Shown piece by piece: positions 1-64,000 of a stretch of DNA of 64,000 nucleotides. The DNA lies in IMG/VR virus record IMGVR_UViG_3300007177_000114; one strand, written 5' to 3'. Below the pieces are notes generated by a model. It was given only the letters and a program-made list of their open reading frames with translations. It ran no database searches and was not told the DNA's origin. Within the stretch, counting starts at the first letter, position 1. Each line of letters starts with the position of its first letter. The DNA is from a virus. Lineage: Duplodnaviria; Heunggongvirae; Uroviricota; Caudoviricetes. A program made the position numbers and the translations under genes.

Positions 1-1
1 T

Positions 2-175
2 TCTCGCAAGATGCTTGAAGTAGAACTAGCGGATTGTGTTATCCGTATTTTTGATCTTGCAGGACGTGAAGGTCTTGATGTTGGTGGCGCAATTGCTGAA
101 AAACATGACTACAATGCAAAGCGTGCTGATCACAAACCAGAAAATCGTGCTGCAGTAGGTGGCAAATCCTTCTAA
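2..175 (+). CDS. MazG-like nucleoside triphosphate pyrophosphohydrolase, C-terminal fragment (5' end outside the window)
   Basis: Frame-2 ORF open from the window edge to TAA at 173-175; C-terminal peptide ...AIAEKHDYNAKRADHKPENRAAVGGKSF resembles MazG-family C-termini. Confidence 0.45.
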   Translation, partial: SRKMLEVELADCVIRIFDLAGREGLDVGGAIAEKHDYNAKRADHKPENRAAVGGKSF

Positions 176-186
176 TTGAGGTGATT

Positions 187-486
187 ATGGAAATCAACGA
201 TACATCAAAAGATTATGAAGATTTAATTGGGTTTAAAGCAAAAGAAACTACACCTGTAAGCCTTGCAGAATTTCTTGGTGAAGAAGTTGATTCCAAACCA
301 AAAATTAAACCAAAACCAATAGATAAAGATTTTCCAGAAGATTGGCAAAATTTATTTGTCAATTTTCGATCTGAAGAAGATTATATCAATTTTATGAAAT
401 TAATTGATTATATTCCAGATCCAAAAACATCAGTTTTTGTATATACAAAAGAAAAGCAAAACGGCCTTCTTGATTTTATGGAATAA
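187..486 (+). CDS. hypothetical protein
   Basis: ATG at 187 preceded by GAGGTGA; 100-aa ORF from the track. Confidence 0.5.
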   Translation: MEINDTSKDYEDLIGFKAKETTPVSLAEFLGEEVDSKPKIKPKPIDKDFPEDWQNLFVNFRSEEDYINFMKLIDYIPDPKTSVFVYTKEKQNGLLDFME

Positions 487-490
487 TAAA

Positions 491-754
491 ATGTTAGTTG
501 CAACTACAATTGAAGAACTTCAAAATGAATGGCGTAATCCTTATCTACAATGGTATGCGGGCGGCATGCCAGCATTTAACACAAATGATATTTCTCCTTA
601 TAAGCAAATCAAACTTAAGTTTAAAACCTTAGAAGATAGACAAGCATTTGCAGAACTTACAGGATATTCATTGACAGAAAAAACAAATGTGATATGGTAT
701 CCAGATAAGGGTAGGGAGAAAAATATTATGAATAGGATTGTTGAAGATGAATGA
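491..754 (+). CDS. hypothetical protein
   Basis: ATG at 491 immediately after the upstream stop; same frame as track ORF 404..754. Confidence 0.45.
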   Translation: MLVATTIEELQNEWRNPYLQWYAGGMPAFNTNDISPYKQIKLKFKTLEDRQAFAELTGYSLTEKTNVIWYPDKGREKNIMNRIVEDE

Positions 755-1691
755 TGTGTTCAGTACACGTTATCCACTTTATATTATTTCTAAAGGTCGG
801 TGGGAATCACGCTATACTTCTAAAGCTCTAGAACGTATGGGTGTACCGTATTATATTGCGATCGAACCTCAAGAATATGAACAGTATGCTTCCGTTATTG
901 ATCCAAAAAAAGTTCTGACACTGCCTTTTTCTAATCATGGCAAAGGTTCAGGACCAGCCCGTAATTGGTGCTGGGAACATTCGCAGGCTAATGGATTCAA
1001 GCGTCACTGGCTTTTAGATGATAATATTTACGAATTTTGGAGATTCCATAATAATAAACGTTATAGAATCGAACGTGGTTCAGCATGCTTTAGATCAGTA
1101 GAAGATTTTGTTGATCGGTTTGAGAATGTGGCACTAGCAGGACTTCAATATAAGTTTTTCTGTGTGGATGATTATCCATATCCACCATACATTTTAAATA
1201 CTCGTATTATGTCTTGTTTTCTTATTGATAATGCTTGTCCACATAAATGGCGTGGTCGGTACAATGAGGACGTAGATCTTTCAATCCGTGTTCTGAAGGA
1301 TGGTCTGTGCACAATGCTTTTCTATTCTTTTCTGTGTGGTAAAGCAAGAACTGGCACTATTAAAGGTGGAAATACTTCAGAAATTTATAATAACTACCAA
1401 GAAGATGCATCACTAAAAAAGTCACAAATGTTGATGGAAATGCATCCTGATGTAGTGACTTTACAGGAAAGATATGGTAGAATACACCATCATGTTGATC
1501 TAGAAGCTATTGTGAATAAACATGGTCAACCTGCTCGACAAAATATGCCAATTCTCAAACAAGATGTAAAGATCTTCAATAAAATTGATAACTACGGAAT
1601 GAAACTAATTCGTGAGTTTGGCACAGATCAGGCTTATGAAGATAAAGAATACTCTATTGAGAAATATCCTTCAGGAAGGAAAAATTTTTAA
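747..1691 (+). CDS. hypothetical protein, possibly glycosyltransferase-like (DxD-type motifs HWLLDDN, NEDVDLS)
   Basis: First ATG of track ORF 738..1691; stop overlaps the next start (TAATG). Confidence 0.5.
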   Translation: MNDVFSTRYPLYIISKGRWESRYTSKALERMGVPYYIAIEPQEYEQYASVIDPKKVLTLPFSNHGKGSGPARNWCWEHSQANGFKRHWLLDDNIYEFWRFHNNKRYRIERGSACFRSVEDFVDRFENVALAGLQYKFFCVDDYPYPPYILNTRIMSCFLIDNACPHKWRGRYNEDVDLSIRVLKDGLCTMLFYSFLCGKARTGTIKGGNTSEIYNNYQEDASLKKSQMLMEMHPDVVTLQERYGRIHHHVDLEAIVNKHGQPARQNMPILKQDVKIFNKIDNYGMKLIREFGTDQAYEDKEYSIEKYPSGRKNF

Positions 1692-2650
1692 TGTCACGGA
1701 TCTTTATTACCGGTATTGCTGGTTTTATTGGCTTTCATCTAGCTCAAAAACTACGTGAAGCAGGACACGAAGTAACCGGTTTGGATAATTTCAACAATTA
1801 TTATGATGTGAAACTGAAGCACGATCGTCACAATATTCTACATAAAAAGAACATTCATGTTTATTATGGCGATTTACTAAATAAAAACTTTATTAAAAAT
1901 ATACTAAATGTGGAAAAACCAGAACTGGTAATCCATCTTGCAGCATATGCTGGTGTGCGCCATTCATATGATCATGCAATGGATTATATCCAAAATAATA
2001 TTGTGGGAACACAAACTCTTATTGAGGTTCTAGAAGAACTGAATATCAATAAAGCAATTTATGCCTCTACTTCATGTGTTATGGCTGGTAATTCTCTACC
2101 ATGGAAAGAAGATGAACCAACAGGCCATCAGTTAAATCCATATGGATATACTAAGCGCACAAACGAATGTCAGTTTAAAACTTCAAAGATTAAACAAAAT
2201 ATCGGACTTCGTTTCTTCACAGTTTATGGTCCTTATGGGCGTCCAGATATGGCACTTTTTCAATTTGCAGAAGCTGCTGTAAACGGCAAGACAATTGATG
2301 TATATAACTATGGTGATATGAAACGTGATTTCACTTACGTAGATGATATTGTGAATGGTATTGAAATTCTTATGAAGCATATTCTAAATACAGACAACGA
2401 ACAAGCAGAAATCTATAATATCGGTCGTGGTCAACAAGTACCGCTCATGGATTTTATTTCAGAAATTGAAAAAAATATGGGTCGAGAAATTCAAAAAAAT
2501 CTAGTACCTAGACACCCAGCCGATACCCTAGAAACTTGGTCGGACACCACAAAACTCCAAACACTTGGATGGAAACCAATGGTATCAATTGGTACTGGTG
2601 TTTCTAGATTTTGTGAATGGTACAAAAATTATTATGGAATTAATTCATGA
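1691..2650 (+). CDS. NAD-dependent nucleotide-sugar epimerase/dehydratase (UDP-glucuronate 4-epimerase-like)
   Basis: N-terminal Rossmann motif ITGIAGFIGFHL, catalytic YGYTK (YxxxK), 319 aa; translationally coupled to its neighbours. Confidence 0.75.
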   Translation: MSRIFITGIAGFIGFHLAQKLREAGHEVTGLDNFNNYYDVKLKHDRHNILHKKNIHVYYGDLLNKNFIKNILNVEKPELVIHLAAYAGVRHSYDHAMDYIQNNIVGTQTLIEVLEELNINKAIYASTSCVMAGNSLPWKEDEPTGHQLNPYGYTKRTNECQFKTSKIKQNIGLRFFTVYGPYGRPDMALFQFAEAAVNGKTIDVYNYGDMKRDFTYVDDIVNGIEILMKHILNTDNEQAEIYNIGRGQQVPLMDFISEIEKNMGREIQKNLVPRHPADTLETWSDTTKLQTLGWKPMVSIGTGVSRFCEWYKNYYGINS

Positions 2651-3477
2651 AATTAAATATTGCTATCGTTGGTCATGGTTTTGTAGGGAAAGCTGTAGAT
2701 TATGGCTTTCCCTCACAGAACTGTGATAAGTATATTGTGGATCCAAAACATGGTATGGACATTACAGCACTTCCACAAAATATGGATTATATTTTTGTTT
2801 GTGTTCCTACACCCATGGGTGATGATGGATCAATTGATTCTAATATTATTGAATCCGTAGTATCTTATCTACTTACAAATAATAATGGTGTCATTATTAT
2901 TAAATCCACTATAACACCAGAAATCTTAAAAAAGTTTGCAAATTCTAGAGTTGTTTACAACCCAGAATTTCTTACTGAAAAAAGTGCTAATGAAGATTTT
3001 GTAAATCCGTTTATGCATATTTTTGGTGGTCATCCACTTTATACGCAAAGGGTTGAAGAACTATATAAGTACTATAGTATTTGCAAGCCATGCCCAACTT
3101 ATCATATGTCGACAATTGAAGCAAGTTTTGTAAAGTATGGAATTAATTCGTTCCTTGCTACAAAAGTATTGTGGTTTAATCAATTATATGATATAATTCA
3201 AAAAGAAAATGCAAACTACGGTAAAATTATTAGTGCCATAACCACAGATTCTAGAGTAGGCAGATCACATACAACTGTTCCGGGATTTGACGGTAAACGT
3301 GGATATGGCGGGTCTTGTTTTCCAAAAGACACTCTTGCATTTGTAAAATATGCAAAGACATTGAAAAATGACTTTTCAGTGCTTGAAAAGGTGATACTTG
3401 AAAATAATAAGTATCGCAGTAAATACAAAAAAGATCAACGTGAAGTGGAACAAAATATTAGTTATGACACAAAATAA
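2647..3477 (+). CDS. UDP-glucose/GDP-mannose 6-dehydrogenase family protein, short form (276 aa)
   Basis: N-terminal IAIVGHGFVGKAV NAD-binding motif and catalytic-cysteine motif GGSCFPKDT; the C-terminal UDP-binding domain appears absent. Confidence 0.6.
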   Translation: MKLNIAIVGHGFVGKAVDYGFPSQNCDKYIVDPKHGMDITALPQNMDYIFVCVPTPMGDDGSIDSNIIESVVSYLLTNNNGVIIIKSTITPEILKKFANSRVVYNPEFLTEKSANEDFVNPFMHIFGGHPLYTQRVEELYKYYSICKPCPTYHMSTIEASFVKYGINSFLATKVLWFNQLYDIIQKENANYGKIISAITTDSRVGRSHTTVPGFDGKRGYGGSCFPKDTLAFVKYAKTLKNDFSVLEKVILENNKYRSKYKKDQREVEQNISYDTK

Positions 3478-3925
3478 TTGGGATAAAAAATATTTGAAAC
3501 TTGCTAAAGAAGTTTCAACATGGTCTAAAGATCCATCCAGTAAAATTGGTGCAGTTGCAGTAGGCAATCATGGTCAAATTTTAGCAACTGGATATAATGG
3601 GTTTCCTCGTAAAATTCAAGATTCAGAAGAACGTCTTAAAGATCGAGAAATCAAATATGCTTACACAATCCATGGCGAGATGAATTGCATATATAATGCA
3701 AGTCTTACTGGTGTAAGTTTAAACAAAGCAAATCTTTATGTATTCGGATTACCAGTTTGTTCGGAGTGTGCCAAAGGTGTAGTCCAAGTAGGTATTAAAA
3801 AAGTATTTGCCTGCCATCCTGTTATTATTAATACAAAATGGCAAGAATCAAATTATTTGAGCCAAATAATTTTTAAAGAAGCAGGTGTTGAATATAATAC
3901 TATTATTAATGATGGAGAACTATAA
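3464..3925 (+). CDS. cd: dCMP deaminase
   Basis: Zinc-binding motifs HGEMNCI and PVCSECAK typical of dCMP/CMP deaminases; internal ATG at 3464 overlaps the upstream stop. Confidence 0.75.
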   Translation: MTQNNWDKKYLKLAKEVSTWSKDPSSKIGAVAVGNHGQILATGYNGFPRKIQDSEERLKDREIKYAYTIHGEMNCIYNASLTGVSLNKANLYVFGLPVCSECAKGVVQVGIKKVFACHPVIINTKWQESNYLSQIIFKEAGVEYNTIINDGEL

Positions 3926-3927
3926 TT

Positions 3928-4287
3928 ATGAATGATGAAACACCATATTTTAATCCAGACCCACTAGACACTTCCGAATATACACTAAGAAATTATCAGT
4001 CTTATAATAAGCCAAATATTAAGTATAAATATTCTGAGGATGAAATTATTGAAGACTTCTCCGAATATGTAAATCATACATATGGTGAGCATTATAAAGC
4101 CAAAGATGAAATTGAATGCTTTGATGCTTGGATTGCTTTAGGTACTGCATCTGGTACATTCCGAGATACCGCCATGAAATATCTATGGCGATACGGTAAG
4201 AAAAACGGTAATAATAAAGATGATTTAATGAAAGCCATGCATTATATCATGTTACTACTTCACAATGATTTTTATAAAAAGGATTGA
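3928..4287 (+). CDS. hypothetical protein
   Basis: 119-aa ORF, tightly packed in the operon. Confidence 0.5.
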   Translation: MNDETPYFNPDPLDTSEYTLRNYQSYNKPNIKYKYSEDEIIEDFSEYVNHTYGEHYKAKDEIECFDAWIALGTASGTFRDTAMKYLWRYGKKNGNNKDDLMKAMHYIMLLLHNDFYKKD

Positions 4288-4291
4288 ATGA

Positions 4292-5140
4292 ATGGAAATT
4301 AGAATTGATATGGATGTCCTCAGACAGAGGAAATTATTTGTTGCCACGCCCATGTATGGTGGCCAATGCGCTGGTATGTTCACCAAATCAGTAGCAGACT
4401 TAGCAGCAATTTGTTCTGCAAATGGGCTTGATCTTAGATCATATTTTCTCTTTAATGAATCTCTTATCACTAGAGCTAGAAACTATTGTGTTGATGAGTT
4501 TATGCGTTCAGACTGCACACACATGATGTTTATTGACTCTGATATTGGTTTCGACCCCCGTGATATTATTGCCATGATGGCTCTTCAGTCTGATGAATCG
4601 GAATATGATGTTCTTGCAGGACCATATCCAAAGAAGACTATTTCTTGGGAAAAGATCAAGATGGCAGTCGATAAGGGTATTGCAGATGAAGATCCAACAG
4701 TTTTAGATAAATTTGTTGGTGATTATGTTTTCAATCCAAAAGCAAATACTACTCAGGTACGAATTGATGAGCCTGTAGAAGTTTCTGAAGTCGGCACCGG
4801 TTTTATGATGACTCGTCGTTCTGCTTTTGAAAAGTTTGCAAAGGCATTCCCTGAATATTCTTATAAGCCAGACCATATTCGCACTGAACATTTTGATGGT
4901 TCAAGGGAAATTATGCAGTACTTCCAGGCAGAAATTGACCCTGTATCAAAACGTTATCTATCAGAAGATTATTGGTTCTGTCAAAAGCTTATGGCCGTAG
5001 GTGGTAAGATTTGGTACTGCCCATGGATGAAACTTCAGCATGTTGGTAGTTATATTTTTGGTGGTTCACTTGCCGATCTAGCATCTATTGGTGCACCTGC
5101 TACTGCTGATCCTGCTCAACTCCGTAAAGGAAAGAAATAA
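4292..5140 (+). CDS. putative glycosyltransferase-like protein (DxD motif FIDSDIGF)
   Basis: 282-aa ORF; motifs FNESLITRARN, DSD and SEDYWFCQKL suggest a GT-A-like fold; no confident family assignment. Confidence 0.45.
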   Translation: MEIRIDMDVLRQRKLFVATPMYGGQCAGMFTKSVADLAAICSANGLDLRSYFLFNESLITRARNYCVDEFMRSDCTHMMFIDSDIGFDPRDIIAMMALQSDESEYDVLAGPYPKKTISWEKIKMAVDKGIADEDPTVLDKFVGDYVFNPKANTTQVRIDEPVEVSEVGTGFMMTRRSAFEKFAKAFPEYSYKPDHIRTEHFDGSREIMQYFQAEIDPVSKRYLSEDYWFCQKLMAVGGKIWYCPWMKLQHVGSYIFGGSLADLASIGAPATADPAQLRKGKK

Positions 5141-5141
5141 T

Positions 5142-5738
5142 ATGAATAAAGTTTTTATTTTACTTGATCGCTCTGGTTCAATGGCCTCTATGTGGAAAGA
5201 GGCCATTGATGGGATTAATTCTTATGTGAAAAATCTTGAAAATACTGAAATAATGGTTGCGGCTTTTGACACCGGCGATTATATGGTTTTAAGAAATTGT
5301 TCTAGAAAGAATTGGGATCCAATTGGGTACAAAGAAATTGAACCACGTGGTGGAACACCTCTTCTTGATGCAGCAGGTAGAATCATGTGGTCAATGCACG
5401 ACTCTAAAGCCAAGAGAGCAATTTTAGTTGTTGTTACAGATGGTCATGAAAATTCATCAACAAAGTTTAAGGCTTCTGAAATCAAGGATATGACTAAGAA
5501 GTTGACAACAGATATGAATTATGATATAGTCTTTTTAGGTGCCAATTTCGACAAGATTGGTGATGTTGCCCACCAAAACTTTGGGTGGTCAGATCAATCA
5601 AGAATGGTACAAACCTCAGCTAGAGGTTTCGGTGGCACCATGGTTGGTTTAAGTGCTAAAACTTCTAGTTACTTTACTAGCGGTGTCAAAGCTCAAGCAC
5701 TCTACGATCAAAATGAACTAGATCAAGCAAAATCCTAA
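5142..5738 (+). CDS. von Willebrand factor type A (vWA) domain protein
   Basis: MIDAS motif LLDRSGSM near the N-terminus plus TDGHEN; ATG at 5142 downstream of GGAAAGAAA. Confidence 0.5.
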   Translation: MNKVFILLDRSGSMASMWKEAIDGINSYVKNLENTEIMVAAFDTGDYMVLRNCSRKNWDPIGYKEIEPRGGTPLLDAAGRIMWSMHDSKAKRAILVVVTDGHENSSTKFKASEIKDMTKKLTTDMNYDIVFLGANFDKIGDVAHQNFGWSDQSRMVQTSARGFGGTMVGLSAKTSSYFTSGVKAQALYDQNELDQAKS

Positions 5739-5757
5739 CAGGAGAACGTAATATATC

Positions 5758-6411
5758 ATGAAACTAAGTGCTCGTACTCTACATCTACTTAAGAATTTTA
5801 GTACAATCAATCCCTCCATTGTTCTAAAACCAGGAGGGGTTGCGGCAACAATCTCTCCTAATAAAACTATTCTTGCTCGTGCATCTATCAGTGATGAAAT
5901 TCCAAATGTTGTAGCAATCTACAATTTAAGTCGATTTATTTCAACACTTTCACTATTTGAAAATCCTGACCTGGATTTTGGTGATAAGTCGGTTCGTATT
6001 TCAGATGGCAACCGCAGTGTAATTTATCATTATGCTGATGCATCAATTATTATGGTGCCACCTGAAAAACAAATTAAACTCCCATCAAATGATGCTGAAT
6101 GCTTTATTACAAATAAGGATTTTCAGAATATCACAAAGGCTCTAAGTGTTTTAGGTCTACCAGAAATTGCTATCGTTGGTGATGGTGAAAATATTTCACT
6201 TGAAGCTATTGACACCAAGAATCCAACTGCTGATACTTTCAGTATTGTTGTAGGTCAGTCTTCCAATGTTTTCCGTGCTATTTTCAAATCAGAAAATCTG
6301 AAGATTATGGACGGTGACTATACTGTAACTATTTCTTCAAAGGGAATCTCTCAGTTTGTAGGTACTGAGGTTTCTTACTGGATTGCTGTCGAGTCTACAT
6401 CTACTTTTTAA
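5758..6411 (+). CDS. 45: sliding clamp (T4 gp45-like)
   Basis: N-terminus MKLSARTLHLLKNFSTINPSIVLKPGG aligns with T4 gp45 MKLSKDTTALLKNFATINSGIMLKSG; 217 aa. Confidence 0.8.
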   Translation: MKLSARTLHLLKNFSTINPSIVLKPGGVAATISPNKTILARASISDEIPNVVAIYNLSRFISTLSLFENPDLDFGDKSVRISDGNRSVIYHYADASIIMVPPEKQIKLPSNDAECFITNKDFQNITKALSVLGLPEIAIVGDGENISLEAIDTKNPTADTFSIVVGQSSNVFRAIFKSENLKIMDGDYTVTISSKGISQFVGTEVSYWIAVESTSTF

Positions 6412-6418
6412 TTTTGTC

Positions 6419-6460
6419 GCATCCAATTAATAGTTTACTATAGTTGGATGCTTTTATTAT
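6419..6460 (+). terminator. rho-independent terminator after gene 45
   Basis: GCATCCAA...TTGGATGC stem followed by TTTTATTAT. Confidence 0.5.
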
Positions 6461-6471
6461 GGAGATTGTGA

Positions 6472-7410
6472 ATGCTTGAACATACACTATGGGTGGAAAA
6501 GTATCGACCAAAAAAGGTGGCTGATACTATTCTACCTTGTGATCTTAAATCAATCTTTCAGGGGTTTGTTAATGCTGGCAACATTAACAATATGACTTTA
6601 GCAGGTGGTGCTGGTGTTGGTAAAACAACAATTGCACGTGCAATGCTTGAGGAACTTGGTTGTGATTATATTATCATCAACGGTTCTATGAACGGTAATA
6701 TTGATACACTTCGCAATGAAATTCTTCAATTTGCTTCATCTGTTTCTCTTATGGGTGGTAGGAAGTATGTCATCCTTGATGAGGCAGATTATCTGAATCC
6801 AAATTCTACTCAGCCGGCTCTTCGTAATTTTATGGAAGAGTTTTCCAAGAATTGTGGGTTTATTCTTACATGTAATTTTAAAGATCGAATTATTAAACCA
6901 CTTCATTCTCGAGCACCAATTATTGAGTTTCGCATCCCAAAGAAAGAGATGCCAAAACTTGCCACGCAGTTTATGAAGCGTGTTGAAATGATTCTTGCTG
7001 CTGAGAATATAACTTATGATAAACAGGCAGTTGCTGAAGTTATCCAGAAGTTCTTCCCTGACTGGCGTAGAATCCTCAATGAACTACAAACATATTCTGT
7101 CAACGGGAAAATTGATTCTGGTATTTTTAGTTCTTTTACCGCTTCTACAGTTAAGGAAGTTATTGGTCATTGCAAGACTAAAAACCTAGAAGGTATTCGT
7201 AAGTGGATCCATGATAATTCTGATTCCGATTCAACTTCGATTTTTAGAGCTGTCTATGATAACTCTAGTGAACTATTCACAAAGCGTTCCATTCCTGCTC
7301 TAATTCTTAAGATTGCAGAATATCAGTACAAGGCGGCATTTGTTGCTGATGCTGAAATTAATCTTATGGCTTTCTTTGTTGAAGTTTGTATGGAGTGTGA
7401 ATTTGTATGA
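6472..7410 (+). CDS. 44: clamp loader large subunit (T4 gp44-like, RFC/AAA+)
   Basis: Walker A GGAGVGKTT, SRC-like region, 312 aa; position after gene 45 as in T4. Confidence 0.85.
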   Translation: MLEHTLWVEKYRPKKVADTILPCDLKSIFQGFVNAGNINNMTLAGGAGVGKTTIARAMLEELGCDYIIINGSMNGNIDTLRNEILQFASSVSLMGGRKYVILDEADYLNPNSTQPALRNFMEEFSKNCGFILTCNFKDRIIKPLHSRAPIIEFRIPKKEMPKLATQFMKRVEMILAAENITYDKQAVAEVIQKFFPDWRRILNELQTYSVNGKIDSGIFSSFTASTVKEVIGHCKTKNLEGIRKWIHDNSDSDSTSIFRAVYDNSSELFTKRSIPALILKIAEYQYKAAFVADAEINLMAFFVEVCMECEFV

Positions 7411-7880
7411 CTAAAACATCAACATTATTCGGTGTTGTAGAACATAGAGAAGAACCAACTGAAAAATCCACATTCAATGTGTGGAATTTCATTGGTGATA
7501 TTTCTAAAGACAAGCAGTATCTTCTAGATGATGATACTGTACGTCTATATGAACCATGGATTGTAAATAAATCATTTATGGCTCATCCGGATACTCTTGT
7601 ATTTGCAGAACAAGCCAATAGACTACACCATCTTGATAAAAAGATGCAGCATGATTTTATGTTCTATTCTGTTGAAGCACGAGCAAAAAGATTTAAACCT
7701 TGGCTGAAAAAGACGGAAGCAGAAAAGAAAGAACTGAAACTGCTACAAGATATTTCCAAAATTATAGGTTTAAATTTACAAAGAACAAAACAATTTTGGA
7801 AAATTTTGAATCCAGATCAACGCAAAGAGTTTATTGGTCGATATATTAACCCAGATTCTAAGAATGATAAAAGATCATAA
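7407..7880 (+). CDS. 62: clamp loader small subunit (gp62-like)
   Basis: Translationally coupled to gene 44 (ATGA overlap), 157 aa, position identical to T4 gene 62; weak similarity. Confidence 0.55.
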   Translation: MTKTSTLFGVVEHREEPTEKSTFNVWNFIGDISKDKQYLLDDDTVRLYEPWIVNKSFMAHPDTLVFAEQANRLHHLDKKMQHDFMFYSVEARAKRFKPWLKKTEAEKKELKLLQDISKIIGLNLQRTKQFWKILNPDQRKEFIGRYINPDSKNDKRS

Positions 7881-7918
7881 TAAAATAAATACAAAGTCTT
7901 TTATCGTGAGGTATAACC

Positions 7919-8314
7919 ATGACTATTCTAAATACATTTTTGGAGGTAAAACTAGCTGAAGAAGAAGACTTCTTAAAAGTTAAGGAGACTTTGACTCGAA
8001 TGGGTGTTGCCTCAAAGAAGGATAAAATCTTATATCAGTCCTGCCACATACTACACAAGCAGGGCCGATACTATGTTGTGCATTTTAAAGAACTTTTTGC
8101 TTTGGATGGTAAACCAACTAATTTTACAGATGAAGATCGCTCTAGAAGAAATACAATAGTTAGCCTTTTAGAGGAATGGAATTTAGTAAAAATTATGAAT
8201 AAAAAATTACTTGAAGATAAAATTCCACTAAATCAAGTGAAGATTATATCATTTAAGGAAAAAGATTCATGGCAATTAACCAGCAAATATAGTGTAGGCA
8301 AAAAGAAATTTTAA
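7919..8314 (+). CDS. regA: translational repressor RegA
   Basis: EEDFLKVKETLTRMGVASKKDKILYQSCHILHKQGRYYVVHFKE is nearly identical to T4 RegA PEDFLKVKETLTRMGIANNKDKVLYQSCHILQKKGLYYIVHFKE. Confidence 0.85.
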   Translation: MTILNTFLEVKLAEEEDFLKVKETLTRMGVASKKDKILYQSCHILHKQGRYYVVHFKELFALDGKPTNFTDEDRSRRNTIVSLLEEWNLVKIMNKKLLEDKIPLNQVKIISFKEKDSWQLTSKYSVGKKKF

Positions 8315-8329
8315 CGAAAGTAATATATT

Positions 8330-8668
8330 ATGTTTGGATGGTTTAAAAAGAAACCAAAACAATTAGGGGAAAAAGAACTCGAGCTGATTGCCCAAATTCT
8401 TTTTCCCCCACTTGAGACTAGAACTGATAAAGACGGAAATATCTATCAGATAGATAAATCAGTTGATACTAATTTAGAATCCGTCCTGTATGAACTGCAG
8501 GACGGAAACAATGATAGGATGTCCCATGACTCTTTGCATAGTGTCATAGGACGTCTTATTGAAGTGCGTAAAATTTTGGATGTCTATCCTGAATTAAACA
8601 AAAAGACAAAATATATAATTGTTGATGATGCTTCTTATAAGAAGTCTGCTACTGATTTTATAGAATAG
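8330..8668 (+). CDS. hypothetical protein
   Basis: 112-aa ORF. Confidence 0.45.
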   Translation: MFGWFKKKPKQLGEKELELIAQILFPPLETRTDKDGNIYQIDKSVDTNLESVLYELQDGNNDRMSHDSLHSVIGRLIEVRKILDVYPELNKKTKYIIVDDASYKKSATDFIE

Positions 8669-9053
8669 CATAACCATCATCAGTTGAATAAACTACATTT
8701 TTAATGTTGAAATTAACAATGGCTCGCATACAACCCGGGCAGGGCTTGGCAAGACCATTCTTTTCAAGCCCATTTACCTTCTTGCTACGATAGATATAAA
8801 GTGTACTGCGCTTCAAATCATCAACGCTAGTGCACTTCAAAGCATTCTTAATGGCATCAATTTCTGCATGAAGAAAAATGCATTCCTCATTCTTGCCAAA
8901 CTTGGCTTGAAAGGGATGACTTTTCCTCTTATTAAAGCCAAATGAGAGGATATTATTCTTGAGAACTATACACGAAGATACCCTGGCGCCTGCCACCTTT
9001 TCAATGGAAGTGGCAAGCTTAGCCAGGGTATTCAAGTAATGATCGTGCTTCAT
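8658..9053 (-). CDS. cytidine/deoxycytidylate deaminase-family zinc-binding protein
   Basis: Motifs HAEIDAI and PCPGCMRAI (H-x-E ... PCxxC); driven by a minus-strand copy of the conserved early promoter. Confidence 0.6.
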   Translation of the reverse strand: MKHDHYLNTLAKLATSIEKVAGARVSSCIVLKNNILSFGFNKRKSHPFQAKFGKNEECIFLHAEIDAIKNALKCTSVDDLKRSTLYIYRSKKVNGLEKNGLAKPCPGCMRAIVNFNIKNVVYSTDDGYAIL

Positions 9054-9058
9054 AATAT

Positions 9059-9088
9059 CCTTATAACCCTATCCGGGATTAAAGTCAA
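9059..9088 (-). promoter_or_regulatory. conserved early promoter (TTGACT-N17-TATAAG), minus strand
   Basis: Reverse complement reads TTGACTTTAATCCCGGATAGGGTTATAAGG, followed by the ATG of the deaminase-like gene. Confidence 0.5.
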
Positions 9089-9262
9089 TCAAAACAGCCG
9101 ATCTTCTCACGTCGGCGAAGGGCTTCAGATACGAGCTGACCGAGCATGCCAATTTTATACTCTTGGTCGTTCATCACACGATTAAAGAGCTTTTGCTCAG
9201 AATCAGTCAACGTATGGTAAATAATATTGATGACTAGCTGATCATTTTCATCGTTCATGATT
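9089..9262 (-). CDS. hypothetical small protein (58 aa)
   Basis: Minus-strand ORF MNDENDQLVINIIYHTLTDSEQ..., with AGGTAGGTAA upstream; too short for the ORF track. Confidence 0.3.
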
Positions 9263-9270
9263 ACCTACCT

Positions 9271-9480
9271 TTAATTCTTATGCTTAGCGGCACAGGCCTG
9301 TGCCCATTCGATATTCTCTTGAATATTCTTTTCAAGAGCAATCTTTTGCTTCTTAGTGAGCTTGATATCCGGATTTTGCATCAGATCGCCGATTAGACCT
9401 TTCAGCCATCCGATGGCATAGTCCGAGCCAACGTCACACCTGAGAATATCGGTCAGTTCGTCGAGACGGTCACGGATCAT
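9271..9480 (-). CDS. hypothetical protein
   Basis: Start set at the ATG following the conserved leader (MIRDRL...); track ORF 9271..9501. Confidence 0.45.
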   Translation of the reverse strand: MIRDRLDELTDILRCDVGSDYAIGWLKGLIGDLMQNPDIKLTKKQKIALEKNIQENIEWAQACAAKHKN

Positions 9481-9507
9481 GTTTTGTCCCTCATTCATCA
9501 TAGTGTC

Positions 9508-9536
9508 TTTATACCACCTGGTTGGATTAAAGTCAA
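9508..9536 (-). promoter_or_regulatory. conserved early promoter, minus strand
   Basis: Reverse complement reads TTGACTTTAATCCAACCAGGTGGTATAAAG. Confidence 0.5.
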
Positions 9537-9905
9537 CCCAAGGAAATCAATGGGTTAGCGCTAAGTGGTTGATTTAATTACATAATATTTTTACAAAAAA
9601 ATTTAGCTAAACTTATCAATGGGTTAATTAGATCATCGTTTAAGTCGTGCTAGGTAGGCTTGGATGGGTTATCATACCGCTGAGGTGGCTTAGACTGCCG
9701 AGAACTGTCGTGAGCATCTAACCCATTGATATCATTGACTTTTATAAAACAGCTAACCTATTGAAAAGATTAGGTTTTATGCATATCCCTCATGGAACTG
9801 ATGTCGTCAGCTTACCGTTGGTGCAAAAAAGTTCAAAAAAGTTTTATAATCTTTTCAATGGGTTATGCCCATACTGATGCTAACCCATTGATATGTCACG
9901 GTTGA
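9536..9905. repeat. iteron/operator-like region A: multiple TCAATGGGTTA motifs in both orientations, including 26-bp palindromes
   Basis: Motif copies near 9550, 9617, 9662, 9723, 9752, 9852 and 9876; region is homologous to 26478..26880 and 42587..42950. Confidence 0.6.
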
Positions 9906-9930
9906 CTTTTAAACCAGGTTGCGGTATAAA
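9902..9930 (+). promoter_or_regulatory. conserved early promoter (TTGACTTTTAAACCAGGTTGCGGTATAAAG)
   Basis: -35 TTGACT at 9902-9907, 17-bp spacer, -10 TATAAA at 9925-9930; conserved leader GACTATGGACAAGGGATCAAACATG. Confidence 0.55.
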
Positions 9931-9954
9931 GAGACTATGGACAAGGGATCAAAC

Positions 9955-10179
9955 ATGACCGACTCTAGCGTTACGATCATTGAGTCTTACTGTGAATTTA
10001 ATGATCGGGTTACGGAAAATTTTTATGAAAATTTCACCCCAGATGATTGGTCTTACATCATCATTGCTGAGGATAAGGATGTTGCAATTAAGACTGCTGA
10101 AATGCTGCACCCTAGGGCAATTGATGTTGAGATTGCAAAGATCGGTGAAGAATTTTGGGTGGTAACTTACCATAGCTGA
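9955..10179 (+). CDS. hypothetical protein
   Basis: ATG at 9955 (MTDSSV...) preceded by AAGGGA; the MRYKETM prefix in the track is translated promoter sequence. Confidence 0.5.
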   Translation: MTDSSVTIIESYCEFNDRVTENFYENFTPDDWSYIIIAEDKDVAIKTAEMLHPRAIDVEIAKIGEEFWVVTYHS

Positions 10180-10188
10180 TTTTTCCCA

Positions 10189-10216
10189 TTGACATTTATC
10201 CTAGCCTGTGTATAAT
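10189..10216 (+). promoter_or_regulatory. sigma70-like promoter TTGACA-N16-TATAAT with conserved 28-nt leader (copy 1)
   Basis: TTGACATTTATCCTAGCCTGTGTATAATGGTTAGTGACCAAATAATGATGGTATAGG; a second copy lies at 28584..28640. Confidence 0.5.
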
Positions 10217-10347
10217 GGTTAGTGACCAAATAATGATGGTATAGGTAATGACTCGACAAGGTGATGCTAATGCCCGTTGGCTCCTGCTCCATGTACTGGT
10301 GGCAGGTCTGTTTGCCTTTACCATGGTTCTGATCGGAGGTATCTGAT

Positions 10348-10617
10348 ATGGCTAGGAAAACGTTTAACGTTGTAGAATTTAAGGAGCTGGTAAACAGCAC
10401 TCTTGCAAGTACACCTGAAGATGCAGTACAGTATAGACATGGTGTTATTGCTTGTCTAGAGTTTATTTTGCATGATACTGGCAATTATAAGGGATTTCGG
10501 TATCTCACTGCGGCTGAAGTGCCATATGGATTGCCGGGTATCAATGGACCGATTGAAGATCTTTCCTATGAAGAAAGGTTTGCAAACACCGACTCCACCA
10601 GGCGTGCATACAAATAA
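10348..10617 (+). CDS. hypothetical protein
   Basis: 89-aa ORF with GGAGGTATCTGATATG RBS. Confidence 0.5.
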   Translation: MARKTFNVVEFKELVNSTLASTPEDAVQYRHGVIACLEFILHDTGNYKGFRYLTAAEVPYGLPGINGPIEDLSYEERFANTDSTRRAYK

Positions 10618-10620
10618 ATG

Positions 10621-10648
10621 TTGACTTTATAAAGATACCTAATATAAA
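10621..10648 (+). promoter_or_regulatory. early promoter TTGACT-N16-TATAAA
   Basis: TTGACTTTATAAAGATACCTAATATAAAG upstream of the 10675 ORF. Confidence 0.4.
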
Positions 10649-10674
10649 GATCTTATACAAACAAGGAGACTAAA

Positions 10675-10851
10675 ATGCGCTATATCACTTATCAGATTGA
10701 AGATGCCAGGTCTTGGCTTGATATCGGTTCTGCAGAGGAAGGTACCTCTACTTCTGCTATGCTGTTTGAACTGCGTAATCTTAAGAATCGTTATCCAGAT
10801 CGTCGAGTTCGTTGCATTGATCCGGATGGTCGACTTCTAGATATGATGTAA
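10675..10851 (+). CDS. hypothetical small protein (58 aa)
   Basis: AAGGAG RBS 7 nt upstream of ATG; MRYITYQIEDARSWLDIG...; not in the track (under 60 aa). Confidence 0.4.
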   Translation: MRYITYQIEDARSWLDIGSAEEGTSTSAMLFELRNLKNRYPDRRVRCIDPDGRLLDMM

Positions 10852-11047
10852 TGTATAATTACACTTATAATAAATGTAGAATTCTACCTGCTAAACATGC
10901 ATGGGACATAATTTTAGAACATCAATGTTCTAGTTTACGACATGATATTTGTAGACGTACACATCTAGAGCTAGATATAATATATCAGTGCATTGATATT
11001 ATCAATGATGAGGATATAGAATAAATATCCGAAAAAGGATATTTTTT

Positions 11048-11758
11048 ATGCTTACATTCAGAGAATTTATAAATGAAGACTTAGAAAAAGTTGGCGATCA
11101 ACTTGGATCAAATCCTGGTGGTGTTTATAAGAACAAAAAGACTGGTGAAAAACACTATGTCAAGTTCTATAAAAATGGCGACCAGGCTAAATCTGAAGCA
11201 TTGACTGCCAAAATACATGAACACATGGGTATTCATACTCTTAAGCCAGAGTATAAGAATATTGATGGAAAACATGCTGTAGTCACTGGTTGGAATGATA
11301 AACTAGAAAAAATGAAACCCCATCACTTTGAGGGGTTGACAAAAGATCAACAAAATGATATAGGTAAGATGTATCATGCAGCAATTCTCACTAAGAATTG
11401 GGATATTGTTGGTCTAGATCATGATAATATTGAACGACATAAAGAAACTGGTAAACTACATTCAGTAGATGCTGGTGGTACATTTAACTTTAGAGCCCAG
11501 GGTGGGCATAAAGATTACGGTTCTGATATAGATGAAAAACATTCACTAATCTCTAGACCAGGAGAAGCTTCAACTCACGTTTTTTCTCATGTCTTTAAGC
11601 AGAATCCCGAGGCTAAAAAGCATGGATTAGATATAGTCAGAAAGATTGATATGAACCACGTAAAGGGTCTATTTAAATCTTCTGGCCTTCATAATCATGA
11701 AGAACTATATAATAATTTTGCTAAGCGTAGGGAAAAGCTATTGAAAGATGAGGATTAA
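11048..11758 (+). CDS. hypothetical protein with atypical kinase-like motifs
   Basis: 236 aa; LDHDNIERH ... KLHSVDAGG resembles catalytic-loop and DxG motifs of atypical kinase folds; tentative. Confidence 0.5.
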   Translation: MLTFREFINEDLEKVGDQLGSNPGGVYKNKKTGEKHYVKFYKNGDQAKSEALTAKIHEHMGIHTLKPEYKNIDGKHAVVTGWNDKLEKMKPHHFEGLTKDQQNDIGKMYHAAILTKNWDIVGLDHDNIERHKETGKLHSVDAGGTFNFRAQGGHKDYGSDIDEKHSLISRPGEASTHVFSHVFKQNPEAKKHGLDIVRKIDMNHVKGLFKSSGLHNHEELYNNFAKRREKLLKDED

Positions 11759-12063
11759 TGTGGATTTGTTTTAATGATGGATTTGTTTCTGTAGTTAAAG
11801 ATAAGCTTAATATAGACGATTTGGTTATTAGAGCTAGACGTAAAGAGATTTTGGAAAGACTTTTTCCAGATCGAGAAATTACCGTTCTTGGGGTTGCAGA
11901 TTATAAGTATAGGACTTACTGCAGTAAAGAAGAATGGTCAAACATTTTGGTTGACAGAGTTTCGGATATAGAGTATACTAACTTTAAGGATTCCACAACC
12001 GATCACGACTTACATGATTTATATGGTGAGATGTGGATGCTTCATTATCAATATCAACGCTAA
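11758..12063 (+). CDS. hypothetical protein
   Basis: ATGTGG start overlaps the upstream stop; 101 aa. Confidence 0.5.
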   Translation: MWICFNDGFVSVVKDKLNIDDLVIRARRKEILERLFPDREITVLGVADYKYRTYCSKEEWSNILVDRVSDIEYTNFKDSTTDHDLHDLYGEMWMLHYQYQR

Positions 12064-12126
12064 GATCAAAAAAATGTGTTGACAAACAAACTTTTTGGTT
12101 TAAAATGTTCAAATAATGATGAAGGA

Positions 12127-12348
12127 ATGATAAATATGGCTACTGAATCCAAAATTAATATGCTTTTTCGGGCTTTACTTGATCGTTCGGAGTCTTTGAC
12201 TGCACGACAAATTGCTGCTCGATATAGGATTTCCAATCCTTATGATCTAATTTATCGCCTTCGTAATGAAGGGATTAAAATTGAACGGCTAAAAACGACA
12301 AATAGTCGTGGTAAAATTGTATATCGCTATTCTTGGGGTGGAGTTTAA
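12127..12348 (+). CDS. small helix-turn-helix DNA-binding protein
   Basis: AAGGAA RBS; SLTARQIAARYRISNPYDLIYRLRNEGIKIE looks like an HTH/winged-helix; driven by TTGACA-N17-TAAAAT at 12084. Confidence 0.5.
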   Translation: MINMATESKINMLFRALLDRSESLTARQIAARYRISNPYDLIYRLRNEGIKIERLKTTNSRGKIVYRYSWGGV

Positions 12349-12395
12349 ACTCCACTTTCTTGATCTTTTATAATTGAATATGTAAAAAAGTTTAT

Positions 12396-12468
12396 GGGTG
12401 ATGGTAGCTAAGTGACTAGCTATTCACTAGCCGAAAGTAGGTATGCTAAGACTTCCTACCACCCATAA
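12396..12468 (+). other. tRNA-like structured element, unresolved
   Basis: GGGTGAT...ATCACCCA ends could form an acceptor-like helix and there is a GTAGG/CCTAC stem, but I could not obtain a canonical cloverleaf. Confidence 0.2.
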
Positions 12469-12471
12469 TAT

Positions 12472-12543
12472 GGACCGGTAGCTCAGAGGCAGAGCAGGTG
12501 GCTCTTAACCATCAGGTCGAGATTTCGAAATTCTCTCGGTCCT
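12472..12543 (+). tRNA. tRNA-Lys(CTT)
   Basis: Manual cloverleaf: acceptor GGACCGG/TCGGTCC, D arm GCTC-AGAGGCA-GAGC, anticodon loop CTCTTAA, T arm GAGAT-TTCGAAA-TTCTC. Confidence 0.7.
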
Positions 12544-12553
12544 CATAAGCACC

Positions 12554-12611
12554 TCGATTATATAAATAGCAATGACAATAAGACTATTATATAATCGAGG
12601 GTTAGCACAAC
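12554..12611 (+). promoter_or_regulatory. RBS-occluding hairpin containing a T4-type late promoter box (TATAAATA at 12561-12568) upstream of the GIY-YIG gene
   Basis: CCTCGATTATATAA...TTATATAATCGAGG inverted repeat; the GAGG Shine-Dalgarno lies in the 3' arm; conserved with 21855..21913. Confidence 0.55.
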
Positions 12612-13154
12612 ATGTACTATACTATTTATAAAATTACTAATAAACTTAACGGCAACTTTTATATCGGTAAACATAAGACCAAGAATCTAGATGATGGTTA
12701 TATGGGGTCCGGTAAACTTATTAGGGCAGCCATAAATAAATATGGTATTGAAAATTTTGAGAAAGAAATACTTGAAATTTTTGATACTGAAGAAGAAATG
12801 AATGAAGCCGAAAAAAGATATGTTGTTCTAGGTGAAGGAAGTTATAATCTTTGCCCTGGTGGGCAAGGTGGTTGGGGTTATATTAACCAAAATAATTTGG
12901 GTGGTACTTTAGGTAAAAAACACTCCAATGAAACTAAAACTAAAATAGCTTTATCTGTTAAAAATATTATGTTAAACGAAAGAAGATATGAATTAACTTC
13001 CTGGTGTTTAAAAAATGGGAATGGAATGTTAGGTAAAAAACATTCCCACGAAACTAAGGCTAAAATGTCAGGACCACGTGGAAAATATAACGTTAACAAA
13101 GCTGGTATTAAACGTGGTCCATATAAAAAGAAAAATATAGAATATTCCTCGTGA
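12612..13154 (+). CDS. GIY-YIG homing endonuclease (Seg-like)
   Basis: N-terminal YYTIYKITNKLNGNFYIGKH (GIY-YIG motif); paralog at 21914..22567; the stop lies inside the 5' end of the downstream tRNA. Confidence 0.8.
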   Translation: MYYTIYKITNKLNGNFYIGKHKTKNLDDGYMGSGKLIRAAINKYGIENFEKEILEIFDTEEEMNEAEKRYVVLGEGSYNLCPGGQGGWGYINQNNLGGTLGKKHSNETKTKIALSVKNIMLNERRYELTSWCLKNGNGMLGKKHSHETKAKMSGPRGKYNVNKAGIKRGPYKKKNIEYSS

Positions 13155-13222
13155 TCCGAGCAAGCGAACGGACCCGGCTGTTAACCGGAGTTTGCCAGGG
13201 GCGGTACCTGGACGAGGAGCCA
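13146..13222 (+). tRNA. tRNA-Asn(GTT), noncanonical T-loop
   Basis: Acceptor TCCTCGT/ACGAGGA with G discriminator and encoded CCA; D arm TCCG...CGGA; anticodon loop CTGTTAA; T arm CCAGG-GGCGGTA-CCTGG (no TTC). Confidence 0.5.
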
Positions 13223-13324
13223 ATTAAAGAACGGCGCAACTTAGTCTACCCGATTAATTGCCGGATATAGTAGGGTAGAGTCCTTCGATGGTAAGCTGGC
13301 TTTGTCCCGTTCTTTAACTCACAT

Positions 13325-13401
13325 GCTCCCTTAACCCAACGGGTAGAGGTAGGAGACTTAAAATCTCTTCAGTATCAGTTCGAATCTGATAGGGAGTACC
13401 A
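13325..13401 (+). tRNA. tRNA with anticodon TAA (Leu-type) but class-I length; D arm irregular
   Basis: Acceptor GCTCCCT/AGGGAGT (G-U first pair), anticodon arm GGAGA-CTTAAAA-TCTCT, T arm ATCAG-TTCGAAT-CTGAT, A discriminator, CCA encoded. Confidence 0.4.
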
Positions 13402-13570
13402 CTTTGGATCAGTAGCGTATAGGTCAGGCAAGTGCTACCACCGGGCTTTTAATCCGGCCGCAAGGGGAGCGTTACCTCACTGATCCTCCACTAAAGACAA
13501 GCGTAGAATGCAAATGAGTAGAGGATGACACTCATTATTGCCGTGCGATACGGCTAGTCTTATACTTTAA

Positions 13571-13646
13571 TGACCTGTAGCTCAATTGGGAGAGCACAGT
13601 CCTGATAAGACTGAAGTAGTTGGATCGAAACCAACCAGGTCAACCA
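13571..13646 (+). tRNA. tRNA-Ile(GAT)
   Basis: Acceptor TGACCTG/CAGGTCA, D arm GCTC-AATTGGGA-GAGC, anticodon arm CAGTC-CTGATAA-GACTG, T arm GTTGG-ATCGAAA-CCAAC, CCA encoded. Confidence 0.75.
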
Positions 13647-13649
13647 TTT

Positions 13650-13727
13650 GCGGTAGTCTTCTAATTGGCTTAGGAACCCTGATTTTCACTCAGGCCAATG
13701 CGGGTTCGAGTCCCGTCTACCGCACCA
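13650..13727 (+). tRNA. tRNA-Glu(TTC)
   Basis: Acceptor GCGGTAG/CTACCGC, anticodon arm CCTGA-TTTTCAC-TCAGG, T arm GCGGG-TTCGAGT-CCCGT, CCA encoded. Confidence 0.6.
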
Positions 13728-13733
13728 AGTTTT

Positions 13734-13809
13734 GCTGAGTTAGCACAATTGGTAGTGCAATCGCCTTGTAAGCGATAGGTTGGGGATTCGATTTCCTCAC
13801 TCAGCACCA
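13734..13809 (+). tRNA. tRNA-Thr(TGT)
   Basis: Acceptor GCTGAGT/ACTCAGC, D arm GCAC-AATTGGTA-GTGC, anticodon arm ATCGC-CTTGTAA-GCGAT, T arm GGGGA-TTCGATT-TCCTC, CCA. Confidence 0.75.
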
Positions 13810-13862
13810 AATAGAGGTTGACAAACCTTTCGATTAGTGATATAAAATTATATAATTTCTAT

Positions 13863-13958
13863 GGTCCTGTAGCTCAATGGTAAGAGCGGAGAGCTTATAC
13901 CTCTCGTATGCACTAGATTGGTGCGCGGTTGGCGGTTCGAGTCCGTCCAGGACTACCA
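13863..13958 (+). tRNA. class-II (long variable arm) tRNA; anticodon reads TAT; identity unclear
   Basis: Acceptor GGTCCTG/CAGGACT, D arm GCTC-AATGGTAA-GAGC, anticodon arm GAGAG-CTTATAC-CTCTC, about 25-nt extra arm with GCAC/GTGC stem, T arm GGCGG-TTCGAGT-CCGTC, CCA. Confidence 0.45.
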
Positions 13959-13971
13959 AAATTTAAATAAT

Positions 13972-14047
13972 GCTCTTGTAGTCTAACCGGAAAGGCAACA
14001 GTCTTCTAAACTGTCCTATGGTGGTTCGAGTCCGCCCAAGAGCACCA
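13972..14047 (+). tRNA. tRNA-Arg(TCT)
   Basis: Acceptor GCTCTTG/CAAGAGC, anticodon arm ACAGT-CTTCTAA-ACTGT, T arm GGTGG-TTCGAGT-CCGCC, CCA. Confidence 0.75.
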
Positions 14048-14178
14048 CTTTCAAGTACTAGTCAGAGTAAATAGGGCACCTGACTTCAAGATGACTGCTG
14101 GTATAACCGTTAAATCCCACCTATGGGAAGTAGGGCTCTGGTACTTGATTATCCTATAATTAGAAAGGAATATATATT

Positions 14179-14739
14179 ATGTCCTTCAACGTTCATGATT
14201 CATATAAGGATCTGAGTGTAGAAGAATTGAAAAAGCTATCGGATACAACTCGACTCCCATATTCAATTTGTCTGCTTAATTTAGATCATGATCTAAATAT
14301 TGGGAATTGTATTCGTACAGCTCATATTTTTGGTGCTCAAAAGGTTTTTATCTTTGGTAAGCGTCGATATGATTTGAGATCAACAGTTGGTGCTAATCAT
14401 TATACTAATATCATCAAGCATGATTTTGCAGAACTCACAAGTGATGAAGTTATCGTTGCTGAATTTGAAAAGATGATTCGTGAAAATGATCTGCAACCAC
14501 TTCTAGTTGATAAGACAGAAAAATCTGTTGATATAAATGGTATGTTTGATTATTATGATTATACAAGGAACGGATATCCATGCTTGGTTTTCGGGAATGA
14601 AAATTCCGGAATCCCAACATGCTTGACGGATAAATATCCTTGCTTTCATATTCGTCAACGTGGAGTAATTCGTTCACTAAATGTTGCATCTGCTGCTGCA
14701 GTTGCAATGTACGAATTCTCTAAATATATAGAAGAATAA
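14179..14739 (+). CDS. SpoU/TrmH-family RNA 2'-O-methyltransferase
   Basis: Motifs NIGNCIRTAHIFG, VFGNENSGIP and SLNVASAAAVAMYEF (SPOUT class); embedded in the tRNA cluster. Confidence 0.7.
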   Translation: MSFNVHDSYKDLSVEELKKLSDTTRLPYSICLLNLDHDLNIGNCIRTAHIFGAQKVFIFGKRRYDLRSTVGANHYTNIIKHDFAELTSDEVIVAEFEKMIRENDLQPLLVDKTEKSVDINGMFDYYDYTRNGYPCLVFGNENSGIPTCLTDKYPCFHIRQRGVIRSLNVASAAAVAMYEFSKYIEE

Positions 14740-14813
14740 GCGGAATTGGCGTAAAGGTAGCGTCTTTGGCTTCCACCCAAAAGGCACGAGTTCGAATCTC
14801 GTATTCCGCACCA
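14740..14813 (+). tRNA. tRNA-Gly(TCC)
   Basis: Acceptor GCGGAAT/ATTCCGC, anticodon arm TTTGG-CTTCCAC-CCAAA, T arm ACGAG-TTCGAAT-CTCGT, CCA. Confidence 0.65.
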
Positions 14814-14814
14814 C

Positions 14815-15147
14815 TGACAAGTACATCGTGAGGTGCTAGTTATCGGGCAAATTTGAACAAACGATAACCTACCACATAATATCAGCTGTAAAAGTGGATA
14901 GCGATGTACTTAAGAGACCCGATCTCTATCTGTATAGCAATTGGTGGCTTGACTTGGTCAGTCAAGATATTGTGGGCTAACCACCTACAGCCAAGTATAT
15001 TGGTTTAGATCGGTATTGATTGATTCTTAGGCTCGTGTGCGGGGCAGCTGCAGTAAACGACCTGCTAACCTTGTGGATCCAAGAAGATTTAGACGGCTCG
15101 AGCTCCGGCTAAAGTGAGGAACATAGCAAACCTAAGAATCATACAGT
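14815..15147 (+). ncRNA. ORF-free structured region (candidate stable RNA), about 330 nt
   Basis: Long-range complement AGTACATCG (14826) / CGATGTACT (14908); nested hairpins CTTGACT-TGGTC-AGTCAAG, GGTGG...CCACC, GCAGCTGC and GCTCGAGC; no canonical tRNA fold. Confidence 0.3.
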
Positions 15148-15148
15148 T

Positions 15149-15223
15149 GCAGGGTAGAGGAGTCCGGTCGTCCTCGCCTGGTTCATACCCAGGAAATCGT
15201 GGGTTCAAATCCCGCCTCTGCTA
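15149..15223 (+). tRNA. tRNA-Met(CAT), possibly initiator-like (mismatched first pair)
   Basis: Anticodon arm CCTGG-TTCATAC-CCAGG, D arm GAGG...CCTC, T arm GTGGG-TTCAAAT-CCCGC, acceptor GCAGGG/CTCTGC with an unpaired first position; no CCA. Confidence 0.5.
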
Positions 15224-15224
15224 C

Positions 15225-15296
15225 GCCTTCGGATCAAGTGGTCTCGGTCGTCTCATAAGCGACTAGATTGTGGAGCGTTACCACACGAAGGCACCA
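15225..15296 (+). tRNA. tRNA with anticodon CAT (Met or Ile2), atypical T-loop
   Basis: Perfect acceptor GCCTTCG/CGAAGGC plus A and CCA; anticodon arm GTCGT-CTCATAA-GCGAC; T arm TGTGG-AGCGTTA-CCACA; short D arm. Confidence 0.5.
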
Positions 15297-15321
15297 ATTT
15301 GTTTATCTAGGATAATATAAT

Positions 15322-16017
15322 ATGAGTGTGGTTAGATTTTTTTTAGACGACTTGTTTACAACAGATAGTTCAGAATATGATATTTTACACAGAGCTGTTT
15401 TGCAGTGTAAAAATACACCTGGTGCTATAGTTGAAATAGGTACTAGAATGGGTGGTTCTGCCAGAATTATCATCGACAGTTTAGTACATAATTCTGATAC
15501 AGATAGGTCAATGTTCTGTATTGACCCTTATGGAAATATTGAGTATATTAGCACAAATTTTAATATAACTCAACACTATCCAGGCACACCAGTTTCAGGT
15601 GATCCTACTTCTAAAGATATAACTCAACCCATTAGACTTGACTATTCTAATGAAATGAGGAATAAAATTATTCCTTCACTGTATTATTATGCCTTTAGCA
15701 AAGGTATTAATTTTACTTTCTTTTGTATGGAAGACAGTGAATTTTTTAATAGATTTAGTGATGGTGTTCCCGTCTATAATCAGTTTAAAAAGTTAGAAAA
15801 TCAATATGCATTTGTTTTCTTTGACGGCCCTCATCACAATGAGGCAGTTAAATTAGAAACTAAATTCTTTGTAGAAAGATCCACTATCGGTACTGTTTTT
15901 GTTGCAGATGATATTTGGATGTATAATCATAATTTATTTGAAAAAATAATTTTTGAACACGGTTTTACAGTCCTTGAAAAAGGAAATATTAAAGCTTCTT
16001 ATAAGAAAACATCTTAA
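15322..16017 (+). CDS. class I SAM-dependent methyltransferase
   Basis: Motif I VEIGTRMGGSA; 231 aa; AGGATAATATAATATG upstream. Confidence 0.6.
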   Translation: MSVVRFFLDDLFTTDSSEYDILHRAVLQCKNTPGAIVEIGTRMGGSARIIIDSLVHNSDTDRSMFCIDPYGNIEYISTNFNITQHYPGTPVSGDPTSKDITQPIRLDYSNEMRNKIIPSLYYYAFSKGINFTFFCMEDSEFFNRFSDGVPVYNQFKKLENQYAFVFFDGPHHNEAVKLETKFFVERSTIGTVFVADDIWMYNHNLFEKIIFEHGFTVLEKGNIKASYKKTS

Positions 16018-16027
16018 GGTTTAAATT

Positions 16028-16660
16028 ATGCTTGAAACATGTTGCGATTTAATGGTAGAGGCCTATGAAAAAGGTCTAATGACTTCTAGAGATGGAAATG
16101 TATCCCTTAGATACAAGGGTCAAGATTATTTCTATCTTTCACCGACTGATATGCGAAAACAAACACTAAAACCTGATCAATTTAAAAAGTTATCAACTTC
16201 GTTAAAAGAAGATAGATCGCCAATTGTTTTACCTTATACTAATATTTCTTTTGGTTTAAAACCTTCTGGTGAATTTCCGTTACATTATATGCTTCAACGA
16301 ATTATTCCTACTGATTGGGAAACTCGAGTTGTAATGCATACACATTCAACCTATACAGTTGCAGCAATGCATGCTGGTTTAGAACTACATAGACTTAAAG
16401 ATCATTTTCCAGAAATTGCAAGATATACTAAAGTTGCTAAAAGCACAAATGATGTGCCGCCTATTTCATGGGATTTAGCTGAAGCCTGTATGGAAAACAT
16501 GAAATTGGATATGCACACAGGTGAAACTGAATTCAATATCGTGGGTATTAAAGGTCATGGTGTTGTATCAGTAGATAAGACTCCTTGGAGAGCTTATGAA
16601 CATATAGAGAGATTAGAACATATTTGCAAGATTATTTTGATCTCAGGTAAAGGAATTTAA
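16028..16660 (+). CDS. class II aldolase/adducin-family protein (MtnB/FucA-like)
   Basis: RDGNVSLRYKG and zinc-binding MHTHSTYTVAAMH motifs; 210 aa. Confidence 0.55.
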   Translation: MLETCCDLMVEAYEKGLMTSRDGNVSLRYKGQDYFYLSPTDMRKQTLKPDQFKKLSTSLKEDRSPIVLPYTNISFGLKPSGEFPLHYMLQRIIPTDWETRVVMHTHSTYTVAAMHAGLELHRLKDHFPEIARYTKVAKSTNDVPPISWDLAEACMENMKLDMHTGETEFNIVGIKGHGVVSVDKTPWRAYEHIERLEHICKIILISGKGI

Positions 16661-16694
16661 TTGACAGTATAAATATACTGTGATATATTATCCA

Positions 16695-16745
16695 AATAAT
16701 GGGGAGGCTGCTCCGACGGTGGTGGGGCGGCGGTCTGAAAACCGT
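16695..16745 (+). pseudogene. truncated tRNA-like 5' fragment (acceptor, D arm and Phe-type anticodon arm; no T arm)
   Basis: GGGGAGGCTGCTCC...GCGGT-CTGAAAA-ACCGT then directly the late-promoter/hairpin of the HNH gene; looks like a tRNA gene disrupted by insertion. Confidence 0.25.
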
Positions 16746-16749
16746 TTTA

Positions 16750-16774
16750 TATAAATACTCCTATAATAAGGAGT
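16750..16774 (+). promoter_or_regulatory. late promoter box TATAAATA plus RBS-sequestering hairpin CTCCT-ATAATA-AGGAG
   Basis: TATAAATA at 16750-16757; the AAGGAG Shine-Dalgarno of the HNH gene forms the 3' arm of the hairpin. Confidence 0.5.
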
Positions 16775-16781
16775 GTTACAT

Positions 16782-17222
16782 ATGGAACAAAAACATAATA
16801 TTGATGATTCTGTGTATATTGAAGCCTACTATAGGTTAAAAACTATCGGTAAAATAGCTCATGAATTGGGCGTACCTGACGTAACAGTATGGAGAAGATG
16901 TAAAAAACTTGGTTTAAGTTTTAAAAATGGTGGGCAAAATAAAGATAAAAGAAGAAATCAAACCAAATTTCTTCTTGAAGATATATTAAATGGATTACAC
17001 CCACAATATCCAACTGTTAAACTTAAAAATAGACTTATTAAAGAAAATAAAATAGAATATAAATGTTCTTTATGTTCCATAAAAGAATGGAATTCGAAAG
17101 AATTAACACTTCATCTAGATCATATAGATGGTAATCCAAAAAATCACAATCTAAATAATTTAAGATTGTTATGTCCTAATTGTCATTCTCAAACTGATAC
17201 ATGGTGTGGTAAAAATAAATAA
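16782..17222 (+). CDS. HNH homing endonuclease
   Basis: C-terminal HLDHIDGNPKNHNLNNLRLLCPNCHSQ (HNH with zinc-ribbon cysteines); ATG at 16782 after AAGGAG. Confidence 0.7.
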   Translation: MEQKHNIDDSVYIEAYYRLKTIGKIAHELGVPDVTVWRRCKKLGLSFKNGGQNKDKRRNQTKFLLEDILNGLHPQYPTVKLKNRLIKENKIEYKCSLCSIKEWNSKELTLHLDHIDGNPKNHNLNNLRLLCPNCHSQTDTWCGKNK

Positions 17223-17223
17223 A

Positions 17224-17315
17224 GGGAGCTGTTCTCTGCGGGTGACTGTAAATCACTTGCCTCAAACAATTGCAGAGTGGTCGGCGGTTAGGTTCAATTC
17301 CTTCAGTTCCCACCA
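17224..17315 (+). other. tRNA-like element: acceptor-like ends, encoded CCA, Tyr-type anticodon hairpin GGTGA-CTGTAAA-TCACT, but degenerate D and T arms
   Basis: Acceptor GGGAGCT/AGTTCCC plus A plus CCA; long-range helix CTCTGC/GCAGAG; T stem only 3 bp. Confidence 0.3.
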
Positions 17316-17375
17316 ATTTAATACTAGACAATGCTATTCTAGTATAGTTAAATATAATTTGAAAAGGTAAATAAA

Positions 17376-17885
17376 ATGAAGACAGTTATTATGGCTACAA
17401 TTATGGCTCTAGGTCTAACTTCTGTTGCGGTTGCCCAGAGTAAAGATACATCTGATCGTGGTTTTTTCCTAGGTGGTCATGTCGGTTCTTTTACCGGTAG
17501 TCAAGACCAAGTTACCATTGGCCTAAATGGTGGATATCAGGTAAATCGTTTCCTCCGTGCCGAACTTACCGCTGAAAATGCATGGAAGCAAAAGACTGGA
17601 TCTGGCACAATGGTATTTGCAAATGTAATACCGCAGTATCGAATTCCAGGAACTACTCTGACACCATATGCAGTTGCAGGTGTTGGTTATGCATTTGATT
17701 CTCTTGGTTCAGTCAAGAATGGTGTTGCTTCACCGGTTTATAATCTAGGTCTTGGAACTCGTGTAGCAATTACGGATCGAATTGATGCTGATCTACGTTG
17801 GCGTAATGTTCGTTCCATGAATACTTCTAATGCCCGTGTACGAGATGATAATATCTTTACTGTGGGTGGGTCTTATAAGTTCTAA
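17376..17885 (+). CDS. outer-membrane beta-barrel protein (OmpA-N/OmpW-like) with signal peptide
   Basis: Signal peptide MKTVIMATIMALGLTSVAVAQ, alternating amphipathic strands, C-terminal GGSYKF aromatic terminus typical of OMPs. Confidence 0.6.
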   Translation: MKTVIMATIMALGLTSVAVAQSKDTSDRGFFLGGHVGSFTGSQDQVTIGLNGGYQVNRFLRAELTAENAWKQKTGSGTMVFANVIPQYRIPGTTLTPYAVAGVGYAFDSLGSVKNGVASPVYNLGLGTRVAITDRIDADLRWRNVRSMNTSNARVRDDNIFTVGGSYKF

Positions 17886-17966
17886 ATAAATATGGGGACG
17901 TGGGATAAACACCCGACAATCCATGTCTTAATGTGAGAAGTGGTAATCTCTCCCACAATATTTTAT

Positions 17967-18042
17967 GGTGACTAGAGTCAGCAAGTGTGGACGGTGGTCT
18001 GTGAAACCATCTAGACGGGAGCAATACCCGTTAGTCACCCCA
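17967..18042 (+). tRNA. tRNA-His(GTG) with extra 5' G(-1)
   Basis: G-1 opposite C73; acceptor GTGACTA/TAGTCAC; anticodon arm GTGGT-CTGTGAA-ACCAT; T arm ACGGG-AGCAATA-CCCGT (atypical loop); CCA encoded. Confidence 0.65.
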
Positions 18043-18129
18043 ATATATACCGGTCCTCGTTTGACCGTCCCGATGATAAGAACAAAGGTCTTTAATATTG
18101 TCGCCGGTATGCTATATTGTTTATAATAC

Positions 18130-18223
18130 GGAAGGTGAACCGGACAGGCGTGCCGGACCGGTCTTGAAAACCGTGGGAACCCTTAAACAAGGTTTGGACT
18201 TCGAGTGTGCCCGCCTTCCGCCA
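18130..18223 (+). tRNA. tRNA-Ser(TGA), class II, imperfect T stem
   Basis: Acceptor GGAAGGT/GCCTTCC plus G plus CCA; D arm CCGG...CCGG; anticodon loop CTTGAAA; variable-arm hairpin with CTTAAAC loop; T loop TTCGAGT. Confidence 0.5.
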
Positions 18224-18240
18224 ATTTTTTTGGATCTATA

Positions 18241-18417
18241 ATGGAAGATATTGAAAAACATATTGACACAAAAGAATTTAATGAATTATTTTGGCAATGG
18301 TTTGATGATCTCCCGATAGATAGACAACGACAGTTTAATTACTACAAATACGATGTAGCCAAAATGAATTTTTATAATACAGAATATCGTTTTAGACTCC
18401 GTGGCTCGAATGTTTAG
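18241..18417 (+). CDS. hypothetical small protein
   Basis: ATG at 18241 (MEDIEKHIDTKEF...) within track ORF 18205..18417. Confidence 0.35.
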   Translation: MEDIEKHIDTKEFNELFWQWFDDLPIDRQRQFNYYKYDVAKMNFYNTEYRFRLRGSNV

Positions 18418-18440
18418 GCAGAGGACTGTTTGGTAAAAAT

Positions 18441-18477
18441 CGAACCTATATAAATAAAAATAAATTATATAGGTTCG
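18441..18477 (+). promoter_or_regulatory. hairpin with late promoter box TATAAATA upstream of the HNH gene
   Basis: CGAACCTATATAAATAAAAATAAATTATATAGGTTCG inverted repeat; TATAAATA at 18449-18456. Confidence 0.5.
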
Positions 18478-18482
18478 ATTAA

Positions 18483-19178
18483 ATGAAAACATGTCCTTTT
18501 TGTTCTAATACCCATAATAAGCCAGGTATATTTTGTTCTAGATCGTGTGCTAACAGTAGAGGCCCTAGATCTGAAAGTTTTAAACTAAAGGTTAGACAAA
18601 AACTTTTAGGTAAAAAACTTTCAGTTGAACATCTTAATAGTTTACCAAGGGGTGATAACCATTTTAAACGAAAAAATAAAAATATACAAAGTTTAAAACC
18701 GTTATATGATGAATGTGAATTTTGTAAATCTACATTTATAAATAAAAAAACTTCAAAGTTTTGTACAAAAAAATGTTGGATGTTACATAACGAATCTTTA
18801 AGAACAGCTTGGGAAGCATATAAAATTAAGTGTAAATTTACATTTAATGTATATGATTACCCAAATTGGTTTAATACATCAATAATTGATGAGTATGGTT
18901 GGTATAGTGCCTCTAATAAAGGTAATAATTTAAATGGTGTGAGTCGTGATCATATGATATCTGTAAGATACGGATTTGAAAATAATATTGATCCAAAAAT
19001 AATATCACATCCTGCTAATTGCAGTCTTGTTAGACATAAAGATAATCAAACTAAAAGAACTAAATGTTCTTTAACATTAGAAGAATTATACAAAAATATT
19101 AAAATGTTTGAGTCTCATTGGCAGAATGGCTATGTATCCGGCTGCAACCCGGAGGATCTGGGTTCGATTCCTAGATGA
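18483..19178 (+). CDS. HNH homing endonuclease with N-terminal zinc-finger-like region
   Basis: CPFCSN...CSRSCANS and GVSRDHMISVRYGF...NCSLVRHKDNQTKRT (HNH); its 3' end runs through the tRNA-Cys gene. Confidence 0.65.
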   Translation: MKTCPFCSNTHNKPGIFCSRSCANSRGPRSESFKLKVRQKLLGKKLSVEHLNSLPRGDNHFKRKNKNIQSLKPLYDECEFCKSTFINKKTSKFCTKKCWMLHNESLRTAWEAYKIKCKFTFNVYDYPNWFNTSIIDEYGWYSASNKGNNLNGVSRDHMISVRYGFENNIDPKIISHPANCSLVRHKDNQTKRTKCSLTLEELYKNIKMFESHWQNGYVSGCNPEDLGSIPR

Positions 19179-19186
19179 GACTCCAC
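19113..19186 (+). tRNA. tRNA-Cys(GCA)
   Basis: Acceptor GTCTCAT/ATGAGAC, anticodon arm TCCGG-CTGCAAC-CCGGA, T arm CTGGG-TTCGATT-CCTAG, T discriminator, CCA encoded. Confidence 0.65.
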
Positions 19187-19224
19187 TTTTTATCTCGGTT
19201 AGAGTCCGGGCGGAGTCTCCAATT

Positions 19225-19644
19225 ATGAAATATATACTTACACTACTATTTGCACTTGTATCTTTTAATGCACTAGCAAATCCGTATCAATATAGAGTTA
19301 TTAGAGTTATAGATGGTGATACAGTAGAATTTGATGCACCATTTCTTCCTGTGGAATTAAAACAGGTCTTAAAACTAAGACTTGTTGATATAGATACACC
19401 AGAGAAAGGTAGTCTAGCTAAATGTCAACAAGAGGTTGTTAAAGCCCAAGCGGCTACCGACTTTACTAAAAGAATGGTTGGTTTTGCTACTAGACATGAA
19501 ATTGTGCTAGATAAATGGGATAAATACGGCGGCAGAGTTCTTGGTGATCTTATTCTTGATGGTAAGAGTCTTAAGAAGATGCTAATAGATGCCGGTTATG
19601 CTGTCCCATATGACGGTGGTAAAAAATCTAGCTGGTGCAAATAA
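19225..19644 (+). CDS. secreted staphylococcal-nuclease (SNase/thermonuclease)-like protein
   Basis: Signal peptide MKYILTLLFALVSFNALA; SNase motifs IRVIDGDT and RLVDIDTPE; GGAG RBS. Confidence 0.75.
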   Translation: MKYILTLLFALVSFNALANPYQYRVIRVIDGDTVEFDAPFLPVELKQVLKLRLVDIDTPEKGSLAKCQQEVVKAQAATDFTKRMVGFATRHEIVLDKWDKYGGRVLGDLILDGKSLKKMLIDAGYAVPYDGGKKSSWCK

Positions 19645-19704
19645 TTGGTTGACAAACCTGCTAAGTGTGGTATAAATATCTTATACTGATTGAGAGGAAG
19701 TTAG

Positions 19705-19860
19705 ATGTCTGACAGTTATTCCATTCAAATGCTTAAAGCTTCTGCTTTTGACCATGAATTGAGAAATGTCATTGACTTGCTGCCAGTAGATCAACAAGAC
19801 GAAGAAGTTCTAATTGTAAAAAATTATTTACTCAAGCGAGTAAAAGAACTTAAGAATTAA
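19705..19860 (+). CDS. hypothetical small protein (51 aa)
   Basis: GAGAGGAAG RBS; TTGACA-N17-TATAAAT promoter at 19650-19679 containing a TATAAATA box. Confidence 0.35.
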   Translation: MSDSYSIQMLKASAFDHELRNVIDLLPVDQQDEEVLIVKNYLLKRVKELKN

Positions 19861-19935
19861 CCGGGTGTAGCTCAGAGGAAGAGCGCTAGTTTTGGGAACT
19901 AGAGGCCGAGATTTCGATACTCTCCATCCGGACCA
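19861..19935 (+). tRNA. tRNA-Pro(TGG)
   Basis: Acceptor CCGGGTG/CATCCGG, D arm GCTC-AGAGGAA-GAGC, anticodon arm CTAGT-TTTGGGA-ACTAG, T arm GAGAT-TTCGATA-CTCTC, CCA. Confidence 0.7.
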
Positions 19936-19940
19936 TTAAT

Positions 19941-20015
19941 GCCAGTGTAGCTCAGAGGCAGAGCAATCCCTTTACACGGGAAAGGTCGGGGTTTCAATAT
20001 CCTCCACTGGTACCA
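19941..20015 (+). tRNA. tRNA-Val(TAC)
   Basis: Acceptor GCCAGTG/CACTGGT, D arm GCTC-AGAGGCA-GAGC, anticodon loop TTTACAC, T loop TTCAATA, CCA. Confidence 0.6.
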
Positions 20016-20032
20016 TATTATGTGAGAAAGTT

Positions 20033-20218
20033 ATGGCAAAAACAGTAGAGATTATTCTATGTAGAACTTGCAAAGGTTCTGGACAAACTTCTTATGATGA
20101 ATGTATTGATTATCATAAAAGAGAATATGATACGATCTATAAAACTTGCTATGTCTGCAAAGGTTCTGGTAGACTTAAACAAACGACAACTGTTGAAATT
20201 GAACCATATTACAATTAA
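20033..20218 (+). CDS. small zinc-ribbon protein (two CxxCxGSG motifs)
   Basis: CRTCKGSGQT ... CYVCKGSGRL; 61 aa. Confidence 0.45.
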   Translation: MAKTVEIILCRTCKGSGQTSYDECIDYHKREYDTIYKTCYVCKGSGRLKQTTTVEIEPYYN

Positions 20219-20222
20219 TTAA

Positions 20223-20298
20223 TGCCGCTTTAGTGTAGATGGTCTGCACGTAAGACTGAAAATCTTGAAGTTGGGGATCGTTACCCCGAGGCGGTACC
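20223..20298 (+). tRNA. tRNA-Phe(GAA)
   Basis: Acceptor GCCGCTT/AGGCGGT, D arm GTGT...GCAC, anticodon arm TAAGA-CTGAAAA-TCTTG, T arm TGGGG-ATCGTTA-CCCCG, CCA. Confidence 0.6.
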
Positions 20299-20314
20299 AA
20301 ATTAGGAAAATCTG

Positions 20315-20500
20315 ATGCAAAATTATCCTGAAGATCCCATTGAAACTATCCGTCGTGCTCGTGAACGAATCTATTGGGAAGCTCAAGATAATGGCGGCCG
20401 CTATACGGATCAACATCATAGTCTGATGCGTGATCCGGTTAAGATGATTGAAGATCAGAAGCTCCGAGACTACTACTACGAAAATGATTATTGGCGATAA
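20315..20500 (+). CDS. hypothetical small protein
   Basis: 61-aa ORF between tRNAs. Confidence 0.35.
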   Translation: MQNYPEDPIETIRRARERIYWEAQDNGGRYTDQHHSLMRDPVKMIEDQKLRDYYYENDYWR

Positions 20501-20501
20501 T

Positions 20502-20576
20502 AGCTCCTTAGCATAATGGCAGTGCAACAGACTTTGAATCTGTAAAGTCCAAGTTCGACTCTTGGAGGGGCTTCCA
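20502..20576 (+). tRNA. tRNA-Gln(TTG)
   Basis: Acceptor AGCTCCT/AGGGGCT, anticodon arm ACAGA-CTTTGAA-TCTGT, T arm CCAAG-TTCGACT-CTTGG, CCA. Confidence 0.7.
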
Positions 20577-20585
20577 ATATTTAAT

Positions 20586-20660
20586 AGGGAAATCATCTAA
20601 CGGCTAAGATCTCAGACTCTGACTCTGATTATACTGGTTCAAATCCAGTTTTCCCTTCCA
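20586..20660 (+). tRNA. tRNA-Gln(CTG)
   Basis: Acceptor AGGGAAA/TTTCCCT, D arm ATCT...AGAT, anticodon arm TCAGA-CTCTGAC-TCTGA, T arm ACTGG-TTCAAAT-CCAGT, CCA. Confidence 0.7.
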
Positions 20661-20664
20661 TTCT

Positions 20665-20739
20665 GCGGATATAATTCAAAGGTAGAATATTTCGTTGCCA
20701 ACGAAATTGTTACCGGTTCGAATCCGGTTATCCGTTCCA
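20665..20739 (+). tRNA. tRNA-Gly(GCC)
   Basis: Acceptor GCGGATA/TATCCGT, D arm ATTC...GAAT, anticodon arm TTTCG-TTGCCAA-CGAAA, T arm ACCGG-TTCGAAT-CCGGT, CCA. Confidence 0.75.
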
Positions 20740-20746
20740 GTCTATG

Positions 20747-20826
20747 CTCCCATAACCACCGATAATACGAATATCGAGTAAGGTAAATGGATGAAAATGC
20801 GGGTTCGAATCCTGCTGGGAGCTCCA
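20747..20826 (+). tRNA. atypical tRNA-like gene (anticodon hairpin reads ACG; no recognisable D arm)
   Basis: Perfect acceptor GCTCCCA/TGGGAGC plus T plus CCA; T arm GCGGG-TTCGAAT-CCTGC; hairpin CGATA-ATACGAA-TATCG; 22 extra nt before the T arm. Confidence 0.35.
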
Positions 20827-20930
20827 CTTTGATAGACAAAAGAACTGCGTCGGTTGTTCTAGACCCTTATGTCCCGTTGCGCAACGTGGGAAGTGATTAA
20901 GTAGAAAGAACTGTCTGTCAAAACTGTTAT

Positions 20931-21008
20931 GCTCGTGTAGCCCAATTGGTAAGAGGCACTAGCCTTAGAAGCTAGGTGTTGCTAGTTCGAATCTAGTCAC
21001 GAGTACCA
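20931..21008 (+). tRNA. tRNA with anticodon TAG (Leu-type codon CUA) but class-I architecture
   Basis: Acceptor GCTCGTG/CACGAGT, anticodon arm CTAGC-CTTAGAA-GCTAG, 5-nt variable region, T arm GCTAG-TTCGAAT-CTAGT, A discriminator, CCA. Confidence 0.55.
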
Positions 21009-21113
21009 ACTTAACCGCAAGCCTGAGTTGGCCACGGGTCGTTTCTTGATAACGTCAACTATATCGGCTCTTAACCGAAGAATATCGTTGACTAATTGGG
21101 CGGTTAACATATC

Positions 21114-21189
21114 GGATCTTTAGCTCAGTTAGTAGAGCATCTGCTCGACACGCAGAAGGTCACTGGGGCGGGACCAGTAAGATCCACCA
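21114..21189 (+). tRNA. tRNA with anticodon loop TCGACAC (GAC, Val-type) and noncanonical T-loop GGCGGGA
   Basis: Perfect acceptor GGATCTT/AAGATCC plus A plus CCA; D arm GCTC-AGTTAGTA-GAGC; T stem ACTGG/CCAGT. Confidence 0.5.
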
Positions 21190-21206
21190 TTTGAGGATGT
21201 ATTATA

Positions 21207-21440
21207 ATGAAAATCATGACGGAAACTGATCTTCAGCTGATACAAAGATGTGATAGACGAGATTGTTGCATTTTTTCTTACGATACAAATCCTCCTTCTT
21301 TTTCTTGTTACGCATCGGAATGCAACAAAGAAAAGAATAGAACCTTAAAATTGTTGAAGTCTAGGAAAGTCTACGACGAAAATAAGAAATACTTCTTTGT
21401 TGGACCTTACTATACTTACGACGAAAATAAAATAGACTAA
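21207..21440 (+). CDS. hypothetical small cysteine-rich protein
   Basis: 77-aa ORF with GAGGATG RBS. Confidence 0.45.
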   Translation: MKIMTETDLQLIQRCDRRDCCIFSYDTNPPSFSCYASECNKEKNRTLKLLKSRKVYDENKKYFFVGPYYTYDENKID

Positions 21441-21442
21441 AT

Positions 21443-21518
21443 GGGGTGTGGGCATGGGTACCCGGATTTCCCTTGCACGGAGATAGCCTGATCGGTTCGA
21501 GTCCGATACATTCCACCA
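21443..21518 (+). tRNA. tRNA, probably Ala(TGC) (G3-U70 present); D and variable regions irregular
   Basis: Acceptor GGGGTGT/ACATTCC with G3-T70, anticodon arm TTTCC-CTTGCAC-GGAGA, T arm ATCGG-TTCGAGT-CCGAT, CCA. Confidence 0.45.
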
Positions 21519-21524
21519 ATATAA

Positions 21525-21600
21525 GGGTCTGTAGCTCAATCGGGAGAGCAATGGCTTGTCAAGCCATAGGTAGCGGGATCAAAACCCGTCAGACTCGCCA
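21525..21600 (+). tRNA. tRNA-Asp(GTC)
   Basis: Acceptor GGGTCTG/CAGACTC, D arm GCTC-AATCGGGA-GAGC, anticodon arm ATGGC-TTGTCAA-GCCAT, T arm GCGGG-ATCAAAA-CCCGT, G discriminator, CCA. Confidence 0.7.
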
Positions 21601-21755
21601 AACTTTTACATTGCATCAAGAACCTTAAGAAGTCATGACTCTTAAGATATTGAAAGCATATTTTCTAGAAATATGTGAGCTTTGAGCCCCGGTAACAAGG
21701 GATGGGTAGAATCGAACTGTGTTATAATACCCAATGTAATGTAAATTAATTTAAT

Positions 21756-21845
21756 GGAATACTAACCGGACAGGTGATGCCGGTCACGCCTGGAAAGCGT
21801 TGAGGACCTAGAAATAGGTTTGTGTTTCGAATATACAGTATTCCG
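21756..21845 (+). tRNA. tRNA-Ser(GGA), class II
   Basis: Acceptor GGAATAC/GTATTCC, D arm ACCG...CGGT, anticodon loop CTGGAAA, variable-arm hairpin ACCT-AGAAAT-AGGT, T arm TGTGT-TTCGAAT-ATACA; no CCA. Confidence 0.6.
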
Positions 21846-21854
21846 CATAAGCAC

Positions 21855-21913
21855 CTCCGTTGTATAAATAGCAATGTCAATAAGACTATTCTACAACGGA
21901 GGGTTAGCGCAAC
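21855..21913 (+). promoter_or_regulatory. RBS-occluding hairpin with late promoter box TATAAATA (21863-21870) upstream of the second GIY-YIG gene
   Basis: CCTCCGTTGTA...TACAACGGAGG stem with compensatory changes relative to 12554..12600; loop AATAGCAATGTCAATAAGACTATT conserved. Confidence 0.55.
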
Positions 21914-22567
21914 ATGCACTATACTATTTATAAAATTACTAATAAGATTAACGGTAACTTTTATATCGGCAAACATAAGACCAAAAATTTAGATGATGGT
22001 TATATGGGTTCTGGTAAACTTATAAAAGCAGCCATAAAAAAATATGGTAAAGAAAATTTTACAAAAGAAATACTTGAATTTTTTGATACTGAAGAAGAAA
22101 TGAATGAAGCCGAAAAAAGATATGTTGTTTTAGGTGAAGGTAGTTATAATATATGTCCCGGTGGCCAAGGTGGTTGGGGTTATATTAATAATAGCGGATT
22201 AAATTGGACCCCAGAAAAAAATAAAAGAATAAGTGGGTTTAAAAACTTTACCCTTGAACAAAGAAGATACTATGCTGTAGTTAATAAATCTCATTTATAT
22301 ATTGAAAAATACCGTGAAAATGTTAAATTAGGATTAGCTAATCCACCAAAAAGACATAGACCTATGTCGGAAGAACATAGAAATAAAATTGGAAAAGCAA
22401 ATTCTATTAAGCAAAAAGGATCATTAAATTCCCAATTTGGAATAAGATTTAAGTGGATGAACAAAAATAATATAAATAAAAAAGTTCCTTTACAAGAAAC
22501 TAATGATTATTTAAGTAATGATTGGGTTTTTGGTAGATCTAAATCCAATTCAACTATGCTGATATAG
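21914..22567 (+). CDS. GIY-YIG homing endonuclease (Seg-like), paralog of 12612..13154
   Basis: HYTIYKITNKINGNFYIGKH; N-terminal 100 aa about 85% identical to the first copy; stop inside the next tRNA. Confidence 0.8.
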   Translation: MHYTIYKITNKINGNFYIGKHKTKNLDDGYMGSGKLIKAAIKKYGKENFTKEILEFFDTEEEMNEAEKRYVVLGEGSYNICPGGQGGWGYINNSGLNWTPEKNKRISGFKNFTLEQRRYYAVVNKSHLYIEKYRENVKLGLANPPKRHRPMSEEHRNKIGKANSIKQKGSLNSQFGIRFKWMNKNNINKKVPLQETNDYLSNDWVFGRSKSNSTMLI

Positions 22568-22634
22568 AACAGTTGGAAGTTTCGCATTCTTGGTAAGAAT
22601 GAGGTCGCTAGTTCGATTCTAGCTATCAGCACCA
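22558..22634 (+). tRNA. tRNA-Thr(GGT)
   Basis: Acceptor GCTGATA/TATCAGC, anticodon arm CATTC-TTGGTAA-GAATG, T arm GCTAG-TTCGATT-CTAGC, CCA. Confidence 0.7.
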
Positions 22635-22635
22635 T

Positions 22636-22712
22636 GCATCTATAGGCCAATTGGTAGAGTCAATGGTTTGAGAGACCATACAGTGCTGGTTCGAATCCAG
22701 TTAGATGCACCA
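22636..22712 (+). tRNA. tRNA with anticodon GAG (Leu-type codon CUC) but class-I architecture
   Basis: Acceptor GCATCTA/TAGATGC perfect, anticodon arm ATGGT-TTGAGAG-ACCAT, 5-nt variable region, T arm GCTGG-TTCGAAT-CCAGT, A discriminator, CCA. Confidence 0.55.
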
Positions 22713-22717
22713 ATAAT

Positions 22718-22808
22718 GGAGAGTAAACCGGGCAGGCGTACCGGACTTCCCTGCTAAGGAATGTGGGCCCTTAAACGGCTTTGTCTTCGACTGACATGCT
22801 CTCCGCCA
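22718..22808 (+). tRNA. tRNA-Ser(GCT), class II
   Basis: Acceptor GGAGAGT/GCTCTCC plus G plus CCA; D arm CCGG...CCGG; anticodon loop CTGCTAA; variable arm with CTTAAAC loop; T arm TGTC-TTCGACT-GACA. Confidence 0.55.
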
Positions 22809-22919
22809 CTAGTTCATGATATAAACTACACTTGCACAACGGTAAGTCTTTTAATGTCGACTATAAAAGAACCCAGCAAGGAAGATAAGGTTTAACAGGC
22901 GAGTTGCCGTCATGAACGT

Positions 22920-23531
22920 TTATAATAAAAACAAGCAAAGTGCTAATGCTACTACAACACCTACAAATATTTCCGCCCATTCTTCGTGTTGATATACTCT
23001 ACTATCGGTAAAACATGATACAAAATTTGGGATTATTGGAAATTTGTGTAACGGTAGTTTCTCTGCTAAAGCATAAGAACTTGCAAATAATAGACTGAAT
23101 ACAGGTAGTAAAACTATCAAATATGGATTAATCAATATTGTAGTTGCTATAAAGAACGGTAAAAATAAAATAAAACCACAAAACGAGAGTCCGGTAAAAT
23201 CCCAGGCTCTCGTATGCTTTATGAGCTTAAACATCTTAGGGAAGAAGTCAATCCATGATGGTGATGCAGGAATTACATGTCTTCCCATTCCCATATATGG
23301 ACCCCAACCAGATAGAATTAAACCTAATACCAAAGCAATAGTTAAAATAGGAAATATCAACCATTCACCGACTAGAAGTGCTACACTAGCACCAAGAAAA
23401 GACATGGTGAGTAATCTAGTAACATTAGTTCCTACATTAAGTTTTAAAAATGTTTTTAATGCACCACCTCTTAATCTCCATACTAATGGTGTAATTAAAA
23501 GAATATAAATAATCGACAAAAATGTTAACAT
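22920..23531 (-). CDS. polytopic integral membrane protein
   Basis: 203 aa with at least 5 hydrophobic spans. Confidence 0.55.
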   Translation of the reverse strand: MLTFLSIIYILLITPLVWRLRGGALKTFLKLNVGTNVTRLLTMSFLGASVALLVGEWLIFPILTIALVLGLILSGWGPYMGMGRHVIPASPSWIDFFPKMFKLIKHTRAWDFTGLSFCGFILFLPFFIATTILINPYLIVLLPVFSLLFASSYALAEKLPLHKFPIIPNFVSCFTDSRVYQHEEWAEIFVGVVVALALCLFLL

Positions 23532-23576
23532 CCATCAACTCCATAAAATTTGATGATATATTTAGGAATTAATGAT

Positions 23577-23927
23577 ATGATGACTTTGGGTAAACATCTT
23601 ATCTTAGAATTATGGGGAGCTCAAGGCTCCCTTCCCTTTTGGCAGATGGATGAAGCTGCCGAAGTACTTAAAAGAGCAGCTATTGATGCTGGTGCTACAG
23701 TTTTATCTGAAAGATGGCATCACTTTGGCGATGGTTGTGGATATACTGGAGTTGTGGTTCTATCAGAAAGTCATATATCCGTTCACACCTGGCCAGAGCA
23801 CGGTTATGCAGCACTTGATATATTTGTTTGCGGTCATGCAGATCCCATGCTTGCTATTCCTGCTATAGAAAAGTTTTATAGACCGACCGAAAAAACTATA
23901 ACTCTTCTAGAAAGAGGCAAAAAATAA
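23577..23927 (+). CDS. speD: S-adenosylmethionine decarboxylase proenzyme (SpeD, class 1)
   Basis: Motif VLSESHISVHTWPEHGYAALDIFVCG (processing serine and ExH); AGGA RBS before ATG 23577. Confidence 0.75.
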   Translation: MMTLGKHLILELWGAQGSLPFWQMDEAAEVLKRAAIDAGATVLSERWHHFGDGCGYTGVVVLSESHISVHTWPEHGYAALDIFVCGHADPMLAIPAIEKFYRPTEKTITLLERGKK

Positions 23928-23952
23928 AGGGGCATTTCTGCCCCTTTTTAGT
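23927..23952 (+). terminator. rho-independent terminator
   Basis: AAAGGGGCA-TTTC-TGCCCCTTTTT. Confidence 0.6.
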
Positions 23953-24138
23953 AAGTATTAAGTCAATCCTAAGAATATAATTCATCGTAAACCAAATCGA
24001 CAATACGAAAAGTAGTATTTGTTTCATAAAAATATAAATATATGTTATTATACAATTCAATTTTAATTCTAGGTTTTGCTATATCATAAACGTGATGCTC
24101 TGTATCTACAAGGATATCAGTGAAAACAGTTTCCATCT

Positions 24139-24321
24139 TCAATCTTTATGCCAACGTTGTGGATTATCATCCCAATCAGGTTGGCGCCACTGACCATTGA
24201 TCCATATATAATTGGAACCAGGCTTCTTAGGCCTTGGTTCGTGTTTAATCCATGATTGCGGGTTATCCGGTTGATCGTCATAGTCCGAACTGTCGTAAGA
24301 GTCGTCTTTCCAGCGGTCCAT
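24139..24321 (-). CDS. hypothetical small acidic protein
   Basis: 60-aa ORF, first of three co-oriented minus-strand ORFs. Confidence 0.4.
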   Translation of the reverse strand: MDRWKDDSYDSSDYDDQPDNPQSWIKHEPRPKKPGSNYIWINGQWRQPDWDDNPQRWHKD

Positions 24322-24322
24322 A

Positions 24323-24586
24323 TTAACTCCTATAATTCATTACATATTCAATGGCTTCTTCAATTGAATATGTTTCACCAGACCAATCGTTGTTGATTTT
24401 TCCTTTATGAACTCGAAATAGTTCACATAAAATCTTTTTTTGTTCTGGTGTATCACGCTGTGTCATTGCACTAGCACTAGAACCCAATTCTAGATATTGC
24501 TTAAGCAATTTTTGTGCTTCTGGGTTACTAGCAACATTCCAACCCTTTAAAGTACCCCACTTGAGTAGAATATAATCGGTATTCAT
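24323..24586 (-). CDS. hypothetical protein
   Basis: 87-aa ORF; stop/start juxtaposed with its neighbours. Confidence 0.45.
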   Translation of the reverse strand: MNTDYILLKWGTLKGWNVASNPEAQKLLKQYLELGSSASAMTQRDTPEQKKILCELFRVHKGKINNDWSGETYSIEEAIEYVMNYRS

Positions 24587-24597
24587 TAGCTTATCTC

Positions 24598-24837
24598 CTA
24601 ATAGTCTCGAGGTGGGTTTTGTTTCGCATCAACTAGCACTGGTGCTTCTGCGTAAATATAATAATCCGGTACAGTGGTCTCATTATTTCTGGCATTCTCG
24701 GCTCGGTAGTAAGCCTGTGCTTCCTCAAAAGTTTTAAAATCACGGTCTAGAAAAGGCTTGCGACCCCAACCACGTTCACTTTCCCAAAGAGTAACTCGAT
24801 ATCTTGCAATCATTGTTTTATTCTTTTCTAACGCCAA
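24598..24837 (-). CDS. hypothetical protein
   Basis: 79-aa ORF. Confidence 0.45.
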   Translation of the reverse strand: MALEKNKTMIARYRVTLWESERGWGRKPFLDRDFKTFEEAQAYYRAENARNNETTVPDYYIYAEAPVLVDAKQNPPRDY

Positions 24838-24875
24838 ATAGGATAATCGTCATTATAGCAGGATTTGGTTGGCTG

Positions 24876-25301
24876 TCAAGTGTCAAGGCTTTCAAAAAAT
24901 GCAACCAATGCTGTTTCCTCCAGGATGGGTTCAAAGCGAAGGCGCTGAGCTGTCTGATTGGCATGTCGCAGCCACCTCTGATGATCATGACCGCTCCAGT
25001 CGTGGATGCCCTTCTCGATCTCGTAGTGCCAAAGGCATCCATCGGTATGATTCCACCTGCACAACCGCTGGTGCATGGCTATGGCCAGGTGGTGAGTGGG
25101 AGTGCTGGTGTCCAGCTCACGCTTGGCAGTTTTCAAAAGTTCCCGCCTCTGTTTGAGCTGTCGTTCCATCTCAGCCAGTTGGGTTTCCTCTCGGAGGATA
25201 TCGCTCACGCTGCTGGGAACAGGCCCATTCACTTTGCTCATCTCACTGTCCTCTCTGTTTTGTAGGCCCATTATAGCAGGAAAAACAAGGCTGTCAACCA
25301 C
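24876..25301 (-). CDS. hypothetical protein in a GC-rich (about 52% GC) patch; coiled-coil N-terminus, His/Cys-rich C-terminus
   Basis: Longest of several mutually overlapping ORFs in 24804..25311; co-oriented with downstream minus-strand genes; true start may be the internal ATG (MSKVNG...) near 25241. Confidence 0.4.
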   Translation of the reverse strand: MVDSLVFPAIMGLQNREDSEMSKVNGPVPSSVSDILREETQLAEMERQLKQRRELLKTAKRELDTSTPTHHLAIAMHQRLCRWNHTDGCLWHYEIEKGIHDWSGHDHQRWLRHANQTAQRLRFEPILEETALVAFFESLDT

Positions 25302-25499
25302 TTATTGGTAACTCATGATCCAAAGGCTATAGACACAGGCTGCACCGTAAATATAGAGCACCACACGTTTCCAGCTCCACTTTCCAATGGAAGTGAATAA
25401 AGTGTACCATGTGTAGAGGCCGGTCGCCAAAAGAACCAATTCAGGTAGAAAAAAACTCAACTCGATTACCTGGTTCATTTAAGGTTCTCCGAATAGTTT

Positions 25500-25817
25500 T
25501 TACGTAATCACGCTTTTTCCATACTTCTTGGCCAGGCGTATGTAATCCGCACGCTCCTGCTTTTCCGTCCGTGCAGCCATCTGCTCTTCATTGGCGATGC
25601 GCTTTGCCATCTCTGCATCAGTCTCCAGGCGCTTTATCATAAGGGCAAGATAGGTATTGTCGCTATATTTATGTTGACGGATAGCAAACTGGGCATCGCC
25701 ACCAACATTCTTACGATACTTCTGCAGACGTTTGATGGCTTCGTCAAGGGTGTTATACTCAAAGTCAATGCTGGTGTATTCAACCTCGATCATCTTGCGT
25801 TCACGGTTCACAATCAT
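25500..25817 (-). CDS. hypothetical protein
   Basis: 105-aa ORF, GC-richer than the phage average. Confidence 0.4.
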   Translation of the reverse strand: MIVNRERKMIEVEYTSIDFEYNTLDEAIKRLQKYRKNVGGDAQFAIRQHKYSDNTYLALMIKRLETDAEMAKRIANEEQMAARTEKQERADYIRLAKKYGKSVIT

Positions 25818-25831
25818 GTTCTGTTTCTTTC

Positions 25832-26044
25832 TTAACCGCGGTTCTTGCGGAGATAGACGTAGAGGGCGCCAGTGTATTCATTACACTTGACTGACAGAAG
25901 AACACCAAAATCCTTTGCTTCACGATACAGCTGAGAGAAAAAATCATCTTCATTTTGATGGATCTGAATATAGTAAAAGATATTAGTCCTTGACTTACCA
26001 GAAACCTCAAGTTCATCCCAAATGTCGTCGGTGTAGAAGGTCAT
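25832..26044 (-). CDS. hypothetical protein
   Basis: Start at the ATG after the conserved leader (MTFYTDD...); driven by the promoter at 26069..26097. Confidence 0.45.
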   Translation of the reverse strand: MTFYTDDIWDELEVSGKSRTNIFYYIQIHQNEDDFFSQLYREAKDFGVLLSVKCNEYTGALYVYLRKNRG

Positions 26045-26068
26045 ATTCTGTTCCTTATTCATAGTGAG

Positions 26069-26097
26069 AGTATATCCTATTCCGATTTTAAAGTCAA
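26069..26097 (-). promoter_or_regulatory. conserved early promoter, minus strand (TTGACT-N17-TATACT)
   Basis: Reverse complement TTGACTTTAAAATCGGAATAGGATATACT. Confidence 0.45.
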
Positions 26098-26105
26098 CAC
26101 CTAAA

Positions 26106-26429
26106 TTAGTCGCAATTGAGCGTCACGTGCAGGTCGTGGCCGTCCAGCTTGGCATTCCAACCGTCAACGATGAAGCCCGGGGAGCAGCCGCATCCGCAAC
26201 CAGCCTTCTGGCTCCACTTGATGCTCAGCTTGGATCGGTCGATCTCGAGCTTGTCCAGCGCCTTGAAAGCACCCTCACGGAACAGACCAATCGGACGGCT
26301 ACGGCGGTTGGTGAGATTGTCAAACAGCGTCTCACCCTCAGGCCAGATGTAGATGCGGGTCTTGATCTTATATCCGTTGCGCCGAGGGTTGGCCATGGGG
26401 ATCAGTCGAGTCTCAGTGATGTTCAGCAT
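26106..26429 (-). CDS. hypothetical protein
   Basis: Start MLNITE after the conserved leader; 107 aa. Confidence 0.5.
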   Translation of the reverse strand: MLNITETRLIPMANPRRNGYKIKTRIYIWPEGETLFDNLTNRRSRPIGLFREGAFKALDKLEIDRSKLSIKWSQKAGCGCGCSPGFIVDGWNAKLDGHDLHVTLNCD

Positions 26430-26453
26430 ATCAGCTTCCTTGTTCATAGTCAC

Positions 26454-26482
26454 TTTATACCGCAACCTGGTTTAAAAGTCAA
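26454..26482 (-). promoter_or_regulatory. conserved early promoter, minus strand
   Basis: Reverse complement TTGACTTTTAAACCAGGTTGCGGTATAAAG, identical to the plus-strand copy at 26874. Confidence 0.55.
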
Positions 26483-26880
26483 CCGTGACAAATCAATAGG
26501 TTAGTCTGGTCTGGTGGCTAACCTATTGAAAAGATTATCAAAAAATTTTTTCGCTTATCCAAAAAAAATTTCAAAAAAGTTTGAGTGTCCAGGTTACCAG
26601 GCGCTCATAGAACCATAAAATGAATGATATCAATGGGTTAGCTCTATCCACAAAGTCAATGATATCAATGGGTTAGGCTAAGAGAACGGCTCACATCGTG
26701 CTAAATCTGCTTGAATGGGTATACCATAGGCCTAACCTCAAGCTAGAACGGCATCCATGCTAACATATTGATATCATTTAACTTGCATTTTTTTCAAAAA
26801 AATGCAAGTGGTCAAACTGAATCATATCAATGGGTTATGGATCACGGTTAGCTAACCCATTGATTTCCTTAGGTTGACTT
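26478..26880. repeat. iteron/operator-like region B
   Basis: TCAATAGGTTA-N15-TAACCTATTGA and TCAATGGGTTA-N15-TAACCCATTGA inverted pairs plus further single motif copies; flanked by divergent conserved promoters. Confidence 0.6.
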
Positions 26881-26902
26881 TTAAACCAGGTTGCGGTATA
26901 AA
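26874..26902 (+). promoter_or_regulatory. conserved early promoter
   Basis: TTGACTTTTAAACCAGGTTGCGGTATAAAG plus leader TGACTATGAACGAGGTGACAAACATG. Confidence 0.55.
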
Positions 26903-26926
26903 GTGACTATGAACGAGGTGACAAAC

Positions 26927-27088
26927 ATGACCGATGATAAAGCTTTCCGAATCCGTCAGGCCCTCAAGGAGACAACTTATCTCCTTAACAAGGAGCTGGA
27001 GTATCCGGTCGGGTTGCAGAAGGCTGATATGGTCGCCTTTTATCGTCGGCATATTGCTACCCTGACCGCCCGGCTCAAAAATCTGTAA
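26927..27088 (+). CDS. hypothetical small protein
   Basis: ATG 26927 (MTDDKAFRIRQ...) after the conserved leader RBS. Confidence 0.45.
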   Translation: MTDDKAFRIRQALKETTYLLNKELEYPVGLQKADMVAFYRRHIATLTARLKNL

Positions 27089-27096
27089 GATACGTA

Positions 27097-27125
27097 TTGA
27101 CTTTAATTCCAAGTTGAGTTATAAG
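27097..27125 (+). promoter_or_regulatory. conserved early promoter (TTGACT-N17-TATAAG)
   Basis: TTGACTTTAATTCCAAGTTGAGTTATAAG. Confidence 0.5.
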
Positions 27126-27149
27126 ATGACTATGAACAAGGAAGTAAAA

Positions 27150-27437
27150 ATGAACATCAACGAAATCTGTGCCGCTATCCTCAAGATGGATAACCTCGAG
27201 GACGTCCGTAATCTTTCTCAGCGCCTTAATGCAACAATTAAGGCACGCTATGCTGAACTCCAGCGTCACAAGGCCTATACCCTTGGTGTGGGCATGCGAG
27301 TCGAGTTCAATGACAAGCGTGGTAACATTGTCACCGGCAAGATTACCAAGATTAACACCAAGACCGTGGAAGTTTTTGCCGATCGCTCTGGTGTTAAGTG
27401 GAGGGTGACGCCTTCTCTTCTCCGTGAAGCGGCCTAG
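27150..27437 (+). CDS. hypothetical protein
   Basis: ATG 27150 (MNINEICAAILK...); 95 aa. Confidence 0.5.
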   Translation: MNINEICAAILKMDNLEDVRNLSQRLNATIKARYAELQRHKAYTLGVGMRVEFNDKRGNIVTGKITKINTKTVEVFADRSGVKWRVTPSLLREAA

Positions 27438-27439
27438 GG

Positions 27440-27468
27440 TTGACTTTAATTCCAAGTTAAGTTATAAG
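27440..27468 (+). promoter_or_regulatory. conserved early promoter
   Basis: TTGACTTTAATTCCAAGTTAAGTTATAAG, near-identical to 27097. Confidence 0.5.
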
Positions 27469-27492
27469 ATAATTATGAACAAGGAAGTGAGA

Positions 27493-27876
27493 ATGACCAG
27501 GGAAACCATCAAGCAGCGCCGTGAGCGTGAACGACAGGAACAAGAAGCGTTGGAACAAAAGTTCCAGGCTGAAAAGCCTATTCGTCTGCTTCATGCAATG
27601 GCTCGAGCTGAAAGTCTGGGTGTAAAGGCTTCGGTCTATTACCGATATGACGATGTATTGTACTATGAATTTGATTTCACCCGGATTAATCTACCCAATT
27701 CTCTTGATATCATTTGTGATCCGTATGAAGAGTTAAGTTCTTGGACTATGGATAGCATTGAAAATCAACTATATAAGGTTCATGAAAAACAGAATCGAGC
27801 TGGATATCTTAAAAATCTTAGAGTAGAACTTCTTGCTCGACTGTCACAAGACGAACGTGAAGCACTAGGATTTTAA
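27493..27876 (+). CDS. hypothetical protein
   Basis: ATG 27493 (MTRETIKQRRERE...). Confidence 0.5.
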   Translation: MTRETIKQRRERERQEQEALEQKFQAEKPIRLLHAMARAESLGVKASVYYRYDDVLYYEFDFTRINLPNSLDIICDPYEELSSWTMDSIENQLYKVHEKQNRAGYLKNLRVELLARLSQDEREALGF

Positions 27877-27883
27877 AGATTAT

Positions 27884-28053
27884 GATGGCAGATTACAAGA
27901 TAAATGATGGCGAAGTCTTAATCGGTGACTTCGATAACTTGCAAGCGAATGGTGAATATTGGCGACCAATTCGTGATGAAGAAAAGATCGAGGTCATGCT
28001 ACAGATGATTATTGATCTTCATGTCAAGTTCAACCGTCTCAAGGACATTTAAG
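27884..28053 (+). CDS. hypothetical small protein (56 aa)
   Basis: MMADYKINDGEVLIGDF...; ends at TAA 28051-28053 just before ATG 28054. Confidence 0.35.
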
Positions 28054-28578
28054 ATGAACGAACGTTTCCGTAAGACTCTCGTCCTCGCTCTTCGCTCCGA
28101 TACCGGAGAAAATGAAGCTGCAGCTGCGTTCAGCGCCCTCCGAAGGATGGCTTCTAACGGAAGCGTCTCAGAGCTTCTAAATGAAAAGCCTACCCAAGTT
28201 AAAGAGAAAGTGGTATATAAAGATAAGGTAATCTATATGCCGAAGTCTTATACCCATTCGTTGACTTATACTACGGTAATTAAAGCAACTTATCTTCAAG
28301 ACTATATTAACACGGTTTTCACAGCTGCTGTGAAAAATGACATGTGTGTGCATCTCATTTCACTTGAAGGATCTTCTGATAATAAGATTACTTCACCAAC
28401 AATGCTTAAATTTAAAGTTCTTGGGTATGAACTACAGATTAAGGAATTTTCTAAATTTCTTGATAAAATTGAAAAAGAAATGAAAGAAAAATCTGGTGGT
28501 GCTCCTGACATTAAAAATAATTTCAGTAAAAAGAAGCCAAATCTGTTAGTGCGTATTTTTAATGCCATCTTCGATTAA
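28054..28578 (+). CDS. hypothetical protein
   Basis: ATG 28054 (MNERFRKTLVLAL...) inside track ORF 28012..28578. Confidence 0.5.
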   Translation: MNERFRKTLVLALRSDTGENEAAAAFSALRRMASNGSVSELLNEKPTQVKEKVVYKDKVIYMPKSYTHSLTYTTVIKATYLQDYINTVFTAAVKNDMCVHLISLEGSSDNKITSPTMLKFKVLGYELQIKEFSKFLDKIEKEMKEKSGGAPDIKNNFSKKKPNLLVRIFNAIFD

Positions 28579-28583
28579 ATGTG

Positions 28584-28611
28584 TTGACATTTATCTTTTC
28601 ATTGGTATAAT
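28584..28611 (+). promoter_or_regulatory. sigma70-like promoter with conserved leader (copy 2 of 10189..10245)
   Basis: TTGACATTTATCTTTTCATTGGTATAATGGTTAGTGACCAAATGATGATGGTATAGG. Confidence 0.5.
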
Positions 28612-28648
28612 GGTTAGTGACCAAATGATGATGGTATAGGAATTTAAA

Positions 28649-28864
28649 ATGCCAATGAAATCTATAAATTATAGACTTAGATTTATAATTATCAGAAATG
28701 TGATGCATGAACTTCAATCTAAAGTTGATATGCAACTAATTTATTTTATACAAGATAAAACTAGATTTAATACTCCTATGAGATTTAGTTTAGAGTCACA
28801 GATACGTAGAGATGAAATTCTACCTATAAAATATGAAAATGATATCAGAGATTATAGAGAATAA
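28649..28864 (+). CDS. hypothetical small protein, paralogous to the next ORF
   Basis: SINYRLRFIIIRN... resembles SVNYELKNNHELRFIFYKS... in 28868..29056. Confidence 0.35.
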   Translation: MPMKSINYRLRFIIIRNVMHELQSKVDMQLIYFIQDKTRFNTPMRFSLESQIRRDEILPIKYENDIRDYRE

Positions 28865-28867
28865 TCT

Positions 28868-29056
28868 ATGCAATCTGTAAATTATGAATTGAAAAATAAT
28901 CATGAATTAAGATTTATATTTTATAAATCCAGGCAGTGTATAGATGAGAATTTGAAAAAACGGTTGACACATGACATAAAATTGTATATATATAAAAATA
29001 TCGATGAATACATTAGTATAGTCTTCAATGAAGTTTATGATAAGGATCAAAAATAA
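28868..29056 (+). CDS. hypothetical small protein (tandem paralog)
   Basis: See previous entry. Confidence 0.35.
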   Translation: MQSVNYELKNNHELRFIFYKSRQCIDENLKKRLTHDIKLYIYKNIDEYISIVFNEVYDKDQK

Positions 29057-29478
29057 TGAGTGATTTTAAGACATTTACCGGACAGACACTTAAGTGGACT
29101 GCAATCGGTGGGGTTTGTCTGGCAATTGTAGGTGGTGGTATCTTTGCACTAAATGCTGTTATGCGACCAATGCAAACCATTGGTGGTGTTATGGATCGTA
29201 CATTTAATGCAGATAATGTAATCGCTAAATATGAGTGGTTTCATGATGCCCATGGTCAGTATCAATCTCGAGTAAATCAGATTACAGCGACCAAGCGTAT
29301 GTTTGCCGATGAAAAAGATACTGCGGAACGTTCTCGACTTCGTATTGAACTTGCCGCACAACAGCAGTCTTGTCGTGATCTTGTGACCCGTTATAATGCT
29401 AATTCGACAAAGACCAATGTCTCAATTTTCCAGGGACGTGAAGCGCCTTCTTCTCTTAACATTCAGACATGTGAGTAA
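29056..29478 (+). CDS. membrane-anchored protein (N-terminal TM helix)
   Basis: LKWTAIGGVCLAIVGGGIFALNAV hydrophobic segment; 140 aa. Confidence 0.5.
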   Translation: MSDFKTFTGQTLKWTAIGGVCLAIVGGGIFALNAVMRPMQTIGGVMDRTFNADNVIAKYEWFHDAHGQYQSRVNQITATKRMFADEKDTAERSRLRIELAAQQQSCRDLVTRYNANSTKTNVSIFQGREAPSSLNIQTCE

Positions 29479-29484
29479 TATATA

Positions 29485-30012
29485 ATGAACAAGAATTTTG
29501 TTATTCTTCCAGTTGCCGCTCTGCTTCTAGCGGGTTGTCTACCAGATAATAAGTCTACACAACCACAAGTGAAGAACACTCAAGCTGAACTAGCACAACG
29601 TGCTGCTAATTCAATTCAGTTCACTGATAATGCTGAAATTGAAAATATCAAGAATCGAGTGGAACTTACCAGTAAGCCTGGTCTTCTAGGTTATGTGGTT
29701 CTTTTCAATGAATCTGGTCAGCCTATTATGTATGAAGGTGTTCGAGGTAAGATTACTTCTGGTTCTAAGCGTCTAACTCCTGCCGATCGTACTCAACAGA
29801 TCAGCACCGGTGGTACTAATGGTGGTCAACATTCTGTAGTTCGTCAGGCACCTTCTGATGAAGGAACATACGGTACTTCCAATCCGTATATTTTCTACTG
29901 GAATATTGATGGTGTCTATCGACAGTGGAGTGGCCACTACCTCTATTCAACCCAGCCAATGCGCCTTACAATTCAGCCGCTGGTCGTGAATATTGAGGAA
30001 AAGAAGCAATAA
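29485..30012 (+). CDS. lipoprotein
   Basis: Signal peptide with lipobox LLLAGC. Confidence 0.55.
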   Translation: MNKNFVILPVAALLLAGCLPDNKSTQPQVKNTQAELAQRAANSIQFTDNAEIENIKNRVELTSKPGLLGYVVLFNESGQPIMYEGVRGKITSGSKRLTPADRTQQISTGGTNGGQHSVVRQAPSDEGTYGTSNPYIFYWNIDGVYRQWSGHYLYSTQPMRLTIQPLVVNIEEKKQ

Positions 30013-30464
30013 TGAGTTATACCATTTCAATTGGTTGTGATCACGCTGGGCTTGAATTAGCCCAGCAAATCTCAGTATGGCTTTTTGATGCTGGACACAA
30101 GATTTATACTTTCTTTCCAGCACCAAATACTCGAGTTGATTATCCAGATTATGCTTATAAAACATGTTCATCTATAACTCTGGGTTCACATGGTTCAAGT
30201 CGGGGAATTTTAGTTTGCGGATCCGGTGTTGGTATGGCTATAGCCGCAAATCGACATAGTGGGATTCGATGTGTAAATACAAATGATCCAAATATTGCTA
30301 AGATTGCACGAGAACACAATGATGTAAATACTCTTGCACTTGGCGCTCGTTTTGTCACCGATAAAGAAGAAATCTGGAAGTGTATCACAACATTTCTAGA
30401 TACTAAATACGAAGGTGGTCGACACGAACAACGAGTTATGAAACTATTTGGAGTTTTTCCATGA
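30012..30464 (+). CDS. rpiB: ribose-5-phosphate isomerase B (RpiB/LacAB family)
   Basis: SIGCDHAG N-terminus and ILVCGSGVGMAIAANR motif; 150 aa. Confidence 0.7.
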   Translation: MSYTISIGCDHAGLELAQQISVWLFDAGHKIYTFFPAPNTRVDYPDYAYKTCSSITLGSHGSSRGILVCGSGVGMAIAANRHSGIRCVNTNDPNIAKIAREHNDVNTLALGARFVTDKEEIWKCITTFLDTKYEGGRHEQRVMKLFGVFP

Positions 30465-31426
30465 AATTCGTAATTACAGGACTTACAGCAGTTCTTTTAG
30501 CAACTTCTGCGCATGCTCAATCTTTAAATGGTGCTGGTGCTACATTTCCAGCACCACTTTATACAAAATGGGCAGAATTATCTAATAAAGATGGATTTAC
30601 AGTTAATTACCAAGCAGTAGGTTCAGGTGCTGGTCAAAATCAAATCATTAATCGCACAGTCGATTTTGGCGCTTCAGATGCACCACTTTCTAAACAACGC
30701 TTGATGGATAATAATCTAATTCAAATTCCAACAGTGCTTGGATCAGTTGTGGTTATTATTAATCTTCCTGGGATCGAGACTAATAAACTTCGTATTTCTG
30801 GACGAAATTTAGTCGACATTTATTCCGGTAAAATTACAAAATGGAATGATTCACGGATTGTTGCTGATAATCCAGATATCAAATTACCTAATATTGCAAT
30901 TGCACCAGTTTATAGAGCCGATGGTTCTGGAACAACATTTGTCTTTGTATCTTATTTACATTCACAAGATAAAAACTTTAGTGCTCCAGCCACATCTATT
31001 AAATGGTCAATTGGAACTGGCGCTCGTGGGAATGACGGTGTGGCTGCTTCAGTAAAAAGAACCGTCGGATCAGTCGGTTACGTAGAGAGTGTTTTTGCTA
31101 AGAACGGTAATATCCCTAAAGCTGTTCTCATGAGTGGGACAGGCAAATGGATTGTTTCCGGTAGCGCTTCATATTCAGCATCAGCAAATAAGATCGAATG
31201 GTCCGAAACTAACGAAGGATCCGCTATCAATCTTCCTTGTGATGAATGCTATCCTATTGTATCTGCAACTTATATTCTTATCCCAGCTGAATCTAAAAGA
31301 TTGAACGATGTTGTTTCTTGGGTAAATTGGGTATATAAAAATGGCAATGCAGCTGCAATTTCCCTTGACTATATTCCACTTTCGGATTATACTAAGGGTA
31401 GGGTAATTCAACAATTTAATAAGTAA
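30461..31426 (+). CDS. pstS: phosphate ABC transporter substrate-binding protein PstS
   Basis: Signal peptide then GAGATFPAPLYTKWAE, the PstS hallmark; 321 aa. Confidence 0.8.
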   Translation: MKFVITGLTAVLLATSAHAQSLNGAGATFPAPLYTKWAELSNKDGFTVNYQAVGSGAGQNQIINRTVDFGASDAPLSKQRLMDNNLIQIPTVLGSVVVIINLPGIETNKLRISGRNLVDIYSGKITKWNDSRIVADNPDIKLPNIAIAPVYRADGSGTTFVFVSYLHSQDKNFSAPATSIKWSIGTGARGNDGVAASVKRTVGSVGYVESVFAKNGNIPKAVLMSGTGKWIVSGSASYSASANKIEWSETNEGSAINLPCDECYPIVSATYILIPAESKRLNDVVSWVNWVYKNGNAAAISLDYIPLSDYTKGRVIQQFNK

Positions 31427-31428
31427 AT

Positions 31429-31505
31429 GCGCCTGTAGCTTAGCGGTCCAAAGCTGTCGGCTCATAACCGACTGATCCTCCGTTCAAATCGGAGCGGGCG
31501 CACCA
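31429..31505 (+). tRNA. tRNA-Met(CAT)
   Basis: Acceptor GCGCCTG/CGGGCGC, D arm GCTT...AAGC, anticodon arm GTCGG-CTCATAA-CCGAC, T arm CTCCG-TTCAAAT-CGGAG, CCA. Confidence 0.75.
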
Positions 31506-31528
31506 ATTTTAAAAATGAAGGAAATGAA

Positions 31529-32566
31529 ATGAACGATCGTCTAGAGAATCCCGAAGTTCTTATTGGAATTGCAAAGAAGTATGCGCTTCGAGCGGGTGTT
31601 GCAGTAGTAGCACTAATGGCTGTAAATTCCACTTACTTTGTAGTTGATCCGACCGAAAGAGCTGGTGTTCGTGTATGGGGTACTGTTACAACTAAAGAAC
31701 CGGTGCAACCAGGGCTACACTTTAAGATTCCTTTTATCAGCTCGGTTGATAGAATTACAGTCAGCCAACAAAAAGTTCACGTACAGCCTTTTACTGTCAA
31801 TACTGTTGATAATCAGCTTATCACTCTTGACATTAATATTCTATATCGTACTCCAGATAGTGCTGTCTTTAAAAATCTTTATGAGATCGGCAAGACAGGA
31901 TCTGATGATCTAGGCCCACAGATGGTTTCTGTTATTCGTGACCGTGTAAGTCGTATCATTGCAAGTAAGAATACAATCACGATCTCTGCAAACCGTGAAG
32001 CTATTCAGAATGAAATTACCAATCAGGTGCATGAAGAGTTAGAGCAACTATTTGGCATCGACATGGAAAGTTTTCAGATCTCTGAAATTAAATTTAGCCC
32101 AGCATTTATGGCTTCCAATGAAGCTGCTGTTCGTAGCAAAAATGATGCTGTTGCCGAAGAAAATAAGAAGCGAGTCATTGAATTCCAGCAGCAGCAACAG
32201 GTTCTGATTGCAGAAGGACAGGCTAAAGTTCGAACTACGGAAGCAGATGCTGCAGCAAAGGCAATGTTTATTGCTGCGGAAGGTCAGGCTAAGTCTCAAC
32301 TAGCTCAAGCCCGTGCTGCAGCAGAAGCTGCTGTTATTGCTGCTGAGTCTCAAAAGAAAGCAATGACACTTACTGGTGAAGGTGAAGCTGCTCGACTAAA
32401 GGCAGTTGTTGATTCTTTTGGTGGGGCTTCAAATTATCTTGAAAGTCTTCGCATCAATGCTTCTTCAAAGTGGAATGGATCAGTTCCGAGCACTGTCATG
32501 AGCATGGGTGGAACTTCTACACCGTTTATGTTTAACATGCCGATGCCAGGAGGTACCAATAAGTAA
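31529..32566 (+). CDS. SPFH/band-7 (prohibitin/HflKC-like) domain protein
   Basis: N-terminal TM segment then a band-7-like region; Ala/Glu/Gln-rich coiled-coil C-terminus; 345 aa. Confidence 0.6.
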   Translation: MNDRLENPEVLIGIAKKYALRAGVAVVALMAVNSTYFVVDPTERAGVRVWGTVTTKEPVQPGLHFKIPFISSVDRITVSQQKVHVQPFTVNTVDNQLITLDINILYRTPDSAVFKNLYEIGKTGSDDLGPQMVSVIRDRVSRIIASKNTITISANREAIQNEITNQVHEELEQLFGIDMESFQISEIKFSPAFMASNEAAVRSKNDAVAEENKKRVIEFQQQQQVLIAEGQAKVRTTEADAAAKAMFIAAEGQAKSQLAQARAAAEAAVIAAESQKKAMTLTGEGEAARLKAVVDSFGGASNYLESLRINASSKWNGSVPSTVMSMGGTSTPFMFNMPMPGGTNK

Positions 32567-32793
32567 TGCTCTTAAAGGACTTTATAGCGCAACTTCAGGA
32601 AATATATGATAATGCAGTAGCTGATCCTGAGTATTATAAAATGATGGGTGAACCTGCAATTTATGTAGATACATTTGATGAAGCTGGTGGATATCGCTAT
32701 GTATATAGCGGTTATTCACCAAATATTCGGATAGATTTTGATCCATCAAGTGGAGATTATGTAATTTGTGCTTTTGGTGGTTCACTTGAATAA
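32566..32793 (+). CDS. hypothetical protein
   Basis: 75-aa ORF, ATG overlapping the upstream TAA. Confidence 0.45.
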   Translation: MLLKDFIAQLQEIYDNAVADPEYYKMMGEPAIYVDTFDEAGGYRYVYSGYSPNIRIDFDPSSGDYVICAFGGSLE

Positions 32794-33061
32794 TACAAGT
32801 GCTATATTTAAAGCCAAAAAAGAAGTTCTAGAACAAAAATATAAAGATATTGTTCTAGAACTTCTAAATCTCTCAAAAGAATGTCCACATTTGGATTTAA
32901 CATATAAATATGATGGTAGTTCAGGTAACTGGGATAGATCTGCAGACATTTATTATATTGATTGGAAATGTCAAGATTGTGGTAAATCCTGGGTGACTAG
33001 TCAAGATGATTCGTGGGATCTTACGACTAAAGTTTATCCACATGCTAAACAAATCAAATAA
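32768..33061 (+). CDS. hypothetical protein with CxxC pair
   Basis: WKCQDCGKSW; 97 aa. Confidence 0.45.
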   Translation: MLLVVHLNNTSAIFKAKKEVLEQKYKDIVLELLNLSKECPHLDLTYKYDGSSGNWDRSADIYYIDWKCQDCGKSWVTSQDDSWDLTTKVYPHAKQIK

Positions 33062-33063
33062 AA

Positions 33064-33140
33064 GCCCGTATAGCCCAACTGGCAGAGGTAGTGGTCTCAA
33101 AAATCATTCAGTGTCGGTTCAAATCCGACTACGGGTACCA
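33064..33140 (+). tRNA. tRNA with anticodon CAA (Leu-type) in a class-I frame; D arm unresolved
   Basis: Acceptor GCCCGTA/TACGGGT, anticodon arm GTGGT-CTCAAAA-ATCAT (two G-U), T arm GTCGG-TTCAAAT-CCGAC, A discriminator, CCA. Confidence 0.45.
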
Positions 33141-33149
33141 AAATAATGG

Positions 33150-33177
33150 TTGACAAAGACTAAATCGGATATATAAT
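33150..33177 (+). promoter_or_regulatory. promoter TTGACA-N16-TATAAT with conserved leader (copy 1)
   Basis: GGTTGACAAAGACTAAATCGGATATATAATCCACTATATAATGAATGAGGG; second copy at 33432. Confidence 0.5.
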
Positions 33178-33206
33178 CCACTATATAATGAATGAGGGTT
33201 TAAATA

Positions 33207-33428
33207 ATGTCTGATCTTAAGTTTTGCAAGAACTGCAAGTATGTGACTCCTGATCCATGGAGCTATATTCCCTTTGTAGGAAAAAGCTTTGATAAGTTTG
33301 CAAAATGTTCTCATCCGCAATTTGTAGAGGTTAATCTTGTTACCGGTGAATCTACAATTAGCAGATATTGTGCTACTGCAAGAATATTTGATTGTGGTGA
33401 AAAAGCTAAGTACTTTGAACCAAAATAA
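33207..33428 (+). CDS. hypothetical small cysteine-rich protein
   Basis: CKNCKY ... CSHP ... YCATARIFDCGEK; 73 aa. Confidence 0.45.
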   Translation: MSDLKFCKNCKYVTPDPWSYIPFVGKSFDKFAKCSHPQFVEVNLVTGESTISRYCATARIFDCGEKAKYFEPK

Positions 33429-33431
33429 CGG

Positions 33432-33460
33432 TTGACAGATACTAAATTTTAGATTATAAT
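33432..33460 (+). promoter_or_regulatory. promoter TTGACA-N17-TATAAT with conserved leader (copy 2)
   Basis: GGTTGACAGATACTAAATTTTAGATTATAATCCACTATATAATGAATGAGGTG. Confidence 0.5.
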
Positions 33461-33486
33461 CCACTATATAATGAATGAGGTGTAAA

Positions 33487-33846
33487 ATGGGTAATCGAAT
33501 TTCTGCTTTTCATGCTATTCCTTTTTCCAATAGTATTGGTCAAACAATTCTTCCTGGCGAAAAAATTATTTTTGCTGCAACTGCATGGAAAAATACTCGC
33601 ATTAAACAGGGTACATTTGATGGTGTAAATAAGGACTCTAAAGATCAGATTACATCTGTTCGAGTTTCTTATCCAATCAATAATTATGTTCATAATGGCA
33701 AATATGAACCGACTGTGCGTCAGCGCTATAATTATCAGACTCGTCGATATGAAGATTATACATATGATCGCCCTCTTTATGATATTGTTCCGGGTATCGG
33801 TCGTTCAACACTTCCTCTCAAGCGAGTCTTTAAGATTGCCGAATAA
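33487..33846 (+). CDS. hypothetical protein
   Basis: ATG 33487 (MGNRISAFHA...); 119 aa. Confidence 0.45.
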   Translation: MGNRISAFHAIPFSNSIGQTILPGEKIIFAATAWKNTRIKQGTFDGVNKDSKDQITSVRVSYPINNYVHNGKYEPTVRQRYNYQTRRYEDYTYDRPLYDIVPGIGRSTLPLKRVFKIAE

Positions 33847-33923
33847 GTAAAATTAAGGATTGGTTGCAGCAATAAAAAAGTTTTTTATTGGAAAAAAACA
33901 AACCACGCCAATCCGTTTAATAT

Positions 33924-33998
33924 GCAGATGTGATGTAATGGTTAGCAAAACGATCTCTAAAATCGTGTGTCAGGGTTCAATTCCCTGCATCTGCACCA
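33924..33998 (+). tRNA. amber-suppressor-type tRNA (anticodon CTA, reads UAG)
   Basis: Perfect acceptor GCAGATG/CATCTGC plus A plus CCA; D arm TGT-AATGGTTA-GCA; anticodon arm ACGAT-CTCTAAA-ATCGT (perfect 5 bp, U33, A37); T arm CAGGG-TTCAATT-CCCTG. Confidence 0.65.
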
Positions 33999-34127
33999 CT
34001 CCTTGATAAGGATATCAATATGATTATAATTTCGTTAAAAGAAACGTAGCAAGAATCCATTCGTGGTCCTCCCGTGGATTTATTATGAACTTTAACTACA
34101 GTGAAAATAAAACACAGGAGAACTAAA

Positions 34128-34778
34128 ATGAATGAAAATATCACTGCTGCATGGAAGCAGCTAGCTAATAAAAAATCAATTCAAAACTATGATGTAGCAG
34201 CATACTGTATCATCAAAGCTATCTTTGCTAAGTCTAACGAGAAACTTGAAGTAGCTAAAGCACTTCTTCTTAAATCATTCTCACCGATTGCTAAAGAATC
34301 TAAACTTAATAATGGTCACACAGAGTGGCAAGCACTAGCTAGTGCTATGGTTTGGATCTTTAGATCCTCACTTTATTCTGAACTCACAGAAGATGAAAAA
34401 GTTCAGTTTGATGATCTAACTAAGAAGCTCTTGAAAGAAGAATGGCAAGATAAGACTTATGCTTACATTCTGGTAAGAAAAGACCTACCACCAATTCAAC
34501 AGGTGGTGCAAGCCGCTCATGTGGCAATGGTTTTAGGTCAACAAGTTCCTAAACACAAAGCTGATGCTAGAAAGCAACATTTCTGTGTATTGGCTCTTGA
34601 AGATAATGAAGACCTTCTTAAGGAAATGGCTAAAGCTACTAGACTTAAGATTCCATTTGCTCGATTCTTTGAATCTGATATTAATCAGTATACCGCAATG
34701 GCTTATTATCCAATGAGAAAGTCATATGCTCAAAGAAAAAGACTTTTTGATGGAAGAAACCTATTGACAATATGCTAA
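34128..34778 (+). CDS. hypothetical protein
   Basis: AGGAG RBS then ATG 34128 (MNENITAAWKQL...). Confidence 0.5.
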   Translation: MNENITAAWKQLANKKSIQNYDVAAYCIIKAIFAKSNEKLEVAKALLLKSFSPIAKESKLNNGHTEWQALASAMVWIFRSSLYSELTEDEKVQFDDLTKKLLKEEWQDKTYAYILVRKDLPPIQQVVQAAHVAMVLGQQVPKHKADARKQHFCVLALEDNEDLLKEMAKATRLKIPFARFFESDINQYTAMAYYPMRKSYAQRKRLFDGRNLLTIC

Positions 34779-34792
34779 ATATGGTGTATTAT
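34764..34792 (+). promoter_or_regulatory. sigma70-like promoter TTGACA-N17-TATTAT in front of the Y-RNA-like array
   Basis: TTGACAATATGCTAAATATGGTGTATTAT; no intervening terminator before the 35582 gene. Confidence 0.45.
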
Positions 34793-34814
34793 ACCCTTAT
34801 AAATTAAAGAATAA

Positions 34815-34866
34815 GGGTTGGGTTCAGCATACAAAAGCTTTTTGAAACAGCAACCAAGTCCAACCC
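34815..34866 (+). ncRNA. Y-RNA-like unit 1 (terminal stem GGGTTGG/CCAACCC enclosing the GTTCAGCA...AACAGCAA motif)
   Basis: 7-bp inverted repeat flanking a 38-nt insert carrying the TTCAGCA/CAGCAA motif. Confidence 0.3.
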
Positions 34867-34877
34867 GTCTACTTTTT

Positions 34878-34939
34878 AGATTCGTTTCAGCAAATAAAAA
34901 GCAATGGACTGTTAATCCAAAACTGCAAAAAGCGAATCT
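34878..34939 (+). ncRNA. Y-RNA-like unit 2 (stem AGATTCG/CGAATCT, motif TTTCAGCAA)
   Basis: 7-bp terminal stem; conserved TTTCAGCAA directly 3' of the 5' stem strand; A-rich tract before the 3' stem strand. Confidence 0.35.
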
Positions 34940-34959
34940 GATTACTAATTTACGATTAA

Positions 34960-35058
34960 AGGATGGTTTCAGCAAACCATTATAGTAGCTCAATGGATGA
35001 GCAAGTGTCATCAAAACACTCGGTGTAGGTTCGAATCCTACCTAAAAAACACCATCCT
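34960..35058 (+). ncRNA. Y-RNA-like unit 3 with embedded tRNA-like domain (D arm, TCA anticodon-like hairpin, T arm GTAGG-TTCGAAT-CCTAC)
   Basis: Stem AGGATGG/CCATCCT; TTTCAGCAA motif; internal GCTC-AATGGAT-GAGC, AGTGT-CATCAAA-ACACT and a canonical T arm; no acceptor pairing of its own. Confidence 0.45.
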
Positions 35059-35072
35059 GATTTCTTACTAAT

Positions 35073-35171
35073 GGAATAAGTTCCGCAACATAAAATCTTC
35101 TTTTTGCACAAGGACCGTGAACGTTCGATTCGTTCGATGCCGAGGCTGGTGCCAGGAAAGGCTATTATTCC
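35073..35171 (+). ncRNA. Y-RNA-like unit 4 (stem GGAATAA/TTATTCC, motif GTTCCGCAA, T-arm-like GAACG-TTCGATT-CGTTC)
   Basis: 7-bp terminal stem; variant motif TTCCGCAA; internal T-arm mimic. Confidence 0.4.
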
Positions 35172-35184
35172 GATAACCAATTTA

Positions 35185-35311
35185 GAGTGACCTTTCAGCA
35201 ACCCAGTCAGATCTCTATAGAGATCATTCAGGAACAGCTAATAGATCTTCGGATGCTATTTGGCACCCAGGCTTTCGAATTTACCTGGTAAAAACAAAGA
35301 AGAAGTCACTC
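35185..35311 (+). ncRNA. Y-RNA-like unit 5 (stem GAGTGAC/GTCACTC, motif CTTTCAGCAA, T-arm-like CCAGG-CTTTCGAATTTA-CCTGG)
   Basis: 7-bp terminal stem; palindrome GATCTCTATAGAGATC; TTCGAAT-containing hairpin. Confidence 0.4.
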
Positions 35312-35329
35312 TGTTAACCCCTTAATTTA

Positions 35330-35448
35330 AGGATGCTTTCAGCAAATTGTCATTTGACAATGTTGGTTCAACTCCAACTTTCGCAACTTTGCGAAATCGC
35401 CTAATGGTAGGGCAATCGTTTTGTAAACGATGTTAAAAAAGGCATCCT
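35330..35448 (+). ncRNA. Y-RNA-like unit 6 (stem AGGATGC/GCATCCT, motif TTTCAGCAA, T-arm-like GTTGG-TTCAACT-CCAAC plus D-like and anticodon-like hairpins)
   Basis: 7-bp terminal stem; internal hairpins TTGTCA/TGACAA, TTTCGCAA/TTGCGAAA, ATCGT-TTTGTAA-ACGAT. Confidence 0.45.
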
Positions 35449-35461
35449 GTCTACTAAAAGT

Positions 35462-35562
35462 AGATTAACTTCCGCAAAAAAATAATCTCCAGTCACTTTT
35501 TTGTGACACTAAAAACCCATAAGTCGGGGTCAGGTTTGATATCCTGAATGACTTGTTAATCT
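35462..35562 (+). ncRNA. Y-RNA-like unit 7 (stem AGATTAAC/GTTAATCT, motif TTCCGCAA, T-arm-like TCAGG-TTTGATA-TCCTGA)
   Basis: 8-bp terminal stem ending 19 nt before the RBS of the Ro60-like gene. Confidence 0.4.
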
Positions 35563-35581
35563 GTAATGAAAGGAATATATT

Positions 35582-37012
35582 ATGAACGCTTTTGCTAAGG
35601 CTGCTCTAAACCAGACCGCTCGTACCACAAACGGTATGAAGGCTCTAAAGACTTCAACTAATCCATGTGTTGATCTTTTCTATAAGATCGGTGCCTCACG
35701 TGGTAAGAATATCATCCCAGATTTTGTTGCTGCTTATACTCATAATAAGGAAGTAGCAGGTCGTATTGCTCTCTGGGCTCGTGATGTTCGTGGTGGTGCA
35801 GGTGAACGTGAAATCTTCCGTTCTATCCTAACCTATCTTTCCGAACACGATCCAAATATGGCTTCTCGACTTGTACTCCGTACTCCTGAACTAGGTCGTT
35901 GGGATGACGTATTTGCAACAACCGGTGAAGCTCGAGTTACTGCCGTCGGTATGATCCGTCGTGCTCTAGCTACTCGTGATGGTCTTGCCGCAAAGTGGAT
36001 GCCACGTAAGGGCCCGGTTGCAATTGAACTTCGTAATGCTCTTGGTTTTACACCAAAGCAGTACCGTAAGACACTAGTAAATCTCTCAAATGTTGTTGAG
36101 AGTCAGATGTGTGCCAAGGATTGGGATAACATCAATTTCAATCATGTGCCATCTGTTGCTTCTGCTCGATACAAGAAGGCATTCAATCGCAACACTCCAA
36201 AGTACAAGGAATGGACTTCTAAGCTTGTCAGCACTGATCCAAAGGTCCGTGAGGAAGTAAAGATCAATGCTGGTGCTGTATATCCATACGATGTACTAAA
36301 GGGTAAGATCAATCACTATGGTTCTAGTTCCTACTCTCGTGCAGAACTCAATGCAGTTCTAGCTCAATGGGAAGCACTACCAAACTACATGAATGGGACT
36401 AACGTTCTTCCTCTGGTCGACGTTTCAGGATCCATGACATGTTCTGTTGGTGGATCCACCAAGACCGGTCTATCTTGTCTTGATGTTGCTGTTTCTCTTG
36501 GTCTGTACTGCGCAGACAAGAACACCGGTGATTTTAAGGACATGTTCCTTACTTTCTCTGGTTCTCCTGAACTTCTTACTCTTCGTGGTAATATTCTTCA
36601 GAAGATTGATCAGATGGTCAAGTCTAATTGGGCTATGAACACAAACATTGTTGCTGCAATGGACAAAATCCTTCGTACTGCAATTAATGGTAATGTTCCT
36701 CAAGAAGATATGCCAAAGATGCTGCTCATTCTTTCCGATATGCAGTTTGATCAATGCGCTCGTTTTGACCACTCTGCACTCGAGTCATTCCGTCACCAGT
36801 TCACAAAGGCTGGTTATGAAATGCCAAAGATCGTTTTCTGGAATCTTAACTCTCATGATAACGTGCCAGTTAAGGAGAATGAAAACGGAGTAGCTCTTGT
36901 TTCTGGCTTCAGCCCTTCTATTCTGAAGTCTGTTCTTTCTGCCGATCTAGAACAATTTACACCAGAAGCTATGATGATGAAGACTATCATGTCTGATCGT
37001 TACGGTTTCTAA
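35582..37012 (+). CDS. Ro60/TROVE-like protein with C-terminal vWA domain (MIDAS DVSGSM)
   Basis: 476 aa; AAGGAATATATTATG RBS; vWA MIDAS motif LVDVSGSMTCSVGGS near residue 283 and a following LILSDMQFD; N-terminal alpha-repeat region; immediately downstream of the stem-flanked tRNA-mimic RNA array. Confidence 0.5.
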   Translation: MNAFAKAALNQTARTTNGMKALKTSTNPCVDLFYKIGASRGKNIIPDFVAAYTHNKEVAGRIALWARDVRGGAGEREIFRSILTYLSEHDPNMASRLVLRTPELGRWDDVFATTGEARVTAVGMIRRALATRDGLAAKWMPRKGPVAIELRNALGFTPKQYRKTLVNLSNVVESQMCAKDWDNINFNHVPSVASARYKKAFNRNTPKYKEWTSKLVSTDPKVREEVKINAGAVYPYDVLKGKINHYGSSSYSRAELNAVLAQWEALPNYMNGTNVLPLVDVSGSMTCSVGGSTKTGLSCLDVAVSLGLYCADKNTGDFKDMFLTFSGSPELLTLRGNILQKIDQMVKSNWAMNTNIVAAMDKILRTAINGNVPQEDMPKMLLILSDMQFDQCARFDHSALESFRHQFTKAGYEMPKIVFWNLNSHDNVPVKENENGVALVSGFSPSILKSVLSADLEQFTPEAMMMKTIMSDRYGF

Positions 37013-37195
37013 TGAATTCGGTTCTAATCGTTCTTATGCTGGTCGGCGGAGTCCCACAAGGCTCCCCGATCAAGCTAGAGAGCACTGACTCATGTAAAGA
37101 TGAGATAAATACAGTTAATCATATGAATACTGTCTTTAAAAGACATAATTCAGAGATTGAATATAAAATTGTAGAGTGTAAGAATTCTTAGACTT

Positions 37196-37276
37196 AAGTT
37201 GGTATGGTGTAACGGACAAGCACGACGGCCTCCAAACCCGTTAGTCCAGGTTCAAATCCTGGTACCTTCGCCACTT
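37196..37276 (+). other. tRNA-like element (T arm CCAGG-TTCAAAT-CCTGG plus encoded CCA) with unresolved acceptor and D arm
   Basis: TACCTTC-G-CCA 3' end but no matching 5' strand found; internal stem TAACGG/CCGTTA. Confidence 0.25.
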
Positions 37277-37342
37277 TTCCCTTGACTTTACCAAATAATT
37301 GGTATATAATTACATATAATCTGTTTCTTAGGAGTTAAGAAC

Positions 37343-38338
37343 ATGACTAAATTAGGCGTATTTATCGGGCGTTTTCAGCCCCTTCACGAAGGTCACATTG
37401 AAGCCATTTCAAATGCTTGCAAACAAGTGGACCTTCTTCTTGTCCTAATCGGATCGGCTAATCAGTGCCGCAGTGTAAAGAATCCGTGGACATATGATGA
37501 ACGACTCGAGATGTTTAAAGAAAAACTTGTTCTCGTTGATCGACGTATTGAAATTCTCCCCTTAAATGATTATCAGTATTCTGCTACGCAATGGATGGCA
37601 GATGTTCGTGCAAGCGTTGAGTATATCCAGGAAAAACACAAGATTACATCAGCACCAATTCTTTTTGGTCACATGAAAGAAGGTAATGATTATCTGAATT
37701 GGTTTCCTGATTGGAAATTTAAAAATATTTCCGCTAAGTATAAGATCAATGCCACGACTGTTCGACAAAATATGATCATGCAAAATGATCCAAAATTCCC
37801 TGCAACAGTTCTCCAAGATTGGCATTTCTATAATAAAGAACAAGAACTGTTTAAGAATTATCCATTCCCGGAAACTCTTAATTTCAATTGTTCTGATGCA
37901 ATTCTAGAATGTCAAGGTCATGTACTTTTAATTCAACGTAAGTTTGCACCAGGTGCTGGCTGTTGGGCTTTACCGGGAGGATTTAGAAACAACAAGGAAA
38001 CATTTCTAGATTGTGCCATTCGTGAACTACAAGAAGAAACAAATGTTCGAGTCCCAGAAAAAGTACTACGTGGATCAATTGTAAAGACACAATTATTTGA
38101 TTCACCTACTCGTTCCTTTGGTCTTCTACGAAATACATTTGCTGTCTATATGCGAATCAATCCAAATCTGGATTATTCTCTTCCTCGAGCAAATGGTGCT
38201 GATGATGCGGCTACATGTAAGTGGGTGCCTCTCACTGATGCTCTTAACTTATATGAACTTTATGATGACCATGCTGCAATCATTTCTACTATGACAGGTG
38301 TTATGCCGATGCCTGCTTTTACAAAACTTAAAAGATAA
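37343..38338 (+). CDS. natV: bifunctional NMN adenylyltransferase / Nudix ADP-ribose pyrophosphatase (NadM/NatV-like)
   Basis: N-terminal GVFIGRFQPLHEGH (HxGH nucleotidyltransferase) and C-terminal Nudix box AIRELQEETN; 331 aa; promoter TTGACT-N15-TATATAAT at 37273. Confidence 0.8.
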   Translation: MTKLGVFIGRFQPLHEGHIEAISNACKQVDLLLVLIGSANQCRSVKNPWTYDERLEMFKEKLVLVDRRIEILPLNDYQYSATQWMADVRASVEYIQEKHKITSAPILFGHMKEGNDYLNWFPDWKFKNISAKYKINATTVRQNMIMQNDPKFPATVLQDWHFYNKEQELFKNYPFPETLNFNCSDAILECQGHVLLIQRKFAPGAGCWALPGGFRNNKETFLDCAIRELQEETNVRVPEKVLRGSIVKTQLFDSPTRSFGLLRNTFAVYMRINPNLDYSLPRANGADDAATCKWVPLTDALNLYELYDDHAAIISTMTGVMPMPAFTKLKR

Positions 38339-38350
38339 GGAGTTTATCTT

Positions 38351-39736
38351 ATGAATATTCTTAAAAATATCCTGCTGAATGTTGATAGCTACAAACTCTC
38401 AATGTTTGAGCAATACCCAGAAGGGACTGAAATTGTCCACAGCTACATTGAATCCCGTGGTGGTGAACATGCTGAGACACTATTCTTTGGTCTACAGGGC
38501 TTCATCAAGGATTATCTTCTAAAGCCAGTCACCATGGAAGATATTAATATTGCAGAAGAAATTCTTCAAGCCCATGGTGAACCGTTTAATCGTGCCGGTT
38601 GGGAATACATTGTAAACAAACACGGTGGTAAATTACCAGTTCATATCTGTGCAGTACCAGAAGGTACCGTTGTTCCTGTTAGCAATGTTCTTGTAACTAT
38701 TGAAAATACAGATAAGAATTGTTTCTGGTTAACTACACATCTTGAAACAGCTTTACTTCGAGCAATTTGGTACCCTACAACTGTAGCAACTAACAGCAAA
38801 GCCATCAAGAATCTAATTAAAGAATTCCTTGAAAAGAATGGTGATCCTGCTGGTCTAGGTTTTAAATTACATGACTTTGGTGCTCGTGGTGTATCTAGTC
38901 AAGAATCCGCTGGGATTGGTGGTGCTGCCCATCTAATTAATTTCATGGGTACCGATACCATTGCTGGTATTCTTTGGGCTCGTGAACATTATAATGCTGG
39001 TGTTGCTGGTTTCTCTATTCCTGCAGCAGAGCATAGCACTATTACAAGTTGGGGTCGTCCTCATGAAGTAAAAGCATATGAAAATATGCTGAATAAATTT
39101 GCAAAGCCTGGATCCATTCTTGCTGTTGTAAGTGATAGCTATGATGTATTCAATGCAGCAGAAAATCTCTGGGGTGGTGAACTAAAGCAAAAAGTACTTG
39201 ACTCTGGTGCTACTCTGGTAATTCGGCCCGACTCTGGCCATCCAGTACATGTAAACTGTAAACTTGTAGAAATTCTAGATAATAAATTTGGTTCTACAAT
39301 CAATAACAAAGGATTTCGTGTTCTGAATAATGTGCGTTTGATTCAGGGTGATGGTGTTAATTTTGATACTGTCAAAAAGATTCTTACCGCATTCCATAAT
39401 GATGGATACTCTGCTGATAATATTGCCTTTGGTATGGGTGGTGCTCTTCTACAGCATGTCAATCGAGACACACAGAAGTTTGCTATGAAATGCTCTGCTG
39501 TGCGTGTTGGTCAGCATGATTGGAGAAAGGTTCTTAAAGATCCTATTACCGACTCTGGTAAGAAAAGTAAGGCAGGTCTACTTGAACTTTGGCGCAAAGA
39601 TAAAAACTTTGCTACTTCTGAAACTGCTCCTGAACTACTCAATGGTTGGGAACGTGGACTAGAAACCGTCTACCTAAATGGTGAACTAATCCGTGATATG
39701 ACCTTTGAGGAAATCAGGAATAATTCAAATGCCTAA
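38351..39736 (+). CDS. nadV: nicotinamide phosphoribosyltransferase (NadV/NAMPT)
   Basis: 461 aa, NAMPT-family length and motifs (GTDTIAG, DSYD); adjacent to natV, as in KVP40-like phages. Confidence 0.8.
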   Translation: MNILKNILLNVDSYKLSMFEQYPEGTEIVHSYIESRGGEHAETLFFGLQGFIKDYLLKPVTMEDINIAEEILQAHGEPFNRAGWEYIVNKHGGKLPVHICAVPEGTVVPVSNVLVTIENTDKNCFWLTTHLETALLRAIWYPTTVATNSKAIKNLIKEFLEKNGDPAGLGFKLHDFGARGVSSQESAGIGGAAHLINFMGTDTIAGILWAREHYNAGVAGFSIPAAEHSTITSWGRPHEVKAYENMLNKFAKPGSILAVVSDSYDVFNAAENLWGGELKQKVLDSGATLVIRPDSGHPVHVNCKLVEILDNKFGSTINNKGFRVLNNVRLIQGDGVNFDTVKKILTAFHNDGYSADNIAFGMGGALLQHVNRDTQKFAMKCSAVRVGQHDWRKVLKDPITDSGKKSKAGLLELWRKDKNFATSETAPELLNGWERGLETVYLNGELIRDMTFEEIRNNSNA

Positions 39737-39763
39737 CAAAAGGGGAGCCATATGGCTCCCCTT
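39737..39763. terminator. bidirectional rho-independent terminator
   Basis: AAAAGGGGAGCCATATGGCTCCCCTT palindrome between convergent genes. Confidence 0.6.
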
Positions 39764-39766
39764 ACT

Positions 39767-40039
39767 TTATGGCTCATATCCCATACGAAGTAAATCATGA
39801 ACATATAATAAAGCGGTTTCTTTAGCTGATTCCAAAGAAAAGTGCATTCCTTTAGAGTTTACGGCTTTATTTTTCCACATTATGAAATAAACTCCATAAT
39901 TTGGCTGATAAGCAATTGATACCTCGGTAGTATATAAATTTAATATACCTGGCGCAGTTACAATCCATTCTGGTTCAAGATCAAAATCCAATTTTTTCTC
40001 CATACAAAAAACCCTTGTGCATGTATTTATTATGCACAA
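39767..40039 (-). CDS. hypothetical protein
   Basis: 90-aa ORF. Confidence 0.45.
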   Translation of the reverse strand: MCIINTCTRVFCMEKKLDFDLEPEWIVTAPGILNLYTTEVSIAYQPNYGVYFIMWKNKAVNSKGMHFSLESAKETALLYVHDLLRMGYEP

Positions 40040-40056
40040 GGGTTTTATTTTATAAA

Positions 40057-40329
40057 CTATTCAGATAGAGTTCTATAACTGATAGTTACATTTTCACCAA
40101 ACTCATCAAAGATTTGTTTTCGTAGGATATTTCTTGCATTTTCAACCATAACACCACTTTCTCTTGTGTCATATACTGTAAGAGTTCTTGTTCCACAGTT
40201 CTTAAGAACTTTAGCTTCTAGCGTGTACTTCTTGAACTTGCTTAAATCTTTCTTTTTTCGAAGTTCTGTGAAGTAACCATATGGCTTGTTGTTCCAAATA
40301 TCCTCTAGTTCTTCTCGTGTAAAAGTCAT
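40057..40329 (-). CDS. hypothetical protein
   Basis: 90-aa ORF. Confidence 0.45.
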   Translation of the reverse strand: MTFTREELEDIWNNKPYGYFTELRKKKDLSKFKKYTLEAKVLKNCGTRTLTVYDTRESGVMVENARNILRKQIFDEFGENVTISYRTLSE

Positions 40330-40733
40330 GAAGCCTCCAAAATATGCTTACAAGAACGCCTAAATCCAAATCCAGGGCAAGTGCAGTTCTTGATCTTGCC
40401 GTTGATAGTCACAGTATATACATTACCTTTAGAGCCATTTACTTTAAAAGTCTTTTTTGTTGATATTTCAATAATTGGCTCTTGTGCTTTATCATCAATA
40501 GACACAACTTGGTGCCTAGGGATAATCCTCATACGAGAGGGAATATTGGCTGTAATGCAAATAGAGTCTTTTTCCACCCACGAAGGAGTAGGAAGAAGAT
40601 CGCCATAAAAGGTATTATATTGTTCGACGTGAAAAAAGCACAAATGCTTCTTATCCCACATTGGATTTTTAGCTACAATTTTCATCACAGCACCAAAAAT
40701 ACAAAAATTAGAAAAGCAAAAACCAAAATCCAA
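40326..40733 (-). CDS. SWIM zinc-finger protein
   Basis: C-terminal CTCPGFGFRRSCKH (CxC...CxH SWIM motif); the true start may be the internal MKIVAKN at 40685. Confidence 0.4.
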   Translation of the reverse strand: MDFGFCFSNFCIFGAVMKIVAKNPMWDKKHLCFFHVEQYNTFYGDLLPTPSWVEKDSICITANIPSRMRIIPRHQVVSIDDKAQEPIIEISTKKTFKVNGSKGNVYTVTINGKIKNCTCPGFGFRRSCKHILEAS

Positions 40734-40742
40734 GTAATTATA

Positions 40743-41081
40743 TCATTGATATCCAATTGCATTTTGATTCATTCTCCATATAAGTTTTGCTGCCATTTTG
40801 GCGATACATACTCCTGTCATTAAAGACCATCCTTCTTGTGCTTCTGTAAGGATTTGATCATCAATTAGAGGCTTGAGATTATATACAATTCTATCCCAGC
40901 TTCGGATATCAATATCATTGAAATTTTCATCTTCAGAGTTAATGATATTGATGTGCCCAATTCTGTTATCTACATATTGTAGTACTTCGTCCGTGATAAA
41001 TTGGCCATAGTACTCATCAAAAGAGCATCGACTATAAAGATAATCCCTACGTGTATACATTATACTGGCTCTAGTTCCCAA
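40743..41081 (-). CDS. hypothetical protein
   Basis: 112-aa ORF. Confidence 0.45.
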   Translation of the reverse strand: MGTRASIMYTRRDYLYSRCSFDEYYGQFITDEVLQYVDNRIGHINIINSEDENFNDIDIRSWDRIVYNLKPLIDDQILTEAQEGWSLMTGVCIAKMAAKLIWRMNQNAIGYQ

Positions 41082-41311
41082 CGTGAAGATATAACTTGTT
41101 CCGGATTAATCCACCGCATATCGGCATTTGGATCATTTTTAGGAATAATAAGAAGCTTGGTTGTATCAATGAAATGAGACTTTACAATCCATTCCTCACC
41201 GAAACGTTTGATAGCACCTTTTTCGGTGTTTCTGGTAGGTTTCCACTTAACGATCTTAATTGACATTTTTAACTCCACTCGGTTCGGTAATCTCGAACGT
41301 GTACCATCCAT
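41060..41311 (-). CDS. hypothetical protein
   Basis: 83-aa ORF overlapping its neighbours by short distances. Confidence 0.4.
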   Translation of the reverse strand: MDGTRSRLPNRVELKMSIKIVKWKPTRNTEKGAIKRFGEEWIVKSHFIDTTKLLIIPKNDPNADMRWINPEQVISSRWELEPV

Positions 41312-41639
41312 CCCAATTCTTTTTTGGCTTCGGCATGGATGGGTCGGTGTAACCGTACTTAGTCATGAGCATCTTAGCGAAGCGGTGGCAGCTCGGCACA
41401 TCGTAGCTCGAAAATGATACACGCCGAACACCAGGCGGCACTACAACCGGGGTCTTACGTTCCTCGAGCATTTCCGGAACCATATTCTTGGTGCTGTTAA
41501 AGAACGGACCCTTTGCAGGTTCAGTCTTAGCCACCACCGGCTTTGGAGTCTTAGAAGCCTTGAAGTGCACCGGTTCATCCGGCACATAAGCGTCATTCTT
41601 GGGCTTGTTCTTAGAACCTTTGGGACGGCCACGAGGCAT
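41256..41639 (-). CDS. basic DNA-binding-like protein (AT-hook-like PRGRPKGSK N-terminus)
   Basis: 127 aa, GC-richer codon usage. Confidence 0.45.
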   Translation of the reverse strand: MPRGRPKGSKNKPKNDAYVPDEPVHFKASKTPKPVVAKTEPAKGPFFNSTKNMVPEMLEERKTPVVVPPGVRRVSFSSYDVPSCHRFAKMLMTKYGYTDPSMPKPKKNWDGWYTFEITEPSGVKNVN

Positions 41640-41791
41640 ATGATATCTCCTGATTACTTTGGAATTATACCAAACTTACAAAAAAAGTCAAGGGTTCTTT
41701 CGGCACCTTGACTCCTTTTCTTGTGTAGGCCTTCTTGTTCTTAACGACTCTCTTATGATACCGAGGGTCAATTAAGACCCTAGCAACAGGG

Positions 41792-42256
41792 TTACGTTTT
41801 ATCGGCTTTCTTTTTTGCATTTTCCTTATACTCCATGAATCGGATATACAGACCTAATTCACGTCCATATGCCTCAATTTCCCACGGCAAATCCCAATAG
41901 TCCGTGGTATGTGTATTTACCATTACGCCACGAAATTTGGTCACGTGAGGCTTGCGTTCGTAATGACGGCTTTCACCGGTAGCATACTGCTTGACATGAA
42001 CCATCTCGTGTGCAAGCGACGTCAGCACTTCCTTGTCCGTGCCGTTGGGGTTGATCTGCAGAACAAACTCACGGGGGCGAGTCAGTTCGTCAATGGGATT
42101 GCAGAGTCCATCCACACCATCATCCTTGAAAATGACCTTGACAGTCAGATGCTTGACCAACTGTCGGTTCATAAGGGTGTTGGCATAGAACTGCACTGCA
42201 TCGTGGATGAGCGTCCGAGAGATCGTTTTCGGGCACTTGTAAACCGAAACCAGCAT
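41792..42256 (-). CDS. SprT-like zinc metalloprotease-domain protein
   Basis: HEMVHVKQY (HExxH) motif; 154 aa. Confidence 0.45.
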   Translation of the reverse strand: MLVSVYKCPKTISRTLIHDAVQFYANTLMNRQLVKHLTVKVIFKDDGVDGLCNPIDELTRPREFVLQINPNGTDKEVLTSLAHEMVHVKQYATGESRHYERKPHVTKFRGVMVNTHTTDYWDLPWEIEAYGRELGLYIRFMEYKENAKKKADKT

Positions 42257-42307
42257 GATTACCTCATAACGTGATACTTGTGGTTATATCCCAATCTGAG
42301 ATTAAAG

Positions 42308-42532
42308 TCAATCGGTAATTTCACGCTTGGAGATGCGCTGCCACTTCTTCCGAGGCTTGCGCCCGGCGCTACCGTCGTAATAGCCATCCTCGTCAAACGA
42401 CGTGCGCCCACCCAGATGCGACAGATTGGTCTTCCGCCTGGACCGCTTCGACATCTTGTCTGCCGAGCTGTGGTAGCGCCCATCCGAGGCGATCGTCACG
42501 TTCATCTTATCCATAGTCCCACCAAAAGTCAT
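42308..42532 (-). CDS. hypothetical basic protein
   Basis: Start at the ATG after the conserved leader (MTFGGTMDKM...). Confidence 0.45.
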   Translation of the reverse strand: MTFGGTMDKMNVTIASDGRYHSSADKMSKRSRRKTNLSHLGGRTSFDEDGYYDGSAGRKPRKKWQRISKREITD

Positions 42533-42559
42533 CTTAGTTACCTCATTCATCATAGTGTC

Positions 42560-42588
42560 TTTATACCACCTGGTCGGATTAAAGTCAA
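42560..42588 (-). promoter_or_regulatory. conserved early promoter, minus strand
   Basis: Reverse complement TTGACTTTAATCCGACCAGGTGGTATAAAG. Confidence 0.5.
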
Positions 42589-42950
42589 CCCAAGGAAATC
42601 AATACGTTAGCCTTAACCCATTGAAAAGATTATAAAAACTTTTTTGAACTTTTTTGCATGGGTTTGGCGAGCAGCAGGAGCTCGACATCATTAAGACGGT
42701 AAAACTTAATCTTTTCAATAGGTTAGCATATCCTCAGAATGTAAGGAAATCAATGGGTTAGGCTATAAGAACGGCTCTCGGCAGTCTAAGTCACCTAAGC
42801 GGTATGATAACCCTCTTAGAACCGCTTAGACTGCCGAGAGCCCGGCATAGATGCTAACCCATTGAAAAGATTATATACTGAAAAAAAGTTCAAAAAATAT
42901 TTTCAATCATATCAATCACTTAGCGCTAACCCATTGATATCATTAGGTTG
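42587..42950. repeat. iteron/operator-like region C
   Basis: TCAATACGTTA-GCCT-TAACCCATTGA, TCAATCACTTA-GCGC-TAACCCATTGA and further TCAATGGGTTA / TAACCCATTGA copies; hairpin CTCGGCAGTCTAAG...CTTAGACTGCCGAG; shares the 17-nt prefix AACCCAAGGAAATCAAT with region A. Confidence 0.6.
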
Positions 42951-42976
42951 ACTTTTAAATTAGGTTGAGGTATAAA
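42948..42976 (+). promoter_or_regulatory. conserved early promoter
   Basis: TTGACTTTTAAATTAGGTTGAGGTATAAAG plus leader GACTATGAACAAGGTGACAAACATG. Confidence 0.55.
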
Positions 42977-43000
42977 GAGACTATGAACAAGGTGACAAAC

Positions 43001-43237
43001 ATGACCGACTCCACCGACCGCCTCCTCGGCTGCATCCGTATCTCGCCCGAGGGTGAGTACCACCCCGGCAAGTACACCATCGAGACGTTCGGCTACTGGA
43101 ACCAGGATGAACCGTCCTGGGGCATGCCGGCATGGGACGAGCGTGGGTGGTCTGAGTTTGCCACCCACTTCGACTCTTATGCCATGGCCGAGAAGGCTAT
43201 TGCGGATTCGTGGTGGAATCCGGATTGGATCGCCTAA
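43001..43237 (+). CDS. hypothetical protein
   Basis: ATG 43001 (MTDSTDRLLGCIRISPEGEY...). Confidence 0.5.
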   Translation: MTDSTDRLLGCIRISPEGEYHPGKYTIETFGYWNQDEPSWGMPAWDERGWSEFATHFDSYAMAEKAIADSWWNPDWIA

Positions 43238-43245
43238 AACTTCTG

Positions 43246-43274
43246 TTGACTTTAATCTCAGCTGATGGTATAAA
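43246..43274 (+). promoter_or_regulatory. conserved early promoter
   Basis: TTGACTTTAATCTCAGCTGATGGTATAAAG. Confidence 0.5.
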
Positions 43275-43301
43275 GAGACTATGATGAATGAGGGAACTAA
43301 G

Positions 43302-43508
43302 ATGATCAAGGCCACTCCTGCAATGATCCGGTTTATCAAGATGCTTCCGGCCGACCAGCGGATCACGGCGGCTCTTCGTGCCGAAAACGTCTATGCTGCT
43401 GCCCTGGCACAGCTGACCAAGTTCGACGACTTCAGCCATGAGCAAAACGTTGCCATGGCATTTGAGGCCGCTGAGGCCGAACTGGCTTATATGGCCAACC
43501 AATCTTAA
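43302..43508 (+). CDS. hypothetical protein
   Basis: ATG 43302 (MIKATPAMIRFIK...). Confidence 0.5.
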   Translation: MIKATPAMIRFIKMLPADQRITAALRAENVYAAALAQLTKFDDFSHEQNVAMAFEAAEAELAYMANQS

Positions 43509-43518
43509 GGTAACACAT

Positions 43519-43716
43519 ATGTTAAAAACTCTTTCTCTCTTGGCTGCTTCAGTAGCCCTTGCTGGTTGCGTTGCAGTGCCCGTGGATCAAGTCTACGTAG
43601 CACCCACCCCAGTTTACGTGTCACCACCTGTAATCTATTCCCCACCGGTTTATATGCCCTACTATAGGCACCATTATAGACCTCGTGTATATCGTCACGG
43701 TTCTTGGATTTATTAA
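43519..43716 (+). CDS. small lipoprotein, Tyr/Pro-rich
   Basis: TAAGGTAA RBS; signal peptide plus lipobox LAGC; PVYVSPPVIYSPPVYMPYYRHHYRPRVYRH. Confidence 0.5.
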   Translation: MLKTLSLLAASVALAGCVAVPVDQVYVAPTPVYVSPPVIYSPPVYMPYYRHHYRPRVYRHGSWIY

Positions 43717-43718
43717 AC

Positions 43719-43895
43719 GTGCTTAAAGTTGAAGTTCCTCTAACACATGAGGCAGAAATTGCATGGATTATTTGTAATAATAAAGTGCGTAATAAATTAG
43801 GGAAGTATATAGAACAGAAACTTGTCTTAAATACTGAATTTATAGATGAATTACAAACACCCATTATACTTGAGTACAATGAACTCAATGCGTAA
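43719..43895 (+). CDS. hypothetical small protein (GTG start)
   Basis: No ATG in frame; overlaps the next candidate ORF. Confidence 0.25.
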   Translation: MLKVEVPLTHEAEIAWIICNNKVRNKLGKYIEQKLVLNTEFIDELQTPIILEYNELNA

Positions 43896-44082
43896 AAGTT
43901 TTTATCTTAAAGATAATGTCTGGGACTCAATGTATGATATCGTCGATTTCAGAGTAAGATTAGGCATACAAAATAAAATTTCTAAAATTGTAAGACACCA
44001 AACGGAAGATATTATAACATTCGAGGTTAAACAAACAATCAGTGACTATTTACGTGAACCAGGTTATAGTATACAACGTTAA
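43879..44082 (+). CDS. hypothetical small protein
   Basis: Internal ATG of track ORF 43846..44082, chosen to minimise overlap. Confidence 0.3.
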   Translation: MNSMRKSFYLKDNVWDSMYDIVDFRVRLGIQNKISKIVRHQTEDIITFEVKQTISDYLREPGYSIQR

Positions 44083-44245
44083 AGAAAAACCATGGACTAG
44101 TGCATATAATAAGACATGGGAATGGCGTAAAGATGCATATGGTAGTAGAAAAATTGTTGCTACCATTATGGCACGTACTGGGATAAATGACCTGATTGTA
44201 GTCTTATATGATGCCTTTAAGGATCTAGATAATGCAACTTCTTAA
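44042..44245 (+). CDS. hypothetical small protein (GTG start)
   Basis: Track ORF; 41-nt overlap with the previous candidate. Confidence 0.3.
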   Translation: MTIYVNQVIVYNVKEKPWTSAYNKTWEWRKDAYGSRKIVATIMARTGINDLIVVLYDAFKDLDNATS

Positions 44246-44266
44246 TTTATTTGTGGTTGGTGTATA

Positions 44267-44461
44267 ATGGAATGTAACTGTGAGAAGCAGGGTGTTTCTC
44301 GTACTACGGCCTTTCACAACAGCAGTGGACGAGGAAAAGGCAAGTCGTTTTGTTGCTACAACTGTGACTCGTGGTTCAGTCATCGTAAAACTGATGACAA
44401 GCATAAGAAGCGCCAGAAGGTTCGACGTGTGAAGCCCTCTCACCGGGATTGGCAAGAGTGA
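44267..44461 (+). CDS. small basic cysteine-rich (zinc-binding-like) protein
   Basis: CNCEK ... CCYNCDSWFSH; 64 aa. Confidence 0.45.
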   Translation: MECNCEKQGVSRTTAFHNSSGRGKGKSFCCYNCDSWFSHRKTDDKHKKRQKVRRVKPSHRDWQE

Positions 44462-44841
44462 TGCAACTCCTTAAACCATATATCAATAATGTTGGTTCAA
44501 CTAAATCCAAACCAAGTGCTAAGCAATTGCAAGCCAAAGCAGAGCATGAGGCTTGGCTTAAGCGTAATGGTGTGCATCCGAATCAACTGAAGCACAAACC
44601 TAAGACCAAAAATGCTTTGCCCTCTTATAAGACAGAGAAGGTTCAACTCTCAAATACTATTATGGATGGTGGCCGTGATAAATCCATCATGTCTAATCTC
44701 TACAAGGAATCGGCCGCAGTTCAGCGTATGATCCTTGATAAGGCTAAGCGTACTGAGATAGCCTATAATAAAGGTGGTCTTGTTTACGTGACTGATGATA
44801 TGGATATTAAAACAATGGGCAGTAGGAGCCGACGGCCGTGA
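44449..44841 (+). CDS. hypothetical protein
   Basis: 130-aa ORF translationally coupled to the next gene. Confidence 0.5.
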   Translation: MARVMQLLKPYINNVGSTKSKPSAKQLQAKAEHEAWLKRNGVHPNQLKHKPKTKNALPSYKTEKVQLSNTIMDGGRDKSIMSNLYKESAAVQRMILDKAKRTEIAYNKGGLVYVTDDMDIKTMGSRSRRP

Positions 44842-45350
44842 GTACTATTTTTCTTATTAGTGATACCCATTTTGGGCATGCTAATATCATCAACTTTCTA
44901 AATGAGGATGGGACTCGTGTTCGACCTCACTGGAATAACGTTGATGATATGGATGAGGATATGATCAATCGTTGGAATCATATCGTAAGTCCTAATGATA
45001 AGGTGTATCATCTTGGTGATGTGGTGATGAACCGTCGTTATCTAAAACTGGTCGAGCGACTGAATGGTAAAAAGGAATTAGTTCTAGGCAATCATGATAT
45101 TTTTGACACTACGGATTTCTTAAAATACTTCAAGCGTGTTCATGGGTCTGTGAAGTTTGATAATTTAATTCTTACACACATTCCTATTCACCCCAATCAA
45201 CTTGAACGCTGGACTCTAGGAAACGTCCACGGCCACGTTCATTGTAAATCTCTTGATGATCCACGTTACAAGAATGTCTCTGTGGAAGTTATTGACTATA
45301 CACCTATTTCTATGGAAGAAATTTTAAAAGAAATGCGTGAAAAATCATAA
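44838..45350 (+). CDS. calcineurin-like metallophosphoesterase (Ser/Thr phosphatase-like)
   Basis: Motifs DTHFGH, GDVV and GNHD; 170 aa. Confidence 0.7.
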   Translation: MSTIFLISDTHFGHANIINFLNEDGTRVRPHWNNVDDMDEDMINRWNHIVSPNDKVYHLGDVVMNRRYLKLVERLNGKKELVLGNHDIFDTTDFLKYFKRVHGSVKFDNLILTHIPIHPNQLERWTLGNVHGHVHCKSLDDPRYKNVSVEVIDYTPISMEEILKEMREKS

Positions 45351-45425
45351 AATTTCAATAAATAAATATTGACTTTTTCTCAAAGTCGTGTATAATTCCT
45401 ATTGAGGATAAAAGGAGATATTGAT

Positions 45426-45617
45426 ATGGCTACCGCAAAAAAGAACCAGTTTATTGTAACCTTTACCCATAGGGTTACCGACACTGCATCGCCGGATTAT
45501 GGTTATGCGGTTGAAAAGACTCTGGAATTCAAGTCATTTGATGCGGCGCATATGTTTATCCGAAGCCTCACAAATGTAAATCTAATCGGCAAGCCTGTTA
45601 TTGAGGAGATCAATTGA
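45426..45617 (+). CDS. hypothetical small protein
   Basis: AAGGAG RBS; promoter TTGACT-N16-TATAAT at 45370-45398. Confidence 0.45.
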   Translation: MATAKKNQFIVTFTHRVTDTASPDYGYAVEKTLEFKSFDAAHMFIRSLTNVNLIGKPVIEEIN

Positions 45618-45728
45618 TATGAGCAAGATGAAGATGATTACCCGGTATGACACTGCAACACACACTTGGATTCTGGGATACTACAATAATTGGCGTTGGA
45701 TTACTGTTGCATCTTGGAAGGATGCCGC

Positions 45729-46013
45729 TTAATCTTCTGAACTAGTTTCGGTGGCCATTTTAGCTTTTTCAAGAAAGGCTTTAATGGCCACCAAACTGTT
45801 TTTACATTCTAGATTATTAGAATGAAGTTGAATTAACAGTTTAGCAACTTGTATATCTGTGAGTGTTTCCGGATTTGGAAATAAAGTAATTACAGGGCAT
45901 CTATACATCTGAACATCTGGTAGTACTACTATCTGTTTTTGTGTAGTGATAAATTGTGTTGGTTCAGAACCACAAGCACACAAAACTAACAGTACAGGTA
46001 CTAAGTACTTCAT
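45729..46013 (-). CDS. lipoprotein
   Basis: Signal peptide MKYLVPVLLVLCACGSEP (lipobox). Confidence 0.5.
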   Translation of the reverse strand: MKYLVPVLLVLCACGSEPTQFITTQKQIVVLPDVQMYRCPVITLFPNPETLTDIQVAKLLIQLHSNNLECKNSLVAIKAFLEKAKMATETSSED

Positions 46014-46384
46014 TTGGATTCTCCAGATCTAGCTAATTGTTCTATTGTCTTTTTAAGAATAGCTGATGCAGGTCTATCGCTGCTTTTAGCATCAGCTGAA
46101 TTTAAATATGAAGATACAGAATCAAGTTTTCTAGTGATCTTTTGATTTTCAATCAATAAATCTTGTGCAGCTTCTTGTTGTGCTTTGGTTATTAATTCTT
46201 GATTTTTTAGAAATTCTTGTTGATCTTTAAGACTTTGTTCCATCTGTCGTTGATTGAATTCTAAAAGAGCTTGGCGTTCAACGTCTCGTTTCCATAGATA
46301 ATATAAACCGATAGTTGATCCAAATAAAGTTACACCAATAAATATGTATATTATTAGTTTACTTCCGCTGAATAATTCCCACAT
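46010..46384 (-). CDS. membrane-anchored coiled-coil protein
   Basis: N-terminal TM helix LIIYIFIGVTLFGSTIGLYYLW then a Q/E-rich coiled coil. Confidence 0.5.
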   Translation of the reverse strand: MWELFSGSKLIIYIFIGVTLFGSTIGLYYLWKRDVERQALLEFNQRQMEQSLKDQQEFLKNQELITKAQQEAAQDLLIENQKITRKLDSVSSYLNSADAKSSDRPASAILKKTIEQLARSGESK

Positions 46385-46439
46385 ATTTTTTTCCTTAAGG
46401 ATTTCTAGAATGTATATTTTAGAGGAAGACTTTGTAAAG

Positions 46440-46601
46440 ATGGCTTCTGAAGATTTTGAATATGGAGATGCATATGAGCACCTATTGGCTGTAGGTAAAG
46501 AATTTAAAGATGCCGGTTTGACACCAATCTATATTTATGATCCAGACGAAAATAGCGTCTATGTAACAACAAAAGAAAAAAGTGAGAATACTTTTCACTG
46601 A
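46440..46601 (+). CDS. hypothetical small protein
   Basis: Internal ATG (MASEDFEYGDAYEH...) of track ORF 46344..46601. Confidence 0.3.
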   Translation: MASEDFEYGDAYEHLLAVGKEFKDAGLTPIYIYDPDENSVYVTTKEKSENTFH

Positions 46602-46696
46602 CCGTTGACAAATTTGCATTTTGGTGTATAAATATAAATGGGATTGCCTAATGGGATCCCATTTATATTAACCTTGCTTTTAGGAGGTAACTCACA

Positions 46697-47146
46697 ATGA
46701 ATATGAAAACATATAATTTTAACACAAATAATCTAGATCGTTATATTGTAGGTCTAGATAATGTAATGAAGAAGATGGCTGAAGGCGCTTCTATTATGGC
46801 TAATACAGCATTAACTAGTTTTCCACCGTATAATATTAAGAAAATCGAAGATAACAAGTATGTAATTGAGATGGCTGTTGCTGGATTTGGCAAGCAAGAT
46901 CTAGAAATTACACTTGAAGATAGCAAGCTCTTGATTAAGGGAAATACAACATCCTCAACTGAAGATACAGAAAAGTCACAATATCTTTATCAAGGAATTG
47001 CTGCACGACCATTTACTCGAGCATTTACACTTGCAGATAATGTTGAAATAAATAATGCCGAACTTGTCAATGGAATGCTTCGTGTGTGGCTAGATTGTTT
47101 AGTGCCACAACCTAATGTCAAGAAGATTGACGTAATCGAAAAATAA
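46697..47146 (+). CDS. small heat-shock protein (Hsp20/alpha-crystallin family)
   Basis: IEMAVAGFGKQDLEITLEDSKLLIKG ... alpha-crystallin domain; TAGGAGGTAA RBS; sigma70-like promoter plus TATAAATA box at 46605-46635. Confidence 0.7.
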   Translation: MNMKTYNFNTNNLDRYIVGLDNVMKKMAEGASIMANTALTSFPPYNIKKIEDNKYVIEMAVAGFGKQDLEITLEDSKLLIKGNTTSSTEDTEKSQYLYQGIAARPFTRAFTLADNVEINNAELVNGMLRVWLDCLVPQPNVKKIDVIEK

Positions 47147-47163
47147 ACTAAAAGAGAATACAA

Positions 47164-47340
47164 ATGTTTAAAACTTTCTGGAGTCGCCTGAAAAAGCGAC
47201 TCCTTGCTTTTGATGCATATCACAGTGCATACAATGATTTAAATCGTCTTTCAGATAGAAACTTGGCTGATATCGGTATCACACGAAGTGATATTGATTT
47301 ATATGCTACTAGAGCTTATTATAAAGCTAAAGAGGGATAA
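47164..47340 (+). CDS. DUF1127-like small protein
   Basis: DLNRLSDRNLADIGITRSDIDLY matches the RLSDRELxDIGLxRxDI signature of DUF1127 proteins; the 5' region contains the Hsp20 terminator hairpin. Confidence 0.4.
   Translation: MFKTFWSRLKKRLLAFDAYHSAYNDLNRLSDRNLADIGITRSDIDLYATRAYYKAKEG
47180..47212 (+). terminator. rho-independent terminator after the Hsp20 gene
   Basis: GGAGTCGC-CTGAAAAA-GCGACTCC then TTGCTTTTG. Confidence 0.5.
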
Positions 47341-47476
47341 TATGTTACATAAATTACTTGAGCTATTAGCGATTTATGTTGAATCGCTAAATAACAAGCC
47401 AGTCAAGGACAACCGTGAGGCAAAATCTCTAAGACGAGAGATTGAATGCAAACAAACACCGCATATACTCTAAATA

Positions 47477-47503
47477 TTGGGGCAGAAATGCCCCTTTATT
47501 TTT
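47477..47503 (+). terminator. rho-independent terminator
   Basis: GGGGCA-GAAA-TGCCCC then TTTATTTTT. Confidence 0.6.
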
Positions 47504-47514
47504 AGGAGAAAATT

Positions 47515-48126
47515 ATGATTACATTAAATTTATTGCAGCGTTTATTTCCAAGAACTAAAATCACAATATTGGAATCTTATATTAAACCGCTAAACGATGT
47601 CTGTGGAAATTATGCAATTAATACCAATGAAAGAATTGCAATGTTTTTGGCTCAAATAGGACATGAGTCTGGTGGTCTAAGTGTTATTGAAGAAAATCTA
47701 AATTATAGAGCAGAACGTCTAGGCGTAGTCTTTCCAAAATATTTTAGAGATGTAAATGTTGCAGATTATGCAAATAAACCAGAAAAAATTGCTAATAGAG
47801 TCTATGCAAATAGAATGGGTAACGGCCCTGAATCATCTGGTGATGGTTTTAAATTTCGTGGCCGTGGATTAATCCAACTTACAGGCAAAAGCAATTACAA
47901 TTCTTTTGCATCTGACATGAAAATGTCACTCGATCAAACAATTAAGTATCTTTCCACTCCCATGGGTGCAACTATGTCTGCTGGGTGGTTTTGGGATAAG
48001 AATAATCTAAATCAGTGGGCTGATAACTCAGATGTTTTAACTGTTACCAGAAAGATCAATGGCGGCACTAATGGATTGGAAGAAAGAAATCATCTGTTTA
48101 AGCAAGCCTTAGCCATTTTGAATTGA
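47515..48126 (+). CDS. glycoside hydrolase family 19 (chitinase-like) endolysin
   Basis: FLAQIGHESGGL and FRGRGLIQLTGKSNY GH19 signature motifs; AGGAGAAAATTATG RBS. Confidence 0.75.
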   Translation: MITLNLLQRLFPRTKITILESYIKPLNDVCGNYAINTNERIAMFLAQIGHESGGLSVIEENLNYRAERLGVVFPKYFRDVNVADYANKPEKIANRVYANRMGNGPESSGDGFKFRGRGLIQLTGKSNYNSFASDMKMSLDQTIKYLSTPMGATMSAGWFWDKNNLNQWADNSDVLTVTRKINGGTNGLEERNHLFKQALAILN

Positions 48127-48178
48127 CAGTTCTACTAAATGATGGTATTATTAATCCTGGTATTCTAGGAGAATTTCT

Positions 48179-64000: not shown

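Follow-up and report, generated by a model that had tools for sequence, protein, structure and literature searches.

A putative Ro60-like ribonucleoprotein operon with modular tRNA-mimicking RNAs in a tailed phage

Ro60/Y-RNA particles occur in animals and in roughly 5% of bacteria, where Ro60 (Rsr) is found with the Y RNAs YrlA and YrlB, for example in the Salmonella rsr-yrlBA-rtcBA operon and in the Ro60–Y RNA–PNPase complex. A 64-kb stretch of DNA from a T4-like tailed phage (64,000 nucleotides, hereafter the window) carries a gene for a vWA-domain protein behind a row of short units, each bounded by its own inverted repeat, and raises the question of whether this is such a system and, if so, of what kind. 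We consider it likely that the locus is a Ro60-like ribonucleoprotein operon whose Y-RNA-like RNAs combine a new handle with modular tRNA mimics.

The Ro-like gene and its upstream array

The putative small-RNA array consists of seven units between 34815 and 35562 and an eighth at 33857-33914, each closed by a perfect 7-8 bp terminal stem. The features are given below, with scores from covariance model R1 (CM R1) and notes on the minimum-free-energy (MFE) fold.

33857..33914, + strand: unit 0, stem GGATTGG/CCAATCC, motif TTG-CAGCAA, AU hairpin inside
34764..34792, + strand: putative sigma-70-type promoter of array and gene, TTGACA-17-TATTAT, 11 of 12 consensus matches
34815..34866, + strand: unit 1, stem GGGTTGG/CCAACCC, motif GTT-CAGCAT, small insert; stem in MFE fold
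34878..34939, + strand: unit 2, stem AGATTCG/CGAATCT, motif TTT-CAGCAA; CM R1 57.6 bits; stem in MFE fold
34960..35058, + strand: unit 3, stem AGGATGG/CCATCCT, motif TTT-CAGCAA; CM R1 29.7 bits, not a seed member
35073..35171, + strand: unit 4, stem GGAATAA/TTATTCC, motif GTT-CCGCAA; CM R1 30.8 bits with filters off; stem in MFE fold
35184..35312, + strand: unit 5, 8-bp stem AGAGTGAC/GTCACTCT, motif CTTT-CAGCAA; MFE fold z = -2.7
35330..35448, + strand: unit 6, stem AGGATGC/GCATCCT, motif TTT-CAGCAA; CM R1 27 bits, not a seed member; MFE z = -5.4
35462..35562, + strand: unit 7, stem AGATTAAC/GTTAATCT, motif TT-CCGCAA; CM R1 29.4 bits with filters off; stem in MFE fold
35569..35574, + strand: Shine-Dalgarno AAAGGA of the Ro-like gene, read from the sequence
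35582..37012, + strand: Ro60-fold protein, 476 aa; Pfam DUF2828 and DUF7788, PHROG 850

All seven inverted repeats of the original prediction are exact, that of unit 5 extending to 8 bp, but the eighth unit had been missed. This unit 0 matches in the stem-and-motif scan, scores 44.9 bits with CM R1 and has an orthologue in the relatives L250 and L251; a tRNA with anticodon CUA starts 9 nt downstream of it. The terminal stem is present in the MFE fold of every unit. In array units the 5' stem strand is followed by NWW-C(A/C)GCAA, with C(A/C)GCA(A/T) beginning 2-4 nt past the strand in each. The window has 32 TTCMGCA matches, seven of which fall in the 650-nt array stretch, all on the plus strand; shuffles give about 17.7 matches per whole window, both strands counted. 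Units occur in the window only beside the Ro-like gene, and CM R1 matches nowhere else; unit 5 was not detected by this model in the scan of the 64-kb window.

The single sigma70-like promoter that had been placed at 34764 was recovered, relative L004 has a matching promoter ahead of its unit 1, and no terminator-like site was found on the plus strand between the promoter and the stop codon at 37012. Unit 7 ends 6 nt ahead of the Shine-Dalgarno. Most relatives have an identical GAAAGGA after the last unit, and in nearly all related loci some 15-25 nt separate the end of that unit from the ATG.

The protein has the predicted layout of a helical-repeat ring at the N terminus and a MIDAS-bearing vWA domain at the C terminus, in agreement with what had been read from the sequence. 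D280-x-S282-x-S284 (the MIDAS DxSxS), T354 and D386 are invariant among 59 homologues, and many invariant basic residues lie in the N-terminal half. In a structure model of moderate confidence (pLDDT 72, pTM 0.66), the fold match to Ro60 spans both the ring and the vWA domain. Kinship with Ro60 and TROVE, as originally proposed, holds for the modelled fold but not for the TROVE family: Pfam matches above the curated cut-offs are DUF7788 (159 bits, cut-off 27.1) and DUF2828 (72.1 bits, cut-off 29), whereas TROVE (PF05731) was not among the matches at E ≤ 10, which beyond these two included only a weak VWA_2. The family sequence profile likewise found no Ro60 chain among PDB sequences. PHROG 850 matches with an E value of 2.6e-140, with the PHROG labels 'RNA-binding protein' and 'Ro-like RNA binding protein'. 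Homologues are present in 706 deposited phage records, and at least 8000 clusters at 90% identity match the family.

Conservation of the handle and its linkage to the gene

The stems and motif, whose conservation in homologous phages the original prediction had expected, are kept there with compensatory changes, and far beyond. The handle is retained in this way beside the gene in about 80 related metagenomic phages, and 2-8 units lie immediately upstream of it in nearly all of the 80 related viral loci. When upstream C[AC]GCA[AT] sites were chosen by sequence only, 152 of 236 (64%) had a perfect in-register 7-mer complement, compared with 0-6% in shifted registers and 2-4% on the minus strand. 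Six of the seven stem pairs covary (covariation score 0.80, against 0.19 in shuffles and at most 0.13 in slid registers), and RNAalifold independently predicts the same terminal stem. The resulting handle consensus is a 7-8 bp helix, 5'-AGGWUNN...NNAWCCU-G-3', with the single-stranded NWW-C(A/C)GCAA directly after the 5' strand, an A-rich tract before the 3' strand and an unpaired G after it.

Compensatory double changes separate orthologous units of close relatives. The L248 orthologue of unit 2 has the compensated stem AGATTTG/CAAATCT, and in an orthologue of unit 4 both the terminal stem (AGAATAG/CTATTCT) and the T-arm stem (GGTCG/CGACC) are compensated. Orthologues of unit 3 have the stems AGGATAT/ATATCCT and AGGATGT/ACATTCT, those of unit 1 in L248 and L004 have a degenerate motif (CAGCC), and unit 5 is present in L248 and L249 and absent from L250 and L004. 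Short inverted repeats are abundant in AT-rich intergenic DNA, with background in-register matches of 2-6%, and one might take the units for chance repeats or for members of a mobile repeat family, miniature transposable elements for instance. This reading is contradicted by the excess of in-register pairing, by the stem covariation and by stems that vary among units yet are compensated among orthologues; together with an orientation that is strictly that of the gene and with conservation across phyla, this makes it extremely unlikely.

Beyond the close relatives, the handle lies beside the gene in Listeria phage A511, Campylobacter phage Los1, Felixounavirus REP5, mycobacteriophage Silverleaf, Synechococcus phage BUCT-ZZ01 and Cronobacter phage S13. 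The REP5 genome is complete, and all of its significant CM matches fall within 1 kb of the gene; four handle-bearing units were mapped among its tRNAs. Across hosts as distant as Listeria, Mycobacterium and Treponema, the handle covaries and is kept by purifying selection. In the converse search of IMG/VR by RNA pattern, 92 of the 109 matches form units. Where the gene was in the examined stretch, RNA-first matches were on its strand in every case (36/36) and lay a median of 562 nt from it; the remaining matches lie inside tRNA gene arrays, at tRNA-gene spacing. The gene is missing from the examined stretch in 51 of the 80 RNA-pattern loci, so adjacency is not obligatory.

The position of the last unit could be taken to mean that the units act purely in cis, as a structured leader with repeated protein sites for translational autorepression or mRNA stability, and never become free RNAs. 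Such a leader would fit the last unit lying against the Shine-Dalgarno in nearly all relatives, the lack of an intervening terminator, and KVP40, where a single unit contains the Shine-Dalgarno in its loop and the start codon in its 3' strand. However, Felixounavirus and Silverleaf have units 3' of the gene, Treponema chromosomes have them on either side, and many units belong to tRNA arrays that are kilobases away from the nearest gene copy. An operator role also leaves the selection for tRNA-part likeness of the inserts unexplained, and an operator function of the last unit can be reconciled with a ribonucleoprotein operon. We therefore consider a purely cis-acting array unlikely.

The DUF2828 gene is the sole neighbour common to the T4-like, Herelleviridae, Felixounavirus, Campylobacter, cluster-L mycobacteriophage and Treponema loci. 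RtcB RNA ligase is encoded directly upstream in 12 Treponema loci and also near the A511 locus; it is absent from the 64-kb window and from T4-like loci. The handle might instead be recognised by RNase P, RNase E, RtcB or another phage factor, in which case the gene would be only a frequent neighbour because gene and units both belong to tRNA-related early regions. The tRNA-like spacing of units inside tRNA arrays, a stem of acceptor-stem length followed by an unpaired, discriminator-like G, and the link of Treponema units to RtcB as well would all agree with such a factor. Given the single shared neighbour across these distant lineages, the complete strand agreement of the RNA-first matches and the loci without RtcB, we hold recognition by the neighbouring protein to be the better explanation and another factor to be improbable.

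tRNA-like inserts and comparison with RNA families

Canonical T-loop hairpins are found 34 times in inserts against 0.6 expected, and anticodon-like loops 58 times against 12.8. Inserts also include whole or permuted tRNA bodies, while some units have no insert and the smallest, at 34 nt, are without any tRNA part. T-arm mimics had been predicted in five units of the window; they are canonical in units 3, 4 (GAACG-UUCGAUU-CGUUC) and 6 but degenerate in units 5 and 7. The insert of unit 5 has three hairpins, one with a degenerate T-loop-like UUCGAAU, that of unit 7 has two or three, one of them T-arm-like, and that of unit 2 has a 4-bp hairpin with the anticodon-like 7-nt loop CUGUUAA.

Two inserts resemble entire tRNAs. 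That of unit 3 (34979-35050) is a tRNA-like body with D, anticodon (UCA, A33) and T arms in normal order, which scores 50.1 bits on Rfam tRNA RF00005 (gathering 29 bits) and is also matched by ARAGORN. It had been described as lacking its own acceptor stem; a weak one is present, with five of seven pairs formed and two mismatched; the body lies within the handle and lacks an encoded CCA. In the MFE fold, the insert of unit 6 forms a tRNA body that is complete but circularly permuted, in the order extra hairpin, T arm, loop-closed 7-bp acceptor stem, D arm and anticodon arm (loop UUUGUAA), with a partial Rfam tRNA match of 29.3 bits. The YrlA-type layout of paired ends around a T arm, a loop-closed acceptor stem and a D arm is thus seen in unit 6, as it is in units of the relatives L084, L086 and L016.

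With a tRNA-model score of 50 bits for unit 3, with T arms and anticodon-like loops frequent in inserts, and with one-for-one replacement of tRNA genes by units in arrays, the units could be decayed or unusual tRNA genes or fragments, that is, processing punctuation whose flanking stems serve as leader–trailer processing helices. But the conserved CAGCAA motif and the handle are foreign to tRNAs, the minimal units contain no tRNA part, and the selection on the handle from Listeria to Mycobacterium to Treponema is at odds with decay. In the T4 tRNA region, our control, which encodes rnaC and rnaD (species 1 and 2), CM R1 finds nothing and reading of the sequence found no stem-plus-CAGCAA arrangement. 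We regard this tRNA reading as very unlikely. As putative small RNAs, the window units resemble rnaC and rnaD, which are stable RNAs with no assigned function encoded within the tRNA cluster of a T4-type phage. T4 is not known to have a DUF2828 gene.

The Y-RNA likeness did not extend to the curated covariance models: YrlA (RF02553, gathering 69 bits) had no match at E ≤ 10 in window positions 33840-35600, and Y_RNA (RF00019) matched none of the window units at E ≤ 10. At the 5' side of the stem the YrlA motif GNCGAAN0-1G is not present and NWW-C(A/C)GCAA stands instead. Some units in relatives give sub-threshold Rfam YrlA matches of 39-46 bits via the tRNA-like domain. The RNA family is described neither in Rfam 15 nor in the searchable literature.

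Relation to known Ro60 systems and proposed mechanism

As in bacterial Ro60/YrlA loci, a gene for a ring-plus-vWA protein adjoins small RNAs (the fold and the RNAs here being predictions), the two RNA ends pair to form a closing stem whose 5' strand leads directly into a conserved single-stranded motif, and the distal part mimics tRNA (PMC4201824). Some relatives' units match the YrlA model via T arm, closed acceptor stem and D arm, and Treponema homologues adjoin RtcB, as in the bacterial rsr-yrlA-rtcB operon. The differences are that the DUF2828 protein has no TROVE model match, that the handle motif is C(A/C)GCAA and not the GNCGAA conserved in YrlA (PMC4201824), that a locus may carry as many as eight units or more where bacterial loci have one or two, and that inserts range from nothing at all, through bare mimics of an anticodon stem-loop, to tRNA bodies in normal order and a tRNA permuted at its variable region.

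Y-RNA-like genes upstream of canonical phage Ro60 have been described (PMC12135203; PMC4201824). The Ro60 of Thermus phage phiLo, with Yrl1 and Yrl2 genes directly upstream (PDB 9KOP, 9L5Y; PMC12135203), resembles the window locus in this arrangement; mycobacteriophage YrlA-like RNAs (Chen et al. 2014) are a further close case. Unlike the window protein, to which it has about 15% sequence identity, phiLo Ro60 is a TROVE protein; its RNAs carry a CGAA motif and number only two, with no array and no varied tRNA-part mimics.

Gp130 of Bas63 (Felixounavirus), Ro60-like by structure, counters the Ppl defence system, and its gene is directly upstream of a tRNA gene stretch in which, the authors guess, some annotated tRNAs may be Y RNAs (PhageMaP preprint, PMC11482910). 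That position matches the position of the REP5 DUF2828 gene, a synteny which suggests that gp130 belongs to the DUF2828 family. The Bas63 study neither identified nor defined RNAs, whereas four units are mapped in REP5 here. Since gp130 counters Ppl when expressed alone, from plasmid or T7 (PMC11482910), this activity is independent of phage RNAs.

Because the conserved pairing of stem and motif with the gene recurs in very distant phages and in Treponema, the system looks like an undescribed relative of Ro60/Y RNA. With a Ro60-like fold and conserved stems but no match to TROVE, Y_RNA or YrlA, it is putatively Ro60/Y RNA-like in its working and outside the curated families. The anatomy of the locus, the conservation and covariation of the handle, the fold and the gene linkage are established; from these we infer discrete RNA expression, protein–RNA binding and a cellular role. 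One early promoter would drive a row of small non-coding RNAs and the mRNA of the DUF2828/DUF7788 protein, the transcript being cleaved within the AU-rich spacers. Each RNA would join the constant handle to a variable insert mimicking a tRNA or a piece of one (anticodon stem-loop, T arm, whole tRNA body or circularly permuted tRNA). The protein would bind the handle, as Ro60 does the closing stem of Y RNA, and the inserts would then show tRNA shapes to tRNA-acting proteins. In Ro60 that stem is bound on the outside of the ring, and the central hole takes single-stranded RNA ends. The inserts may serve to bring in enzymes of repair or turnover, RtcB ligase being encoded beside the cellular versions, or to divert host defence nucleases that target tRNA; the locus probably has a role in tRNA damage, repair or anti-defence. 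As the last unit abuts the ribosome-binding site, the protein may also repress its own translation.

More tentatively, and with the odds somewhat against it, DUF2828 proteins and CAGCAA-handle RNAs might form a large unrecognised Ro60-type branch across many phage families and Treponema, the RNAs being a modular decoy or adaptor library of tRNA parts. Phages would expand this library into arrays as a counter to immunity that cleaves tRNA, or as a means of passing damaged tRNAs on to RtcB or other repair enzymes. The locus would in any case present a second, seemingly sequence-unrelated family of Ro60-fold proteins with its own putative class of RNA partners, linked both to counter-defence, through the action of Bas63 gp130 against Ppl, and to the repair of RNA by RtcB. 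The handle RNA, easy to recognise and absent from Rfam 15, is often mis-annotated as an odd tRNA, and a covariance model of it would improve the annotation of phage genomes. With interchangeable tRNA pieces as inserts and a short, clearly delimited handle, the system opens the purpose of Y-type tRNA mimicry to direct experiments.

The unit array and its neighbourhood

The original prediction placed seven consecutive units upstream of the Ro-like gene, and reading of the sequence bears out their positions: each is a candidate small RNA bounded by a perfect 7-8 bp inverted repeat, with a C(A/C)GCA(A/T) motif 2-4 nt after the 5' stem strand and an A-rich tract before the 3' strand. The promoter proposed at 34764 reads TTGACA-17-TATTAT and, as had been stated, no terminator-like site lies on the + strand between it and the Ro-like stop codon. 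All seven units are real, but the count was incomplete: a stem-and-motif scan and CM R1, a covariance model built from short units, revealed an eighth that had been overlooked.

Features of the locus (window coordinates)
33857-33914, + strand: unit 0, the eighth unit
34764-34792: promoter
34815-35562: units 1-7
35582-37012, + strand: Ro-like (DUF2828) gene, 476 aa

CM R1 found units nowhere in the window besides the array and unit 0, and with filters off it scored seven of the eight between 27 and 58 bits, including four non-seed units; outside the covariance model, units were detected by our own pattern scans. TTCMGCA occurs 32 times on the two strands of the 64-kb window (shuffles predict 17.7 for the entire window), with 7 of the 32 matches inside the 650-nt array, all on the + strand. 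The terminal stem is present in the minimum-free-energy fold of all units, and unit 6 folds much better than its shuffles (z = -5.4). The phage is T4-like, encoding a gp43-type polymerase, UvsX, a gp41-type helicase and a gp44-type clamp loader, and 28 tRNA or tRNA-like genes lie in the window; nucleotide searching found no close relative among deposited phages, only a 40-nt match.

A Band-7/SPFH protein is encoded 3 kb upstream (31529-32566; Pfam 6.4e-26), and the order PstS-like, Band_7, array, Ro-like gene recurs in the closest relatives (L250, L251). The mycobacteriophage Silverleaf has a band-7-like gene ~1 kb upstream of its Ro-like gene (L086 502-1380), and no Band-7 gene was found within 3 kb in more distant T4-like loci. 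Burroughs and Aravind (2016, NAR 44:8525) are said to have proposed Rot/TROVE and Band-7 scaffolds with cognate RNAs, in work that may touch the DUF2828 family. Between unit 0 and the array promoter lies a 225-aa ORF (34101-34778) with weak matches to the peptidyl-tRNA hydrolase PTH2 (Pfam E 0.0025, below cut-off) and to PHROG 1866; were this assignment real, a further tRNA-related function would stand next to the array. Both the Band-7 gene and this ORF are syntenic in the closest relatives only, which rules them out as conserved partners. Translational coupling to the Ro-like gene is possible for a 59-aa ORF (37012-37191) whose ATG overlaps the Ro-like stop codon (ATGA); this ORF has no family match, is 65% identical in L004/L005 and is predicted as a gene in both L248 and L250. 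NAD salvage genes follow directly downstream (37343-39736; a bifunctional NMN adenylyltransferase-Nudix and a nicotinamide phosphoribosyltransferase), as in KVP40-type phages, and are syntenic in L004, L249 and L250.

Covariation of the handle and tRNA-like inserts

Relatives were sampled as 80 IMG/VR loci with proteins 54-86% identical. In nearly all of them 2-8 units immediately precede the gene, the last ending ~15-25 nt before the ATG. The consensus of 214 distinct units is UUU-AGGWUNN-NWW-C(A/C)GCAA-[15-240 nt]-A-rich-NNAWCCU-G-UU, and we refer to its conserved part (terminal stem, CAGCAA-type strand, A-rich strand and 3' unpaired G) as the handle. For a pairing-blind test, C[AC]GCA[AT] sites were taken from the 1200 nt upstream of genes and a 7-mer complement was sought within 260 nt: a perfect in-register complement accompanies 152 of 236 distinct sites (64%), compared with 0-6% in shifted registers and 2-4% on the minus strand. 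The terminal stems originally proposed also covary in related phages, with double changes in six of the seven pairs in an alignment of 51 short units and a covariation score of 0.80 (shuffles 0.19; slid registers 0.13 or less); the percentage paired in this alignment is uninformative because the set was selected for pairing. RNAalifold independently predicts the same stem. Among individual units compared with orthologues in the closest relatives, the unit 2 stem AGATTCG/CGAATCT is compensated to AGATTTG/CAAATCT, unit 3 has AGGATGG/CCATCCT versus AGGATAT/ATATCCT and AGGATGT/ACATTCT, and unit 4 has GGAATAA/TTATTCC versus AGAATAG/CTATTCT, with its T-arm stem compensated too. Units 5 and 6 occur in relatives at 95% identity and are missing at 84-86%, so the array gains and loses members. 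Set beside the compensated stems, an origin as chance repeats or mobile elements is very improbable. Unit 1 (34815-34866) keeps its stem in all relatives, its motif reading CAGCAU in the window versus CAGCC in relatives (L248 1009-1060, L004 2511-2562), and may on this evidence be a decaying copy.

The insert sequences are variable yet non-random. Across 167 units we counted 34 canonical T-loop (UUCRANY) hairpins with stems of at least 4 bp (0.6 expected) and 58 hairpins with an anticodon-like loop (Y-U-NNN-R-N; 12.8 expected); the smallest units, 34 nt in all, contain little besides the handle. Of the window units, unit 2 encloses an anticodon-stem-loop mimic (loop CUGUUAA), unit 3 a tRNA body in normal order (50 bits on the Rfam tRNA model; anticodon UCA, A33, CCA absent), unit 4 a T arm, and unit 6 a complete tRNA body that is permuted at the variable region (in order: hairpin, T arm, loop-closed 7-bp acceptor stem, D arm, anticodon arm). 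Five T-arm mimics had been claimed; those of units 3, 4 and 6 stand, but units 5 and 7 carry only degenerate T-arm-like hairpins. Likewise, unit 3 was rightly described as a near-complete tRNA, but the acceptor stem that it was said to lack is present in a weak form, with only 5 of 7 pairs.

A tRNA 9 nt downstream of unit 0 (33924-33998; Rfam 59 bits, encoded CCA; tRNA-Pyl according to ARAGORN) has the anticodon CUA, expected to read amber stop codons, and the UCA (opal) anticodon of unit 3 is conserved in L004; two stop-codon anticodons thus adjoin the Ro-like gene. Another 'tRNA-Pyl' call lies near units in L167.

Two phages, S13 of Cronobacter and BUCT-ZZ01 of Synechococcus, have tRNA genes that are complete except that a handle closed by a GNRA-type loop (A-rich tract, stem, loop, stem, WAUUC(A/U)GCA) stands in place of the anticodon loop. 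This is the two-part design of handle plus tRNA in the opposite topology.

tRNA genes with an inserted handle (full acceptor stem, D arm, T arm and encoded CCA)
S13 (L003): 4877-4997, 5007-5119
BUCT-ZZ01 (L001): 4581-4696, 4711-4824

GenBank labels these 113-121 nt genes 'tRNA-Ser' and 'tRNA-OTHER'. The genuine hairpin-closed handle was found in these two phages only; candidates in T4-like loci were discarded, nearly all hits of the scan there being T arm + ACCA ends of real tRNAs.

The proposed check against Y_RNA and YrlA, the Rfam families of known Y RNAs, gave no match: at E <= 10, window stretches of 5 kb and 1.8 kb drew nothing but tRNA hits from Rfam 15. Three units of relatives that combine a T arm, a closed acceptor stem and a D arm hit YrlA below threshold (39-46 bits; gathering 69), in alignments resting on the tRNA-like domain, not the handle. 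With these models unmatched and the YrlA signature GNCGAA replaced by C(A/C)GCAA, the units are Y-RNA-like in design but outside both families. T4 rnaC/rnaD were rejected as homologues; the tRNA region of T4, serving as the negative control, gave no CM hits.

Ro60 architecture and linkage of the handle to the gene

The window protein matches DUF7788 (1.3e-46) and DUF2828 (5.4e-20) in Pfam and PHROG 850, 'RNA-binding protein' (2.6e-140). The expected TROVE similarity was not borne out by sequence: the Pfam TROVE model is unmatched even at E <= 10, NCBIfam gives no match, and neither a single-protein search nor a profile of 59 homologues finds a Ro60 chain in the PDB. The best structural matches of an AlphaFold2 model of moderate confidence (pLDDT 72, pTM 0.66) are nevertheless Ro60 proteins, covering both domains and taking all top five Foldseek places (E 2.7e-8 to 3.5e-6). 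The protein therefore has Ro60 architecture, yet lies outside the TROVE family by sequence models. Its MIDAS residues and many Arg/Lys within residues 14-203 are invariant in homologues. The family comprises at least 8000 clusters at E 1e-5, with a homologue in 706 deposited phage genomes, and is annotated 'Ro-like RNA binding protein' in cluster L mycobacteriophages.

The handle adjoins the DUF2828 gene in phages that otherwise share little, as tested on sampled loci together with a single complete genome and a single negative control.

Units beside the DUF2828 gene in distant genomes
Listeria phage A511: three units, upstream
Campylobacter phage Los1: two units, upstream
Felixounavirus REP5: four units, downstream, amid tRNA genes
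Mycobacteriophage Silverleaf: two units, downstream
Treponema ruminis RU1 chromosome (L229 274-4730) and 11 other spirochaete loci: operon-like order WCX-domain (WYL-regulator-type), RtcB, one unit, DUF2828 protein, three units

REP5, whose complete genome spans 88.9 kb, has CM hits with E < 0.05 only within 1 kb of the gene. Two GenBank calls there, 'tRNA-OTHER' (86 nt, L084 4677-4762) and 'tRNA-Thr' (131 nt, 4863-4993), are doubtful; the second is probably a mis-called unit, as it overlaps units 4828-4897 and 4917-5042.

An RNA-first search of IMG/VR with the pattern TTTAGGATNNNWWCAGCAA gave 109 hits, 92 of which form units, and the gene is present in 29 of the 80 stretches. All 36 hits with the gene nearby are on its strand (median distance 562 nt); the others belong to arrays of tRNA genes, co-oriented with the adjacent tRNAs and 5-10 nt away from them, so units behave as tRNA-array genes and need not touch the protein gene. 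Stretches of this second kind could accommodate a handle bound by a different partner, which the uniform strand agreement near the gene makes unlikely, or decayed tRNAs serving as processing punctuation, which the covarying handle makes less likely still.

Cellular homologues 31-35% identical occur in ~28 Treponema and other spirochaete assemblies, among them the complete T. ruminis chromosome. The gene has units to either side, the CUUGUAA hairpin recurring in some of them, and in 12 loci a co-oriented RtcB RNA ligase gene lies directly upstream; in A511, RtcB is 1.3 kb away. This linkage mirrors the rsr-yrlBA-rtcBA arrangement of Salmonella (PMC4201824, PMC7790460). CUUGUAA, which is the anticodon loop of tRNA-Thr(UGU), ranks with the most frequent mimic loops, and a real tRNA-Thr(UGU) lies between units in T. 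bryantii (L224) and L241.

A candidate Ro60-like particle

Ro60/Y RNA particles, YrlA tRNA mimicry and the 'Ro-like' annotation of the protein family were already known. Phage TROVE-type Ro60 with adjacent Y-RNA-like genes has been reported (PMC4201824, PMC12135203), and it had been guessed that some Bas63 tRNA-like genes might be Y RNAs (PMC11482910). Neither Rfam 15 nor the searchable literature describes the CAGCAA handle, its association with DUF2828 proteins in phages and Treponema, the arrays into which it has expanded or the modular set of tRNA-part mimics.

Building on the observed anatomy, covariation, fold and linkage across phyla, we consider it likely that the locus is an operon for a Ro60-like particle. 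The array transcript would be processed into discrete RNAs, the protein would bind the handle of each, and the inserts would display tRNA shapes; processing, binding and purpose are what we infer. In Vibrio phage KVP40, a single handle-like unit at the Ro-like gene (L002 2966-3006; GACATT-TTACAGCAA-...-AATGTC) has the Shine-Dalgarno sequence in its loop and the start codon in its 3' strand, and looks like a translational operator. This arrangement and the last unit abutting the ribosome-binding site suggest an additional autoregulatory role for the units. That they are purely a cis-acting leader we regard as unlikely, alongside the downstream units of REP5 and Silverleaf. The Felixounavirus Bas63 offers a clue to purpose: its Ro60-like gp130, which we tentatively place in the DUF2828 family by synteny with REP5, is reported to counter the Ppl defence system, the phage RNAs being dispensable (PMC11482910). 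Together with the RtcB linkage in Treponema and A511, this points to a role in tRNA damage or defence.
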